In this document: positions 1-64,000 of the stretch, piece after piece | Position numbering within the stretch: the stretch's first letter is position 1 | Layout of the letters: every line of letters starts with the position of its first letter | Source of the DNA: an uncultured Alphaproteobacteria bacterium | GTDB taxonomy: Bacteria > Pseudomonadota > Alphaproteobacteria > Rhizobiales > Xanthobacteraceae | Direction: 5' to 3' | Length of the DNA: 64,000 nucleotides | NCBI GenBank assembly: GCA_963742215.1 | Contig: CAVULJ010000009.1 | Coordinates: 84,623 to 148,622 of the forward strand | The notes under the pieces: generated by a model | Database searches by the model: none | Seen by the model: only the letters and a program-made list of their open reading frames with translations | Told to the model about the DNA's origin: nothing | Made by a program: the position numbers and the translations under genes

Positions 1-1517
<1,517 letters not shown>

Positions 1518-1843
1518 TCGGGATGCTTTCCTAAAATCCAAACGATTTTCGGCGCCGCGAATTTTGCCAGCGGCTGCATAGGTCGGCCACGCCGCGATGC
1601 GTGACGCGCATGCCGTTTGCTTGAATGGTCGGTCTTGAGGAGCGCCGCGGCGAATAATGCCTTTGCCGCAGTCTCTTACAGAATAGTTCCAGCATCTCAT
1701 TGATGCCAAATAGATTTCACGGTCTCGCCTAAAGCCCTCAATGTGATGTTGCGACGCACAATGACCACATTTCGTAGGTCAAAGCGCACACGGCTCCAGG
1801 CACGGGGTCGAATCACCCTTCCCTTCAACAACTCAATAGGCAG

Positions 1844-2209
1844 ATGATGGCTCGTTACAGCCCGGGAAAACTTGTCTTTGCTTTCGCTTTTATCGCTTCG
1901 ACTATCGGACTTACGCTGACCGCCTCGGCGGAGACCGGAATTGCTTCGGTCTATAATTATGCCGGCCATCCCACCGCGGACGGCGAACGGGCATCGCCCT
2001 CAGCGATGAACGCGGCGCACCGCACGCTGCCATTCGGCACGCTGGTGCGGGTGACCAACGACCGCACCGGCCGCTCCGTCGTGGTGCGCATCAACGATCG
2101 CGGGCCATTCGTTGCCGGCCGCGTGATCGACCTGACGCCCGCGGCGGCGCAGGCGCTCGGCTTTTCCGGCCTCGCGCAAGTGACGCTCGAAGTGGTCGGG
2201 CGAAGCTGA
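1844..2209 (+). CDS. RlpA-like double-psi beta-barrel (septal ring lytic transglycosylase RlpA family) small exported protein
   Basis: Hydrophobic signal-like N-terminus, then the RlpA core [45 protein letters not shown]. Confidence 0.8.
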
Positions 2210-2251
2210 CGGCGGCGTCGGCCAATTTCATCAACAACGAATAGGTGCAAC

Positions 2252-2632
2252 ATGGCTCGCGGCAGCCTGATCAGGCTTTCGTCGTCTCTCGTCCTTCTGG
2301 CTTCGGCACTACTTGCCACGACGATCGGCCTGCCGATGACGATATCGGCCGAAACCGGAATTGCATCGGTCAACGCCTATTCCGGCGAGCTGACCGCGAA
2401 CGGTGAAACACCGTCGCCCGACTGGCTGACGGCGGCACACCGCACCTTGCCGTTCGGCACGCTGGTGCGGGTGACCAATGACGTCACCGGCGCGTGGGTG
2501 ATGGTCCGCATCAACGACCGCGGCCCATTTGTCGCCGGCCGCATCATCGATCTCACACCGGCCAGCGCCCAGGCGATCGGCTCCGACGGCTTGGCGCATG
2601 TCTCGCTCGACATCGTCGGCTGGAGCGGCTGA
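2252..2632 (+). CDS. RlpA-like double-psi beta-barrel protein, tandem paralog
   Basis: Same core as the preceding gene ([45 protein letters not shown]), 42 nt downstream. Confidence 0.8.
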   Translation: MARGSLIRLSSSLVLLASALLATTIGLPMTISAETGIASVNAYSGELTANGETPSPDWLTAAHRTLPFGTLVRVTNDVTGAWVMVRINDRGPFVAGRIIDLTPASAQAIGSDGLAHVSLDIVGWSG

Positions 2633-2660
2633 CAGCAACGCCGGCCAATGTCTTCGTCCT

Positions 2661-2691
2661 AAAACGGGAGGCTTCGGCCTCCCGTTTTTTT
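2661..2691 (+). terminator. Rho-independent terminator after the RlpA-like pair
   Basis: Perfect hairpin AAAACGGGAGGC-TTCG-GCCTCCCGTTTT followed by a T-run. Confidence 0.8.
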
Positions 2692-2721
2692 GATTCTCCT
2701 TCCCCGCGTCCATCCCTTTTT

Positions 2722-2835
2722 CCTCCCCCGCTTGCAGGGGAGGGAAGGGAGGGGGGGCCGCGGCTTGCGCAAGCGTTGAACACTGGCCCCCTCTGGCTTC
2801 GCTTCGCTCGCCGCCTCCCCCGCAAGCGGGGGAGG
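2722..2835. repeat. Pair of GC-rich REP-like hairpins (CCTCCCC-GC..GC-GGGGAGG type)
   Basis: CCTCCCCCGCTTGCAGGGGAGG (2722-2744) and CCTCCCCCGCAAGCGGGGGAGG (2814-2835) are two near-identical self-complementary units in a non-coding gap. The spurious ORFs there read ...PLAGEGREGG.../...LPRKRGR.... Confidence 0.5.
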
Positions 2836-3245
2836 ATAAGCGTCATCGTTCTCGCGGCGCGAACGCGCCCGAGTTTTGCCAAGCTATTCCCAAGAAAGCT
2901 CCTTCAAATGGGGGGAGATGGAGCGCCGGGAGGCGCCAAAGGTCTTGGGCCGCGCCACGCGAACGGATGTTACCACCCGCCCGCGCTTCGGGCGCGGCGC
3001 GCGCCACAGAACGATCCGCTTGCGCGAACCACCTGCTTCGGGCGCGCGGCGCCTCCCGGCGCTCCACCGCGGCTTTCGCCGGGCGGCCGGCCGCCCCGCG
3101 GGTACCGCACTCGCCCCACCGTCGGGCCTGCCTCCCGACGGCGCCCTTCATGAGCGAGATTCGCCGCTGTGTAACCGAAATGGTGACTTATGTCAATGCA
3201 AATGTGACGCATGGCGACAGCAGGCTTCTGCCGCGGGGCCGTGCC

Positions 3246-3260
3246 TTCCAATTTTTGGAA
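3246..3260. promoter_or_regulatory. Palindrome TTCCAA-N3-TTGGAA about 20 nt upstream of higB (candidate HigA operator)
   Basis: Perfect 6-bp inverted repeat seen directly. The operator role is inferred only from its position in front of an autoregulated-type TA operon. Confidence 0.35.
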
Positions 3261-3280
3261 TTTCGTGTCATGCTGCATGG

Positions 3281-3592
3281 ATGATCGTGTTCGGCAGGGA
3301 ATTGATCGAAGACTATCTTGCCGATCACGCCGGGCATAAAGGAATTAAGGCGGCACGATCGCAGTATGTAGCTTGGCTCGACATCGTGAGCCGCGCGCTG
3401 TGGCACAACCCGGAGGATGTGAAGGCGTCGTATCCGAAGGCGAGCATTCTCAAGGCCGGCCGGGTTGTCTTTAACATCAAAGGAAACGATTACCGCTTGG
3501 TCGCTCGCGTTCAATATCAGTCAGGCGTTTTGGCGATCCGGTTCTTCGGAACTCATGCCGAGTACGACAAAATCGATGCGGAGACCGTGTGA
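3281..3592 (+). CDS. higB: Type II toxin-antitoxin system HigB-family toxin
   Basis: 103-aa product ending ...RVVFNIKGNDYRLVARVQYQSGVLAIRFFGTHAEYDKIDAETV, the characteristic HigB_toxin C-terminal signature. Internal ATG 3281 of the listed longer ORF fits the family length. Confidence 0.85.
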   Translation: MIVFGRELIEDYLADHAGHKGIKAARSQYVAWLDIVSRALWHNPEDVKASYPKASILKAGRVVFNIKGNDYRLVARVQYQSGVLAIRFFGTHAEYDKIDAETV

Positions 3593-3993
3593 TGGATGCA
3601 ACACTGATCTTGATCGATAGCGCTGCGGAGCTTGCCCGCGCTCGCGCGCTCGTTGATCGGCTTTGGGAGTCGAATGATTCAGGCGACATTGCGAGACTCC
3701 AGGCGCAAGCGCGTATCATCGCCGCCTATGAGGAGAGCAAATGGCCGCGGCAGCGGCCGAGCACCGCGGACTTGATCCGCCACCTTATGGATCAACACGG
3801 TCTCACCCGCGCCGACATGGTGCCGATCCTCGGCACCCCAAGCCGCGTCAGCGAGGTTCTTCGCGGTAAGAAGGGTTTGAGCATGGCAATGGTGCAGCGG
3901 CTTCGCGCCCGCTTCCATGTTCCGGCCGAGTTGCTGCTGCCGCCTATAAAGAGAACATCGGCACGGCGCACGACCAAACGCGCTGCAGCGTGA
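3589..3993 (+). CDS. higA: HigA-family antitoxin / XRE-type HTH protein
   Basis: Start overlaps the higB stop (GTGATG). C-terminal HTH ...HGLTRADMVPILGTPSRVSEVLRGKKGLSMAMVQRLRARFHVPAELLL is typical of HigA partners of HigB. Confidence 0.8.
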   Translation: MMDATLILIDSAAELARARALVDRLWESNDSGDIARLQAQARIIAAYEESKWPRQRPSTADLIRHLMDQHGLTRADMVPILGTPSRVSEVLRGKKGLSMAMVQRLRARFHVPAELLLPPIKRTSARRTTKRAAA

Positions 3994-4126
3994 TGCGAAG
4001 TGAGTAGTGAGTAGGCTGTCTGGAGCAAAGCGGAACGCAGGAATTAAGATGGCGGGATCTCCGCTTTTACTCCGCCGGCTGCTTGGGCTTGGCCCGAACG
4101 AAGGTCGCCTTGAGATTGTCCCAGAG

Positions 4127-5932
4127 CTAAATCTTGGCGCCGTGCTTGTGCATGATGACGCTTTGCTGCAGCACCGACAGCGAGTTGTTCCAGGCCCAGT
4201 AGATCACCAGCCCGGCCGGGAAATTCGCCAGCATGAAAGTGAAGATCAGCGGCATCCAGCTAAAGATCATCTGCTGGGTCGGATCGGGCGGCGCCGGATT
4301 GAGCTTCATCTGCACCCACATGGTCACGCCCATCATCGCCGGCCAGAAGCCGAGATGCAGGAAGCCGCCGAGCACCGGGATGATCGACGGATCGAACGGG
4401 ATCAAGCCGCCCAGCGTGAAAATGTTGGTCGGGTCCGGCGCCGAGAGGTCGTGGATCCAGCCGTAGAACGGCGCGTGCCGCATCTCGATGGTAATGAACA
4501 GCACCTTGTAGAGCGAGAAGAAGACCGGAATCTGGATGGCGATCGGCAGGCAGCCGGCGATCGGATTGATCTGCTCCTTCTTGTAGAGCTCCATCATCGC
4601 CTGCTGCTGCTTCAACTTGTCGTCGGCATAACGCTCCTTGATCATCGCCATCTGCGGCTGCACCGCCTTCATCTTCGCCATCGAGGCGTAAGACTTGTTG
4701 GCGAGCGGGAAGAACAGCAGCTTGACGATCACCGTGACGATCAGGATGGCGATGCCGAAATTGCCGACCAGATGGAAGAAATAGTCGATGCCGAGAAACA
4801 TCGGCTTGGTGATGAAGTAGAACCAGCCCCAGTCGATCAACAGATCGAAATGGTTGAGCCCGAGGGCCGCGTTATAGCCGCCATCGATGCCGCCGAGGAA
4901 ATTGATGCCGACGACGGAGACTTCCTTGGCGCCGGCGAACAGTCGCCCATCAGCCGATCCGGTTCCGCCCGGCGCGATGGTCTGCGCGGCCAAGAGATAA
5001 TCGGTCTGGTAGGTTTTCAGCCCGTTCTCGTCGCCGGCGGAGAAGCGCGCGGTGACCTTGGCATCGGTATCGGGCAACAGCGCGGCGGCAAAATATTTGT
5101 CGGTGAAACCAAGCCAGGAGTCGGTCGCCTCCCAGGTCTCCGACTTCTTGTCGTCCATTTTCTTGTAGGTCTCGGTCTGCTCGCCCTGGTCGCCCATGAC
5201 GCCGATCAGGCCTTCATGCAGGATGTAATAGCCGAGCACTTTTGGGGCGCCGTGGCGCGAGATTAGCGCATAAGGATACAGCGTGACCGGGTTGCCGCCT
5301 TTATTGGCGACGGTATCCCTGATGGTGAAGAGATAATGGTCGTCGATGGCGATGCTGCGCGTGAAGACGAGGCCCGCGCCGTTGTCGTAAGCGAGCGTCA
5401 CCGGATGATCGATGCCGAGCGCGCCTGAGCCCTGCTGCTGCCACACCGTATCGGGGCCCGGCATCACCGCACTGGTGCCGGCGGCGGGCACCCAGCCGAA
5501 TTCGGCGTAATAGGCGTCCGGCGCGCCGGACGGCGAGAACAATACGATCGGCGGCGAAGCCGGATCGATGGTTTCGCGATATTGCTGCAGCGTCAGGTCG
5601 TCGATACGCCCGCCCCTCAGATCGATCGAGCCGCCGAGCCGCGGTGTATCGATGGCCACGCGGGCTGTTGTCCCAATCACCGCCTCGCGCGATGCCGCTT
5701 GCGCCTGCGGCGACAGCGCGGTGCTCGGCACTCCCGGCGCTTCCGGAGCCGGCCCGGATTGCGTCGCGCCCGGCTGCGTGGCGCCGGGCTGCACTTGCGA
5801 CGGCTCCTGCTGCTTGAGCTGCGCCTCCTGGCGCTGCCGCTCCATCTGCGGGTAACCGATCAAAAGTTGCCAGCCGACGACGACAAGAATCGACAGCACG
5901 ACCGCCAGGATGGTGTTCTTGTGAGCGCCCAT
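4127..5932 (-). CDS. yidC: Membrane protein insertase YidC
   Basis: 601-aa product with an N-terminal TM segment, a large periplasmic domain and a C-terminal 5-TM insertase core (…FGIAILIVTVIVKLLFFPL…, …GCLPIAIQIPVFFSLY…). Canonical position downstream of rnpA. Confidence 0.95.
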   Translation of the reverse strand: MGAHKNTILAVVLSILVVVGWQLLIGYPQMERQRQEAQLKQQEPSQVQPGATQPGATQSGPAPEAPGVPSTALSPQAQAASREAVIGTTARVAIDTPRLGGSIDLRGGRIDDLTLQQYRETIDPASPPIVLFSPSGAPDAYYAEFGWVPAAGTSAVMPGPDTVWQQQGSGALGIDHPVTLAYDNGAGLVFTRSIAIDDHYLFTIRDTVANKGGNPVTLYPYALISRHGAPKVLGYYILHEGLIGVMGDQGEQTETYKKMDDKKSETWEATDSWLGFTDKYFAAALLPDTDAKVTARFSAGDENGLKTYQTDYLLAAQTIAPGGTGSADGRLFAGAKEVSVVGINFLGGIDGGYNAALGLNHFDLLIDWGWFYFITKPMFLGIDYFFHLVGNFGIAILIVTVIVKLLFFPLANKSYASMAKMKAVQPQMAMIKERYADDKLKQQQAMMELYKKEQINPIAGCLPIAIQIPVFFSLYKVLFITIEMRHAPFYGWIHDLSAPDPTNIFTLGGLIPFDPSIIPVLGGFLHLGFWPAMMGVTMWVQMKLNPAPPDPTQQMIFSWMPLIFTFMLANFPAGLVIYWAWNNSLSVLQQSVIMHKHGAKI

Positions 5933-6382
5933 TCAGTCGGTTCTCTTCGCTGTGCGATTGGCCGTGCCGTTGCGGCGGCTTGGCTCCGCACCGGATGGCA
6001 CTCGTTTATGTAAGCGGCCCGCCGACGCGGCACCAGTTGCGGCCTTGGCGCCGCTGGCCGACCCATGAACGTGATGCAGCGCGGCATCGAGTTCCCGGAC
6101 CAGGTCGCCAAACGGCACTTGCAGCGCCGCCCGCCGCCCAATCAGCACATAATCGTGGCCGGCACAAAGCACGGCTTGCGGCGCGAGGCGGACGGCCTCA
6201 CGCAGGCGACGCCGCACGCGGTTTCGCTCGACGGCATTGCCGACCTGGCGCGAAACAGTGAAGCCGACCCGGCAGGCGGCCTCGTCGCCGCGCGACCGCG
6301 CCTGCAAGACAAAGCCGCTCGCCGGCGCCCGCGCCCCTTTGGCGGCAGCCTGAAAGTCCGTCCGGCGTTTCAACCGCTCCAT
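5933..6382 (-). CDS. rnpA: Ribonuclease P protein component
   Basis: MERLKRRTDFQAAAKG...RVGFTVSRQVGNAVERNRVRRRLREAVR is the RnpA signature (RNR motif). It lies between rpmH and yidC, and its stop abuts the yidC start. Confidence 0.85.
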   Translation of the reverse strand: MERLKRRTDFQAAAKGARAPASGFVLQARSRGDEAACRVGFTVSRQVGNAVERNRVRRRLREAVRLAPQAVLCAGHDYVLIGRRAALQVPFGDLVRELDAALHHVHGSASGAKAATGAASAGRLHKRVPSGAEPSRRNGTANRTAKRTD

Positions 6383-6447
6383 GAGATCGACTTTGGGGCT
6401 CGATGAGAGGCATGCCGGACGATCCGCGTCCGGCTACGCGCTTAAAG

Positions 6448-6582
6448 CTACGCGCTCAGTTTCTTGCGCCCTTGTGCGCGCCGCGCGTTGAGCACTCTGC
6501 GGCCGCCTTTGGTCGCCATGCGGGCGCGAAAACCGTGACGGCGCTTGCGCACCAATTTGCTCGGCTGATAGGTCCGTTTCAC
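6448..6582 (-). CDS. rpmH: 50S ribosomal protein L34
   Basis: Not in the ORF track (44 aa). The reverse strand reads [49 protein letters not shown], essentially the L34 consensus, upstream of rnpA. Confidence 0.9.
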
Positions 6583-6695
6583 GGCGTGCTCCAATGTCAA
6601 TATTGGCGCGGCTTATACGGAACCCCTTCCGGCCCGTCAAACGCTATAGAATGGGTATTACGGCGCTGCGACTGCGGCAGGTCTAAAGGCTGATT

Positions 6696-8166
6696 ATGAC
6701 GGAACAAACGACTGAAGCAGGCCACGAAACCAGACAACAAATCCGTCCCGATATCTGCGTCATCGGCGCCGGCGCGGGCGGGCTCGCGGCGGCCGCCGCG
6801 GCAGCGGCCTTCGGCGTCAATGTCGTGCTGATCGAAAACGGCGGCATGGGCGGTGCAAGCTCCAGTGCCGGCACGCTGCCGGCCAAGGCCTTGATCGCGG
6901 CGGCCGAGCGGGCCAACGCCTATCGCGACGGCGCACGCTTCGGGGTGAAGAGCGCGCGCTATGGCGTCGATTTCGCCGCGGTGCGCGCGCATGTGCGTGA
7001 CGTGCTCGCCGCGGTCGCGCCGGCGCAATCGCGCGAGCGTTTCAATGGCCTCGGAGTGCGCGTTATCGAGGGCGTCGGGCGTTTCCGCGATGCCGAGACC
7101 GTTGCCGTCAACGGCTTCGACGTCAAGGCGCGCCGCTTCGTGATCGCGACCGGCGGGTCGCCTGAACTGCCGCCGATACCGGGGCTGGCCGAAACACCGC
7201 ACCTCACCGCCGCGACCGTGTTCGAGCTTGCCGATTGTCCGCGCCATCTCATCGTCATCGGCGCCGGCGCGGCCGGTCTCGAACTGGCGCAGGCGTTTCG
7301 CCGCCTCGGCGCCGACGTCACCGTGCTCGAAGCGGCGGCGCCGCTTGCTGGCGAGGATCCGGAATGCGCGGGCGTCGTGCTCGACGCGCTCGCCCGCGAG
7401 GGCGTCGTCATCCGCGCCGGCGTGACGATCGCGCGGGTGCGGCGCGCGCTCGCGCGCGTGCAAGTCGATATCGTCACCGCGGCTGGCGGGCGAGACCGTA
7501 ACGGAAACGATCGAAGGCACGCACATCCTGGTCGCCGCCGGCCGGCGCCCGAACATGGAGGAGCTCGATCTCGACGCCGCCGGCATCGACTACGCACCCC
7601 GCGGCATCACCGTCAACCGCCGGCTGCGCACCAGCAACAAGCACGTCTATGCGATCGGCGAAGTAACGGGCGCGCCACCATTTGCGCACCTCGCCAATCA
7701 TCACGCCGGATTGGTGATCCGCAATGCGCTGTTCCGCACGCCGGTCAATGCGGATCGCCATGCCGTTCCGGCTGTGATCTGTACCGATCCCGAATTGGCT
7801 CAGGTCGGCATGACCGAAGACGAGGCGCGCGCGCATTCCGGCATCATCCGCGTGTTGCGCGCCTCTTACCGCGACAACGACCGGGCGCAGGCGACCGGAG
7901 CGACCAGCGGCCATATCAAGATCATCACCGACCGCCGGGGCGATATTCTCGGCGCCACCATCGTCGGCGCCGGCGCGACGGAAAATATCGCCGCCTGGGC
8001 ACTCGCCATAAACCAAAAACTGAATATCGACGCGCTCGCCGGTGTTATTGTGCCGTATCCGACCTATGCCGAGGTGGGAAAACGCGCCGCGATGACCTAT
8101 TTCACCCGTGGTTTGACCAGTCCGCTGGTCCGGCGCATCATAGGCTGGCTGCGTCGTTTTGGCTGA
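6696..8166 (+). pseudogene. FAD-dependent pyridine nucleotide-disulfide oxidoreductase family gene (Lpd/MerA/SthA-like), interrupted by one frameshift
   Basis: The N-terminal part (DICVIGAGAGGLAAA..., second Rossmann motif HLIVIGAGAAGLELA) is in frame 0 to about 7488. The C-terminal part (...ETVTETIEGTHILVAAGRRPNMEELDL...PYPTYAEV...) continues in frame +1. The switch lies in the G-run GGCGGGC at about 7485-7491. Confidence 0.75.
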
Positions 8167-8196
8167 TAAACGGCTGGATTGCGGCAAGGCTCGATC

Positions 8197-9687
8197 ATGA
8201 TCGATGAAACCGCCGCGCGACCGGAGCCGGTCCGGACGCCGCGATTTGGGCTTTCGGGAAAGCTCCTCGTCCTCACGATCCTGTTCGTGATGATCGCGGA
8301 AGTGCTGATCTATGTGCCTTCGGTCGCCAATTTCCGCGTCGTCTGGCTCAAGGACCGCCTCGCCACCGCCTATACCGCGGCGCTGGTGCTCGACGCCGCG
8401 CCGAACGGCGTCGTGTCGGACGCGCTCGCCAAGCAGATTCTCAATTCCATCGGCGCACGCGGCGTGGCGATGAAGATGGGCTCGCGACACCGCATGATCG
8501 CGGTCGACGACATGCCGCCCGCCATCAACGACGTGTACGACCTGCACGACCTGCGTGACGTCGACGCCATCGTCGATGCGTTCAAGACAATGCGCAACAC
8601 CAGAAAAGACGTCATGCGCGTCGTCGGACCGTTACCCGCGTCGACCAGCAACGACGAATATATCGAGCTGGTCATGGACGAACAGCCGTTGCGCAAGGCG
8701 ATGCTGCGCTATTCGGCTGACATTCTGTTTCTGTCGGTCGTCATTTCCGCCATTACCGCGGCGCTGGTTTACCTGGCGTTGCATTACATGTTCGTACGCC
8801 CGATGCGCCGCGTCACCGCCAACCTGATCGCGTTCCGCGCCGATCCGGAGAATGCCGACCGCGTCATCGTGCCGTCCGGCCGCATCGACGAGATCGGCAC
8901 CGCCGAGCGCGAACTTGCGACCATGCAGACCGAGCTTATCTCGACGCTGCACCACAAGAACCGGCTTGCCAGCCTCGGGCTTGCGGTGTCGAAGATCAAT
9001 CACGACCTGCGCAATCTGCTGGCCTCGGCGCAACTGTTCTCCGACCGCCTCGCCACGATTCCCGATCCCGGCGTGCAGCGTTTCGCGCCCAAGCTGATGC
9101 ACGCGCTCGAACGCGCCATCGCCTTCTGCCAGTCGACGTTGTCCTATGGCGGGCTGCAGGAGCCGCCGCCGGATCGCCGCGAAATCCTGCTCGAGCCTTT
9201 GGTCGAGGAGGTGCACGAGACGCTCGGGCTCGGCGCCGACGGGCCGATCCGGTGGATCAGTGCGGTCGAGCGCGGTCTCATCGTCGAGGCCGATTACGAT
9301 CAGTTGTTCCGCATCCTGCTCAACCTGTCGCGCAATGCCGTGCAGGCGATGGAAAGCCAGGCCCGCGAAAGCCGCGCCGACCGCGATCCCGGCCGCGACC
9401 AGATCCGCGTTACCGGCCGTCGCGAAGGCTCCGTGGTGGTGATCGAAGTGTCTGACACCGGTCCCGGATTTTCCGAGAAAGCGCGCGCGCATCTGTTCGA
9501 GGCGTTCCAGGGCTCGACCCGCACCGGCGGTACCGGCCTTGGCCTCGCCATCGCCGCCGAGCTGGTGCGCGCCCATGGTGGCGAAATCCGCCTGGTCGAA
9601 GGCACGATCGGGGCGACGCTGCGGCTGACCATTCCCGACCGCGCCGTCGAGCTTGCCGCCCATCGCGGCGCCCGCGCGCACGGTTAA
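8197..9687 (+). CDS. Membrane sensor histidine kinase (HAMP-like/HisKA/HATPase_c)
   Basis: Two TM segments, H-box LGLAVSKINHDLRNLL, N-box LLNLSRNAVQAM, G-boxes DTGPGF and GTGLGLAIA. ATG 8197 is preferred over the listed upstream start. Confidence 0.85.
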   Translation: MIDETAARPEPVRTPRFGLSGKLLVLTILFVMIAEVLIYVPSVANFRVVWLKDRLATAYTAALVLDAAPNGVVSDALAKQILNSIGARGVAMKMGSRHRMIAVDDMPPAINDVYDLHDLRDVDAIVDAFKTMRNTRKDVMRVVGPLPASTSNDEYIELVMDEQPLRKAMLRYSADILFLSVVISAITAALVYLALHYMFVRPMRRVTANLIAFRADPENADRVIVPSGRIDEIGTAERELATMQTELISTLHHKNRLASLGLAVSKINHDLRNLLASAQLFSDRLATIPDPGVQRFAPKLMHALERAIAFCQSTLSYGGLQEPPPDRREILLEPLVEEVHETLGLGADGPIRWISAVERGLIVEADYDQLFRILLNLSRNAVQAMESQARESRADRDPGRDQIRVTGRREGSVVVIEVSDTGPGFSEKARAHLFEAFQGSTRTGGTGLGLAIAAELVRAHGGEIRLVEGTIGATLRLTIPDRAVELAAHRGARAHG

Positions 9688-9706
9688 GGCACGAGGCATA
9701 TCGACA

Positions 9707-9883
9707 ATGGATGCGACACAAATTATCGGCGTGCTCGGCACAATCTTTATTGTCGGATTTCTCATCTTTGGATTCCGCCAGGGATTGCGCGTCAAGCCCG
9801 AACGCCGGGAGGATCATGGGCCGTCGGTCGGCACCGGCACCGACCACGCCGGCGGCGACGGCGGGCAGGGCGGAGATGCATAA
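9707..9883 (+). CDS. Small hypothetical membrane protein (58 aa)
   Basis: ATG 9707 gives MDATQIIGVLGTIFIVGFLIFGF... (one TM helix) plus a Gly/Asp-rich tail. No family recognised. Confidence 0.35.
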   Translation: MDATQIIGVLGTIFIVGFLIFGFRQGLRVKPERREDHGPSVGTGTDHAGGDGGQGGDA

Positions 9884-9954
9884 TTTTAGCCGTCGGCAGT
9901 GGTTAATTGGGCCGCCTTGCCATCGCCGGTCGAAGGCGATAGCTACGACCCGCC

Positions 9955-10031
9955 GCGCCCGTAGCTCAGCTGGATAGAGCACCAGACTACGAATTTGGGG
10001 GTCAGGAGTTCGAATCTCTTCGGGCGCGCCA
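9955..10031 (+). tRNA. tRNA-Arg (anticodon ACG)
   Basis: 77-nt cloverleaf folded by hand: acceptor GCGCCCG/CGGGCGC, D-arm GCTC-AGCTGGATA-GAGC, anticodon arm CCAGA-CTACGAA-TTTGG, T-arm AGGAG-TTCGAAT-CTCTT, encoded CCA. Confidence 0.9.
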
Positions 10032-10337
10032 CTCAGCTTTTGAATTTGCAAAGCTCGCCCTCGATGCCGCGCGGAATTTTCCGCCGCCACCGCCGCCGCG
10101 CTTACGGCGATCATGACGGCGGATCAATCGACGGTTCGGGATCGAGAAAAATCGCCGCGCCGGCATTGCCGCCGGCCAAAACGTGACGCGACCGTGAACG
10201 TCAGGGCCAGCAAATTCGGGCGCGGGGGCCGTGCTTGGCACCGCTTCCCCACCATGCTAGCCTTTTTGAACGCTCATCGATTGAGCCAATGAAATAAGTT
10301 CAACCCGGCTCGACCGCGAGCCGCGCCAGCCCCGGGG

Positions 10338-10904
10338 ATGACGAAAGGACACGCCATGGCACAAAAACCGAGTGCTTCCACGAGCTCTGACACGGACGAA
10401 GCCATTGCGACATCAGACCCGACCGAACCGAAAGAGGAACAGGCCGGCAAGCTGGTTGACCGCTTCGCCATCTGGTCCGGCGTCGCCGGGCTGATCCCGC
10501 TGCCGGTGGTCGACGTTCTCGCCGTCGGCGGTCTGCAAGTGCAGATGCTGCGCCGCCTGTCGCAAATCTACGACGTGGAGTTTTCCCAAAACCGCGGCAA
10601 AGCGCTGATCGCGGCGCTGGCCGGTACCATGATCCCGGTGACCAGCGGCATGGGCGCCGCCAGCGCGCTCAAGGCGATACCGGTCGTCAATATTCTGGCC
10701 GCTGGATTTGTCATGCCGGTGCTCTCCGCCGGCGCCACCTATGCCATCGGCAAGGCCTTCGTCCAGCACTTTGAATCCGGCGGCACGCTGCTCGATTTCA
10801 ATCCGCCGGACTATCGCGAGTTCGTCAAGGCGCAGAAGGCAATGTGGGACTCGCGATCGAAGAGTTCGACCACCACCGGGACGGCGGCATCATCCGGTTC
10901 GTAA
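10338..10904 (+). CDS. DUF697 (YcjF-like) domain membrane-associated protein
   Basis: Core ...FAIWSGVAGLIPLPVVDVLAVGGLQVQMLRRLSQIYDVEF...GKALIAAL matches my memory of the DUF697 pattern. Start may be the internal ATG at 10356. Confidence 0.65.
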   Translation: MTKGHAMAQKPSASTSSDTDEAIATSDPTEPKEEQAGKLVDRFAIWSGVAGLIPLPVVDVLAVGGLQVQMLRRLSQIYDVEFSQNRGKALIAALAGTMIPVTSGMGAASALKAIPVVNILAAGFVMPVLSAGATYAIGKAFVQHFESGGTLLDFNPPDYREFVKAQKAMWDSRSKSSTTTGTAASSGS

Positions 10905-10991
10905 GGCGCGCGGGCTTGCGCCAGCCGATGAGGTTTCGTTCGACCTAAAGCGTGACAGTCATCGACCGCGCCCAGTTTCGATTTAGGTACC

Positions 10992-11180
10992 ATGGCCGTA
11001 GCCGTCATCGTCTACATACTCGTGTGCCTGCTCACCGGATTTTGCGGCAGCCATCGCCGCATGGGTTTTTGGGGGACATTCCTCCTCGCGCTTTTAACGA
11101 CTCCACTGGTGGTGCTGACTGTGCTGTTCATCACCGGCCCATCGCGGCGCGTCGAATGGCGTCGCCGCAACGTAGAGTAA
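10992..11180 (+). CDS. Small hypothetical two-TM membrane protein (62 aa)
   Basis: Two clear hydrophobic helices (VAVIVYILVCLLTGFCG; GTFLLALLTTPLVVLTVLFI) and a basic tail. No family recognised. Confidence 0.4.
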   Translation: MAVAVIVYILVCLLTGFCGSHRRMGFWGTFLLALLTTPLVVLTVLFITGPSRRVEWRRRNVE

Positions 11181-11251
11181 CTGTCGGCAAGCGCATCCGT
11201 CTTCTAGCCGTCGGCGGCGCGTGTTGAATGTAGACGGGCGACAGCGCACGA

Positions 11252-12892
11252 ATGTCCTTTCTCCAGCTCGTTCGCAGCGAAATGCACGGCTCGATGCCGA
11301 AGCTGCTGCTCATGTCGAGCCTCGGCGGCATCAGCAACGCCTCGATCCTCGCCGCCATCAATACCGGCGTGCAGGACACCAGTAGCGGCGGCAAGCCTGG
11401 ATTGTGGTCGGCCACGCTTTTTCTGATCGCGCTGTTTCTGTTCATGAAGACACAGCAATACGTGACCATAACGGCGACCGCCGAGATCGAGGCCATCATC
11501 CACAAGCTGCGCACGCGGATGATGGATCTGATAAGGCGCTCCGAACTTCTGGAATTGGAACGGGTCGGCCGCGCCCGCATCGTCGCCTCGGTGACCAGCG
11601 ACACCGCGATCCTCACGCAGGCCAGCAACATGCTGTGCTTTACCGTGCAGGGCGCGGTGCTGATTTTCTTCGTCGGGCTTTATATCGCCTATCTGTCGAT
11701 GGCGGCGTTCCTGTTGACCGTCGTTATCTTTGCCGGCGCGGCGACGATCTTCCACTACAAAAATCGCCGTCTCGCCGAGCAAAAGGGCGAATCGGCGGCG
11801 TGGGAGCGCCGCCTGTTCGATCGGCTGATCGACTTCCTCGACGGCTTCAAGGAAGTGCGGCTCAACCGCGCCCGCAGCGACGCGCTGTACGAGGACGCAA
11901 TCGACGTCTCGAAGACCGCGGCCAACATCAAAATCCGCACCCAGGCCGAAACCTTCAAGATGATCGTGAGTACGCAGATTTCGATGTACATCCTGCTCGG
12001 CGCGGTGGTGTTCGTGGCCCCGAATCTGAGCGACTCGCTCGGCGGCGCGTCCATTGCCAAGACCACCACGGCACTGCTGTTTGTGGTCGGCGCCTGTTTC
12101 GGCCTCGTGCAATCGATCCCGATCCTGCTCAACGCCAATACCGCGGCCGACCGGATCGCGCGGCTGCAAGCGGCGCTGCAGGATACCGTCGTCGACGTGG
12201 CGCCGCTCGAAGTCACCGCGCCGCAGCGTTTCGAACGGATCGAGATGCACAATATCGTGTTCCGCTACGTCGACAAGTTTTCCGACACCGTGTTCAAGAT
12301 CGGACCGATCGATTTCACCCTGCAATCCGGCGAGCTTGTCTTCATCACCGGCGGCAACGGTTCGGGCAAATCGACGTTTTTGCGGGTGCTGTCGGGACTT
12401 TATCCGCCCGATTCCGGCGAGGTCACGCTCGACGGCATGCGCATCAACGACGCCAACCGCGACCATTATCGCGCGCTGATATCGGGGATTTTCTTCGACT
12501 ATCACCTGTTCCAGCGGCTCTATGGCATCCCGGACGCCGACACCGCCGAAATCGCCCGCCTGCTGGCGCAGTTCCGCCTGTCCGACAAGACGTCGCTGTC
12601 GAACGGCGAATTCCGCACGCTCGACCTGTCCGGCGGCCAGCGCCGCCGCCTGGCCCTGATCGTCAGCCTGCTGGAAAAGCGCCCGATTATGCTGCTCGAC
12701 GAATGGACGGCCGAGCAGGACCCGGAATTCCGCCGCAAATTCTATGACGAACTGCTGCCGGATATGATGCGGGCCGGGGCGACCGTCGTGGTGATCACGC
12801 ACGACGACCGCTATCTCGACGAGCTGCATTTGCCGGCGCGGCGCATCCGCATGGACGAAGGCCGTATTGTCGAAGAGCGGGCAATGGGCTGA
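11252..12892 (+). CDS. Fused permease/ATPase ABC exporter of the cyclic-peptide/siderophore-peptide exporter type (YojI/SyrD/PvdE-like)
   Basis: Six-TM N-terminal domain. NBD has Walker A GGNGSGKST, signature LSGGQRRRL and Walker B MLLDEWTAEQD. The ...DYHLFQRLYG... motif is typical of this subfamily. Confidence 0.85.
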   Translation: MSFLQLVRSEMHGSMPKLLLMSSLGGISNASILAAINTGVQDTSSGGKPGLWSATLFLIALFLFMKTQQYVTITATAEIEAIIHKLRTRMMDLIRRSELLELERVGRARIVASVTSDTAILTQASNMLCFTVQGAVLIFFVGLYIAYLSMAAFLLTVVIFAGAATIFHYKNRRLAEQKGESAAWERRLFDRLIDFLDGFKEVRLNRARSDALYEDAIDVSKTAANIKIRTQAETFKMIVSTQISMYILLGAVVFVAPNLSDSLGGASIAKTTTALLFVVGACFGLVQSIPILLNANTAADRIARLQAALQDTVVDVAPLEVTAPQRFERIEMHNIVFRYVDKFSDTVFKIGPIDFTLQSGELVFITGGNGSGKSTFLRVLSGLYPPDSGEVTLDGMRINDANRDHYRALISGIFFDYHLFQRLYGIPDADTAEIARLLAQFRLSDKTSLSNGEFRTLDLSGGQRRRLALIVSLLEKRPIMLLDEWTAEQDPEFRRKFYDELLPDMMRAGATVVVITHDDRYLDELHLPARRIRMDEGRIVEERAMG

Positions 12893-12918
12893 TGATAGGG
12901 GGTCGGTGAGGAAGGCGT

Positions 12919-14254
12919 ATGGCGAAGTATCCCGAGTATCTCGATGAGCTGCCGCCGGTGCCGCATAGCCGGCGATTGCGGCACTATCTCATCCGCCATC
13001 TGCCGGGCGTTTCGGTCCTGCTGCTGGCGGCGATGCTCGCCACCGTGGTGCTGTGGCCGTACATGATCATCACGGTGCCCAGCGGGCGCGTCGGCGTGCT
13101 GTGGAAGCGCTTCAACGGCATCGATCTTTACTGCTTTTGCTGGGTCGGCCGCGGCACCGTGCTCGACCCGCGGGAAGCCCGCGAGGAAGGCCTACATCTG
13201 ATCTGGCCGTGGGACAGGTTGTTCCTCTACGATTTACGGCTGCAATCCTCCACGCAAACCTACAACGCCATCTCGAAGGACGGCGTGAGCGTGACCGCGC
13301 AGATCAGCGTGCGCTACCAGCTTCTGCACAACTCCGTCGCCGTGCTGCACAAATTCATCGGTCCGGGCTATCTGGATTCGGTGGTGATCCCCGAAATCGG
13401 TAGCCAGGCGCGGCAAGTGATCTCGCAATACACGGCGCAAGAGGTCTATACCTCGCGCGAGTCCGATCCAGAAGGAAATCCGCGAGAACGCGCAAAGGAG
13501 CCTGGCGGCCAACCTGAACAAATTGGTGCAGCCCGAGGCGATGGAGCAGCCCGATCCCAAGCACTACGACGACTTCCTGCAAGCCGCGATTCAAATCCTC
13601 GACACGCTTGTGCTGTCGATCGAATTGCCGCCCGACATCGTGGCGGCGATCAATCGGCAGACCGAGCAGTATTACATGATCCAGGAGTACAAATTCCGCG
13701 TCAGCGTGAAGCCGAGGAATCCAAGCGCAAACAGATCGAGGCGGACGGCATCGCCGCGTTCCAGAAAACGGTCAGCCAGGGGATTTCGGAATCCTATCTG
13801 CGCTGGCGCGGCATCGAGGCGACGCTGATGCTGGCGCAGTCGCCCAACGCCAAGATCGTGATCGTCGGCTCGGGCAAGGACGGCCTGCCGATCATTCTCG
13901 GCAATGTCGACAGCTGGCGCCGCACCCACCGCCGCCCCGGGAGCGATCGCGCCGGGCGCTCCGGCGAACCCGGCCGCCACCACGCCGCCGAATCCGCCGC
14001 CGCTGCCGAACGGCAACGGCGCGCCGGCTGGACCCAAGCCGCCGCCCGGAACGTCGGGCGAAGCGACGCCGCCGGCATCGGACAAAGCCGCCGGCGCGGC
14101 GCCCTCCACCGTGACCGCGGAAACGGACAACACCGCTTCCTCGGCGGGCCCGCTCGACGTCCCCGGCGTTCGCTCGATCATGTCGCGAATTTCCGGCGCC
14201 TTGCGCGCCGGCGCGGATCTGACGTCGCCCGGCGAAACAAAATCCGGACAATAG
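12919..14254 (+). pseudogene. SPFH/band-7 (prohibitin-family) membrane protein gene with three frameshifts
   Basis: The band-7 sequence runs in frame 1 (…SKDGVSVTAQISVRYQL…EVYTSRES). It jumps to frame 2 (IQKEIRENAQRSLAANLNKLVQPEAMEQ…EYKFRVS) at about 13464, back to frame 1 (EAEESKRKQIEADGIAAFQKTV…ILGNVD) at about 13706, and to frame 2 (Pro/Ala-rich tail, stop 14254) at about 13908. Confidence 0.7.
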
Positions 14255-14263
14255 CGGAGAATT

Positions 14264-14824
14264 ATGGTGACCGACCGGATGCGATCAGGCCGTGCCCCGC
14301 AGCGCTCTCAGTGGCGCGTGTTGCGGGCCGAGATGCGGTTTGTCGTGCTCACCGCCTGCCTTTTCACCATTATCGCAACCCTGGTCGGCGGCCATCTCTA
14401 CGGCCGGTATTTGGCCTCGCTCGAGCTGGGTGGCCGCGAAAACGCCATCGAGCAGCTCCGCGCCGAAAGCCAGAAGCTCAAAACCCATGCCGACGATCTC
14501 AGCGCGCAAGCCACCGACCTGCAGGTCAAGCTCGACAGGGCGCAGGCCGCGCTGCACGCGATCACGCCTTCGGACAACGCCTACAACCTCGTTCCCAATC
14601 AATCGCTGATCGTCGCCGACGGTCATTTGACCGTCGGCATGGTCGGCGCGCCCGGCAATGAGGGCGTCACGCTCGACATCAACGGCAGACAGCAGACGCT
14701 CGCCGCCGGTCAAATCGTGAGCGTCGCGCCCGATCCGTCCACCACCTGTCAGGTGGGCGTGCAGTCGTTCGATATGTTCAAAGCCGTGCTGACGGCAACG
14801 TGCTCCGGAGCGAAGACGCGGTAA
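14264..14824 (+). CDS. Hypothetical membrane-anchored coiled-coil protein
   Basis: One TM helix (FVVLTACLFTIIATLVGG), then a coiled-coil-like stretch (IEQLRAESQKLKTHADDLSAQATDLQVKLDRAQAAL). Lies 9 nt after the SPFH gene. No family recognised. Confidence 0.5.
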   Translation: MVTDRMRSGRAPQRSQWRVLRAEMRFVVLTACLFTIIATLVGGHLYGRYLASLELGGRENAIEQLRAESQKLKTHADDLSAQATDLQVKLDRAQAALHAITPSDNAYNLVPNQSLIVADGHLTVGMVGAPGNEGVTLDINGRQQTLAAGQIVSVAPDPSTTCQVGVQSFDMFKAVLTATCSGAKTR

Positions 14825-15040
14825 TTGCCCGGGCGGTTTCTGCTTGAGGGGTAAAAGCAGACATCACGCTTGGCCCGCGTCACGTCCGCTTTTGTTGCCG
14901 ACATTCACAGCCTGCGGCGGCCCCTGATTATATTCTATCTATATTTGACATGAACGGGCTGCGGAATGCGCGTGGTGGGGGACTGACCGGCAACCGTGAC
15001 GGCTACAATTGTTGGCCAGTGAATAGTTAGGGAGGAAACC

Positions 15041-16048
15041 ATGGATGCTTCATCGACGCGACGTGAAGTTCTCATAGGTGGCAGCGTCGCGCTGGCGCTT
15101 GCCTCAGGCTCATTGCACGAAGCGGCGGCGCAAGGTCCCATTCTCCTCAAGGTGATGTCTTTCCCCGGCCTTTCCAACTATCCGATATTCGCGGCCCAAC
15201 ACGAAGACCGGTTTGCAAAGCAGGGCATTGCCGTCGACCTGATCTATACGCCGAGTTCGGAGGCCCAGCGCGAGGGCCTCGCAAAGAATGATTTTCAGAT
15301 CATCCACACCGCGGCCGATAACGCCGTCGCCATGGTCGAGCTCGATAAGGCGGATGCAATCATCGTCACTGGAGGCGACAACGGATTCAATCGCATCATT
15401 GCCCAGCCGGAAATCAATTCGCTTTCCGACCTGCGTGGCAAAACCGTTGTGGTTGATGCGCCCAATACCGCTTATGCGCTCCTGCTATACAAGGCGCTCA
15501 AGGACGCCGGAGTCGACAGGGGCGACTTCTCCGTCAGTTCGGTCGGAGGAACCACCCAGCGCATCGACGCCCTGCTCAAAGATAAGGACCATGCGGCGGC
15601 CGCGGTGATTAATGTGCCATTCAATTTCCGCCTTTTGGCGGCAGGAATGAAGGACCTCGGATCAGCGACCAGATCAATTGGTGCCTACCAGGCTGGCTCC
15701 GTGGTCGTCATGCGCGAATGGGCCAAGGCCAACAGCGATGCGCTGGTTCGATACCTCAGGGCCATCATCGAAGGCCGGCGATGGCTGCTTGATCCCGCCA
15801 ATAAGGCGGCGGCCATCCAACTTGCAGTCGATCAGGTCAAGCTCCCGCCCGAAGTCGCGGCGCGCGCCTATGCCTACGTCACTGATCCAGCCGAGGGCTT
15901 CAGCAAGGATGCACAATTCGACATGGCAGGGTTCAAGAACGTGCTGAAGCTACGGGCTGAAATTGAAGGCCAATGGGGCGGCAAGCCTCCCGCACCGGAT
16001 AGGTATTTCGATCTGTCTTATTACAATAAGGCGATCGCCGGCTTGTAG
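15041..16048 (+). CDS. Periplasmic ABC-type substrate-binding protein (NMT1/THI5-like, nitrate/sulfonate/bicarbonate family) with Tat-type signal
   Basis: Twin-arginine leader MDASSTRREVLIGGSVALALASG, SD GGGAGGAAA upstream, and SsuA/NMT1-like body (…DLIYTPSSEAQREGLAKNDFQIIHTAADN…). Confidence 0.8.
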   Translation: MDASSTRREVLIGGSVALALASGSLHEAAAQGPILLKVMSFPGLSNYPIFAAQHEDRFAKQGIAVDLIYTPSSEAQREGLAKNDFQIIHTAADNAVAMVELDKADAIIVTGGDNGFNRIIAQPEINSLSDLRGKTVVVDAPNTAYALLLYKALKDAGVDRGDFSVSSVGGTTQRIDALLKDKDHAAAAVINVPFNFRLLAAGMKDLGSATRSIGAYQAGSVVVMREWAKANSDALVRYLRAIIEGRRWLLDPANKAAAIQLAVDQVKLPPEVAARAYAYVTDPAEGFSKDAQFDMAGFKNVLKLRAEIEGQWGGKPPAPDRYFDLSYYNKAIAGL

Positions 16049-16231
16049 GCAGCGAATCTCTATTCGCGGTCCTTAACCGACATCGCGATGGCGTCGGAGA
16101 CATGACGTCGGGGCAGGCTTCGCGACCTGTCGTTAGTGTTACGAGCCGTCCGTCGTTAGCGTTAATTGGCTTTCTGTCGAATCTTTTGGTGCGCAGACTG
16201 CTACATCCAGTCCGCACCAAGAGCTTCGATA

Positions 16232-17527
16232 ATGAATATGGCTGTCGACACCGTCCGTCCTGGTGAAAAGTGTGACGTCGCCATCGTTGGCGCCGGCCCC
16301 TACGGCCTCGCGGTGGCCGCGCATTTGCGCGCGGCGAATGTTTCGATCCGCGTGTTCGGCGAGGCGATGTCATTCTGGCGGCAAAATATGCCGGAAGGCA
16401 TGAAGCTGCGTTCGCCCTGGATTGCGACACATATTGCCGACCCACTACAGCGTTATCGGCTCGACGATTATTTCGCCGAGGCCGGCTTGCCGCCGCCGGA
16501 CCGGCTGCCGGTCGAAAATTTCATCGATTACGGGATGTGGTTCCAGCAACGCGTGGCGCCGGATCTAGACGCCCGGGCAGTACGGCAGGTGGACGCACGC
16601 GACGACGGGTTTCGCCTTGTCCTCGACGACGGCGAAAGCTTTTTTGCCAAGCGTGTGGTGATGGCGACCGGCCTGCTCAATCACGAGCACCGGCCGGCGC
16701 AATTCGACGGCCTGCCGAGCGCGCTGGTCAGTCATTCGTGCGAACACACGGATTCCGGCCGCTTCCGGGGACGCCATGTTGTTGTCGTTGGCAGCGGGCA
16801 GAGCGCATGCGAGTCGGCCGCTCTCCTGCATGAGGCGGGCGCCAATGTAGAGATCATTTGCCGCGGGCCTCTCCGGTGGAACGGCGACCCGGACCGGCGC
16901 GGCATTTTGCGAACGACGGCGCATGCCTTGCTGGGTGATGGGCTCACTCCGCCGTCGCAGGTTGGACCGTTTCCGTTCAATTGGCTGGTCGAGGCGCCGG
17001 GCATCATCCGCCATTTTTCCGAACAATCCCGCGATCGGCTGAACACGCACTGCCTGCGCGCCACCGCCGCCCGATATCTACGATCCCGCTTGCAGGATGT
17101 ACCGGTCAGCCAAGGCTGCCGCATCCTGGCTGCGCGCCGCGACGGCGATCGTATCGAATTGACGTTGGATAACGCCACGCGGCGCGTCGATCATGTTCTG
17201 CTGGCAACCGGCTATAGGATCGATGTCGATAAAATGAAAATGCTCGATCCGCGCTTGCGCAGCCGCGTTGCGCGACACGGCGGTCTTCCCATTCTATCCG
17301 CCGGGTTTGAATCCAACGTTGCCGGACTGCATTTCGTCGGCTCCTTCGCCGTCGCGAGCTTCGGACCTTTGCTGCGCTTTATTGCCGGCGCCGGATTTGC
17401 GGCGCGGCGCATTACGCGATCGGCGATCGGTCACGGCCGCGCGTTACGCGTCCCCGCCAACAATGGCTTCGCCTCAATCCGAAAAGAAGCGCCACGGCCG
17501 CTTGCCACCGCGCGTGAGCGATCATGA
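16232..17527 (+). CDS. FAD/NAD(P)-binding oxidoreductase (flavin monooxygenase-like, two dinucleotide-binding motifs)
   Basis: CDVAIVGAGPYGLAVAAHL (GxGxxG) and HVVVVGSGQSACESA (second Rossmann motif). Internal ATG 16232 is preferred. Stop overlaps the next start (ATGA). Confidence 0.75.
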   Translation: MNMAVDTVRPGEKCDVAIVGAGPYGLAVAAHLRAANVSIRVFGEAMSFWRQNMPEGMKLRSPWIATHIADPLQRYRLDDYFAEAGLPPPDRLPVENFIDYGMWFQQRVAPDLDARAVRQVDARDDGFRLVLDDGESFFAKRVVMATGLLNHEHRPAQFDGLPSALVSHSCEHTDSGRFRGRHVVVVGSGQSACESAALLHEAGANVEIICRGPLRWNGDPDRRGILRTTAHALLGDGLTPPSQVGPFPFNWLVEAPGIIRHFSEQSRDRLNTHCLRATAARYLRSRLQDVPVSQGCRILAARRDGDRIELTLDNATRRVDHVLLATGYRIDVDKMKMLDPRLRSRVARHGGLPILSAGFESNVAGLHFVGSFAVASFGPLLRFIAGAGFAARRITRSAIGHGRALRVPANNGFASIRKEAPRPLATARERS

Positions 17528-18762
17528 GTTTCATTCAGTCGCGAGCGTTAGCCGCACCTAATGCGAACGGCCCGCCCGGTGCGCTGATCGTCGGCGGCGC
17601 TCACGTCAGCATCGGCGTGGCCCGCAGTCTCGGACGCCACGGCATTCCGGTGTGGCTGCTTGCCGATCATCCGATTCCGCGATTTTCACGTTATGTCGAA
17701 CGCAGCTTTCCGTGGCCTGGGGCCGCCCACGAGGACGGTGTTACCTCGATCATCGACATTGCCAAGCGATACGGTTTGAACAGGTGGGTTCTGCTCGCAA
17801 CCGGCGACGAGGATATGCGCATGATCGCGCAGAACCACGCATTGCTTGCACGGCACTTTCGCGTAGTGACGGCGAGTTGGGAGACGGCCCAGTGGATGTA
17901 CGACAAGCGCCTCACCTATCAGCGCGCAACTGCGCTGGGAATCGATTGCGCCTGGAATTTTGTGCCGCGAGATTTGAGCGACGTCGAGCGGCTGAATTGT
18001 CGCTTCCCGGTCATTCTTAAGCCCGCCTGCCGCGAGGGCGCGAACGAATTCACCCGTGCAAAGGCCTGGAAAGCGGATGATCGCGCCGCTCTGCTATCGC
18101 TTTATCAGCGCGCCGCGGCACTCGTCGGCAATGATGCCGTTATCATCCAGGAGTGGATTCCCGGCAACGGCGAAGCGCAGTTCTCGTATGCCGGCCTGTG
18201 GAACCGTGGCGAGGCGATCGCCACGCTGGTCGCCCGGAGGACCCGGCAGCATCCGATCGATTTTGGCCGATCGAGTACGTTCGTCGAAACTGTCGAGCAG
18301 GATCAGGTCGAAGAGTTGGCCAGCCGCTTCCTGAAGTCGCTCGACTACACCGGTATCGTGGAAATTGAATTCAAGTACGACCGGCGCGATCGGCGGTATA
18401 AGCTTTTGGACGTTAACGGACGTTTCTGGACGTGGAACGGCCTCGGCAACCTGGCCGGCGTCGATTTTCCTTATTTGGCATGGCGACAGGCGCTCGGCCA
18501 AAGCGTCTCACCCGGCCGCGCCAGGACAGGCGTGGCGTGGATGCATGCGAGCCGCGATATCATCGCCGCATATCGAGAGATATCGCGCGGCGCACAGACG
18601 GTGGGCGGTTATCTGTCGGGTTTTCGTAAATCGATGGCTTTCGCGAATTTTGCGCTCGATGACCCATTGCCGGCGATTGTCGAACTTCCCGTCCAGGCTT
18701 GGCATCGCGTCGCAAATGGTCACGATGGACGCGTCGTGACACGGTCGCATCAGCCCCGATAG
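17524..18762 (+). CDS. ATP-grasp domain protein (predicted carboxylate-amine ligase, COG3919-like)
   Basis: FPVILKPA..., ...VIIQEWIPG..., ...GIVEIEFKYDRRDRRYKLLDVNGRFW... are typical ATP-grasp motifs. Translationally coupled to the upstream oxidoreductase. Confidence 0.75.
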   Translation: MSFIQSRALAAPNANGPPGALIVGGAHVSIGVARSLGRHGIPVWLLADHPIPRFSRYVERSFPWPGAAHEDGVTSIIDIAKRYGLNRWVLLATGDEDMRMIAQNHALLARHFRVVTASWETAQWMYDKRLTYQRATALGIDCAWNFVPRDLSDVERLNCRFPVILKPACREGANEFTRAKAWKADDRAALLSLYQRAAALVGNDAVIIQEWIPGNGEAQFSYAGLWNRGEAIATLVARRTRQHPIDFGRSSTFVETVEQDQVEELASRFLKSLDYTGIVEIEFKYDRRDRRYKLLDVNGRFWTWNGLGNLAGVDFPYLAWRQALGQSVSPGRARTGVAWMHASRDIIAAYREISRGAQTVGGYLSGFRKSMAFANFALDDPLPAIVELPVQAWHRVANGHDGRVVTRSHQPR

Positions 18763-18773
18763 AAAATTCTGTG

Positions 18774-19493
18774 ATGAGAACGAGCATATCGGCTCATGCT
18801 CTGGAGCGATGCGGCTTCGGGGTCGGGGCCATCGGCTGGCGGCCGATCACCGCGTCGACATGGATGGCGGCGGCCTTCGTCGTTGCGCTTGCATTGGCGG
18901 CGATCGTGCTTGCCATATTCGGTGCGGCAGACCGCGGAACCGTGCTGGCCTTGCGGGTAACGGCGAGGTGGTCTTTTCTGCTGTTTTGGCTCGCCTATTC
19001 CGGCGGCGCGATGGCGGCGCTGTTTGGGCCGCGCCTTGGCGGATTGGCGGGCCGCGGGCGCGAACTGGGCCTCGCCTTCGCGTCGGCTCAGCTCGTCCAT
19101 GTCTCGCTCGTGCTCTGGCTCTTTTATGTCACAACCGGACCGGGCGGAATGATCTTGTTCTGGGTCGGAGTTCTCTGCACCTATCTCCTCGCGCTGTTCT
19201 CCTTGCCGCGGCTTCGCGACCTGTTCGCGCCGCGCCTGTGGCGGATATTCCGCACGATTGCGCTTGAATACATTGCCCTCGTTTTCGCCGCCGATTTTAT
19301 TCTCGCCCCGCTGCAAACGGGCGGGCTCGGCAAGTATCCGCTGACCTATCTGCCGTTCGCACTCATGCTTATTGCCGGAGCGGGCCTGCGCCTCGCTGCG
19401 TTGGCGCGGCACCAGCCCGTGCTAAATAGGATCGATTTATCGGTGCACGGTCTTCGCGGCTTTGCCGAGGTAAGCAAACCGGCGAACAAGTGA
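18774..19493 (+). CDS. Hypothetical polytopic membrane protein
   Basis: ATG 18774, 11 nt after the ATP-grasp stop. At least six hydrophobic helices. No family recognised. Confidence 0.55.
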   Translation: MRTSISAHALERCGFGVGAIGWRPITASTWMAAAFVVALALAAIVLAIFGAADRGTVLALRVTARWSFLLFWLAYSGGAMAALFGPRLGGLAGRGRELGLAFASAQLVHVSLVLWLFYVTTGPGGMILFWVGVLCTYLLALFSLPRLRDLFAPRLWRIFRTIALEYIALVFAADFILAPLQTGGLGKYPLTYLPFALMLIAGAGLRLAALARHQPVLNRIDLSVHGLRGFAEVSKPANK

Positions 19494-19524
19494 TCCAAAA
19501 CGAAGGTCGCTGGAGACTGTAAAG

Positions 19525-19830
19525 CTATTTGCCGGCGCCGATCAGGGTATCGACGGCCTTCATGAGCGTTACGTCTTGATTACGCAGGCAGTAATCCTCC
19601 ACCTCGCCCACATCATCTTTCAAGGCATTGGCATCGAACACGGTGCTGCCGCGTTTGCCGTTATAGTAACCGCTGAGCCAATACGCGATGTTGGTGGGCA
19701 CGGTAATTGTGTCGTGCAGGAATTCCTTGCAGGTGATCTTGGATACGTCGAGCGTCACTTGCGCGGAGGCAGGTGGCGCGGCGACAAGACAGAAGAACAA
19801 TGCCGCCACAATAAGATTTGTGTTTGTCAT
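19525..19830 (-). CDS. Small periplasmic HdeA/HdeB-like protein
   Basis: Signal peptide ...APPASAQ, then KITCKEFL...YWLSGYYNGKRG...DYCLRNQD. The TC(K/E)(E/D)F...W..G...C layout recalls HdeA-family proteins annotated in rhizobia. This is from memory. Confidence 0.45.
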   Translation of the reverse strand: MTNTNLIVAALFFCLVAAPPASAQVTLDVSKITCKEFLHDTITVPTNIAYWLSGYYNGKRGSTVFDANALKDDVGEVEDYCLRNQDVTLMKAVDTLIGAGK

Positions 19831-19865
19831 GATCCGCGCCCTTACGTTGATTGCGCTCTGCGTGG

Positions 19866-20186
19866 CTATTTGCCGGTGCCGAGAAGGGTTTCGGCGGCTT
19901 TCATAACCGCCACGTCTTGATTGTGCACGCAGTAGAGCTTCACTGCGGCTTCATAATCCTGCAAGCCATTGACATTGATCACGGTGTTGCCGCGAATTCC
20001 GTTGTAGTAGCCGTGGAGCCAGAGTGCGATTTGGTCGGGCTCGAATAGCGTACTGGTCATGAATTCCTTGCAGGTGATTTGGGATACGTCGATCATCATT
20101 TGCGCGCGGGCGAAACAGGCCGTCATAAGGCAAAAAAGCAGTCCCGCTATAATGGACTTTATTCTTGTCACGATACCTGCTCCCAA
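19866..20186 (-). CDS. Small periplasmic HdeA/HdeB-like protein, tandem paralog
   Basis: Same layout as the neighbour (QITCKEFM...LWLHGYYNGIRG...LYCVHNQDVAVMKAAETLLGTGK), 35 nt apart. Confidence 0.45.
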   Translation of the reverse strand: MGAGIVTRIKSIIAGLLFCLMTACFARAQMMIDVSQITCKEFMTSTLFEPDQIALWLHGYYNGIRGNTVINVNGLQDYEAAVKLYCVHNQDVAVMKAAETLLGTGK

Positions 20187-20329
20187 GGTGATTATACTTT
20201 CTACGTGTCACGGATGGTAATCCCGTTGGGCCGACGCAGCCATCCCGTATGGCCCAACGTGGACGTTTGAGAACTGTCCCTCAATATCTGCTTTTGGGGT
20301 GAGGCCGGACACTACGTTTTCAGGGTTGT

Positions 20330-20358
20330 CATGTCCGCTTTTGGCCCAAAAGCGGACA
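20330..20358. repeat. Palindromic REP-type unit ATGTCCGCTTTT-GGCCC-AAAAGCGGACAT
   Basis: Perfect 12-bp arms seen directly. The same GCGGACAT/ATGTCCGC core recurs at 25.5-32.8 kb. Confidence 0.6.
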
Positions 20359-29529: not shown

Positions 29530-29770
29530 AGCTGGTCTCCCGGCTTTGCACTGGTAATGAGTTAATAACGCCGAAACCACCCCACTATTTCACATGTGAC
29601 GCAGAAAATTGGCTGGTTCGCCCCGTTTGTACGCCGCGGCAATGTCCGCTCACAAGGGCGTTGCCCGCTGCAATAATGGCAAGGAAATCACGGCTCAATA
29701 CTGGGTCTGTAACGTAATTCACAGTCCAGCCGACCGTGAAAAGGCCCACTGTTTTTCCGCAGTGCAAACG

Positions 29771-29840
29771 GTCGCTTCTGGCCCTTGGCGGACACGCCGG
29801 TCAGCGCGTGCCGCGGCAGCTAATGACCCAAAGCGGACAT
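29771..29840. repeat. REP-type element (short form)
   Basis: GTCGCTTCTGGCCCTTGGCGGACACGCCGGTCAGCGCGTGCCGCGGCAGCTAATGACCCAAAGCGGACAT. Confidence 0.6.
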
Positions 29841-29949
29841 GCGCGATGCGTCCGCGCTCTGAGCTGGAGCATAGTCATCGCCGATACGATTGCACGCCTT
29901 GTCAGAAATCGGGTGTCGCGCCGCTGCTACTCGGGGCAGATGTGTGTCG

Positions 29950-30432
29950 ATGCCGAGCCAAATGACCCGCAAGACCTATGGGACCGTCAGCGCCGACAGG
30001 CGGAAGGAGATGAGTGGCTTGGAGTTCGTCCAAGGGCTCGTAGACGGGACGCTGCCCCTGAATACAATCGCCGAGACCTTGGGCTACGACGTGACGGAGG
30101 TGATGAGTGGGCGCGTCGTCGTCACAGCAACGCCGAATGGCACTCACCTTAATCCTGCCGGCACTGTGCACGGCGGTCTCGCCGCCACGATGCTCGACAG
30201 CTGCATGGGCCTCGCCATCCAGTCAAAGCTCGATAAGGGTATCAGCTCGACGACGCTCGAATTCAAGATTTCACTCCTGCGACCAATCACGCCGGGAACG
30301 GGTTTCATCAAGGCTGAGGGCGTCGTTTTGAGCTGTGGCCGCCGTGTCGGGACAGCCGAAGGGCGAATCACAGATCACCAGGGGCGCTTGGTCGCCCACG
30401 GAACGACGACGTGTTTGATTTTTCAGAACTGA
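29950..30432 (+). CDS. PaaI-family (hotdog fold) thioesterase
   Basis: …LNPAGTVHGGLAATMLDSCMGLAI… and …RVGTAEGRITDHQGRLVAHGTTTCLIF are typical of the PaaI/4HBT family. Start 29950 or 29962. Confidence 0.8.
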   Translation: MPSQMTRKTYGTVSADRRKEMSGLEFVQGLVDGTLPLNTIAETLGYDVTEVMSGRVVVTATPNGTHLNPAGTVHGGLAATMLDSCMGLAIQSKLDKGISSTTLEFKISLLRPITPGTGFIKAEGVVLSCGRRVGTAEGRITDHQGRLVAHGTTTCLIFQN

Positions 30433-30643
30433 GCGTCACATCTCGGCATCGAATGTCCACTTATGACCCAAAGCGACATTCGACCAAGGATTACAGGACC
30501 ACCGCGTTCAGCCCGGCCAGGACGGACATCGCTACTGGTCTCCATTGAGATTACAATGTTGTATTGCAACCCATAGAACGAGATAATGCGGAGTGAGATT
30601 GCCGACCGTTTCTCGGGAGAGCGTGATAAAAACGCGATATTCC

Positions 30644-31153
30644 ATGTTTGCCGGCTATAATGCTTGGTGCAACGAACGGCTCTATGATGCCGCCGCCAGG
30701 GTGTCGGATGCTGACTATCGCGCCAACCGCGGCGCTTTCTTCAAGTCCCTGCATGGCACCCTCAACCACTTGCTGGTCGGAGACCGCATCTGGATGCAAC
30801 GCTTTACCGGCAAGGGCGAGTTGCCGCCAAGTCTTGATGCTATCCTTTATGACGATTTTGCTGGGCTTCGCGCCGCGCGAATTAGCGAGGATGCGTACAT
30901 CAGCGCCTATATTGATGCCCTGAGTGAGGCCGACCTTGTTGGCTTTATTCGCTTCCGTACCTTTGTGCGGCCGACCGATATCGAACAAGAACTTTCCCCG
31001 GCACTCGACCACTTTTTTAATCACCAGACCCACCATCGTGGCCAAGCGCACGCTCTACTTTCTTCAATCATCGGCAATGACACGACGCCGAGTTTCGACT
31101 TAATTATATACCAGCGCGAAACCGGACAAGGCCGACTGCGTGTCGCGTGCTGA
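30644..31153 (+). CDS. DinB-family (damage-inducible, metal-binding four-helix bundle) protein
   Basis: MFAGYNAWCNERLYDAA...LNHLLVGDRIWMQRF...HFFNHQTHHRGQAHALL is the DinB pattern. Internal ATG 30644 is preferred. Confidence 0.8.
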   Translation: MFAGYNAWCNERLYDAAARVSDADYRANRGAFFKSLHGTLNHLLVGDRIWMQRFTGKGELPPSLDAILYDDFAGLRAARISEDAYISAYIDALSEADLVGFIRFRTFVRPTDIEQELSPALDHFFNHQTHHRGQAHALLSSIIGNDTTPSFDLIIYQRETGQGRLRVAC

Positions 31154-31225
31154 TCCGATACCTCACTGCCCGTTAGCATCGGCATGATAGGTGATCGAAT
31201 AGAGATGCTATTTGCTGCGGTGCAT

Positions 31226-32738
31226 GAGTCCGCTTATGGCCCTTAGCGGACGCGCCGGTTGATGACAGCCGCGGCAGCTTTCGGAGGCAAAGATGGGGTA
31301 ATCGGCCGGCGTTCTTGTGGATAGCTAAAGATTGTGGGTGCTGCGCTTCAGGCTGATGGTTCAACGAGGTCCGTGTGCACGGCCTCAAGCATCAGAAGGA
31401 GAAGCGCAGCATGGACTATTTTGCTGGACTGGACGTATCGGTCAAGGAGACCAGCGTCTGCATTGTGGATGACGCGGGCAAGATCGTTCGGGAAGTGAAG
31501 GTCGCGAGCGAACCCGAAGCGTTGTTGGCGGTGCTGAGGAACCCCGCCTACCGCTTCAAGCGGATTGGATTGGAAGCCGGACCATTGTCGCAATGGCTGT
31601 TCAGCGGTCTCGCCGAAGCCGAGTTACCGGCGGTCTGTGTTGAGACACGGCACATGCGAGCAGTGTTGAAGGCGCAGATCAACAAGACGGACCGCAACGA
31701 CGCTCGCGGTATCGCACAGATGATGCGGGTGGGACTTTACCGCCCGGTGCATGTGAAGACGTTACGCAGTCAAAAACTGCGGATGCTGCTGACCCATCGC
31801 AAGCTACTACAGTCGAAGGCCATTGCCGTCGACAATGACCTGCGCGGGACTTTGCGTAACTTCGGTCTCAAGGTAGGCATGGTGGGGACGGTGAAGTTCG
31901 AGGCACGCATCAAGGAGCTGGTCGAGAACTTGCCCGACCTGGCTGTGCTGGTCGAACCGCTGCTTGTCGTCCGGCGGGTGCTTCGCGAGCAGTTTGTCAT
32001 CCTACATCGTCGTTTGCTGGCCATCGTGCGAGACGACGAGGTGTGCCGGCGCCTGATAACGACCCCCGGGGTCGGCCCCGTGGTAGCGCTGACCTATCGC
32101 GCCACCGTCGACGTACCGGCTCGGTTCCGTAAATCCAAGGCAGTCGGTGCCGTGTTTGGGCTGACGTGTTCCAAGTATCAATCCGGCGAGATCGATCGAA
32201 GCGGCAGAATATCACGCTGCGGAGATGAGATGATGCGGGTCATGCTCTACGAAGCAGCTCAGAGCATGCTGCGTTCGAAGAAATGGTCTTGGCTCAAAGC
32301 CTGGGCGATGCAGATCGCCAGGCGCCGCGGGATGAAGAAGGCGATCGTGGCGCTGGCACGCCGACTGGCCGTGATCATGCACCGCATCTGGGTTGACGGC
32401 ACCGAGTTCCGCTGGACCCGGGAACACGTCGCGGCGGCAGCATAAAAACCGTGCAGGATCAATTACGATAGGAGAACACTCGAGCTCCACCCAGCGGTGG
32501 AATGATGTCCCTCGCGGGACGATGGATGAGGTGAGTTCGCATGTCCGCTTGGACCTACCGTTCGTCTGACGGCAACGCCGCGGTAAAGATTGTTCCGCCT
32601 CGTCTTCGAATCCCATGATGGAAGGGCCTTGGTGCCGATTCCGAAGAGAAGCACGAGCCCGTGAGCGACATCGACACTGCAGCGGCGAAAAGTCTGAAAG
32701 TGCTTGACCCCAAACGGCCGATTAGAGAAGCGGACATC
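31226..32738 (+). mobile_element. IS110-family insertion sequence, copy B
   Basis: Same 1,513-bp block as copy A, offset by exactly 5,730 bp, in the same orientation. Confidence 0.85.
31411..32445 (+). CDS. IS110-family transposase (DEDD recombinase), 344 aa
   Basis: Translation is identical to the copy A transposase. Confidence 0.9.
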   Translation: MDYFAGLDVSVKETSVCIVDDAGKIVREVKVASEPEALLAVLRNPAYRFKRIGLEAGPLSQWLFSGLAEAELPAVCVETRHMRAVLKAQINKTDRNDARGIAQMMRVGLYRPVHVKTLRSQKLRMLLTHRKLLQSKAIAVDNDLRGTLRNFGLKVGMVGTVKFEARIKELVENLPDLAVLVEPLLVVRRVLREQFVILHRRLLAIVRDDEVCRRLITTPGVGPVVALTYRATVDVPARFRKSKAVGAVFGLTCSKYQSGEIDRSGRISRCGDEMMRVMLYEAAQSMLRSKKWSWLKAWAMQIARRRGMKKAIVALARRLAVIMHRIWVDGTEFRWTREHVAAAA

Positions 32739-32835
32739 CTAATTTGACCGCGCCGCGGCAGCTAATGACCCAAACTGGCCATCGCGCCAGGGCGTGCGCG
32801 TGAAGTACTGGCCGCGGCTGCGGCTTATTGCGATG

Positions 32836-33588
32836 CTAAAATTCTTCGAGTAGACGCCCGAGGCCGGGAACCTTGTCCGTGATGCCGTTCTGGCGCAGCG
32901 CATGCCAATAGGTTGCCGTATTGATCGCAATCACCGGCTTGCCCAACCAGTTTTCGGCTTCGGCGGCGAGACGCACCATGCTGAGGTTGGTTCCGACCTG
33001 GAAGATCGCATCGGTATCGCGGCCGTCGCCGTTGAGCTCAATCAATCTGCCCCGCAAGAAGTCGGGTGGGACTTCGGCAATGCCGGTCCAGCTTTTGCAC
33101 GCCAGGTAAATGTCGCGAACGACCTCAAAACCCAATTCCGTGAAATATCGCCTCACCTCGGCATTGGCGACGGGATAATAAGGAGACAGGAAGGCAATAC
33201 GCTTGATGCCGCCATAGGCCTTCAACGCCGCAGTGCTGGAATGCGCGCCGATGCTGACGCCGACACCGGACTCGCGCTCGATCCTCGCCACGAACGCGTC
33301 CGCTCCCGCGACGCCGCCGTAAAACGTGATCGATGACATGCCCATCACGAGATAGTCCGGCGCGCAGGTCATGACGCTGCGCACGGCATCCAGAACGTTG
33401 TTGCCGATGGCTTGAATCCCGGCGCTGAATGTCTCGTTGCTCACCGCTTGAGCGTTTGGGGTAAAAATCCGGCTGTAATGATTGGTGACGCCTGGCGGCC
33501 GCATCATTTCGAAATCGGGCTGCACGACGGTGTTGGTGGACGGCCCGATGACGCCAAACTTCTTCCGCCAGCCCAGCACATCTCGCAT
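32836..33588 (-). CDS. Asp/Glu-racemase-superfamily protein (maleate cis-trans isomerase / arylmalonate decarboxylase-like)
   Basis: …KFGVIGPSTNTVVQPDFE…, …IAFLSPYYPVANAEVRRYFTELGFEV…, …AIFQVGTNLSM… are typical of this family. Internal ATG 33588 gives the usual length of about 250 aa. Confidence 0.7.
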   Translation of the reverse strand: MRDVLGWRKKFGVIGPSTNTVVQPDFEMMRPPGVTNHYSRIFTPNAQAVSNETFSAGIQAIGNNVLDAVRSVMTCAPDYLVMGMSSITFYGGVAGADAFVARIERESGVGVSIGAHSSTAALKAYGGIKRIAFLSPYYPVANAEVRRYFTELGFEVVRDIYLACKSWTGIAEVPPDFLRGRLIELNGDGRDTDAIFQVGTNLSMVRLAAEAENWLGKPVIAINTATYWHALRQNGITDKVPGLGRLLEEF

Positions 33589-33984
33589 CGCGAAAACTCT
33601 CCGGAAAACTCTATCCGCAAAATCATAGCGAAACACGAACTCGCGCTCGACTCCCTGGACAAAGGTATGCGCCGAAGCGCACGACATCGCAGTAAGCCAG
33701 GTGCGCTCCCCAATGGGGGTCACGCCCGATGCAATGTGGGGGGGAATATCACGCCCCAATCGCCACGTCTGTTTTTGACTCTTAGCGTTGGCGGCGTGCT
33801 CTCGCGACTAGCCTCCTCCATTGGGCCCTGAGAAAAGTCCACCTTTGACCCGAAACTGACTTGATGTCGCATGCCGCGCATCCGTCTTGCGGCAGCCCCG
33901 CAAAAAAGTGAACATCCGGGCCGGTTTGGGGTTTGATCGGCCGCCGCCGAACAAAAATGACAGGCGGCCGCGTGGGAGGAAATC

Positions 33985-34968
33985 ATGGGTTTTGCACGTG
34001 CTCTCGCGGCATCGATTTTTACCGCATCTGTGTTGGCAAGCGCCGCCGTTTCGGCGCAGACCTATCCGGATCGCCCCGTCACCCTGATCGTGGCGTTTCC
34101 GCCGGGCGGCGCCGACGATGCGACCGCGCGCATCATCCAGGATCCGTTCCAGAAGGCGCTCGGCCAGCCGCTCGTGATCGAAAATATCGGCGGCGCCGGC
34201 GGCATGATCGCCGCCGCCAAGGCCGCCCGCGCCGACCCCGACGGCTACACGATCCTGCTGCACCAGCCCGCGCTGGCGGCGGGCATGACGCTCTATCCGG
34301 ATCGCACCTTCGACGCCGAGAAGGATTTTGTCCCCATCGGCCTCGTCAATATCACCTCGAATACGCTGGCGGGGCGTCCGACGCTGCCGCCGAACAACTT
34401 CAAGGAACTGTTGGCCTGGATGAAACAGCCCGACCAGAGCATCAAGGTCGGTCATCCCGGCGTCGGTTCGTTCGGTCACTTGGCCGAAGTGCTGATCTTT
34501 CACGAGCTCGGTGTAACGGTTACCCAGGTTCCCTATCGCGGCGCCGGTCCGGCGCTGGTCGACCTGTTGGGCGGGCAAGTGGATCTGAGCCCGATATCGT
34601 CCGTCGTCGCCGGACCTTTGGTCACCGGCGGCAAGATGAAGGCGTACGCCGTCATCGGCAAAAGACATTTCGCCGCGTTACCGGACCTGCCGACCTTCGG
34701 CGACCTTGGTTACAAGAAGCTCGATGTCGATTTCTGGCACATGCTGCTGGCGCCGGCCGGCACGCCGCGCCCGATCGTCGACAAGCTCAATAAAGCGCTG
34801 CGCGCCGCGCTTGCCGATCCCAAGGTGCAAAAGCTCTACGCCGACGGCGGGATCGTCGAGTATCCGTCCGACCAGGAAACGCCCGAAGCCGCGGCCGCAC
34901 TGCTCAAGAGTGAAATTGCACTCTGGGGCGATGTTGTCCGCGCCAACCACATCGCGGCAGCGCAATAG
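33985..34968 (+). CDS. Bug-family (TctC-like) tripartite tricarboxylate transporter substrate-binding protein
   Basis: Signal peptide, then the hallmark YPDRPVTLIVAFPPGGADDATARI and ...IENIGGAGGMIAA.... Confidence 0.9.
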   Translation: MGFARALAASIFTASVLASAAVSAQTYPDRPVTLIVAFPPGGADDATARIIQDPFQKALGQPLVIENIGGAGGMIAAAKAARADPDGYTILLHQPALAAGMTLYPDRTFDAEKDFVPIGLVNITSNTLAGRPTLPPNNFKELLAWMKQPDQSIKVGHPGVGSFGHLAEVLIFHELGVTVTQVPYRGAGPALVDLLGGQVDLSPISSVVAGPLVTGGKMKAYAVIGKRHFAALPDLPTFGDLGYKKLDVDFWHMLLAPAGTPRPIVDKLNKALRAALADPKVQKLYADGGIVEYPSDQETPEAAAALLKSEIALWGDVVRANHIAAAQ

Positions 34969-34976
34969 GGATTATC

Positions 34977-35702
34977 TCAACCCTTGGCGTAGAAAACCGG
35001 CACCGGGACGCCCCGCGAGATCGCCTCGATGCGGGTGTCCTCGGCCCGCTTTTTCGTCTCGCACAGTTCCAGCACCGTCATGATGTCGGCGCGCGGGATG
35101 AAGCAGACGCCGGTATCATCGGCGACGACGAGATCGCCGGGATTGACCCGCACCTCGCCCATCTGGATCTCGCCGTTGATCTCGACGGTTTCGAGCCGCC
35201 ATTTGCCGGTGGCCGGCGTGATCTCGCTGGCCCAGACCGGATAGCCGATCGAGCGCGAATGCCGCACATCGCGCACGCCGCCCATGACGATGGCGCCGCG
35301 TTCGCCTTGCCGCTGGCCGGTATAGGACGAGATGCCGCCCATATTCGACATGCCGGCGACGCCCGAAATCACCAGCACGTCGCCATCCTCCGCCAGATTG
35401 TGCGCCTCGAACTCGGCCATGCGGTTGACGTGCGTCTTGGCGGCAAGAGGATCGGAACGCTGCCTGATATTGCGCACGGTGAGCGCCGGGCCGACGATCA
35501 GGCTGCCGGGCAGCGTCGGCTTGAGCGTCGTCGCGCCGATCACGCCTTCGGGCACGCCGAGCTCATCCATCACGTCCGAAATCAGGCTGGTGCACTCGCC
35601 GAGCGCGAGGAACCGTTCCACCGCGCCCGGCGGCGGTTTCGGCGTCGATTGCATCCGGATGCGATCGGCCGCGATCCGGCCAGTCAGCGTCTTGTCGGGC
35701 AT
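34977..35702 (-). CDS. RraA-family protein (regulator of RNase E activity / 4-hydroxy-4-methyl-2-oxoglutarate aldolase family)
   Basis: …GDVLVISGVAG…, …GAIVMGGVRDV…, …GDLVVADDTGVCFIP… are RraA-family motifs. ATG 35702 is preferred over the listed upstream start. Confidence 0.85.
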   Translation of the reverse strand: MPDKTLTGRIAADRIRMQSTPKPPPGAVERFLALGECTSLISDVMDELGVPEGVIGATTLKPTLPGSLIVGPALTVRNIRQRSDPLAAKTHVNRMAEFEAHNLAEDGDVLVISGVAGMSNMGGISSYTGQRQGERGAIVMGGVRDVRHSRSIGYPVWASEITPATGKWRLETVEINGEIQMGEVRVNPGDLVVADDTGVCFIPRADIMTVLELCETKKRAEDTRIEAISRGVPVPVFYAKG

Positions 35703-35842
35703 GATGGCGTTTCCTCTCGATAGGCGTTCAATCAAACTCGCGGCGGGAGCTGAGCAGATCAAAGCCTGCGATCTTTCCCGCAACACCATGACCGAGGCAA
35801 TGGGTTTCACCTCGTTCAGGGCTGTTCGTGCCATTTGACAAC

Positions 35843-35863
35843 ATATTGCCGATATGACAATAT
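35843..35863. promoter_or_regulatory. Inverted repeat ATATTG-N9-CAATAT directly before the marR-type gene (candidate operator), preceded by TTGACA
   Basis: Seen directly in the 167-bp divergent intergenic region. TTGACA lies at 35835-35840. The regulatory function is inferred. Confidence 0.3.
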
Positions 35864-35869
35864 AGAACC

Positions 35870-36334
35870 ATGAACATCGAAACCAGACCGCAATCCATCG
35901 TTCCGATTGTCGTGGCGGACATCTACGAGCTGGCCGGTCGCTTGCGCGAATCCGGCGAGACCATCGCCAAAACCGTCGGCCAGACCCAGGCGCGCTGGCA
36001 GGTGCTGAGCGCAGCCTCCGGAGCGCCGCAGACCGTGCCGCAGATCGCCCGCGTGCTCGGCGTTACCCGGCAGAACGTCCAGCGCATCGCCGATCTGTTG
36101 GTCGCCGAAGGCTTGGCGCAGTACCAGGACAATCCGGACCACCGGGTGTCGCCGCACCTCATTCTGACCCGGCGCGGCCGCGCCGCGTTCGATCAGCTGA
36201 TGAAGGCGGCGGCCGGATTCCACGCCCGGCTGGCGCGCAAGCTCACCCCTTCCGACGCCGCTTCGTTGCAGCGCGGACTGCGTCGGCTGCTCGAAGCGCT
36301 GACGGAAACCGACCCCCTCAACCCCAGCAAGTAG
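35870..36334 (+). CDS. MarR-family transcriptional regulator
   Basis: Winged-helix core …QARWQVLSAASGAPQTVPQIARVLGVTRQNVQRIADLLVAEGLA…DHRVSPHLILTRRG…. Confidence 0.85.
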   Translation: MNIETRPQSIVPIVVADIYELAGRLRESGETIAKTVGQTQARWQVLSAASGAPQTVPQIARVLGVTRQNVQRIADLLVAEGLAQYQDNPDHRVSPHLILTRRGRAAFDQLMKAAAGFHARLARKLTPSDAASLQRGLRRLLEALTETDPLNPSK

Positions 36335-36345
36335 GAGACCCAGCC

Positions 36346-36741
36346 ATGTTCGATATCGACACTATTGCCGATTGCATGAAGGCGAGCTTCGCCAACACGC
36401 CGTTTCCCAAAGTCGTCGAGCGTCTCGCCGGCGCCGGCGTGAAGTCCTACACCGCCGATCTGGTGAAACTGCGCAAGACCTATTACGGCGCCGAGCGCGA
36501 AGCCCATGACGAGGCGATGCCGCTAGAGAAGGCGCCGGCCATTGCCGTGGCGTTCGATCCGCCCGGCGTCGCCGCAACTGTAAAAACCATCCAGCGCGGC
36601 GAGATCGGCTACGCCGAGTTCCTGCGCCACATCATGGCGTCGGGCTGTTCGCACTACGAGGTATTCTTCGACGGCCGCAAGGCGATGTATTTCGGCCGCG
36701 ACGGCGAGTTCTATACCGAGCCGATCCCGGCGAAGAAGTAA
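36346..36741 (+). CDS. DUF1398 domain protein
   Basis: …FPKVVERLAGAGVKSYTADL…IQRGEIGYAEFLRHIMASGCSHYEVFFDGRKAMYFGRDGEFY resembles DUF1398 (YbcV-like) as I remember it. Confidence 0.65.
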   Translation: MFDIDTIADCMKASFANTPFPKVVERLAGAGVKSYTADLVKLRKTYYGAEREAHDEAMPLEKAPAIAVAFDPPGVAATVKTIQRGEIGYAEFLRHIMASGCSHYEVFFDGRKAMYFGRDGEFYTEPIPAKK

Positions 36742-36747
36742 GCGGCG

Positions 36748-37575
36748 TTACTCGGCCGCCGCCGCCGTTTCGGCCAGCACCGGCGCCTTCTCGTTGGTAC
36801 CGGATTCCGGCAGCAGCGCTGCGGCCTTCAGGCCGGCCTGGACTTTTGGCACCGTCGTCTTCACGTCGGTGATCGGCAGGCCATGGGTCGGCGCGATGGT
36901 TTTGACGCCAAGGCGCTCGATCAGATGGTCGAGCCGGTCGCAATAGACGTTCATGTCGGCGAACTTGGTCCAGAACAGAGCGAGGTCCGCGAAGGTCGCC
37001 GATACGTCCGGCAGATCGAGCGAGACGGCTTCCTCGGCGACGAGACCGCAATGGCCGTCCTCGTGATAGTGGCTATAGGCAAAGCCGTCGCCTGGAAACA
37101 GCACGCGCTCCTTGGTGTCAAAACCCCACCAGGTGGTGCGCAGGTCGCGGATCACCGGTTCGACCGCCATCAGCGTGCGGCCGCCGAGCGCGATCTCGTC
37201 GCCCTCCTTCATCCACCGCATGCGGTGTTCGTATTGCGGGAAGGCGAGGTGATAATCGCTGACATCGCCGACCAAGAGCGCATCGGGGAAGGATTTGAGG
37301 ATGCGGCCAAGCCCCCCGCAATGCGGCGTCTCCTGGTGGGTGACGAACAGATATTTGAGCGGCGCCACACCTTGCGCAAACAGCTCGTTCAGGTGCCGTT
37401 CGATGACCGGAAAATCTTTCGGATGACCCGTCTCGACCAGGATCGAGGCGTCTTCGCCGGCGACCAGGAAGGCGGCGTTATAGCCGTGATAGACCTTGCC
37501 CTTGTGCCGCTGCAGCAGACAATCGCCGATCCAGAACACGCCAGGCGCGATCTCGCGGGGCATTTTTCCGGCCAT
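36748..37575 (-). CDS. MBL-fold protein of the di-iron (flavodiiron/ODP-like) type
   Basis: …NAAFLVAGEDASILVETGHP… and the motif THQETPHCGG (an H-x-E-x-x-H variant of the H-x-E-x-D-H di-iron motif), plus downstream His/Asp residues (…FPGDGFAYSHYHEDGHCG…). Confidence 0.65.
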   Translation of the reverse strand: MAGKMPREIAPGVFWIGDCLLQRHKGKVYHGYNAAFLVAGEDASILVETGHPKDFPVIERHLNELFAQGVAPLKYLFVTHQETPHCGGLGRILKSFPDALLVGDVSDYHLAFPQYEHRMRWMKEGDEIALGGRTLMAVEPVIRDLRTTWWGFDTKERVLFPGDGFAYSHYHEDGHCGLVAEEAVSLDLPDVSATFADLALFWTKFADMNVYCDRLDHLIERLGVKTIAPTHGLPITDVKTTVPKVQAGLKAAALLPESGTNEKAPVLAETAAAAE

Positions 37576-37578
37576 AAC

Positions 37579-38508
37579 TCAGCGCTCCTCGTCGCGGGTG
37601 ACGTAGCGCGACACCGCCACGCTTTTGTCGCAAGCTTTCAAAAACTCATCCAGCATCCGGTAGTGCCGCGCCACTACGTTGCGGCCGCGCAGGATGCAGC
37701 CATAGCCGGGCGCGATGGTCTCGATGTCGTATTTGTCGAACACGTTGCCGATGCCGCGGCGGATCGAGTCGGTCGGCGCGCCTTCGAGCCACCAATAGCG
37801 CGTGTTCAGCATGAACGAGCGAACGTCGGAGAGCGACGTTGAGTCGTTGTCCGATGCGGTAACGATCCACGGACCGTTCTGGCTGTCGCGCCAGACATGG
37901 GTGAACATATCGGATGAGAACAGCGTTCGCGTCGCGCGGTCGTAGAGCCAGCGTGTGGCGATCAGCCGGATCGGCGCCTGCATGACGTCGATCGCCCGGC
38001 CGCCCTTGCCAAGCTCGATCGTGTCGGCCCTGGTGACCGCGGTGACCTTCATCGATTTGAGGATGTCGCGGCCTCCCGCCCTGGCGCCGAAATCGAACCA
38101 CAAAGCCGCATCGATATTGCTGGTGTAGCAGGTCTCGACGTTGAAATGGCCGGCAAAACTCTCGACGTTGTTGATCGACATGAATTCGTTGAGCCGCAGC
38201 GGGAACATCGACAGCGGCAGTCCCGGTGCGATCAGCTGCTCGATCTGGGTCCGGATCGTCCGCTCGTCCTTGCCGAAGCCGGTATCGATCAGCATGGCGG
38301 CGTCGCTTTGCGTCAACAGATAGCTGTTGGCCACTGAAAATCCCCGGGCGCTTCCCGGATAGGAGCTGACCCGGCCGTCAAGCGCGAAGGGATTTTGCAG
38401 CGCGTAGAGCCGATCGTCCGCCAGCGAGGCGATGCCGCCGGTAAAGCCTTGCGGCCCGCGCGTTTGCTTATGCGATTCTTGCGGCGGGTATTGGGTCACT
38501 ATCGACAT
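37579..38508 (-). CDS. Divergent MBL-fold-like protein lacking the metal motif (paralogous partner of the downstream gene)
   Basis: …SYLLTQSDAAMLIDTGFGKD… has an MBL-like beta-strand pattern, but the H-x-H-x-D-H position reads FPLRLNEFMSINN. There is a 3-nt gap to the next gene and a 46-nt gap after lanM. Confidence 0.5.
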   Translation of the reverse strand: MSIVTQYPPQESHKQTRGPQGFTGGIASLADDRLYALQNPFALDGRVSSYPGSARGFSVANSYLLTQSDAAMLIDTGFGKDERTIRTQIEQLIAPGLPLSMFPLRLNEFMSINNVESFAGHFNVETCYTSNIDAALWFDFGARAGGRDILKSMKVTAVTRADTIELGKGGRAIDVMQAPIRLIATRWLYDRATRTLFSSDMFTHVWRDSQNGPWIVTASDNDSTSLSDVRSFMLNTRYWWLEGAPTDSIRRGIGNVFDKYDIETIAPGYGCILRGRNVVARHYRMLDEFLKACDKSVAVSRYVTRDEER

Positions 38509-38554
38509 GATGACCAGACCTTATCGGGCTTGCCCGGCGAAGGGAACAGGCCGC

Positions 38555-41500
38555 TCATTCCCAGATCAGCACATTGGGCAGCGACCAATCGATCTGCCGC
38601 AGCAGCGTGTAGCCGACGCCGGAAAGCCCGCGGAACAGACCGAGATTGAATTGGCGCTTGCCGCTGTTCCAGCGGTAGTCGCCGGTTGCAGCGGCACGCG
38701 CCAGGACGGCGATGAGGCGCTGCGAGGCGAGTGCGCGCAGATCGTCGCGGCTGAGTGCGTCGGCCGCCTCGCAGAAAAATTCAATGCCGCCGAGCGTGCC
38801 GCAACACAGCGTGTCGACCGGTGTCGGCTGGTTTCGCTCGACGCCTTCGACCGCGTTGCCGATATCCGCAGCCAGCGGCTTGGCATCTCGCTTCGCATTG
38901 GCGCCGCCGCGCTTGACCACGGCGAGACGCGCCAGGCCGATGCCGGCGGCGCCGTGGCACCATTGGCACGGCCAATGCGGTTTCTCGGCGCGCAGATCGG
39001 GCCAATTGTGGCGCCCGGCGTCGTAGCTTGAATCTTCAAAAGCGATGCATGCGGACGCGGCCACCGCAAAATCGTCGCGCCCCGTCGCCGCTGCCAGCGC
39101 GGCGAGCGCATAGGCAAAGCCCGCCGCGCCATGCGACATGCCGTTGAGCGCATGGGACGGCTTGCGCGCCCGAGCCCTGTCCGAGCCAGGTGCGGCGTCC
39201 CTCGGCTCCGAGCTGCGATTGCGCCAACAGATGTTCGCCGCATTTCGTCGCGCGAAAAAGCACGTCGCCGGATTTGGTATCGCGATAAAGCCGCAGCAGC
39301 GCTAGGATCGCGCCGGCGCTGCCGCCCATCACGTCGAGCTGCTTGTCCGCCGCAATGAGCTCGTCGGTAAAGAGTCGCGCCGCCGCATCCGCATCGGCGA
39401 GCAAGATCGGCATTGTTGAGGCATTTCGCCGTCACGAGCCAAGCGCATAGACGATCGAGCCGAGCCCGGTGGCGCCGCCAATGCCGAGCGCCCGCGCCAT
39501 GCCGCGCGGCGTTGCGGCTTTTCAGGCTCTTGCGCAGATGCGACAGCGCGGCGAGCGCCAGCTCGCCCGACGCGGTGTTGCCCGTCACCGCCGCATGCGC
39601 GGCAAGAAACACCGCGATGCCGCTAGTGCCGTTGTAGAGATCCGGGCCGAGGCAGACGAGCTGGAAAACCTCGGAATCGCCGAGCCAGTCGAGGCCGATC
39701 CAGGCGGCGCCCGGTCCGCGGCGAATGGCGTAACCCGACATTTCCGCGGCGATGTTGTCGGCTTCGGCGGCGAACGCTGCTTTGGCGCGGCGCGAGCTGC
39801 GCACGCGCCGGCACGTCGTGCTGGCGGCGCGGCGGCTGCGCCGGCGGCCGCATTTGGCGTGACCGAATTGGTATTCTCGCGGATGACCTCGATCTGCCAG
39901 GCGATCTCGCGCTTCATCGAGGTTTTGCAGACGCGCGCGCGGCGCGATCCAGTCCCGGAATCGCGGCGGTGCGGACGGCAATGCCGGCCGCGTCGGCAAT
40001 CCCGCCGCCATCGCTTGGTGAAACGAAATGCGGCACGTTGAGCGCCAACAGCGCGTCGCGTTCGGCGCGGTGCAACGGCCATAGCGGATCGAAATCCTTG
40101 TCCCATTGCGACAGCCTGGCGACGAAGTCGGCTTGCGCGGACCAGATCGCGCCGTCATCCATGCTGCGGTGATTTTTCAGCCGCTGCAGCAGCATGTAGT
40201 AAAAACGGGTAGGGCGGATGACTTTGCGGACCGCAAGCCCGGCAAAGCCGCCGAGCAGCGCGTCGGGCGTCGCTGCTCCATTGCGACAGGAATTTCGCGT
40301 AATCGGCAAAGCCCGAGACGAAGCTTTCGATGTGATCGCCGAACTTGGCGTAACGGCCATCGACATGCGGCAGATTGGTATTGGTCTCGCCCGCTTCTTT
40401 GATTCTCGCCGGCCGCATCGCGTCGGTGTTGATATCATTCCAGGCGATGACGGTCCGTTCGCCCCAGTCCGCGGTCATGCCGCCCATGGCGAACACCTGG
40501 TTGTCCACCGAGCGGCCGTAAGCGGGCAAGCAGCCCGACCGTCATCACCGAGTTGCCGATAATGTCCATGGCGGCATCGAAGGCCTCGCCCCTCGGCTTC
40601 CTGGGCTTTGTGTTCCTCGGCGCTCGGCTGCAGGATGGTTTCCAGATCGACCGGCACCGGCTGATCGCCGGCCGCGATCATGTTCTCCTGGTGCATGTCG
40701 GTCGTGGCGAAGACGTGGAATAGCGCGAGGAGGGCGCCGGCACGGCGGAAAAATCGCGCGCATGCCGAAGCGTCGGCGCAGCCGGCATGGGCGATGAATT
40801 CGGTCCAGCCATAGCCGTCGCGCGCGATTGCGCGCGCCGCCCGCAGCGCGACCGGTGGATTGGCGCCGTTGAGCCGCTCGATCAGAGCGTGCCAGGCGAC
40901 GTCGAGCCGCAAATCCTTCGGCTTGTAGGCGACGCGCCCGCCGTCGGCGAAAGTCACGATCAGGACCGCATGGCCGCCATTGTGCGGATCGGAAAGGCCG
41001 CCCTCGATTTTGGCGACGCCGCCGTCGGCGGTGGATCGCAGAATATCGTGCCGAAGCAGCGCCAGATCGGCATCCAGCCGCAGCACGAATTCGCGCGACG
41101 TGTCGATCCATTGCCGCGTGACGGCCGCGATGAGCCGCAACAGCACCGGCTTGTCTTCGAACAGCAGCCGCAAGCCGCCGGCTTTCATGGCGGTGACGAA
41201 TTGATCGTAGCCTGCGGGATTTGCAGCGGGACTTGCAGCGCCCTCCGTTGCGCCGGCGCCGCGCGCCTGGGCGAAACGTTCGTAGATCGCGGGAGCGCAG
41301 AGCTCCGATAATTGCACCAGCAGCGACTGGTGAAGATCGGCGCGCGCGGATTGGCGGAGCCTGTCGATGACGCGGGCGTCGAGTCCGGACCAAAGCCGCG
41401 CGCCGGCTTGTTCGACGACCGGCGCGAGCAGGTGTTCAAATGCTACCGGTGCGGTCACCGGCCTGGCGTCGCCGCCAAGACGTCTATTCGAGCTCTGTAG

Positions 41501-41818
41501 TGCCGCTTCGATCCAAACTGCATCGTCGAGCCATGCCGGCGCGGCAACGCCGGCGCTGCGGCGGACCGCGCCAAAGCGCTCATTGAGCGTCGCCATCGAC
41601 AGCGCATCGCGGTCAAGCCGCCGCGCAAACAGCGGCTCGTCGCGGGCGGCGGCGGACCGGTGCCACGCGGCAAGACGCCGCGCGAAAAGCGCGTTGTCGT
41701 CGCTCTCGCCGGGTGCGGCTTCGAACGCGTCCGAAACGAGCTCGTCGATGGTGGCGGCGCGCATGCCAAAGCGCTCAAAAAAGCCGTCTCGGCCGCAGCC
41801 TCCGATTAGGGGTGTCAT
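38555..41818 (-). pseudogene. lanM: Class II lanthipeptide synthetase (LanM) gene disrupted by about ten frameshifts
   Basis: The dehydratase part is intact in one frame (41818 to about 40590), including HVFATTDMHQENMIAAGDQPVPVDLETI. The rest is spread over three frames (…AFDAAMDIIGNSVMTVGLL / PAYGRSVDNQVF… / …RKVIRPTRFYYMLLQRL… / …REIAWQIEVIRE… / …DLYNGTSGIAVFLA… / …GGATGLGSIVYAL… / …DVMGGSAGAIL…). The LanC-like end carries NGMSHGAAGFAYAL, WCHGAAGIG and CCGTLG zinc-ligand motifs. Confidence 0.85.
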
Positions 41819-42119
41819 TCATCGTCGCAGAGCGTTTCCATCCATGTCCGGGCGGCCCTGTGCTTATCCTCGGCCGGGGGCCTCGATTGCTGCGTAAAGT
41901 GGCGGCACCGGGGCACCTCCGACGGCCGTTTTAGGGACCAAAAAGGCTGCCGGGATCGCCCGATTATCTCCAGAAATCAGCCACCTGTCACAATAGCGGA
42001 CGCACTTTACACCCACCGCGGCCGATGATTTAATGGGCACCTGGCGGGGGGTTTTTTAGCGAATTTCTCGTCGTGCCTAGTGACTGCCGGCGCCGCTGGC
42101 GAACAAAAGGAACAGAGTT

Positions 42120-42278
42120 ATGAAAGACATCAACATCGACCAGAGGGAAGAAGAGATCCTCATTGACGTTTCCGACGCGGCGCTGGAAGCAGCGGCGGGT
42201 TCGGTAAAGGAGAAGGCTGGGGCCTTCACGCTCTCGTTCTGCTCGGGCCTGGACACCTGCCCCGGTATCCGCTCCTAA
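42120..42278 (+). CDS. Candidate class II lanthipeptide precursor (LanA-like), 52 aa
   Basis: Not in the ORF track. AAGGAA lies 8 nt before the ATG. Product is MKDINIDQREEEILIDVSDAALEAAAGSVKEKAGAFTLSFCSGLDTCPGIRS: an acidic leader ending in a G-S/A-G junction and a Cys/Ser/Thr-rich core. Divergent from lanM and followed by a hairpin. Confidence 0.6.
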   Translation: MKDINIDQREEEILIDVSDAALEAAAGSVKEKAGAFTLSFCSGLDTCPGIRS

Positions 42279-42342
42279 CTGGTCGCAAGGCCGGCTTGGG
42301 TTTCTGATTTCGCCCGGATTGTCGGACTGATTTAGTTTCCGA

Positions 42343-42380
42343 CGAGGCGCCGGGAGATTCCGGCGCCTCGTTCTCTATTT
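42343..42380. terminator. Hairpin terminator between the LanA-like ORF and the convergent amidohydrolase gene
   Basis: CGAGGCGCCGG-GAGATT-CCGGCGCCTCG, a perfect 11-bp stem, followed by TTCTCTATTTTA. Confidence 0.6.
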
Positions 42381-42494
42381 TATCGCGCTTTTTTGTCCTC
42401 CAGCGGTAAATTTTTCGCTGCCGCTAAGGCTCTAATGTTCGCGCCCCCATCGCTGCGTCCGCGTCGCCACAACACCTGCGTCACCACATCTGCG

Positions 42495-43355
42495 TCACGC
42501 GCTATCGGCCAAAACCGGGTACAGCGTTTGCGCCGTTTTGGCGAAAATCCAGTCCTGATCGCGTTGCGGCAGTGACGAAAGCGATTGACGCGCCAGCGCC
42601 AGAAGCGCGGGGAAGCTGCCTTCCGACGACGGGTAATTGGAGCCCCAGGCGAGCCGCGCCGCGCCGAATTCGGCAACGAGTTTGGCGAAGAATGTCTCGG
42701 GCGTCGCCTTGCTTTTTTTCGCCTCGTTGAAAACACGCGGCGTCAGCTTCAAATAGACGTTGGGGTAGCGGGCGAGCGCGAACAGGCTTTCCGCCGCCGC
42801 ATAGGGCGGCCCGTCCTCCAATTGCGGCCGCGCGGCGTGGTCGAGAATGACCTTCACTGTGGGGAAGCGTTCGACCATGGCGGTCAATTGCGGCAGTCCC
42901 TTCGCGGACATCTGCATGCAGATCGACAATCCGGTCTCGCCGGCATAATCCCAGGCCGGATAGGATTTCGGATCGTCGAGCCATGAGGCTTGTTCGCTCA
43001 TGGTAGTGCCAAAGGTGAAGAGCCGCATGCCGGTGAGCTTGCGGTCGCGCCAATAGCGCATTGTCTCGCGTGCATCCGGCGCCAGCACGTCGGCGGAAAA
43101 CACGCCGGTGAATTGTTGCGGATGCGCGGCGACGGCGTCGGCGACGTAGGAGTTGTCGTGGCCGTAGCAGGTCGATGCCTGCACGATCGCCGCCTTGCGC
43201 ACGCCGGCCTGGTCCATCACAGCGATCATCTCGTCGAGCGACACCGGCCGCGTCTGCGACCAGTCGGACTGTTTGCCGCCGAGCGGCGCGCGCGGGTAGC
43301 GCTGCGCGTCAGTGGCGACGATATGCGGATGAATATCAATGACGGCCGGCGGCAT
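42495..43355 (-). CDS. Amidohydrolase-2 family metal-dependent hydrolase/decarboxylase
   Basis: N-terminal IDIHPHIV (HxH metal motif) and TIM-barrel hydrolase-like body (…ILDHAARP…). ATG 43355 is preferred. Confidence 0.8.
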   Translation of the reverse strand: MPPAVIDIHPHIVATDAQRYPRAPLGGKQSDWSQTRPVSLDEMIAVMDQAGVRKAAIVQASTCYGHDNSYVADAVAAHPQQFTGVFSADVLAPDARETMRYWRDRKLTGMRLFTFGTTMSEQASWLDDPKSYPAWDYAGETGLSICMQMSAKGLPQLTAMVERFPTVKVILDHAARPQLEDGPPYAAAESLFALARYPNVYLKLTPRVFNEAKKSKATPETFFAKLVAEFGAARLAWGSNYPSSEGSFPALLALARQSLSSLPQRDQDWIFAKTAQTLYPVLADSA

Positions 43356-43394
43356 CGCACGTTCCTCGACTAGAATTTGCACCAGGCCTCACGA

Positions 43395-44363
43395 TCAGTC
43401 CTCGACGAACAGTTTTTCAATCGGTAGCCGCTGCGGCATCAGGCCTTGCTGGACGGCGTAAGCGATCAGCGCCTCGATCGAGGCAAGATTGGCCGCGATG
43501 CCGTAGGGCAGGGGATCGCCGCCGAGAAGCGGCATCCAGCCGTAAAATTTCTTGTCGTCCGCGCCGGTCAGCGTGCCGGTTTTCAGCCGCTCGACATAGC
43601 GGCGCTTACTTTCGACGAAAGCGCCGAACAGCGCTTTTGCCAGCCACGGATTGTCGGCAAGCCATCGCTCCTTGACCACGATCAGTCCGTGGATCGGATA
43701 AATCCCGGTGCGGCGGTGCCATTCGGCTTCGAGCTTCGGGCCGTCCTTGAACAGTTCGTAGTAGTCGGGCGGCGTCGGCGCCGGCGTCCAGCCGGACTGC
43801 GGCGAACCCTGGCGGCCGATCCCGGCATTGGCGGTGAAGCTGGCGGCAAGCTCGCCATCGGCCATCATGGCGCGGAGCGAGCGCGCCGGTGGCGCGTGCA
43901 CCACGTTCGGCGGCAAGCGCAGTTCGGCGACATGTTCTTCGTCGTCGACCACCCAGGTGACTTTGGACGCGTCGAGACCGTATTCGTCGGTCAGGATACC
44001 GCGCGTCCATACCCCGGTGGTCACCGAATAGGCGCGCACGCCGACCTTCTTGCCGTGCAGGTCGGTGGGGCGGCGAATGCCGGAATCGTGCCGGCACACG
44101 AGGCCGGTGTGATGAAAGCGGCGCATCACGAATACCGGAAGCGCGATGTACGGCGCGCCGAGCGCGCGTGCGATCATGTAGGTCGTCGGCGCCATTTCGC
44201 AGACGTCGAATTCGAGCTGGCGCACCATGCGGCGGTACGCGGCGACGATCGGCGCCACCTCGACAAAATGGAGCGCGACGCCCTCGACCGCCACGCTGCC
44301 GTCTTTTAGCGCGGCGGTGTGGCCGTAGGTGGCGATCGCCGTTTTCAGCCCGATCTGAGTCAT
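43395..44363 (-). CDS. Cytoplasmic periplasmic-binding-protein-fold protein (SsuA/PhnD-like; 4,5-dihydroxyphthalate decarboxylase-like family)
   Basis: No signal peptide. …LEFDVCEMAPTTYMIARALGAPYIALPVFVMRRFHH… and …GKKVGVRAYSVTTGVWTRGIL… match this family as I remember it. Forms an operon-like pair with the amidohydrolase. Confidence 0.55.
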   Translation of the reverse strand: MTQIGLKTAIATYGHTAALKDGSVAVEGVALHFVEVAPIVAAYRRMVRQLEFDVCEMAPTTYMIARALGAPYIALPVFVMRRFHHTGLVCRHDSGIRRPTDLHGKKVGVRAYSVTTGVWTRGILTDEYGLDASKVTWVVDDEEHVAELRLPPNVVHAPPARSLRAMMADGELAASFTANAGIGRQGSPQSGWTPAPTPPDYYELFKDGPKLEAEWHRRTGIYPIHGLIVVKERWLADNPWLAKALFGAFVESKRRYVERLKTGTLTGADDKKFYGWMPLLGGDPLPYGIAANLASIEALIAYAVQQGLMPQRLPIEKLFVED

Positions 44364-45061
44364 CGCCGCGCCTCGCGCCAGCCGCAACCTCGGCTGAATG
44401 AGTTACGCCGGTCACCTCCCGCTGCGCGTGGCGCTGGTCGACAGACGAGCGTCTTTTGAATCCGGAAGCTTAACATACTAAACCGCTAAAAGCGTAAGCG
44501 CGCAGCGTCGCGACGTGACGGCGCTTGCGGCATTCGTCTGCCCAGCCAGAGCTGCAATGACGGTACGGGCCGAAACCGGCCACTCGCAAATCCAAAACTA
44601 GCCATCCCCGGATGCTTACACTTCTGAGCAATCTTACCCAAGATAGTTATGAGCTTGGAGGCCGCAATCCAATTGTTTGCGTCGCGCGTACTGTCACGCC
44701 CACCTTCAGTTGTGGATCATGAACCGCGCTAAATGAAAGAGGCCACAAAGTGAGGCGGTGTTATTCGACCTCAACCTCTCTGGTGATTTCCTCGCCACAC
44801 CGATCGCACCTAAAGCCTTCCACACGGGGAAGGTTATTCTCGGCGGGGAGAAAAGAAACGAGTTCTCATCTTTTGCACACACTTAGGGCAGCGGGGTGGA
44901 TCGTCCCTGGATGACACCAGCTAGTAATATTGGCCCGGCAATATGGGCATTGTTTACATATCTAACATTGCATCGGCAAGTCCTAGGCGGCGTGAACAAA
45001 ATCCTTGGCGCGTGAATCCCGTTTTGATTCACGATTGGAGATTCGAGGAGGCGGCCTTAAG

Positions 45062-45155
45062 CTGCGGCGATCTGACAGAGGTCGAGTGGCGTATTTTGCG
45101 CGTGTTGTTGCCGGTGGAGCGAGAACCTGGGAAACGCGGACGTGGCCAGCCGCCT
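45062..45155 (+). pseudogene. Remnant of an IS5-family (DUF4096-type N-terminus) transposase gene
   Basis: …CGDLTEVEWRILRVLLPVEREPGKRGRGQP… resembles the conserved …GDLTDAEW.RI.PLLP.ER…GRP… N-terminus. Only about 30 codons are recognisable. Confidence 0.4.
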
Positions 45156-45321
45156 TTTCACTTTGGATTGTTCTCCAACTCTGATATACAGTAATCATAG
45201 TTCCAGGTATTGCAGACCATGGCCATGCAGGGCTGGCTCCTCATATTGGCCTCGATTGCAGCCGACATTTATTTCTCGACAATCCCGATCAGCATAACGT
45301 CCGGCACAGAGCGCTAGGATT

Positions 45322-45576
45322 ATGTCAAGGAACAAGCCAGACGCGGATCCCTTTGCTTCAGAGGGATTTGTCGTGCTCGTAGAAGTGCTCGCCGACAGCG
45401 ATTTTCCGCGACGCGAAGCATACGTCGTCGCCTGCGCAACGAAGGAAGAATCCGAGACGAAAATTCGGGAACTATATACCGATGAGTTGACCACCCAATT
45501 TAGCACTGCGCCCATGCCCGTTGAGAATATTAAGCGGCTTAAACTTCGACATGGCGAAGTACTGCCGTGGCAGTGA
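45322..45576 (+). CDS. Hypothetical 84-aa protein
   Basis: AGGA 4 nt before the ATG. Composition is more protein-like than the overlapping antisense ORF. No family recognised. Confidence 0.35.
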   Translation: MSRNKPDADPFASEGFVVLVEVLADSDFPRREAYVVACATKEESETKIRELYTDELTTQFSTAPMPVENIKRLKLRHGEVLPWQ

Positions 45577-45665
45577 TGATCATATCGCCGAGTAGGTTCC
45601 GCGTTGCATGCTCTTTGCCACACGAATGCGAACGGATCCCAATCCGCTATCTTATGTTGCAACCC

Positions 45666-46049
45666 TCAAGATATGATATGTTTAGTGGAGACCCCGGAAC
45701 TACTGGGGCAGCTCCGAGATGATCTGAAGTATCGCCCGAGTACAGCAATCAAACTGCCGATCATAAGCAATGCCCAGCTCGCCGAAAAATCCAATAGCTC
45801 CTCTCTTTCAAGGAATACAGGGAGTTGAATTTTGAAATAGCCCAGGACATACCGAAATGAGACGGTATTCCAATTTCCATAGCTCAACCATTCGGTGCAC
45901 TGCGCGCACAGGATCAGTCCGCCAAGTGCGACAAGCGCAAACCCAGCGATCCTGCACAATACTGCGAAAAAGGTAGTTCTGCGCATAACGATCGCTCGGT
46001 CACTCTCCGCGAAAGCGCTTTCCACGCGGAACGTGGGGTCATCATTCAA
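45666..46049 (-). CDS. Hypothetical membrane protein (127 aa)
   Basis: Two or three hydrophobic helices (FFAVLCRIAGFALVALGGLILC; WALLMIGSLIAVLG). No family recognised. Confidence 0.35.
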   Translation of the reverse strand: MNDDPTFRVESAFAESDRAIVMRRTTFFAVLCRIAGFALVALGGLILCAQCTEWLSYGNWNTVSFRYVLGYFKIQLPVFLEREELLDFSASWALLMIGSLIAVLGRYFRSSRSCPSSSGVSTKHIIS

Positions 46050-46197
46050 TCCGCAAAACGTAAAAACGATGTGGCTGACTACGCAACGCTGCAGAGACGT
46101 GCGGCGAATCCGATAAATTCGCTACTACTGCACCTGCCCCTCGCGCAGCCGCACCGGCGGGACGATTGAGTTATGTTAAGTGACAACGGGTCAGGAA

Positions 46198-46881
46198 TCA
46201 AAAATGATAGGCTGGGGGTATAAAATCGATAATTTTGGATGCCGGTACAAAGTACCCCGCGAAGCCGGTGGTAACAGGAAAGATATGGCCGCCCTCTCTT
46301 TTATTGGTGTATTCCGGCACTTTTGCACTAATAATGCCAACAAGACATTTTTTTTCGGCGTCGAATAGTCCGGATCCGGACGGTTCGACGGTGTCGATAA
46401 GAGTACTAAAACGTCTTTGAAGTTTCGGTGAGATCGTTAGCGGCGATATGATGTGAGCGCGTGTCGTTCCTGTAGGATTTACATCGATTACCTCCATACC
46501 AATCTTAGGGTCGCTCGTACACAATGGATCACGTCGCAATTGTATGCTCATAGGTAATTGTGTTTCGTTGATTGACAAAAGCGCCAAGTCGATCTCTTCG
46601 AATGAGCCGTTCTTTACAATCTTGGCTCGAAGATCCTGGCCACCAATTAATACGCGCGGACGTGTAAAGAACGGCCAGTGTCCCACCACATGAGCTGCGG
46701 TGATCACCAACCCATTTCCCAGGTAAATCCCGTTTCCGGTGAATTGTTGTTGGAAGGGAGGAGTTTTAACAACGTTCACTGCATAAATATTCAGTGAATC
46801 ATCGGGTGCTTGTGCGCACGCGCGTGCAATCATCAGGGCTACCGCAACAGCGGCAACGCCGTTGCGCGCGGCCGAGCGCAT
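46198..46881 (-). CDS. Secreted trypsin-like (S1 family) serine peptidase
   Basis: Signal peptide MRSAARNGVAAVAVALMIARACAQA. Catalytic-triad contexts LVITAAHVVG (His), EIDLALLSI (Asp) and EPSGSGLFD (Ser). Internal ATG 46881 is preferred. Confidence 0.6.
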   Translation of the reverse strand: MRSAARNGVAAVAVALMIARACAQAPDDSLNIYAVNVVKTPPFQQQFTGNGIYLGNGLVITAAHVVGHWPFFTRPRVLIGGQDLRAKIVKNGSFEEIDLALLSINETQLPMSIQLRRDPLCTSDPKIGMEVIDVNPTGTTRAHIISPLTISPKLQRRFSTLIDTVEPSGSGLFDAEKKCLVGIISAKVPEYTNKREGGHIFPVTTGFAGYFVPASKIIDFIPPAYHF

Positions 46882-47645
46882 GGAAGAGCCGATTGCTGTC
46901 GTGCTGCTCTTAGCAAACTTCCATTTTTGCCGCGATTTAGTTGAGTAGTCGGAATGATGGACCAAGTAACCTCCTCCCGCAACAAGTGATCGGGAGCAAC
47001 GCGATGGATACCCATAGGCGCGCATTGATCTTCTTCAGCCCTAGAGTATTCTCGTGGGGGTTATTGGCTCACAATCTGAATTTGCGGTCTAGGTATCTTA
47101 TTGTGGCATTTCCCAGGCTTTCCAGAAGCTTGACGCGATCATATTCGGCCCACACGTTAAAGAGCCAATGTCGAACACGCCTACGCAGCACAAAAGAGTA
47201 ATCGGCCTGTTTCGCCCTCCGGACTCCGGTTATGGACAAAGGTGCGAAAAGGAACGCAGACTGACTAGACTTGCTCGTAAGCCATTTCGTTTCGCTTGGG
47301 CGTGGCGACCACCACGGCATCCCTGAATGTCTTGAAGTAAGGTAGTGTGGGTGGGTAGATCCCATGCCGGTGGCCGGTGAGCCGTAAGATCAGCCGCCGT
47401 CCTTGTCCCAAGTTAAATTGAGTTCTGTGAAGCGAACAGGACTTGGTGTCGAATTTCCAACGCAGGGAGCTTTGCCTGGTTGATTTATCGAAGATCTCAG
47501 GAGGCACGCAGCACTACACCATGATGCAATTTACTAATATTCGCATCGGAATTTACCACAGTCTTGCGGCGCAAATGAAAAATGCGAATACTTATGCGTC
47601 AGACGCGTATCGCTCTTTTTTCTCCAGAGACCACGGAGCCTCAAA

Positions 47646-47918
47646 ATGGACGGTCTAATCAACTTCTTTGCGCTGCGGCCTGTATTCACCTATAATGGAA
47701 TGAAAATAGTTTGGTATATTTACCTACTCAATGCGTTCGTACAGACGTACATTCTTGTTAACGGGGTTTTTCGAATTTTGGCGCAAAGAGGTATTAGCTG
47801 GGAAGCCTGGTCGCCAAATTTTATCCCGCTCATGCTTGGGATAGTTATGCAGCTTGCGTTAGTTCGCTTGCTGCTTGAAGTGGCGGGAGTAATTCTGTTT
47901 ACTGAACGCCGTTCCTGA
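47646..47918 (+). CDS. Small two-TM membrane protein (DUF4282-like)
   Basis: GGAG 9 nt upstream. …INFFALRPVFTYNGMKIVWYIYLLNAFV… and a second helix. The family call is from memory. Confidence 0.45.
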   Translation: MDGLINFFALRPVFTYNGMKIVWYIYLLNAFVQTYILVNGVFRILAQRGISWEAWSPNFIPLMLGIVMQLALVRLLLEVAGVILFTERRS

Positions 47919-47932
47919 GAATTGCGGCCGAG

Positions 47933-47980
47933 TTATTATAGATCGCGAAGACGAGGTTATTATAGATCGCGAAGACGAGT
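47933..47980. repeat. Perfect 24-bp tandem duplication (GTTATTATAGATCGCGAAGACGAG x2)
   Basis: Read directly from the sequence, 15 nt after the preceding stop codon. Confidence 0.9.
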
Positions 47981-48038
47981 AGCGATTATATCTGCGCCGT
48001 CACCTGCGGGTCTCTGCAAAATTACGCCTGAATTGATT

Positions 48039-48605
48039 TCATGACGCCGTTCGCGCGACGGAATTTGACTGTCGCGGCAATGCGTAACTCTGATTTTGAA
48101 GCGGCAGCGTGCCCGTTAGGACGTATCCGTAAGTAGGATTGTAGTTATACTGAACCTCTGCCAGGATTAAATAAGTATTTGGAGTCGCAAGTGATTTTGG
48201 AATTGCCACGGTCTGGCCAACGGTGTGGGCGATGCCGTTGAGTGTGTCACTCCACACGACGGAGGCTTGGCCTTCGGCATTGATCGCGAGTTCCGAAACT
48301 ACCTCCGCGAGGTTTGCAGGCGCATAGGGCGCAATGATTGCTGACCCGGCCGCAAGGATGTTCGACATGTCCGCATCGGTGATGTCGGTATATTGGCTCG
48401 AAAGATCGACCAGGGCATGCGCGGTCAATACAGCTTTGCGGTCAACGGCGATGGCTTGCGATGCTTCGACGCTCCCGAGGCAAAGGGTCATCATCATGGG
48501 AAATAGGATGGCGAATTCGACCGCTGAGACGCCGCCGCTCTCGTTGCCAAATCGCGCTAGCCGGTCTTTCAGGCCGACAAGGAAATCAACTGTTGCGTTA
48601 CTCAT
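48039..48605 (-). CDS. TadE/TadG-family minor pilin-like protein
   Basis: N-terminal TadE-like motif …GGVSAVEFAILFPMMMTLCLG…, directly downstream of another TadE-like gene and cpaF. Confidence 0.7.
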   Translation of the reverse strand: MSNATVDFLVGLKDRLARFGNESGGVSAVEFAILFPMMMTLCLGSVEASQAIAVDRKAVLTAHALVDLSSQYTDITDADMSNILAAGSAIIAPYAPANLAEVVSELAINAEGQASVVWSDTLNGIAHTVGQTVAIPKSLATPNTYLILAEVQYNYNPTYGYVLTGTLPLQNQSYALPRQSNSVARTAS

Positions 48606-48614
48606 GGGGTTTCC

Positions 48615-49208
48615 TCAAGACGGCGCATAGGGTTCGTTCCTGAATACGGCGGTGGCAGCGAACAGATTGTAGCCGCCGCTGAGGTTGCTCAAATTGAACC
48701 CAAGTAAATTGACGAAGACCGGATATTGGTAATACAGCCGCAACATGACGATGTCGCCTGGGCCGCCGGGATTGTAACCGAGCGATGCCGAGTTAAAACT
48801 ACCGTTCGATACCGGGACGCCAAGATTGACTGCTGAGAACGAAGGATAAGTCTCGACGTCGACATAAACGCCGCTGCTGCAGTTGAATATTCCCTGGATC
48901 TGGTTGCAAACCTGCTGCTTGAATTGCGCGGCGGACCATCCGTTCAATTGCGCTTGCCCGGTGAGGATGAAACGCGCTGACGTGGCTGCTGCGGTCTCGA
49001 GCGTCTGGCCAGCGAAGAAAATGAGTGCCGTTTGCAAAATGGCGAACAGCGTCACGATGAATGGCGCAACCAATAAGGCAAATTCAACGGCGGTCCCTTC
49101 CTCGTTTTGCCAAACGAATCGGCGCACCAGCGGAACGATGGGTGACCGAATGGCTGACGAAATCAATGTAGACCTCAATTTATTGAGCATACTCATACTC
49201 ATCCTCAA
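48615..49208 (-). CDS. TadE-family minor pilin-like protein
   Basis: …EEGTAVEFALLVAPFIVTLFAILQ… (TadE-like domain). The listed start overlaps the cpaF stop by 4 nt. Confidence 0.7.
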   Translation of the reverse strand: MRMSMSMLNKLRSTLISSAIRSPIVPLVRRFVWQNEEGTAVEFALLVAPFIVTLFAILQTALIFFAGQTLETAAATSARFILTGQAQLNGWSAAQFKQQVCNQIQGIFNCSSGVYVDVETYPSFSAVNLGVPVSNGSFNSASLGYNPGGPGDIVMLRLYYQYPVFVNLLGFNLSNLSGGYNLFAATAVFRNEPYAPS

Positions 49209-50656
49209 CCTATCAACGTAGCTGCGCCGGCACTGTGCCCATGATGCAGGCCCGGATCAAAGAAGTTATCCGGAATGCTAGCGCCATTGGCGAGGAGATC
49301 AGGCAGATAACGTGGCCGAATCCCAGTCGCCTGGAAATGACCTTCAGCCGAGCCCTCTTGGCCGCTGGGGTTGCGAACGAACTTAAAAATCTCCTGCATC
49401 AGAACTGTATTGCCTTCGAGACCGGTTATTTCGGAAACACTCGTTACGCGCCGCTTGCCATCAGGAAATCGTTGCAGTTGCACAATGACTCGAACCGCAG
49501 AAGCGACTTGGGCGCGAATGCTCCCGACGGTGGCTGGAACTCCTGACATGCCAACCATCTGCTCCAACCTGACGATTGCGTCGCGAGGTGTATTGGCATG
49601 AATGGTGGTCATTGATCCTTCATGACCGGTATTCATGGCCTGCAGCATATCAAACGCTTCTTCGCCCCGGCATTCGCCAAGGATGATTCGATCTGGACGC
49701 ATACGAAGCGCGTTTCTGACCAGTTGACGCTGACTAATTTCGCCTTTGCCCTCGATGTTCGACGGCCGCGTTTCCAATCGAATGACATGAGGCTGTTGGA
49801 ATTGAAACTCAGCGGCGTCTTCAATCGTGACAAGGCGTTCGAGGGCTGAAATTGATCCTGATAGTGCGTTTAACAAGGTCGTCTTGCCGGACCCCGTTCC
49901 ACCCGAAACGATCAAAGACACACGGTTTCGCACGCTGGCGGAAAGCAGCTGCGCGATCGGCGGCGACAGCGCGCCGGCCGCGACCAGTCTCTCTAGGTTA
50001 TACGGCTTCGTAGGGAATTTGCGGATTGAAACCACCGGCCCGTCCAGCGCTACGGGCCGCAAAACAACGTTGACGCGAGAGCCGTCGCTTAGCCGCGCAT
50101 CGCAAAGCGGTTGAGATTCGTCGACCCGGCGGCCGATCGCCGTGACGATCTTGTTGATGATCCGCAATAGATGAGCTTCGTTTCTAAAGCGGACAGCAGT
50201 TTGCTCAAGCATTCCCCGCCGCTCGATATAGACACAGTTGTGACCGTTGATCATTATGTCGCCAACCGTCGGGTCCTTTAGCAGCGGCTCGATACAACCC
50301 AAACCCGTCATTTCATTGAGGATCTCACTGACAAAATCCTCAAGTTCCTGCGAATTGAGCGCAAGATTATCCGATTGAAGGTATTGCGCTACGAGCGTGG
50401 AAACGTGTTGGCGGGTGTCTTCTTCCGATAACTTTTCCAAGGCTGATAAATTGATTTCCTCGAGCAAACGTTGATGGAGCCGAACCTTGGCATCGAGGAG
50501 TTTGTCGCTCAGCACAGAATGCGGATGCCCCGTCTTCGAAATGGCTTGAATGGTGGCGGCCGGAGCGACCTCTTCCGTAAGGGCAGCGGGATGATACTTT
50601 CCTACCGCGCTAGATACCTGTGCGACGGTTGGACTAATGGGAAAGCGATCGAGCAT
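49205..50656 (-). CDS. cpaF: CpaF/TadA-family pilus assembly ATPase
   Basis: Walker [19 protein letters not shown], Walker [34 protein letters not shown] (His box), and a typical T2SS/T4SS ATPase core. Confidence 0.9.
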
Positions 50657-50693
50657 AGTCGTGTCTCAGGTTGAATTTGAAAGAGGCTCGAGT

Positions 50694-51938
50694 TCAACTC
50701 GCTAAAGACTTTGGATTCATATCACCGCCATGTCCGATCAGTGTGGACCAACGACCGAGCGATTGCGCCAGCGCATTCAACTTGCGGCGACGCGGGACAA
50801 TCAATCGCTTGATGGCAATCGCGATGTCACTATTTTTTCGTACGTCATCCATAGGTACGCCGCGATCGATCGCCTCGCGTACGAGGCCGTGATTATTGGG
50901 TATGGTGCATGCCAAAGCGCCGCCAAGAGCTTTTTCAAGATCCGTGCGTCGCAGCCCTGGGCTGAAGAGCCGATCTTGAAAGCGATTAATGACGACACTC
51001 GGTTCTGGGCGTTGTTCACGCCTGGTAGAAAGTGCCCGAACCATCTGCTGAGCTTTTCGCACACCCGGCACGGTCGCGTCGCTCACCAGGAATAGCCGGT
51101 TCGAACCCAGCACGATGTTATCGGACCACGAATGCCAAGCATTCGGCATGTCAATTACGATGTGTTCGAAACACTGGCAGACTAGGTTGAGCAGTCCCAT
51201 AACGATGTTCGACGCCACCAAATCGGGGTCGGTCGGCAGTGCCGGTGCGGCGACGACGGCGAGACCGCTGCGGTGCTGTGACAACATGCCATCAAGCAAC
51301 TGTTGATCGAGGCGTTCCGGGTTGAGTTCAATTTCCTTTAAATTCAAGCGGGGTTCGATGTCTAAGTAATCGGCGCAACTGCTACGGTTGAAATTAAGAT
51401 CAACCAGACACGTCGACGCGTCAGGTCGACTTTTAGCCCCGAGCAGAGTGAATGCCGATTGAATTGCCAGTGTGGTTGTGCCGACCCCGCCCGCCACCGG
51501 CAGGAACGTATAGATGTGACTCTCTTCACGTTCAGTCCGTGTGACTCTGGCGCAGGCACGAAGAAGCTCAATTGCCGCTACCGGCTTTACCAGAACATCG
51601 GCAACGCCCATCTGCACGAGCTTGCGCGCGGCGGCTTCGTTAAAAACATCTACGACAGTGATAATTGGCAGCTCACGGCCAATTTGTGCCATCAAATGGC
51701 GGAGTTCCAAAAGCCTTTGTTCCTGTTGTTCAGCCGCACCTAGGTCAATGATCAACACTGCCGCATCGCTGCTTTCGCGCTCGGCGGCATAGCTATTCAG
51801 ACCACTCTGGACAGTCGAAAATCCCGCCGCGCTGTTAGCTTCAAATACTGATCGCGCTGTCTGCACGAAATCAGCATCGGCACTAAAGAGGACGATTCGC
51901 GACTTGTTTTTGTCGCGCGCTGAGGGTCCATCAAACAT
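50694..51938 (-). CDS. cpaE: CpaE/TadZ-like pilus localisation protein (receiver-like N-domain plus atypical ParA/MinD ATPase domain)
   Basis: N-terminal pseudo-receiver, then …IYTFLPVAGGVGTTTLAIQSA… (deviant Walker A) and …VIDMPNAW…. Located between flp and cpaF. Confidence 0.8.
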   Translation of the reverse strand: MFDGPSARDKNKSRIVLFSADADFVQTARSVFEANSAAGFSTVQSGLNSYAAERESSDAAVLIIDLGAAEQQEQRLLELRHLMAQIGRELPIITVVDVFNEAAARKLVQMGVADVLVKPVAAIELLRACARVTRTEREESHIYTFLPVAGGVGTTTLAIQSAFTLLGAKSRPDASTCLVDLNFNRSSCADYLDIEPRLNLKEIELNPERLDQQLLDGMLSQHRSGLAVVAAPALPTDPDLVASNIVMGLLNLVCQCFEHIVIDMPNAWHSWSDNIVLGSNRLFLVSDATVPGVRKAQQMVRALSTRREQRPEPSVVINRFQDRLFSPGLRRTDLEKALGGALACTIPNNHGLVREAIDRGVPMDDVRKNSDIAIAIKRLIVPRRRKLNALAQSLGRWSTLIGHGGDMNPKSLAS

Positions 51939-51987
51939 CTACACAACTCCAGCGGCGGAAACTGGGATCAGTTGAGAATTTCCGCCA

Positions 51988-52149
51988 TTATTTGAGGTCG
52001 GTACTAACCGCCGTGAAAATGTTGTTGAGGTTGCCGCCCAGGGTGGTAACGGCCAAGACGATTAGCACTGCAATGAGAGATGCAATCAGGCTGTATTCAA
52101 TGGCCGTTGCGGCAGACTCGTTTTTAACAAAGCGAGCAAGTGTGTTCAT
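51988..52149 (-). CDS. flp: Flp-family type IVb pilin (53 aa)
   Basis: Not in the ORF track. SD GGGAGA precedes the ATG. Product MNTLARFVKNESAATAIEYSLIASLIAVLIVLAVTTLGGNLNNIFTAVSTDLK carries the Flp motif (…ATAIEY…) and a hydrophobic helix. Confidence 0.85.
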   Translation of the reverse strand: MNTLARFVKNESAATAIEYSLIASLIAVLIVLAVTTLGGNLNNIFTAVSTDLK

Positions 52150-52593
52150 GACTGATCTCCCTATGAACGACGTTGTTTGTACGCAACGCTATGGTTAATT
52201 GCTAATGAATCCAGTTGGTAAGATTACTTTGATACGCAAATGTGCGATTGATCGGCTCCGTCGCGAAAATTACAACGCCTATTAATGGGCTGCCCAACAC
52301 TGCGATCGTGGCGGCGGCGGTGGGGGCGACGATCGCGACAGTGGTGCCGGTGCAACAGGCAATTGAACCAGCCAGAATGTCTGATGCTGGCCCATCTCCG
52401 CCGCGTCGACCGTCTGCCTTCGTGTGCGTTATCAGGGACCTAGCTGCCGTGCCGTGTCGAGAGTTCGCGCGGCAATTGATGATCGGAAGCGAACATTGAG
52501 CGCGCTCACGCGCCAGATGGGGTTCGGGTAGAATTTGAAGAGGAGTTGGAAAGCCTGTGTGAGTCGTAGGGCGCCGACTTCGCCAGACGTTTA

Positions 52594-53220
52594 CTATTCG
52601 CTCGACTGCACTGTGCGCTTCCTGCGCCTACACATTAACCCGACAAATCCTAGGCCTGTGACGAAGAGAGATAAGGTCGCAGGGACAGGGGTAATCGATA
52701 AAGCATCCGGCAGCGTGATCTGCAATTCAAGATCATAAGAAGGCACGTCCAAGGCAAAGACGTCAGTCGATATCTGTAATGTGAGGGTGTCGTCAGAAAT
52801 ATACAAATCGCCCGCTAAGATAGTTTCGCTGCTTTCGCCAGATGGATTTGGGCAATAGGGCACGACATTACAATTTTGTCCGTAACCGGTTAGTGCAGTT
52901 CCTAGGGGGCTCAAATCTGGTTCGGGCACCGGTGCGCCATTCTGATTAAGAACTGAAAAAGTGGCTGACCACTGGTAGACGGCAGCAGTTGCGGCCGGGT
53001 TGAGCGGATTGAAAGTAGGCAGCGAAAAATTTTCGATTGCTTGGATTCCTATTTCAACCGGTCCGAATGTTGATGGGTTATACGACGTAGGCAGATCGCC
53101 CACTATTGAAACGGTTCCGTCGAGTGGCAGATCAAATGTCGCTGCATTTACTTGTTCAGCGCTGGCCATGACGAATACCGCGATCACAGTATATCGCACC
53201 ACGCTATAACTCGAACTCAT
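52594..53220 (-). CDS. Secreted protein with a PEP-CTERM-like C-terminal sorting signal
   Basis: Signal peptide …AVFVMASAEQVNA. The C-terminus …TPVPATLSLFVTGLGFVGLMCRRRKR has a P-x-P motif, a 16-residue hydrophobic stretch and an Arg/Lys cluster, which is PEP-CTERM architecture with VPA in place of PEP. Confidence 0.5.
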   Translation of the reverse strand: MSSSYSVVRYTVIAVFVMASAEQVNAATFDLPLDGTVSIVGDLPTSYNPSTFGPVEIGIQAIENFSLPTFNPLNPAATAAVYQWSATFSVLNQNGAPVPEPDLSPLGTALTGYGQNCNVVPYCPNPSGESSETILAGDLYISDDTLTLQISTDVFALDVPSYDLELQITLPDALSITPVPATLSLFVTGLGFVGLMCRRRKRTVQSSE

Positions 53221-53686
53221 AAAGCGTACTCCGCGCATGGCGCGGACACTCTATGATCGCTGCGACAGAGGCAAAGTATAATGGCGCGTTGGGTAAATTT
53301 AGAAAAGCTCGGAGTTAGGCCGGCATCAAGATCGCTCCTGGGTCATTGCTCACGGCCATGGCGTAACGACCCAACAATATCGCGATATGCGCGCACACCA
53401 CTAAGTGGATATTTCGAAAGTTTTGCTCGTTACGTAACGGCCAGACCGCATAGTTCGGTCTCGTGTGTTTGCAATTATAGTAAACCCCTGAGGTTAACAG
53501 GTTTCAGAGCAAGCCTCCATCTCGGCTGATGTTCGTGCCACCTTTTGATGGCGTCTCGGTCGCGACCGTTGACGACGGCATCATCACTGCGCCGGTGTGT
53601 CTGGAATTGCTCGTCATCGGCGCTACGGCCTCAAGAAATCTTGAACAGAGCTTCGCCCTGGACCCAAGGGGTAAAGCAATCAAGAT

Positions 53687-55399
53687 TTAGGGAGCGAGCG
53701 TCCTTGCGACCCGGAAGCCTAGAAGGTTGCCCCGGTCGTCGTGGGTGTTCCAGAAGCGACCGGCGGAGCGGAGGAGCTGCGGATGGCCGATCCAGGAGCC
53801 GCCGCGAACGACACGCCGACTGCAATCTCCGCCGGTCCACGCCAAACCGTCGGTGGGTGCTCCGTCATAGTTATCGTGATAGCAATCATGCACCCACTGC
53901 CATACGTTGCCGGCCATATCGTAGAGGCCGAACGCATTGGCAGCAAACGATCCGACCGGTGAGGTCTGCGCGTTGTCCCATTTGCTTCCGCACCCATTGC
54001 AATTGGCGTTTCCCTTGCCGATCTTGTCGCCCCAATAATAGGCCGTTGTGCTGCCGGCACGCGCCGCGTATTCCCATTCGGCCTCGGTCAGCAGCCGGTA
54101 AGCTTTGCCAGTCTTGCGGGACAGCCACGCCACGTAGGTCGTCGCACCATCCCACGATACATTGATCACTGGTTGCCGGCCGTGCCCCCAACCTTGATCG
54201 CCGGGCCTGTAACCGTTGCAACCGCCGTCGGCGACGCAGGCATCCCACTCGTCGAACGTCACCGGGAACCTGGCAACCGCGAAGGGTTTTGCGATTGTCA
54301 CAGTATGCTGGGGACTCTCGTCGATATCGCGACTCGACTCACTGGCCGGCGAACCCATCGTAAAACTCCCCGCCGGCACTACCACCATTTCGGGACACCG
54401 GTCGCATTCCTTGAAGATATCCTTCGGCTTGAGCGCCCGTTCAGCCGATGGCGTCATCCCGCCGGATTGAGGCTGTAGTGGTGACGATGGCGGCAGGACA
54501 GGCGGGAGCTGAGTTGGAACTGTCATCTGCGACGGCTGCGCGGCTGGCAGCGTCGGTAGCCCATTGCGAGCAAATTCCTCCTCGATATTCGGTTCGAGGG
54601 TCTTTGCCGCCCTCATGTCTGCATTGCCGCTCGCGAGATCACCCCGCTTCAGCTTAGCAAACCCGCGTCCGAACAACGAACTTGGCAACTTCGGATCTAA
54701 TCGCAGTGCGGAATTAAAATCAGCAATCGCCAATTCCCATTTTTCCAATTTGAGGTAGGTGAAACCGCGCGAATCGAGCGCTGCGGCGAGATTTGGTTCC
54801 AATCGGATCGCTTCATTGCAATCTGTCAGCGCGGCCTGCAACTCCCCGATTGCAGCGTGCGTCCAACACCGCTCATTCCACACAACTGCTACGGTTGGCT
54901 GTAGCGCGATCGCCTTGTCGAAATCCTTGAGCGCGTTCGGATAGTCGCCTTTTTTCTGATAAATCTCTGCACGGTTGGCAAACGCATTGGCATAATTTGG
55001 ATCAAGATCAATTGCCGCATCAAAATCCTTCAGCGCGAGGTCATAATCGCCCCGTTTTTGGTAGGCCACACCCCGATTGTTGAATGGTTTGGCGTAATTC
55101 GGATTGAGTTTGATCAATTCGTTGTAGTCCTGGATGGCGAGGTCGAATTCGCCCTTGCTGGTATATGCGTTACCTCGGTTATTGTAAGCGATCGCTAATA
55201 CTTGGAGATTCTTTGTGTTCGATTTTATAAGCGCACTACAACCGGCGATCTGAGGCTCAGCTGATGTGCGGTCTCTACCATTGCACAAATCGACGTCGTT
55301 TGTGCTCTGTGGGGATGCCAGTGTTACAAGTAAGATCAGCGCGAGGATCGATGTGATGACGTAGACAATGCCTGGGGCTGCATTACTTCGCATGTCCAT
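53687..55399 (-). CDS. TPR-repeat protein fused to a formylglycine-generating-enzyme (FGE-sulfatase/SUMF1) domain
   Basis: N-terminal TM/signal segment and about 7 TPR units (…AIAYNNRGNAYTSKGEFDLAIQDYNELIKLNPNYA… etc.). The C-terminal FGE domain carries …CPEMVVVPAGSFTMGS…, …RLLTEAEWEYAARAG…, …RVVRGGSW…, …GFRVART…. Confidence 0.85.
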   Translation of the reverse strand: MDMRSNAAPGIVYVITSILALILLVTLASPQSTNDVDLCNGRDRTSAEPQIAGCSALIKSNTKNLQVLAIAYNNRGNAYTSKGEFDLAIQDYNELIKLNPNYAKPFNNRGVAYQKRGDYDLALKDFDAAIDLDPNYANAFANRAEIYQKKGDYPNALKDFDKAIALQPTVAVVWNERCWTHAAIGELQAALTDCNEAIRLEPNLAAALDSRGFTYLKLEKWELAIADFNSALRLDPKLPSSLFGRGFAKLKRGDLASGNADMRAAKTLEPNIEEEFARNGLPTLPAAQPSQMTVPTQLPPVLPPSSPLQPQSGGMTPSAERALKPKDIFKECDRCPEMVVVPAGSFTMGSPASESSRDIDESPQHTVTIAKPFAVARFPVTFDEWDACVADGGCNGYRPGDQGWGHGRQPVINVSWDGATTYVAWLSRKTGKAYRLLTEAEWEYAARAGSTTAYYWGDKIGKGNANCNGCGSKWDNAQTSPVGSFAANAFGLYDMAGNVWQWVHDCYHDNYDGAPTDGLAWTGGDCSRRVVRGGSWIGHPQLLRSAGRFWNTHDDRGNLLGFRVARTLAP

Positions 55400-55597
55400 A
55401 TTTCCACTGCATCAGGCTCCGTCGAAACGCAAAGCCCCCGTTGAGCGCAGCTTGGTGGTGTCCCGCTGGATATTGCTCTGCATGTGCGGCCTCGTCATGA
55501 TTGGTATCATGCCCAGGCGTTCACGAAAAACCGTTTCGTTGTGAATCCAAACTTCCGAGCCGATCGACCGCCGGGGCGTTAGCTCTATTGCGGAGCT

Positions 55598-56158
55598 TTA
55601 CTTCTTTTGTTCGACGAGTGTTGAAAACTTGACCGTGCCGTCATCCAAGATTTCAACCCGCGGAGCTGTTCCTCGAATTCCCATCGTACCTATGGGCGTG
55701 TCGACCTTCATGTCGCCGGTATGCGCGACGTCGCCAGCGATGAAAGTGAATGTTCCTTTTGTCAGACTGAGCAAGCTGGAATTGGAATGACCTTTCGGAT
55801 CGTAGACAAACTCATTCACTTCCATTTTAGCATTGCTGGAAACGCTAAATGACGAACCATCGGCAAAGGTAATGCCAAGCGCGCCATCCACTCCGGTCTG
55901 GATTAGGTCGCCACGATAGACCAGATCACCGACCTTCGTTTGCGCGTCGCCGGTGGCAGGCGCGCTGGCCTGAACGAGCACAGCAGCCGCATGTTCAATG
56001 TGGGCGGTCCCAGTAACGGTTAGGACCTTCCCGATGGGGCTCGCGTCAAGATCCGGTGGCTGCGCTGAACTGCTCTGGGCCCAAGCCAAACTTGGGACCA
56101 GGCCGCTCGCGCCAAGATAAAGGCTGGCCAATAATAGGCCAATTGCACGGCCGCTCAT
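55598..56158 (-). CDS. Secreted FecR-domain protein
   Basis: Signal peptide …LVPSLAWAQ, then …GKVLTVTGTAHIEH…KVGDLVYRGDLIQTGVDGALGITFADGSSFSVSSNAKMEVNEFVYDP… (FecR-type beta domain). ATG 56158 is preferred. Confidence 0.7.
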   Translation of the reverse strand: MSGRAIGLLLASLYLGASGLVPSLAWAQSSSAQPPDLDASPIGKVLTVTGTAHIEHAAAVLVQASAPATGDAQTKVGDLVYRGDLIQTGVDGALGITFADGSSFSVSSNAKMEVNEFVYDPKGHSNSSLLSLTKGTFTFIAGDVAHTGDMKVDTPIGTMGIRGTAPRVEILDDGTVKFSTLVEQKK

Positions 56159-56589
56159 GGCTCCCTCGATGCCGGACCGGAGGAATTCATTAGACTTAAT
56201 CAATAGTTCTTTTATCCACACGGATCAATGCGTTCGCACGCGCGGGTCGACGCGGCACATCGCTCCCCATGGAACCGTTGGGCGGCGCCCTATGGTAGCG
56301 GCTTGATATCAAAGTTATCTGTGATTTCAAGCATTTAAGGGGAGAACTGACGCCGCTGCCAGGCGTGGAAGGAATATTTGACCGTGGCTGGAACTGCTAG
56401 GGGATTAAACTTAACCAACATTTTACCCATCAATTTTGACACAATGCCGCAAGAATTCGCTAAGATATTGTGAACGTGAGGGGGAAGACCCCCGACAAAA
56501 AACCAATCCGTCGACGAACGGTTCATTCCGATGTCGTGCGCCCAGAAATCAAGGATCAGGGACGCGACGCCGGAAATGGGAGACGTAGT

Positions 56590-64000: not shown

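Follow-up and report, generated by a model that had tools for sequence, protein, structure and literature searches.

The lanM locus and its neighbouring genes

The window, by which we mean the whole 64,000-nt stretch of DNA analysed, contains on its minus strand a gene for a class II lanthipeptide synthetase (LanM), together with a divergently oriented precursor peptide gene and two downstream genes of the ODP family:

38558..41822, minus strand: lanM, class II lanthipeptide synthetase gene, collinear with intact orthologues, with 13 frame breaks that spread it across three frames
42120..42278, plus strand: lanA, intact precursor peptide gene (ORF of 52 codons), divergent from lanM
36748..38508, minus strand: two intact ODP-family metallo-beta-lactamase-fold genes (PF19583, PF00753), directly downstream of lanM

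The Pfam domains of lanM were found in pieces. The dehydratase domain DUF4135 (PF13575) makes up the N-terminal part as three collinear pieces, covering profile positions 2–185, 218–294 and 296–376, and the cyclase domain LANC_like (PF05147) makes up the C-terminal part, likewise in three pieces; the pieces of both domains are collinear in order and lie in differing minus-strand frames. The motifs SHGAAG, WCHGAAGIG and CCGTLG, which hold the Cys/Cys/His zinc ligands typical of LanC-like cyclases, are all present in the 194-aa terminal ORF, in line with the first-pass annotation of this DNA, which had listed them as retained. When the breaks are read through, the gene encodes 1084 aa with zero stop codons, and this read-through matches TIGR03897 in a single stretch over model positions 2–930 of 932 with 741 bits (cut-off 304), as compared to 730 bits for the intact LanM encoded by the closest public orthologue (L001). 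The segments had earlier been described as collinear pieces of one LanM carrying indels only, with neither a nonsense codon nor a large deletion, and the HMM match and the stop-free read-through bear out both statements. The flanking ORFs are uninterrupted, so that the genes on both sides had rightly been called intact. The collinear, frame-broken lanM is a real observation and far from a chance arrangement.

The window gene is an ordinary LanM accompanied by its LanA. It shares with other class II lanthipeptide systems (LanM with LanA, including ProcM/ProcA-like systems, LicM2 and CylM) the combination of DUF4135 with a LanC-like zinc-motif cyclase, the small precursor gene adjoining lanM and, for the read-through, the full-length match to TIGR03897; relatives of solved structure are LicM2 (6st5) and, more distantly, CylM (5dzt). 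By tblastn, 69 of 80 related loci have a match to lanA next to their lanM. Unlike these systems, the deposited lanM is not one open frame, as a LanM would require, but is interrupted 13 times. The window further differs from class II lanthipeptide systems in general by the two downstream ODP-family (di-iron) genes, a pair confined to the window and its closest relatives and syntenic with lanM in L001 and L002 only.

Position and spectrum of the frame breaks

The breaks were mapped by a frameshift-aware alignment of the LanM protein of L001, a locus of an uncultured alphaproteobacterial MAG whose 1074-codon lanM is uninterrupted, and by a nucleotide alignment of the two genes (90% identity). 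Of the 13 frame breaks, 12 are single extra bases (at approximately 41790, 40587, 40530, 40269/40271, 39940, 39914, 39819, 39786, 39500, 39441, 39436 and 39402) and one is a 2-base deficit. The first-pass annotation had followed the frame through about ten switches, and the alignment to L001 recovered its ten points to within a few bases while showing the count to be too low: the interval 39780–39870 holds two breaks (39819 and 39786) instead of one, as does the point given as 39435 (39436 and 39441). The break placed at 39190 exists but lies at 39161. A further break at 41790 had been missed, because of which the gene was thought to start at 41818, the true start codon being at 41822.

Each site was compared with short-read contigs, here labelled X1 to X5. 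X1 is a peat metagenome run kept as contigs of mostly 150–900 nt, hence apparently short-read; it holds a very close relative (a sister strain) of the organism in the window, from another strain and sample, and its contigs are 96–100% identical to the window lanM. The contigs of X2–X5 are more distant, with ~85–95% identity. The breaks are as follows:

41790, minus strand: frame break, one extra base, 11 codons past the true start; lacking in an X1 contig of 240 nt that has no mismatches
40587 and 40530, minus strand: two frame breaks, one extra base each; both missing in a 328-nt X1 contig, 40530 also in X2 and X3
40269..40271, minus strand: frame break, one extra base; X1 omits 40271, X3 and X4 omit 40269
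39940, 39914, 39819 and 39786, minus strand: four frame breaks, one extra base each; omitted in the X3, X4 and X5 short-read contigs
39402..39502, minus strand: four frame breaks (39500, 39441, 39436, 39402), one extra base each; X1 is without 39500 and 39402, X3 and X5 are without all four
39161, minus strand: frame break, window 2 bases short; X2, X3 and X5 contigs carry CG after 39161

X1 was without the extra base at all six lanM sites that it covers (39402, 39500, 40271, 40530, 40587 and 41790) and had no other indel there; with the break near 7491 in another gene of the window included, the extra base was missing at 7/7 covered sites. The 240-nt contig across 41790 differs from the window in that one base only. 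At the other seven lanM breaks the contigs of X2–X5 keep the frame. Each of the six bases omitted by X1 is unlike both of its neighbours, so that none extends a homopolymer. The breaks at 39786..39940 fall in the linker that joins the two LanM domains and is poorly conserved.

Divergence between X1 and the window is uneven, amounting to 2.6–4% in the middle of lanM vs mostly 0–0.6% in the flanks. Across ~30 kb of flanking DNA only six indels separate the two (three insertions and three deletions), all in stretches without convincing ORFs, and the flanking coding sequence is indel-free. The window and X1 differ by 27 substitutions; polarising these with L001 as outgroup assigned 14 to the window lineage (8 nonsynonymous, 6 synonymous) and 11 to that of X1 (6 and 5, respectively), as compared to 6 indels on the window lineage and 0 on the X1 lineage in the same stretch. 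The substitution counts are thus balanced between the lineages, and the window lanM accordingly shows neither a surplus of change nor relaxed selection. None of the marks by which a pseudogene would be recognised (stop codons, deletions, a nonsynonymous excess) is present in it.

Searches for the deposited version of the gene gave no support for it. Among the public runs searched, 31-mers across three of the insertions had no match (a weak result, many runs not being served), and no run was returned when Nanopore libraries alone were searched. Two pattern scans, using a break site with and without its extra base, matched three JGI metagenome contigs, which BLAST showed to have no other similarity to the window and which were set aside as chance matches. 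An error linked to methylation at GANTC was likewise dropped, as the motif was found at none of the break sites inspected.

Assembly type and the origin of the extra bases

The window stems from a long-read assembly, since short reads could not have assembled eight 429-nt tandem copies that are 99.5–100% identical (3.4 kb) and two insertion sequence (IS) copies of ~1.55 kb (1556 nt), all of which are resolved in the one contig. As to platform and assembler, we infer that it was probably Nanopore-only and produced with Flye and Medaka. [quoted passage not shown] Of the 80 orthologous loci, 44 come from these Nanopore-only MAGs, and 13 of these 44 lanM copies have frame breaks; the 33 complete orthologues found in other assemblies, most of them short-read, have none (Fisher p = 3.7e-4). 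Of the 17 internal events in the MFD-LR orthologues, 13 are again one additional base. The broken copies (L006, L007, L008, L018, L027, L035, L040, L041, L051, L054, L064, L073 and L075) carry 1–3 breaks each. The comparison with orthologous loci that the first-pass annotation had proposed thus finds orthologues and short-read contigs in frame wherever the breaks are covered, bar these 13 Nanopore-only copies.

We consider it likely that the 13 breaks in lanM are consensus errors of long-read metagenome assembly rather than decay, the gene being most likely intact in the organism. Several lines of evidence argue for this: the contig is of long-read origin; no short-read data covering the breaks contain them; they are almost all insertions, and the six that could be placed exactly lie outside homopolymers; no other form of decay accompanies them, given the lack of stop codons, the undiminished HMM score (741 vs 730 bits) and the balanced substitutions; the breaks in orthologues are confined to Nanopore-only MAGs; and both lanA and the genes downstream of lanM are undamaged. 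The first-pass annotation had put a recent, indel-driven inactivation beside an error-rich assembly as the two possibilities, and the insertion-only spectrum, the missing short-read support and the Nanopore-only orthologue breaks favour the second. Residual frameshifts in long-read assemblies are the problem that proovframe and the IDEEL test address. The lesions in the window resemble the frameshift errors of long-read-only MAGs (Nanopore assemblies by Flye and Medaka) in that single-base indels split a conserved gene and are missing from short reads, and in that the same indel type recurs in Nanopore-only MAGs of the same clade.

Some features count against an assembly error, namely that the errors would be strikingly local, that they are not of the homopolymer type, and that X1 is a sister strain rather than the source. 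Typical errors in long-read MAGs are scattered homopolymer deletions, whereas here non-homopolymer insertions are clustered in one gene of an otherwise clean assembly; a 7.5-kb ORF, both IS copies and most of the neighbouring genes are free of errors. Residual Nanopore consensus errors have also been described as usually being homopolymer indels (PMC9262707), which the lanM lesions are not.

This locality is probably accounted for by strain variation. The sampled population was probably heterogeneous at lanM, which would concentrate errors there; we propose this because the middle of the gene differs from X1 by 2.6–4% and the flanks mostly by 0–0.6%. The assembly probably merged reads of two variants into a single consensus, in which case closely spaced variants would shift the read alignments and the polisher would retain letters of both, giving single extra bases that the source reads themselves would lack. 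Several of the breaks look like the two alleles of one SNP set in tandem; in gene orientation, CCG and CCA may have yielded CCGA, CTG and TTG may have yielded CTTG, and CTG and ATG may have yielded CATG. These examples are offered as illustration and carry no statistical weight; at 40269/40271 the X3 and X4 contigs proved to be a more distant variant and give no direct proof of such tandem alleles. A precedent is the collapsed long-read assembly of Trypanosoma brucei Tb427, where nearby allelic variants led to read misalignment and to INDEL errors that truncated ORFs (PMC8445201). As in that assembly, the breaks in the window occur where nearby allele variants would disturb the alignment, the window lanM being the most polymorphic stretch of its neighbourhood. 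The two cases differ in that the Tb427 alleles are those of homologous chromosomes in a diploid, whereas the 'alleles' of the window would belong to co-occurring strains of a metagenome, where we infer the mechanism.

A real and very recent pseudogene, hit 13 times by an insertion-biased process while the peat sister strains remained intact, is an unlikely explanation, though it is the strongest of the competing ones. The breaks do stand in the deposited sequence, biosynthetic gene clusters are often lost, and a set of lesions specific to the strain is conceivable as X1 is not the same strain; the higher divergence of mid-lanM from X1 relative to the flanks and the indel-free flanking coding sequence, by which the assembly is not error-rich throughout, are also compatible with it. 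Natural indels, however, stem mainly from slippage in runs, with a bias towards deletion, which is the opposite of a spectrum with 12 of 13 insertions and with the six exactly placed ones outside runs. The ratio of 6 indels to 14 substitutions on the window lineage is far above that of neutral decay, and a decaying gene sits poorly with a read-through that has neither stop codon nor deletion and an undiminished HMM score, with a lineage showing no substitution excess and no nonsynonymous shift, and with an intact lanA and intact downstream genes. Lesions of the same type in orthologues, occurring only in Nanopore-only MAGs, point away from it as well.

Somewhat less probable still, and in our view doubtful, is that the extra bases are present in the DNA and that a localised, insertion-biased, non-slippage process inactivated lanM and struck two other genes of the window, leaving no trace of decay. 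Were the lesions real, their restriction to insertions would suggest a mutational process of an unusual kind. That the extra bases are real and that the gene is expressed through programmed +1 frameshifting, quadruplet decoding or RNA-level deletion at each site can practically be dismissed: a shift of +1 is common to nearly all lesions and the protein is perfectly conserved between them, but the sequence contexts differ, with no motif, slippery sequence or codon common to the break sites, twelve successive events would leave a negligible yield, the bases are missing from closely related DNA, and we know of no bacterial precedent for such serial recoding.

As consensus errors, the breaks quite probably make the broken lanM no biological feature, and they matter chiefly as an issue of data quality. 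A search of this genome, or of similar long-read MAGs, for biosynthetic gene clusters would mistake this lanthipeptide cluster for a dead one, and pseudogene counts in such MAGs are inflated in the same way. That errors cluster where strains vary is a useful warning sign.

Other features of the window

Two further genes of the window contain frame switches. A flavoprotein gene (FAD oxidoreductase-like; 6687–8163, plus strand) has one, near 7491, at which a near-identical X1 contig is one base shorter, a lesion of the same type as those in lanM. In an SPFH/prohibitin-like gene (13000–14250, plus strand), which lies outside the coverage of X1, candidate frame changes were seen at ~13460, 13706 and 13908, and these are not always of the +1 kind. 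Two approaches to detecting frames across the window were abandoned: a GC3 phase plot was too noisy, and an ORF-tiling heuristic chose wrong-strand shadow ORFs at the FAD and SPFH genes.

The tandem copies are part of a giant ORF at 56464–63999, which has at least 2512 codons and runs past the end of the window. Within it, at 58590–62450, lie nine tandem repeats of 429 nt (143 aa) each; eight of them share 99.5–100% identity among themselves, and the first shares ~92% with the others. The IS copies lie at 25490–27044 and 31220–32774, each with a transposase ORF of 363 aa, and differ from each other only close to the ends. In one X1 contig, 34 other letters take the place of everything between 25525 and 26998, the first IS copy thus being absent from the sister strain. 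In another X1 contig, 24 other letters separate 43141 from 50125, and the skipped part, which includes a low-GC section at 45–50 kb, may be a strain-variable island.

Follow-up and report, generated by a model that had tools for sequence, protein, structure and literature searches.

A probable class II lanthipeptide precursor gene facing a ProcM-like lanM gene in soil Xanthobacteraceae

Of the class II lanthipeptide systems described to date, those closest to the locus considered here are the prochlorosins and synechococsins (ProcA-ProcM and SyncA-SyncM). The synthetases of these systems contain a zinc site comprising three cysteine ligands (CCG), the mark of ProcM-like, substrate-tolerant enzymes (PMC8524650; PMC10783134), while the leader peptides of ProcA and SyncA end in the sequence D/E-E-L-E-x-x-x-G-G (PMC10783134). 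Two further points of reference are the classical class II systems, such as those involving LicM2, CylM, lacticin 481 and mersacidin, and the YojI/SyrD-type exporters described by the TIGR01194 model.

The locus lies in the window, namely, the entire 64,000-nucleotide stretch of DNA that was analyzed. A first-pass annotation had read a short ORF within this window as a lanthipeptide precursor gene. That reading is now supported by the conserved pairing of the ORF with lanM, by the conservation of the residues needed for ring formation, by the leader motif and by the CCG type of the enzyme. As such, the sequence at 42120-42278 is very probably lanA, encoding the precursor of a class II lanthipeptide and belonging to a large and unannotated family from soil Hyphomicrobiales/Xanthobacteraceae. 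The gene, its ribosome-binding site and its presumed partner are as follows:

42120..42278, plus strand: lanA, predicted 52-aa class II lanthipeptide precursor (leader, residues 1-27/28, at 42120-42203; core, residues 28/29-52)
42107..42112, plus strand: putative ribosome-binding site (AAGGAA), located 7 nt upstream of the start codon, with a GGA core that is invariant in an alignment of upstream regions
38555..41818, minus strand: lanM, predicted class II lanthipeptide synthetase of the ProcM-like CCG type, recognized from fragment matches to TIGR03897, DUF4135 and LANC_like

The lanA ORF begins with ATG at 42120, ends with TAA at 42276-42278 and encodes the product MKDINIDQREEEILIDVSDAALEAAAGSVKEKAGAFTLSFCSGLDTCPGIRS. 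The first-pass annotation had correctly reported this 159-nt ORF and the sequence of its product, although the AAGGAA element is found 7 nt, and not 8 nt, upstream of the start codon. The N-terminal part of the peptide is acidic and, as had been reported, ends in D19-A-A-L-E-A-A-A-G27-S28 (residues 19-28), corresponding to the G-S form of the double-glycine-type leader end (GG/GA/GS class), with cleavage at this position being putative. Likewise, the two Cys and six Ser/Thr residues previously counted in the C-terminal portion are found in the last 25 residues, at positions 41 and 47 and at positions 28, 37, 39, 42, 46 and 52, respectively. The arrangement T37-x3-C41-S42-x4-C47 renders the core capable of ring formation, with rings connecting Thr37 to Cys41 and Ser42 to Cys47 being predicted. 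For lanA, rings of such small size (i to i+4 and i to i+5) are plausible, a point of likeness to the classical class II systems, as is the combination of a small precursor bearing an acidic leader and a Cys/Ser/Thr-containing core with a LanM containing DUF4135 and LanC-like domains.

The mersacidin-type lipid II motif reads T-x-S/T-x-E/D-C. The possibility that the S-G-L-D-T-C ring contains this motif was considered and rejected, given that the acidic residue is shifted relative to the motif and is lacking in those subtypes in which the ring reads S-G-L-S-V-C.

An ORF of the size of lanA is nothing unusual in this DNA, in which 12 kb of the window contain 155 ORFs encoding 30 aa or more. As chance ORFs of this size are thus common, the case for lanA depends on how it compares to other sequences. 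When 5.8 billion proteins were searched, 296 homologues sharing 70-100% identity with the lanA product were identified, most of which align over their full length at 70-90% identity. All 296 are unnamed or annotated as 'hypothetical', and none contains a Pfam domain. When a profile was run against 1.84 billion cluster representatives (50% identity), 841 clusters were assigned to the family at E <= 1e-3, including 115 at E <= 1e-10. The peptide itself yielded no meaningful match to Pfam or NCBIfam, its leader matched no curated leader model at E <= 1, including those for Nif11, NHLP and lantibiotic precursors, and a tblastn search of plasmids with the peptide gave no match. The absence of an NCBIfam lantibiotic precursor match distinguishes lanA from precursors of the classical class II systems. 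It thus appears that gene callers and curated libraries miss this precursor, despite the existence of at least 841 sequence clusters, pointing to an annotation gap. Far from being a rarity, the lanA family is large and common in soil metagenomes.

Alignment of the family revealed invariant residues in both parts of the peptide, namely, S18, D19, A21, E23, A24-A26 and G27 in the leader (SD.ALEAAAG) and T37, F40, C41, S42, G43, L44, D45, C47 and P48 in the core (T..FCSGLD.CP). Across the family, the leader ends in D-E-x-L-E-A-A-A-G-(S/T) and the core follows the pattern T-x3-C-(S/T)-x4-C-P. Among 120 close homologues, the residue that follows DEALEAAAG is Ser in 62, Thr in 41 and Ala in two. The pattern [ST]x3C[ST]x4C, which corresponds to Thr37, Cys41, Ser42 and Cys47, is present in all 120 of these homologues. 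Among 149 cluster representatives (50% identity), 133 retain it, with most of the exceptions among these distant representatives looking truncated or frameshifted. Moreover, the ring pattern survives changes to the intervening residues in distant representatives, such as YTLYFCTALDLCPGP and YTLGACSGLSVCPA.

Comparison of 16 orthologues yielded a pN/pS ratio of 0.27 for lanA overall, with values of 0.17 for the core and 0.48 for the leader, such that the core is the more conserved of the two parts. Indels between orthologues occur in multiples of three, as exemplified by the 9-nt in-frame indel that distinguishes the window from its nearest relative (locus L002), and the phase of GC3 matches the lanA frame. 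lanA is, therefore, under purifying selection. Because the gene has 296 homologues, occupies a fixed place by lanM in relatives and presents this pN/pS ratio, it stands beyond what chance would produce. Judged from these comparisons, lanA is a real and widely conserved gene.

The leader motif of the family, D-E-x-L-E-x-x-x-G-(S/T), resembles the D/E-E-L-E-x-x-x-G-G sequence of the prochlorosins (PMC10783134), although the last leader residue is Ser/Thr, and not Gly. The lanA leader also differs from that of the prochlorosins in being only 27-28 residues long, with no match to Nif11 or NHLP and with only the last ~10 residues resembling the shared motif. A leader this much shorter could be of help in engineering efforts. 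The core likewise sets the two apart, since the dominant core of the lanA family is nearly invariant rather than hypervariable, and since conservation of the core over that of the leader is the reverse of what is seen with the prochlorosins.

Among the 185,579 species genomes scanned, 37 lanA loci were identified, all in metagenome-assembled genomes (MAGs) and mostly from soil or peat. Most of these carry the label Xanthobacteraceae, Hyphomicrobiales or uncultured Alphaproteobacteria, with three bearing other labels (Candidatus Binatia, Pseudomonadota and uncultured proteobacterium). A divergently oriented lanM gene lies ~300 bp upstream of lanA in 22 of the 37 loci, as well as in three metagenome contigs (L038-L040) found by exact look-up. 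These 22 loci correspond to every locus encoding a peptide close to that of the window. In most of the linked loci, lanM is intact and encodes a protein of 1,064-1,133 aa (about 1,075 aa). Conservation of the ORF next to intact lanM genes, which the first-pass annotation had proposed as a check of its reading, is thus observed. The opposite outcome, in which the lanM genes of relatives pair with a different precursor, was not encountered, as no competing, unrelated precursor was seen beside the linked lanM genes of the window and its relatives. In the window, the longest lanM ORF starts at 41818 and is divergent from lanA at a distance of 301 bp, in agreement with the ~300 bp initially estimated. 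In the nearest relative, which shares ~90% DNA identity with the window, LanM is intact and 1,082 aa long. The soil and peat Hyphomicrobiales that host this family differ from the marine picocyanobacteria that host the prochlorosins, such that the lanA family would extend the reach of ProcM-like (three-cysteine) systems from marine cyanobacteria to uncultured soil Xanthobacteraceae.

The LanM of the nearest relative scores 730 bits against TIGR03897 (cut-off 304), contains both the DUF4135 and LANC_like domains and can be aligned to the solved LanM proteins LicM2 and CylM. The LanM fragments of the window jointly cover the TIGR03897 model, with each scoring below the cut-off, and the WCHG and CCG motifs are both present in the window gene. 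The cyclase motif reads DTLCCG.LG in all 22 LanM sequences that carry it, including the window fragment. In alignment, the LanM of the nearest relative presents C-C-G where LicM2 presents C-H-G. The partner enzyme of lanA is, as such, predicted to be a ProcM-like LanM, with the three-cysteine CCG zinc site being a point of likeness to the prochlorosin and synechococsin systems (PMC8524650; PMC10783134) and a point of difference from the CHG-containing classical class II enzymes. More than 1,300 LanM relatives were recovered from soil and peat metagenomes. No intact LanM closer than ~87-90% amino acid identity to that of the window was found among the sequences searched.

The region between lanA and lanM, together with that following lanA, contains several further elements:

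42006..42034, plus strand: lanA promoter-like site, comprising TTTACA (42006-42011), a 17-nt spacer and TTTAAT (42029-42034), recognized by conservation
42035..42119, plus strand: conserved 85-nt 5' leader region (GGCGGGGGG-TTTT, AATTTCTCGTC, GCCGGCGCCGCTGGCGAAC), recognized by sequence conservation
41963..41991, minus strand: lanM promoter-like site, comprising GTGACA, a 17-nt spacer and GATAAT, back to back with the lanA promoter-like site and in a conserved region
42341..42382, plus strand: putative intrinsic terminator of lanA, comprising a 14-bp stem, a 4-nt loop and a T-rich tail, recognized from sequence and fold

Nucleotide-level conservation extends over the 180 nt preceding the lanA start codon, even between loci with LanM proteins sharing just 55-60% identity. 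In 12 such loci, both hexamers of the lanA promoter-like site are invariant or nearly so, suggesting that this site functions as a promoter. The promoter and 5' elements are common to all lanM-linked copies of lanA and are absent from most unlinked copies. In the 5' region, no covarying RNA structure was detected (five weak pairs; covariation term +0.34), and no Rfam family scored above threshold at the lanA locus. Because of this lack of covarying structure, the conserved 5' region is more likely to correspond to the binding site of a protein, such as a regulator, than to an RNA structure. Downstream of the gene, the strong hairpin previously remarked upon is indeed present, with 10 of the 14 pairs of the 42341-42372 stem-loop being G-C, with a fold of -48.3 kcal/mol (z = -2.95) and with the T-rich tail following.

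In relatives, lanM is followed at its 3' end by a convergently oriented gene trio encoding an ABC transporter (~550 aa), an SPFH protein (~440-500 aa) and a coiled-coil protein (~185-200 aa) containing one membrane helix. The corresponding genes of the window are:

11252..12892, plus strand: predicted ABC exporter of the cyclic-peptide (YojI/SyrD-like) type, without a C39 domain, assigned by TIGR01194 and synteny
12919..14254, plus strand: SPFH/Band 7 gene containing at least three frame switches, intact and found beside the ABC gene and lanM in relatives
14264..14824, plus strand: third gene of the trio, encoding a 186-aa membrane-anchored coiled-coil protein, assigned by synteny

Linkage of the trio to lanM was seen in 11-15 loci, as well as in contigs L038-L040, with a homologue of the coiled-coil gene being found beside lanM in 15 loci. 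Relative to the proteins of another linked locus (L015), the window proteins are 80% (ABC), 63% (SPFH) and 47% (coiled-coil) identical. Gene order and orientation in the window, i.e., trio on the plus strand, lanM on the minus strand and lanA on the plus strand, are the same as in relatives, with ~23.7 kb (14825-38554), including two identical copies of an IS110-family transposase, being inserted between the trio and lanM. On the basis of homology and synteny, the ABC exporter of the window is the orthologue of the lanM-adjacent exporter of relatives and, as such, belongs to the system. The setting aside of this exporter as lying 30 kb away, in the first-pass annotation, thus does not hold. 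That annotation had also noted the lack of a LanT, an immunity gene or a second precursor nearby. Among the lanM neighbors checked in the window and in relatives, no C39-containing LanT, LanFEG or LanI was seen, in contrast to the classical class II systems.

The window ABC protein scores 325.9 bits against TIGR01194, 'cyclic peptide export ABC transporter' (cut-off 286.2), over its full length and, in this respect, resembles the YojI/SyrD-type exporters. It differs from these in being linked to lanM-lanA, to an SPFH gene and to a gene encoding a membrane coiled-coil protein. In the linked ABC transporters (546-552 aa), no C39 peptidase domain was found, with Pfam returning ABC_tran, AAA_21 and SMC_N; lack of this domain and the accompanying SPFH protein constitute further differences from the prochlorosin systems. 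The 186-aa coiled-coil protein carries no family assignment. Linkage suggests that the lanA product would be exported by the ABC transporter, with the ABC, SPFH and coiled-coil proteins representing a candidate accessory module. In a search of literature outside subscription journals, neither lanM in association with SPFH nor a TIGR01194 transporter in association with lanM-lanA, SPFH and coiled-coil genes was found. A similar examination found nothing on the lanA family, including under lanthipeptides of Xanthobacteraceae, Bradyrhizobium or Rhizobiales and ProcM-like enzymes of Alphaproteobacteria.

As sequenced, neither lanM nor the SPFH gene of the window can be translated in full. Beyond simply not being intact, lanM is broken in an odd manner, by 12 frameshifting indels. 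Compared to the nearest relative, 11 of these are insertions of a single base and one is a deletion of two bases, with all 12 falling in the 1.4 kb spanning 39161-40587, and intact LanM proteins can be traced through the window gene only by way of at least seven frame changes. In the SPFH gene, the frame switches at about 13466, 13702 and 13914-14054, with the GC3 phase changing. With the lanM frame broken in this manner, the neighboring enzyme, as sequenced, could not mature the peptide. By contrast, lanA is intact in the window, as are its promoter-like site, ribosome-binding site and terminator.

Two explanations for these breaks were weighed, of which assembly error is slightly favored over recent inactivation. 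According to the first, to which an even chance is assigned, both lanM and the SPFH gene acquired their frameshifts through faulty assembly, most likely as a result of local low coverage or an unpolished long-read consensus in a strain-variable accessory region, such that the system is in fact intact. With the insertions removed, comparison of the window lanM with that of the nearest relative yields a dN/dS of 0.28 and a dS of 0.24, with no in-frame stop. This dS falls within the range of the neighboring genes (0.18-0.31). The lanM substitution pattern thus still looks selected, unlike what accompanies ordinary decay. Because the indel patch matches the nearest relative at least as closely (~0.90 identity) as does the remainder of lanM, the 12 indels arrived in this 1.4-kb patch without the substitutions expected of neutral decay. 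Natural bacterial pseudogenes lean towards deletions, whereas 11 of the 12 indels seen here are +1 insertions. Comparable breaks are, moreover, found in other long-read assemblies. In long-read contig L040, the ABC and lanM genes are split, while both are intact in the near-identical contigs L038 and L039, and lanM is also split in the long-read MAGs L005, L012, L018 and L019.

Assembly error does not, however, readily account for other aspects of the breaks. The insertions lie outside homopolymer runs, and the breaks affect exactly two genes of one system, a preference that random error would not show. No frameshift was seen in the ~3 kb containing the four flanking genes shared with the nearest relative. 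The possibility of frameshift errors across the window was also considered and rejected, as the other regions that look fragmented proved to be separate small genes, namely, those encoding two DPBB paralogues, two HdeA paralogues and a response regulator.

The restriction of the breaks to two genes of the system, when 60 kb of other genes look intact, would instead be expected if lanM and the SPFH gene were young pseudogenes, with lanA persisting as an intact, orphaned relic from which no mature lanthipeptide is made. This second explanation is a serious contender, even if judged to be short of probable. It is in line with the splitting of the cluster by the ~23.7 kb that includes the two identical IS110-family copies and with the dN of lanM (0.067), which is somewhat above that of the neighboring genes (0.033-0.053). 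Nor is survival of lanA surprising in this case, since at the indel density of lanM, an ORF of 159 nt would escape about half the time. Recent inactivation is, on the other hand, at odds with an indel patch that contains neither excess substitutions nor a stop codon, with the clustering of indels that are nearly all +1 insertions and with the preservation of all three lanA control elements, i.e., promoter, ribosome-binding site and terminator. Since the cluster in the window may be either dead or mis-assembled, annotation pipelines should check the underlying reads before calling such a cluster a working one.

Where the system is intact, the following course of events can be proposed. The acidic leader of the lanA product (residues 1-27/28) would dock on LanM, which would phosphorylate and then eliminate Thr37 and Ser42 and perhaps also the non-conserved residues Ser39 and Thr46. 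LanM would next add Cys41 and Cys47 to the dehydrated residues, generating two adjacent small rings, a methyllanthionine at 37-41 and a lanthionine at 42-47. The product would then be exported by the YojI-type ABC transporter, together with the SPFH and membrane coiled-coil proteins. The leader would be removed after G27 or S28 by a protease other than the transporter, no C39 domain being present in the latter; no candidate for such a protease was found at the loci considered.

These elements can be joined into a broader proposal, offered tentatively and judged to be unlikely. In this proposal, lanA would be the founding example of a common soil lanthipeptide, whose two-ring core is near-invariant over hundreds of Xanthobacteraceae lineages. 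The peptide would be modified by a three-cysteine ProcM-like LanM and would bear a minimal leader of 27 aa, the processing of which involves no C39 peptidase. An undescribed export/immunity module, in which an SPFH scaffold and a coiled-coil membrane protein accompany a YojI-type ABC transporter, would handle the peptide, with control being exerted via the conserved 180-nt promoter/5' region. Should this be so, the near-invariance of the core would argue for a function in physiology or signalling and against an arms-race antibiotic. What makes the system of interest is how common it is in soil metagenomes, together with its short leader, a core that scarcely varies and the unusual genes that accompany it.

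Not all members of the family are found next to lanM. In 11 loci containing divergent family members, lanM is absent within 8 kb, such that some members may act without LanM. In three cases, the unlinked copy is found in the same MAG as a linked one (L024 with L001, L028 with L006 and L033 with L008), and tandem second copies of lanA are present at L006 and L008. Such scattering of extra precursor genes away from lanM in the same genome is another point of likeness to the prochlorosins. Unlinked copies are neighbored by housekeeping genes, with those encoding H+-pyrophosphatase, FabH, MerR, thiolase, patatin, TctC and a transposase being seen. Modification of these unlinked paralogues by some other enzyme encoded next to them was considered and ruled out, as no other RiPP enzyme gene lies nearby.

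The existence of such divergent members without a nearby lanM could be taken to mean that the lanA peptide is a small protein in its own right or the substrate of another enzyme, with the adjacency of lanM being incidental. Possible enzymes of this sort would be those encoded by two MBL-fold/ODP-family genes (36748-38508). In both the window and the nearest relative, these genes lie downstream of lanM in the same orientation, separated by gaps of 46 nt and 3 nt. This reading is, however, improbable. The MBL-fold pair is found only in the window and in that one relative, whereas lanM assumes a fixed distance and orientation in every close-homologue locus with enough flanking DNA. The housekeeping surroundings of the unlinked copies offer no alternative enzyme, and the invariant residues of the peptide are exactly those Thr/Ser and Cys residues needed by a lanthionine synthetase. 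Finally, the notion that lanA is a chance ORF in GC-rich DNA, where short ORFs are very common and where an antisense ORF (42077-42256) overlaps the gene, or else a conserved non-coding RNA, is in effect refuted by the comparative data, namely, the low pN/pS ratio, the in-frame nature of orthologue indels, the fit of the GC3 phase, the lack of an Rfam match and an amino acid pattern kept at 40-50% identity across the 841 clusters.

A few family members (P0235, P0241, P0252 and P0255) combine the same leader with an unrelated core. Modularity of leader and core is typical of precursors of ribosomally made, post-translationally modified peptides (RiPPs).

Between lanM, the synthetase gene with the broken frame, and lanA, the divergent gene for the 52-aa lanthipeptide precursor, lies a stretch of about 180 nt (window 41963-42119) whose nucleotide sequence is conserved among loci with LanM proteins that share only 55-60% identity. 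This intergenic stretch contains back-to-back promoter-like sites, as well as an 85-nt 5' region that includes GGCGGGGGG-TTTT, AATTTCTCGTC, and GCCGGCGCCGCTGGCGAAC. Because a search for covarying RNA structure in the conserved stretch found none, the stretch is a candidate regulator binding site.

Downstream of lanM and on the same strand lies a pair of ODP-family MBL-fold genes:
36748-37575, minus strand, MBL-fold gene of the ODP family
37579-38508, minus strand, MBL-fold gene of the ODP family
Given the shared strand and the small gaps involved (46 nt and 3 nt), the pair looks to be co-transcribed with lanM. It is common to the window and only L002, the locus of the nearest relative, and a tailoring role for its products is no more than a speculative possibility.

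In relatives, lanM abuts a trio of genes encoding an ABC exporter, an SPFH protein, and a coiled-coil protein. In the window, 23.7 kb part this trio from lanM, and the intervening DNA includes the following:
25490-26712, plus strand, IS110-family transposase gene (DEDD_Tnp_IS110 plus Transposase_20)
31220-32442, plus strand, second copy of the same gene, with the same domains
35870-36334, MarR-type regulator ORF (within 35718-36777)
36346-36741, 131-aa ORF (within 35718-36777)
The two transposase genes, each encoding 362 aa, lie in direct orientation with a spacing of 5,730 bp and are identical over at least 300 nt. Both the MarR-type regulator ORF and the 131-aa ORF are absent from L002, which is otherwise collinear with the window.

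The SPFH member of the trio was also considered:
12919-14254, plus strand, SPFH/Band 7 gene
At least three reading-frame changes were seen in this gene, at about 13466, 13702, and 13914-14054, and a 580-aa ORF remains open by chance; the homologues found in relatives are intact. L038, L039, and L040 are near-identical metagenome contigs carrying the same peptide gene, yet the ABC and lanM genes are split in L040 only, which demonstrates that assemblies of this kind do contain frameshift errors.

A divergent lanA paralogue subtype, ISDAALELAAAIVRDRTASLTIAFCSGLDECPHH, was detected in four loci (L024-L027, about 7225-8130), always immediately 3' of a MerR-family regulator and in conserved chromosomal surroundings (H+-pyrophosphatase, FabH), with no lanM within 8 kb. 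In addition, the leader part of the lanA-family profile (positions 10-35) was matched by P0140 (1,116 aa) in six separate stretches and by P0158 (1,954 aa) in ten; these matches could represent a repeated acidic, Ala-rich motif resembling the leader, or else an artefact of low sequence complexity.

Elsewhere in the window, tandem paralogue sets (1778-2629 and 19528-20207) comprise two DPBB (RlpA-like) genes and two HdeA-family genes, and a HigB-type toxin domain is encoded at 2840-3589. A giant plus-strand ORF (56464-63999; more than 2,512 codons) continues past the window end and probably encodes a large protein of repetitive sequence that is secreted or located at the surface; at 58696-62577, it contains nine tandem, 99%-identical copies of a 429-nt (143-aa) unit.
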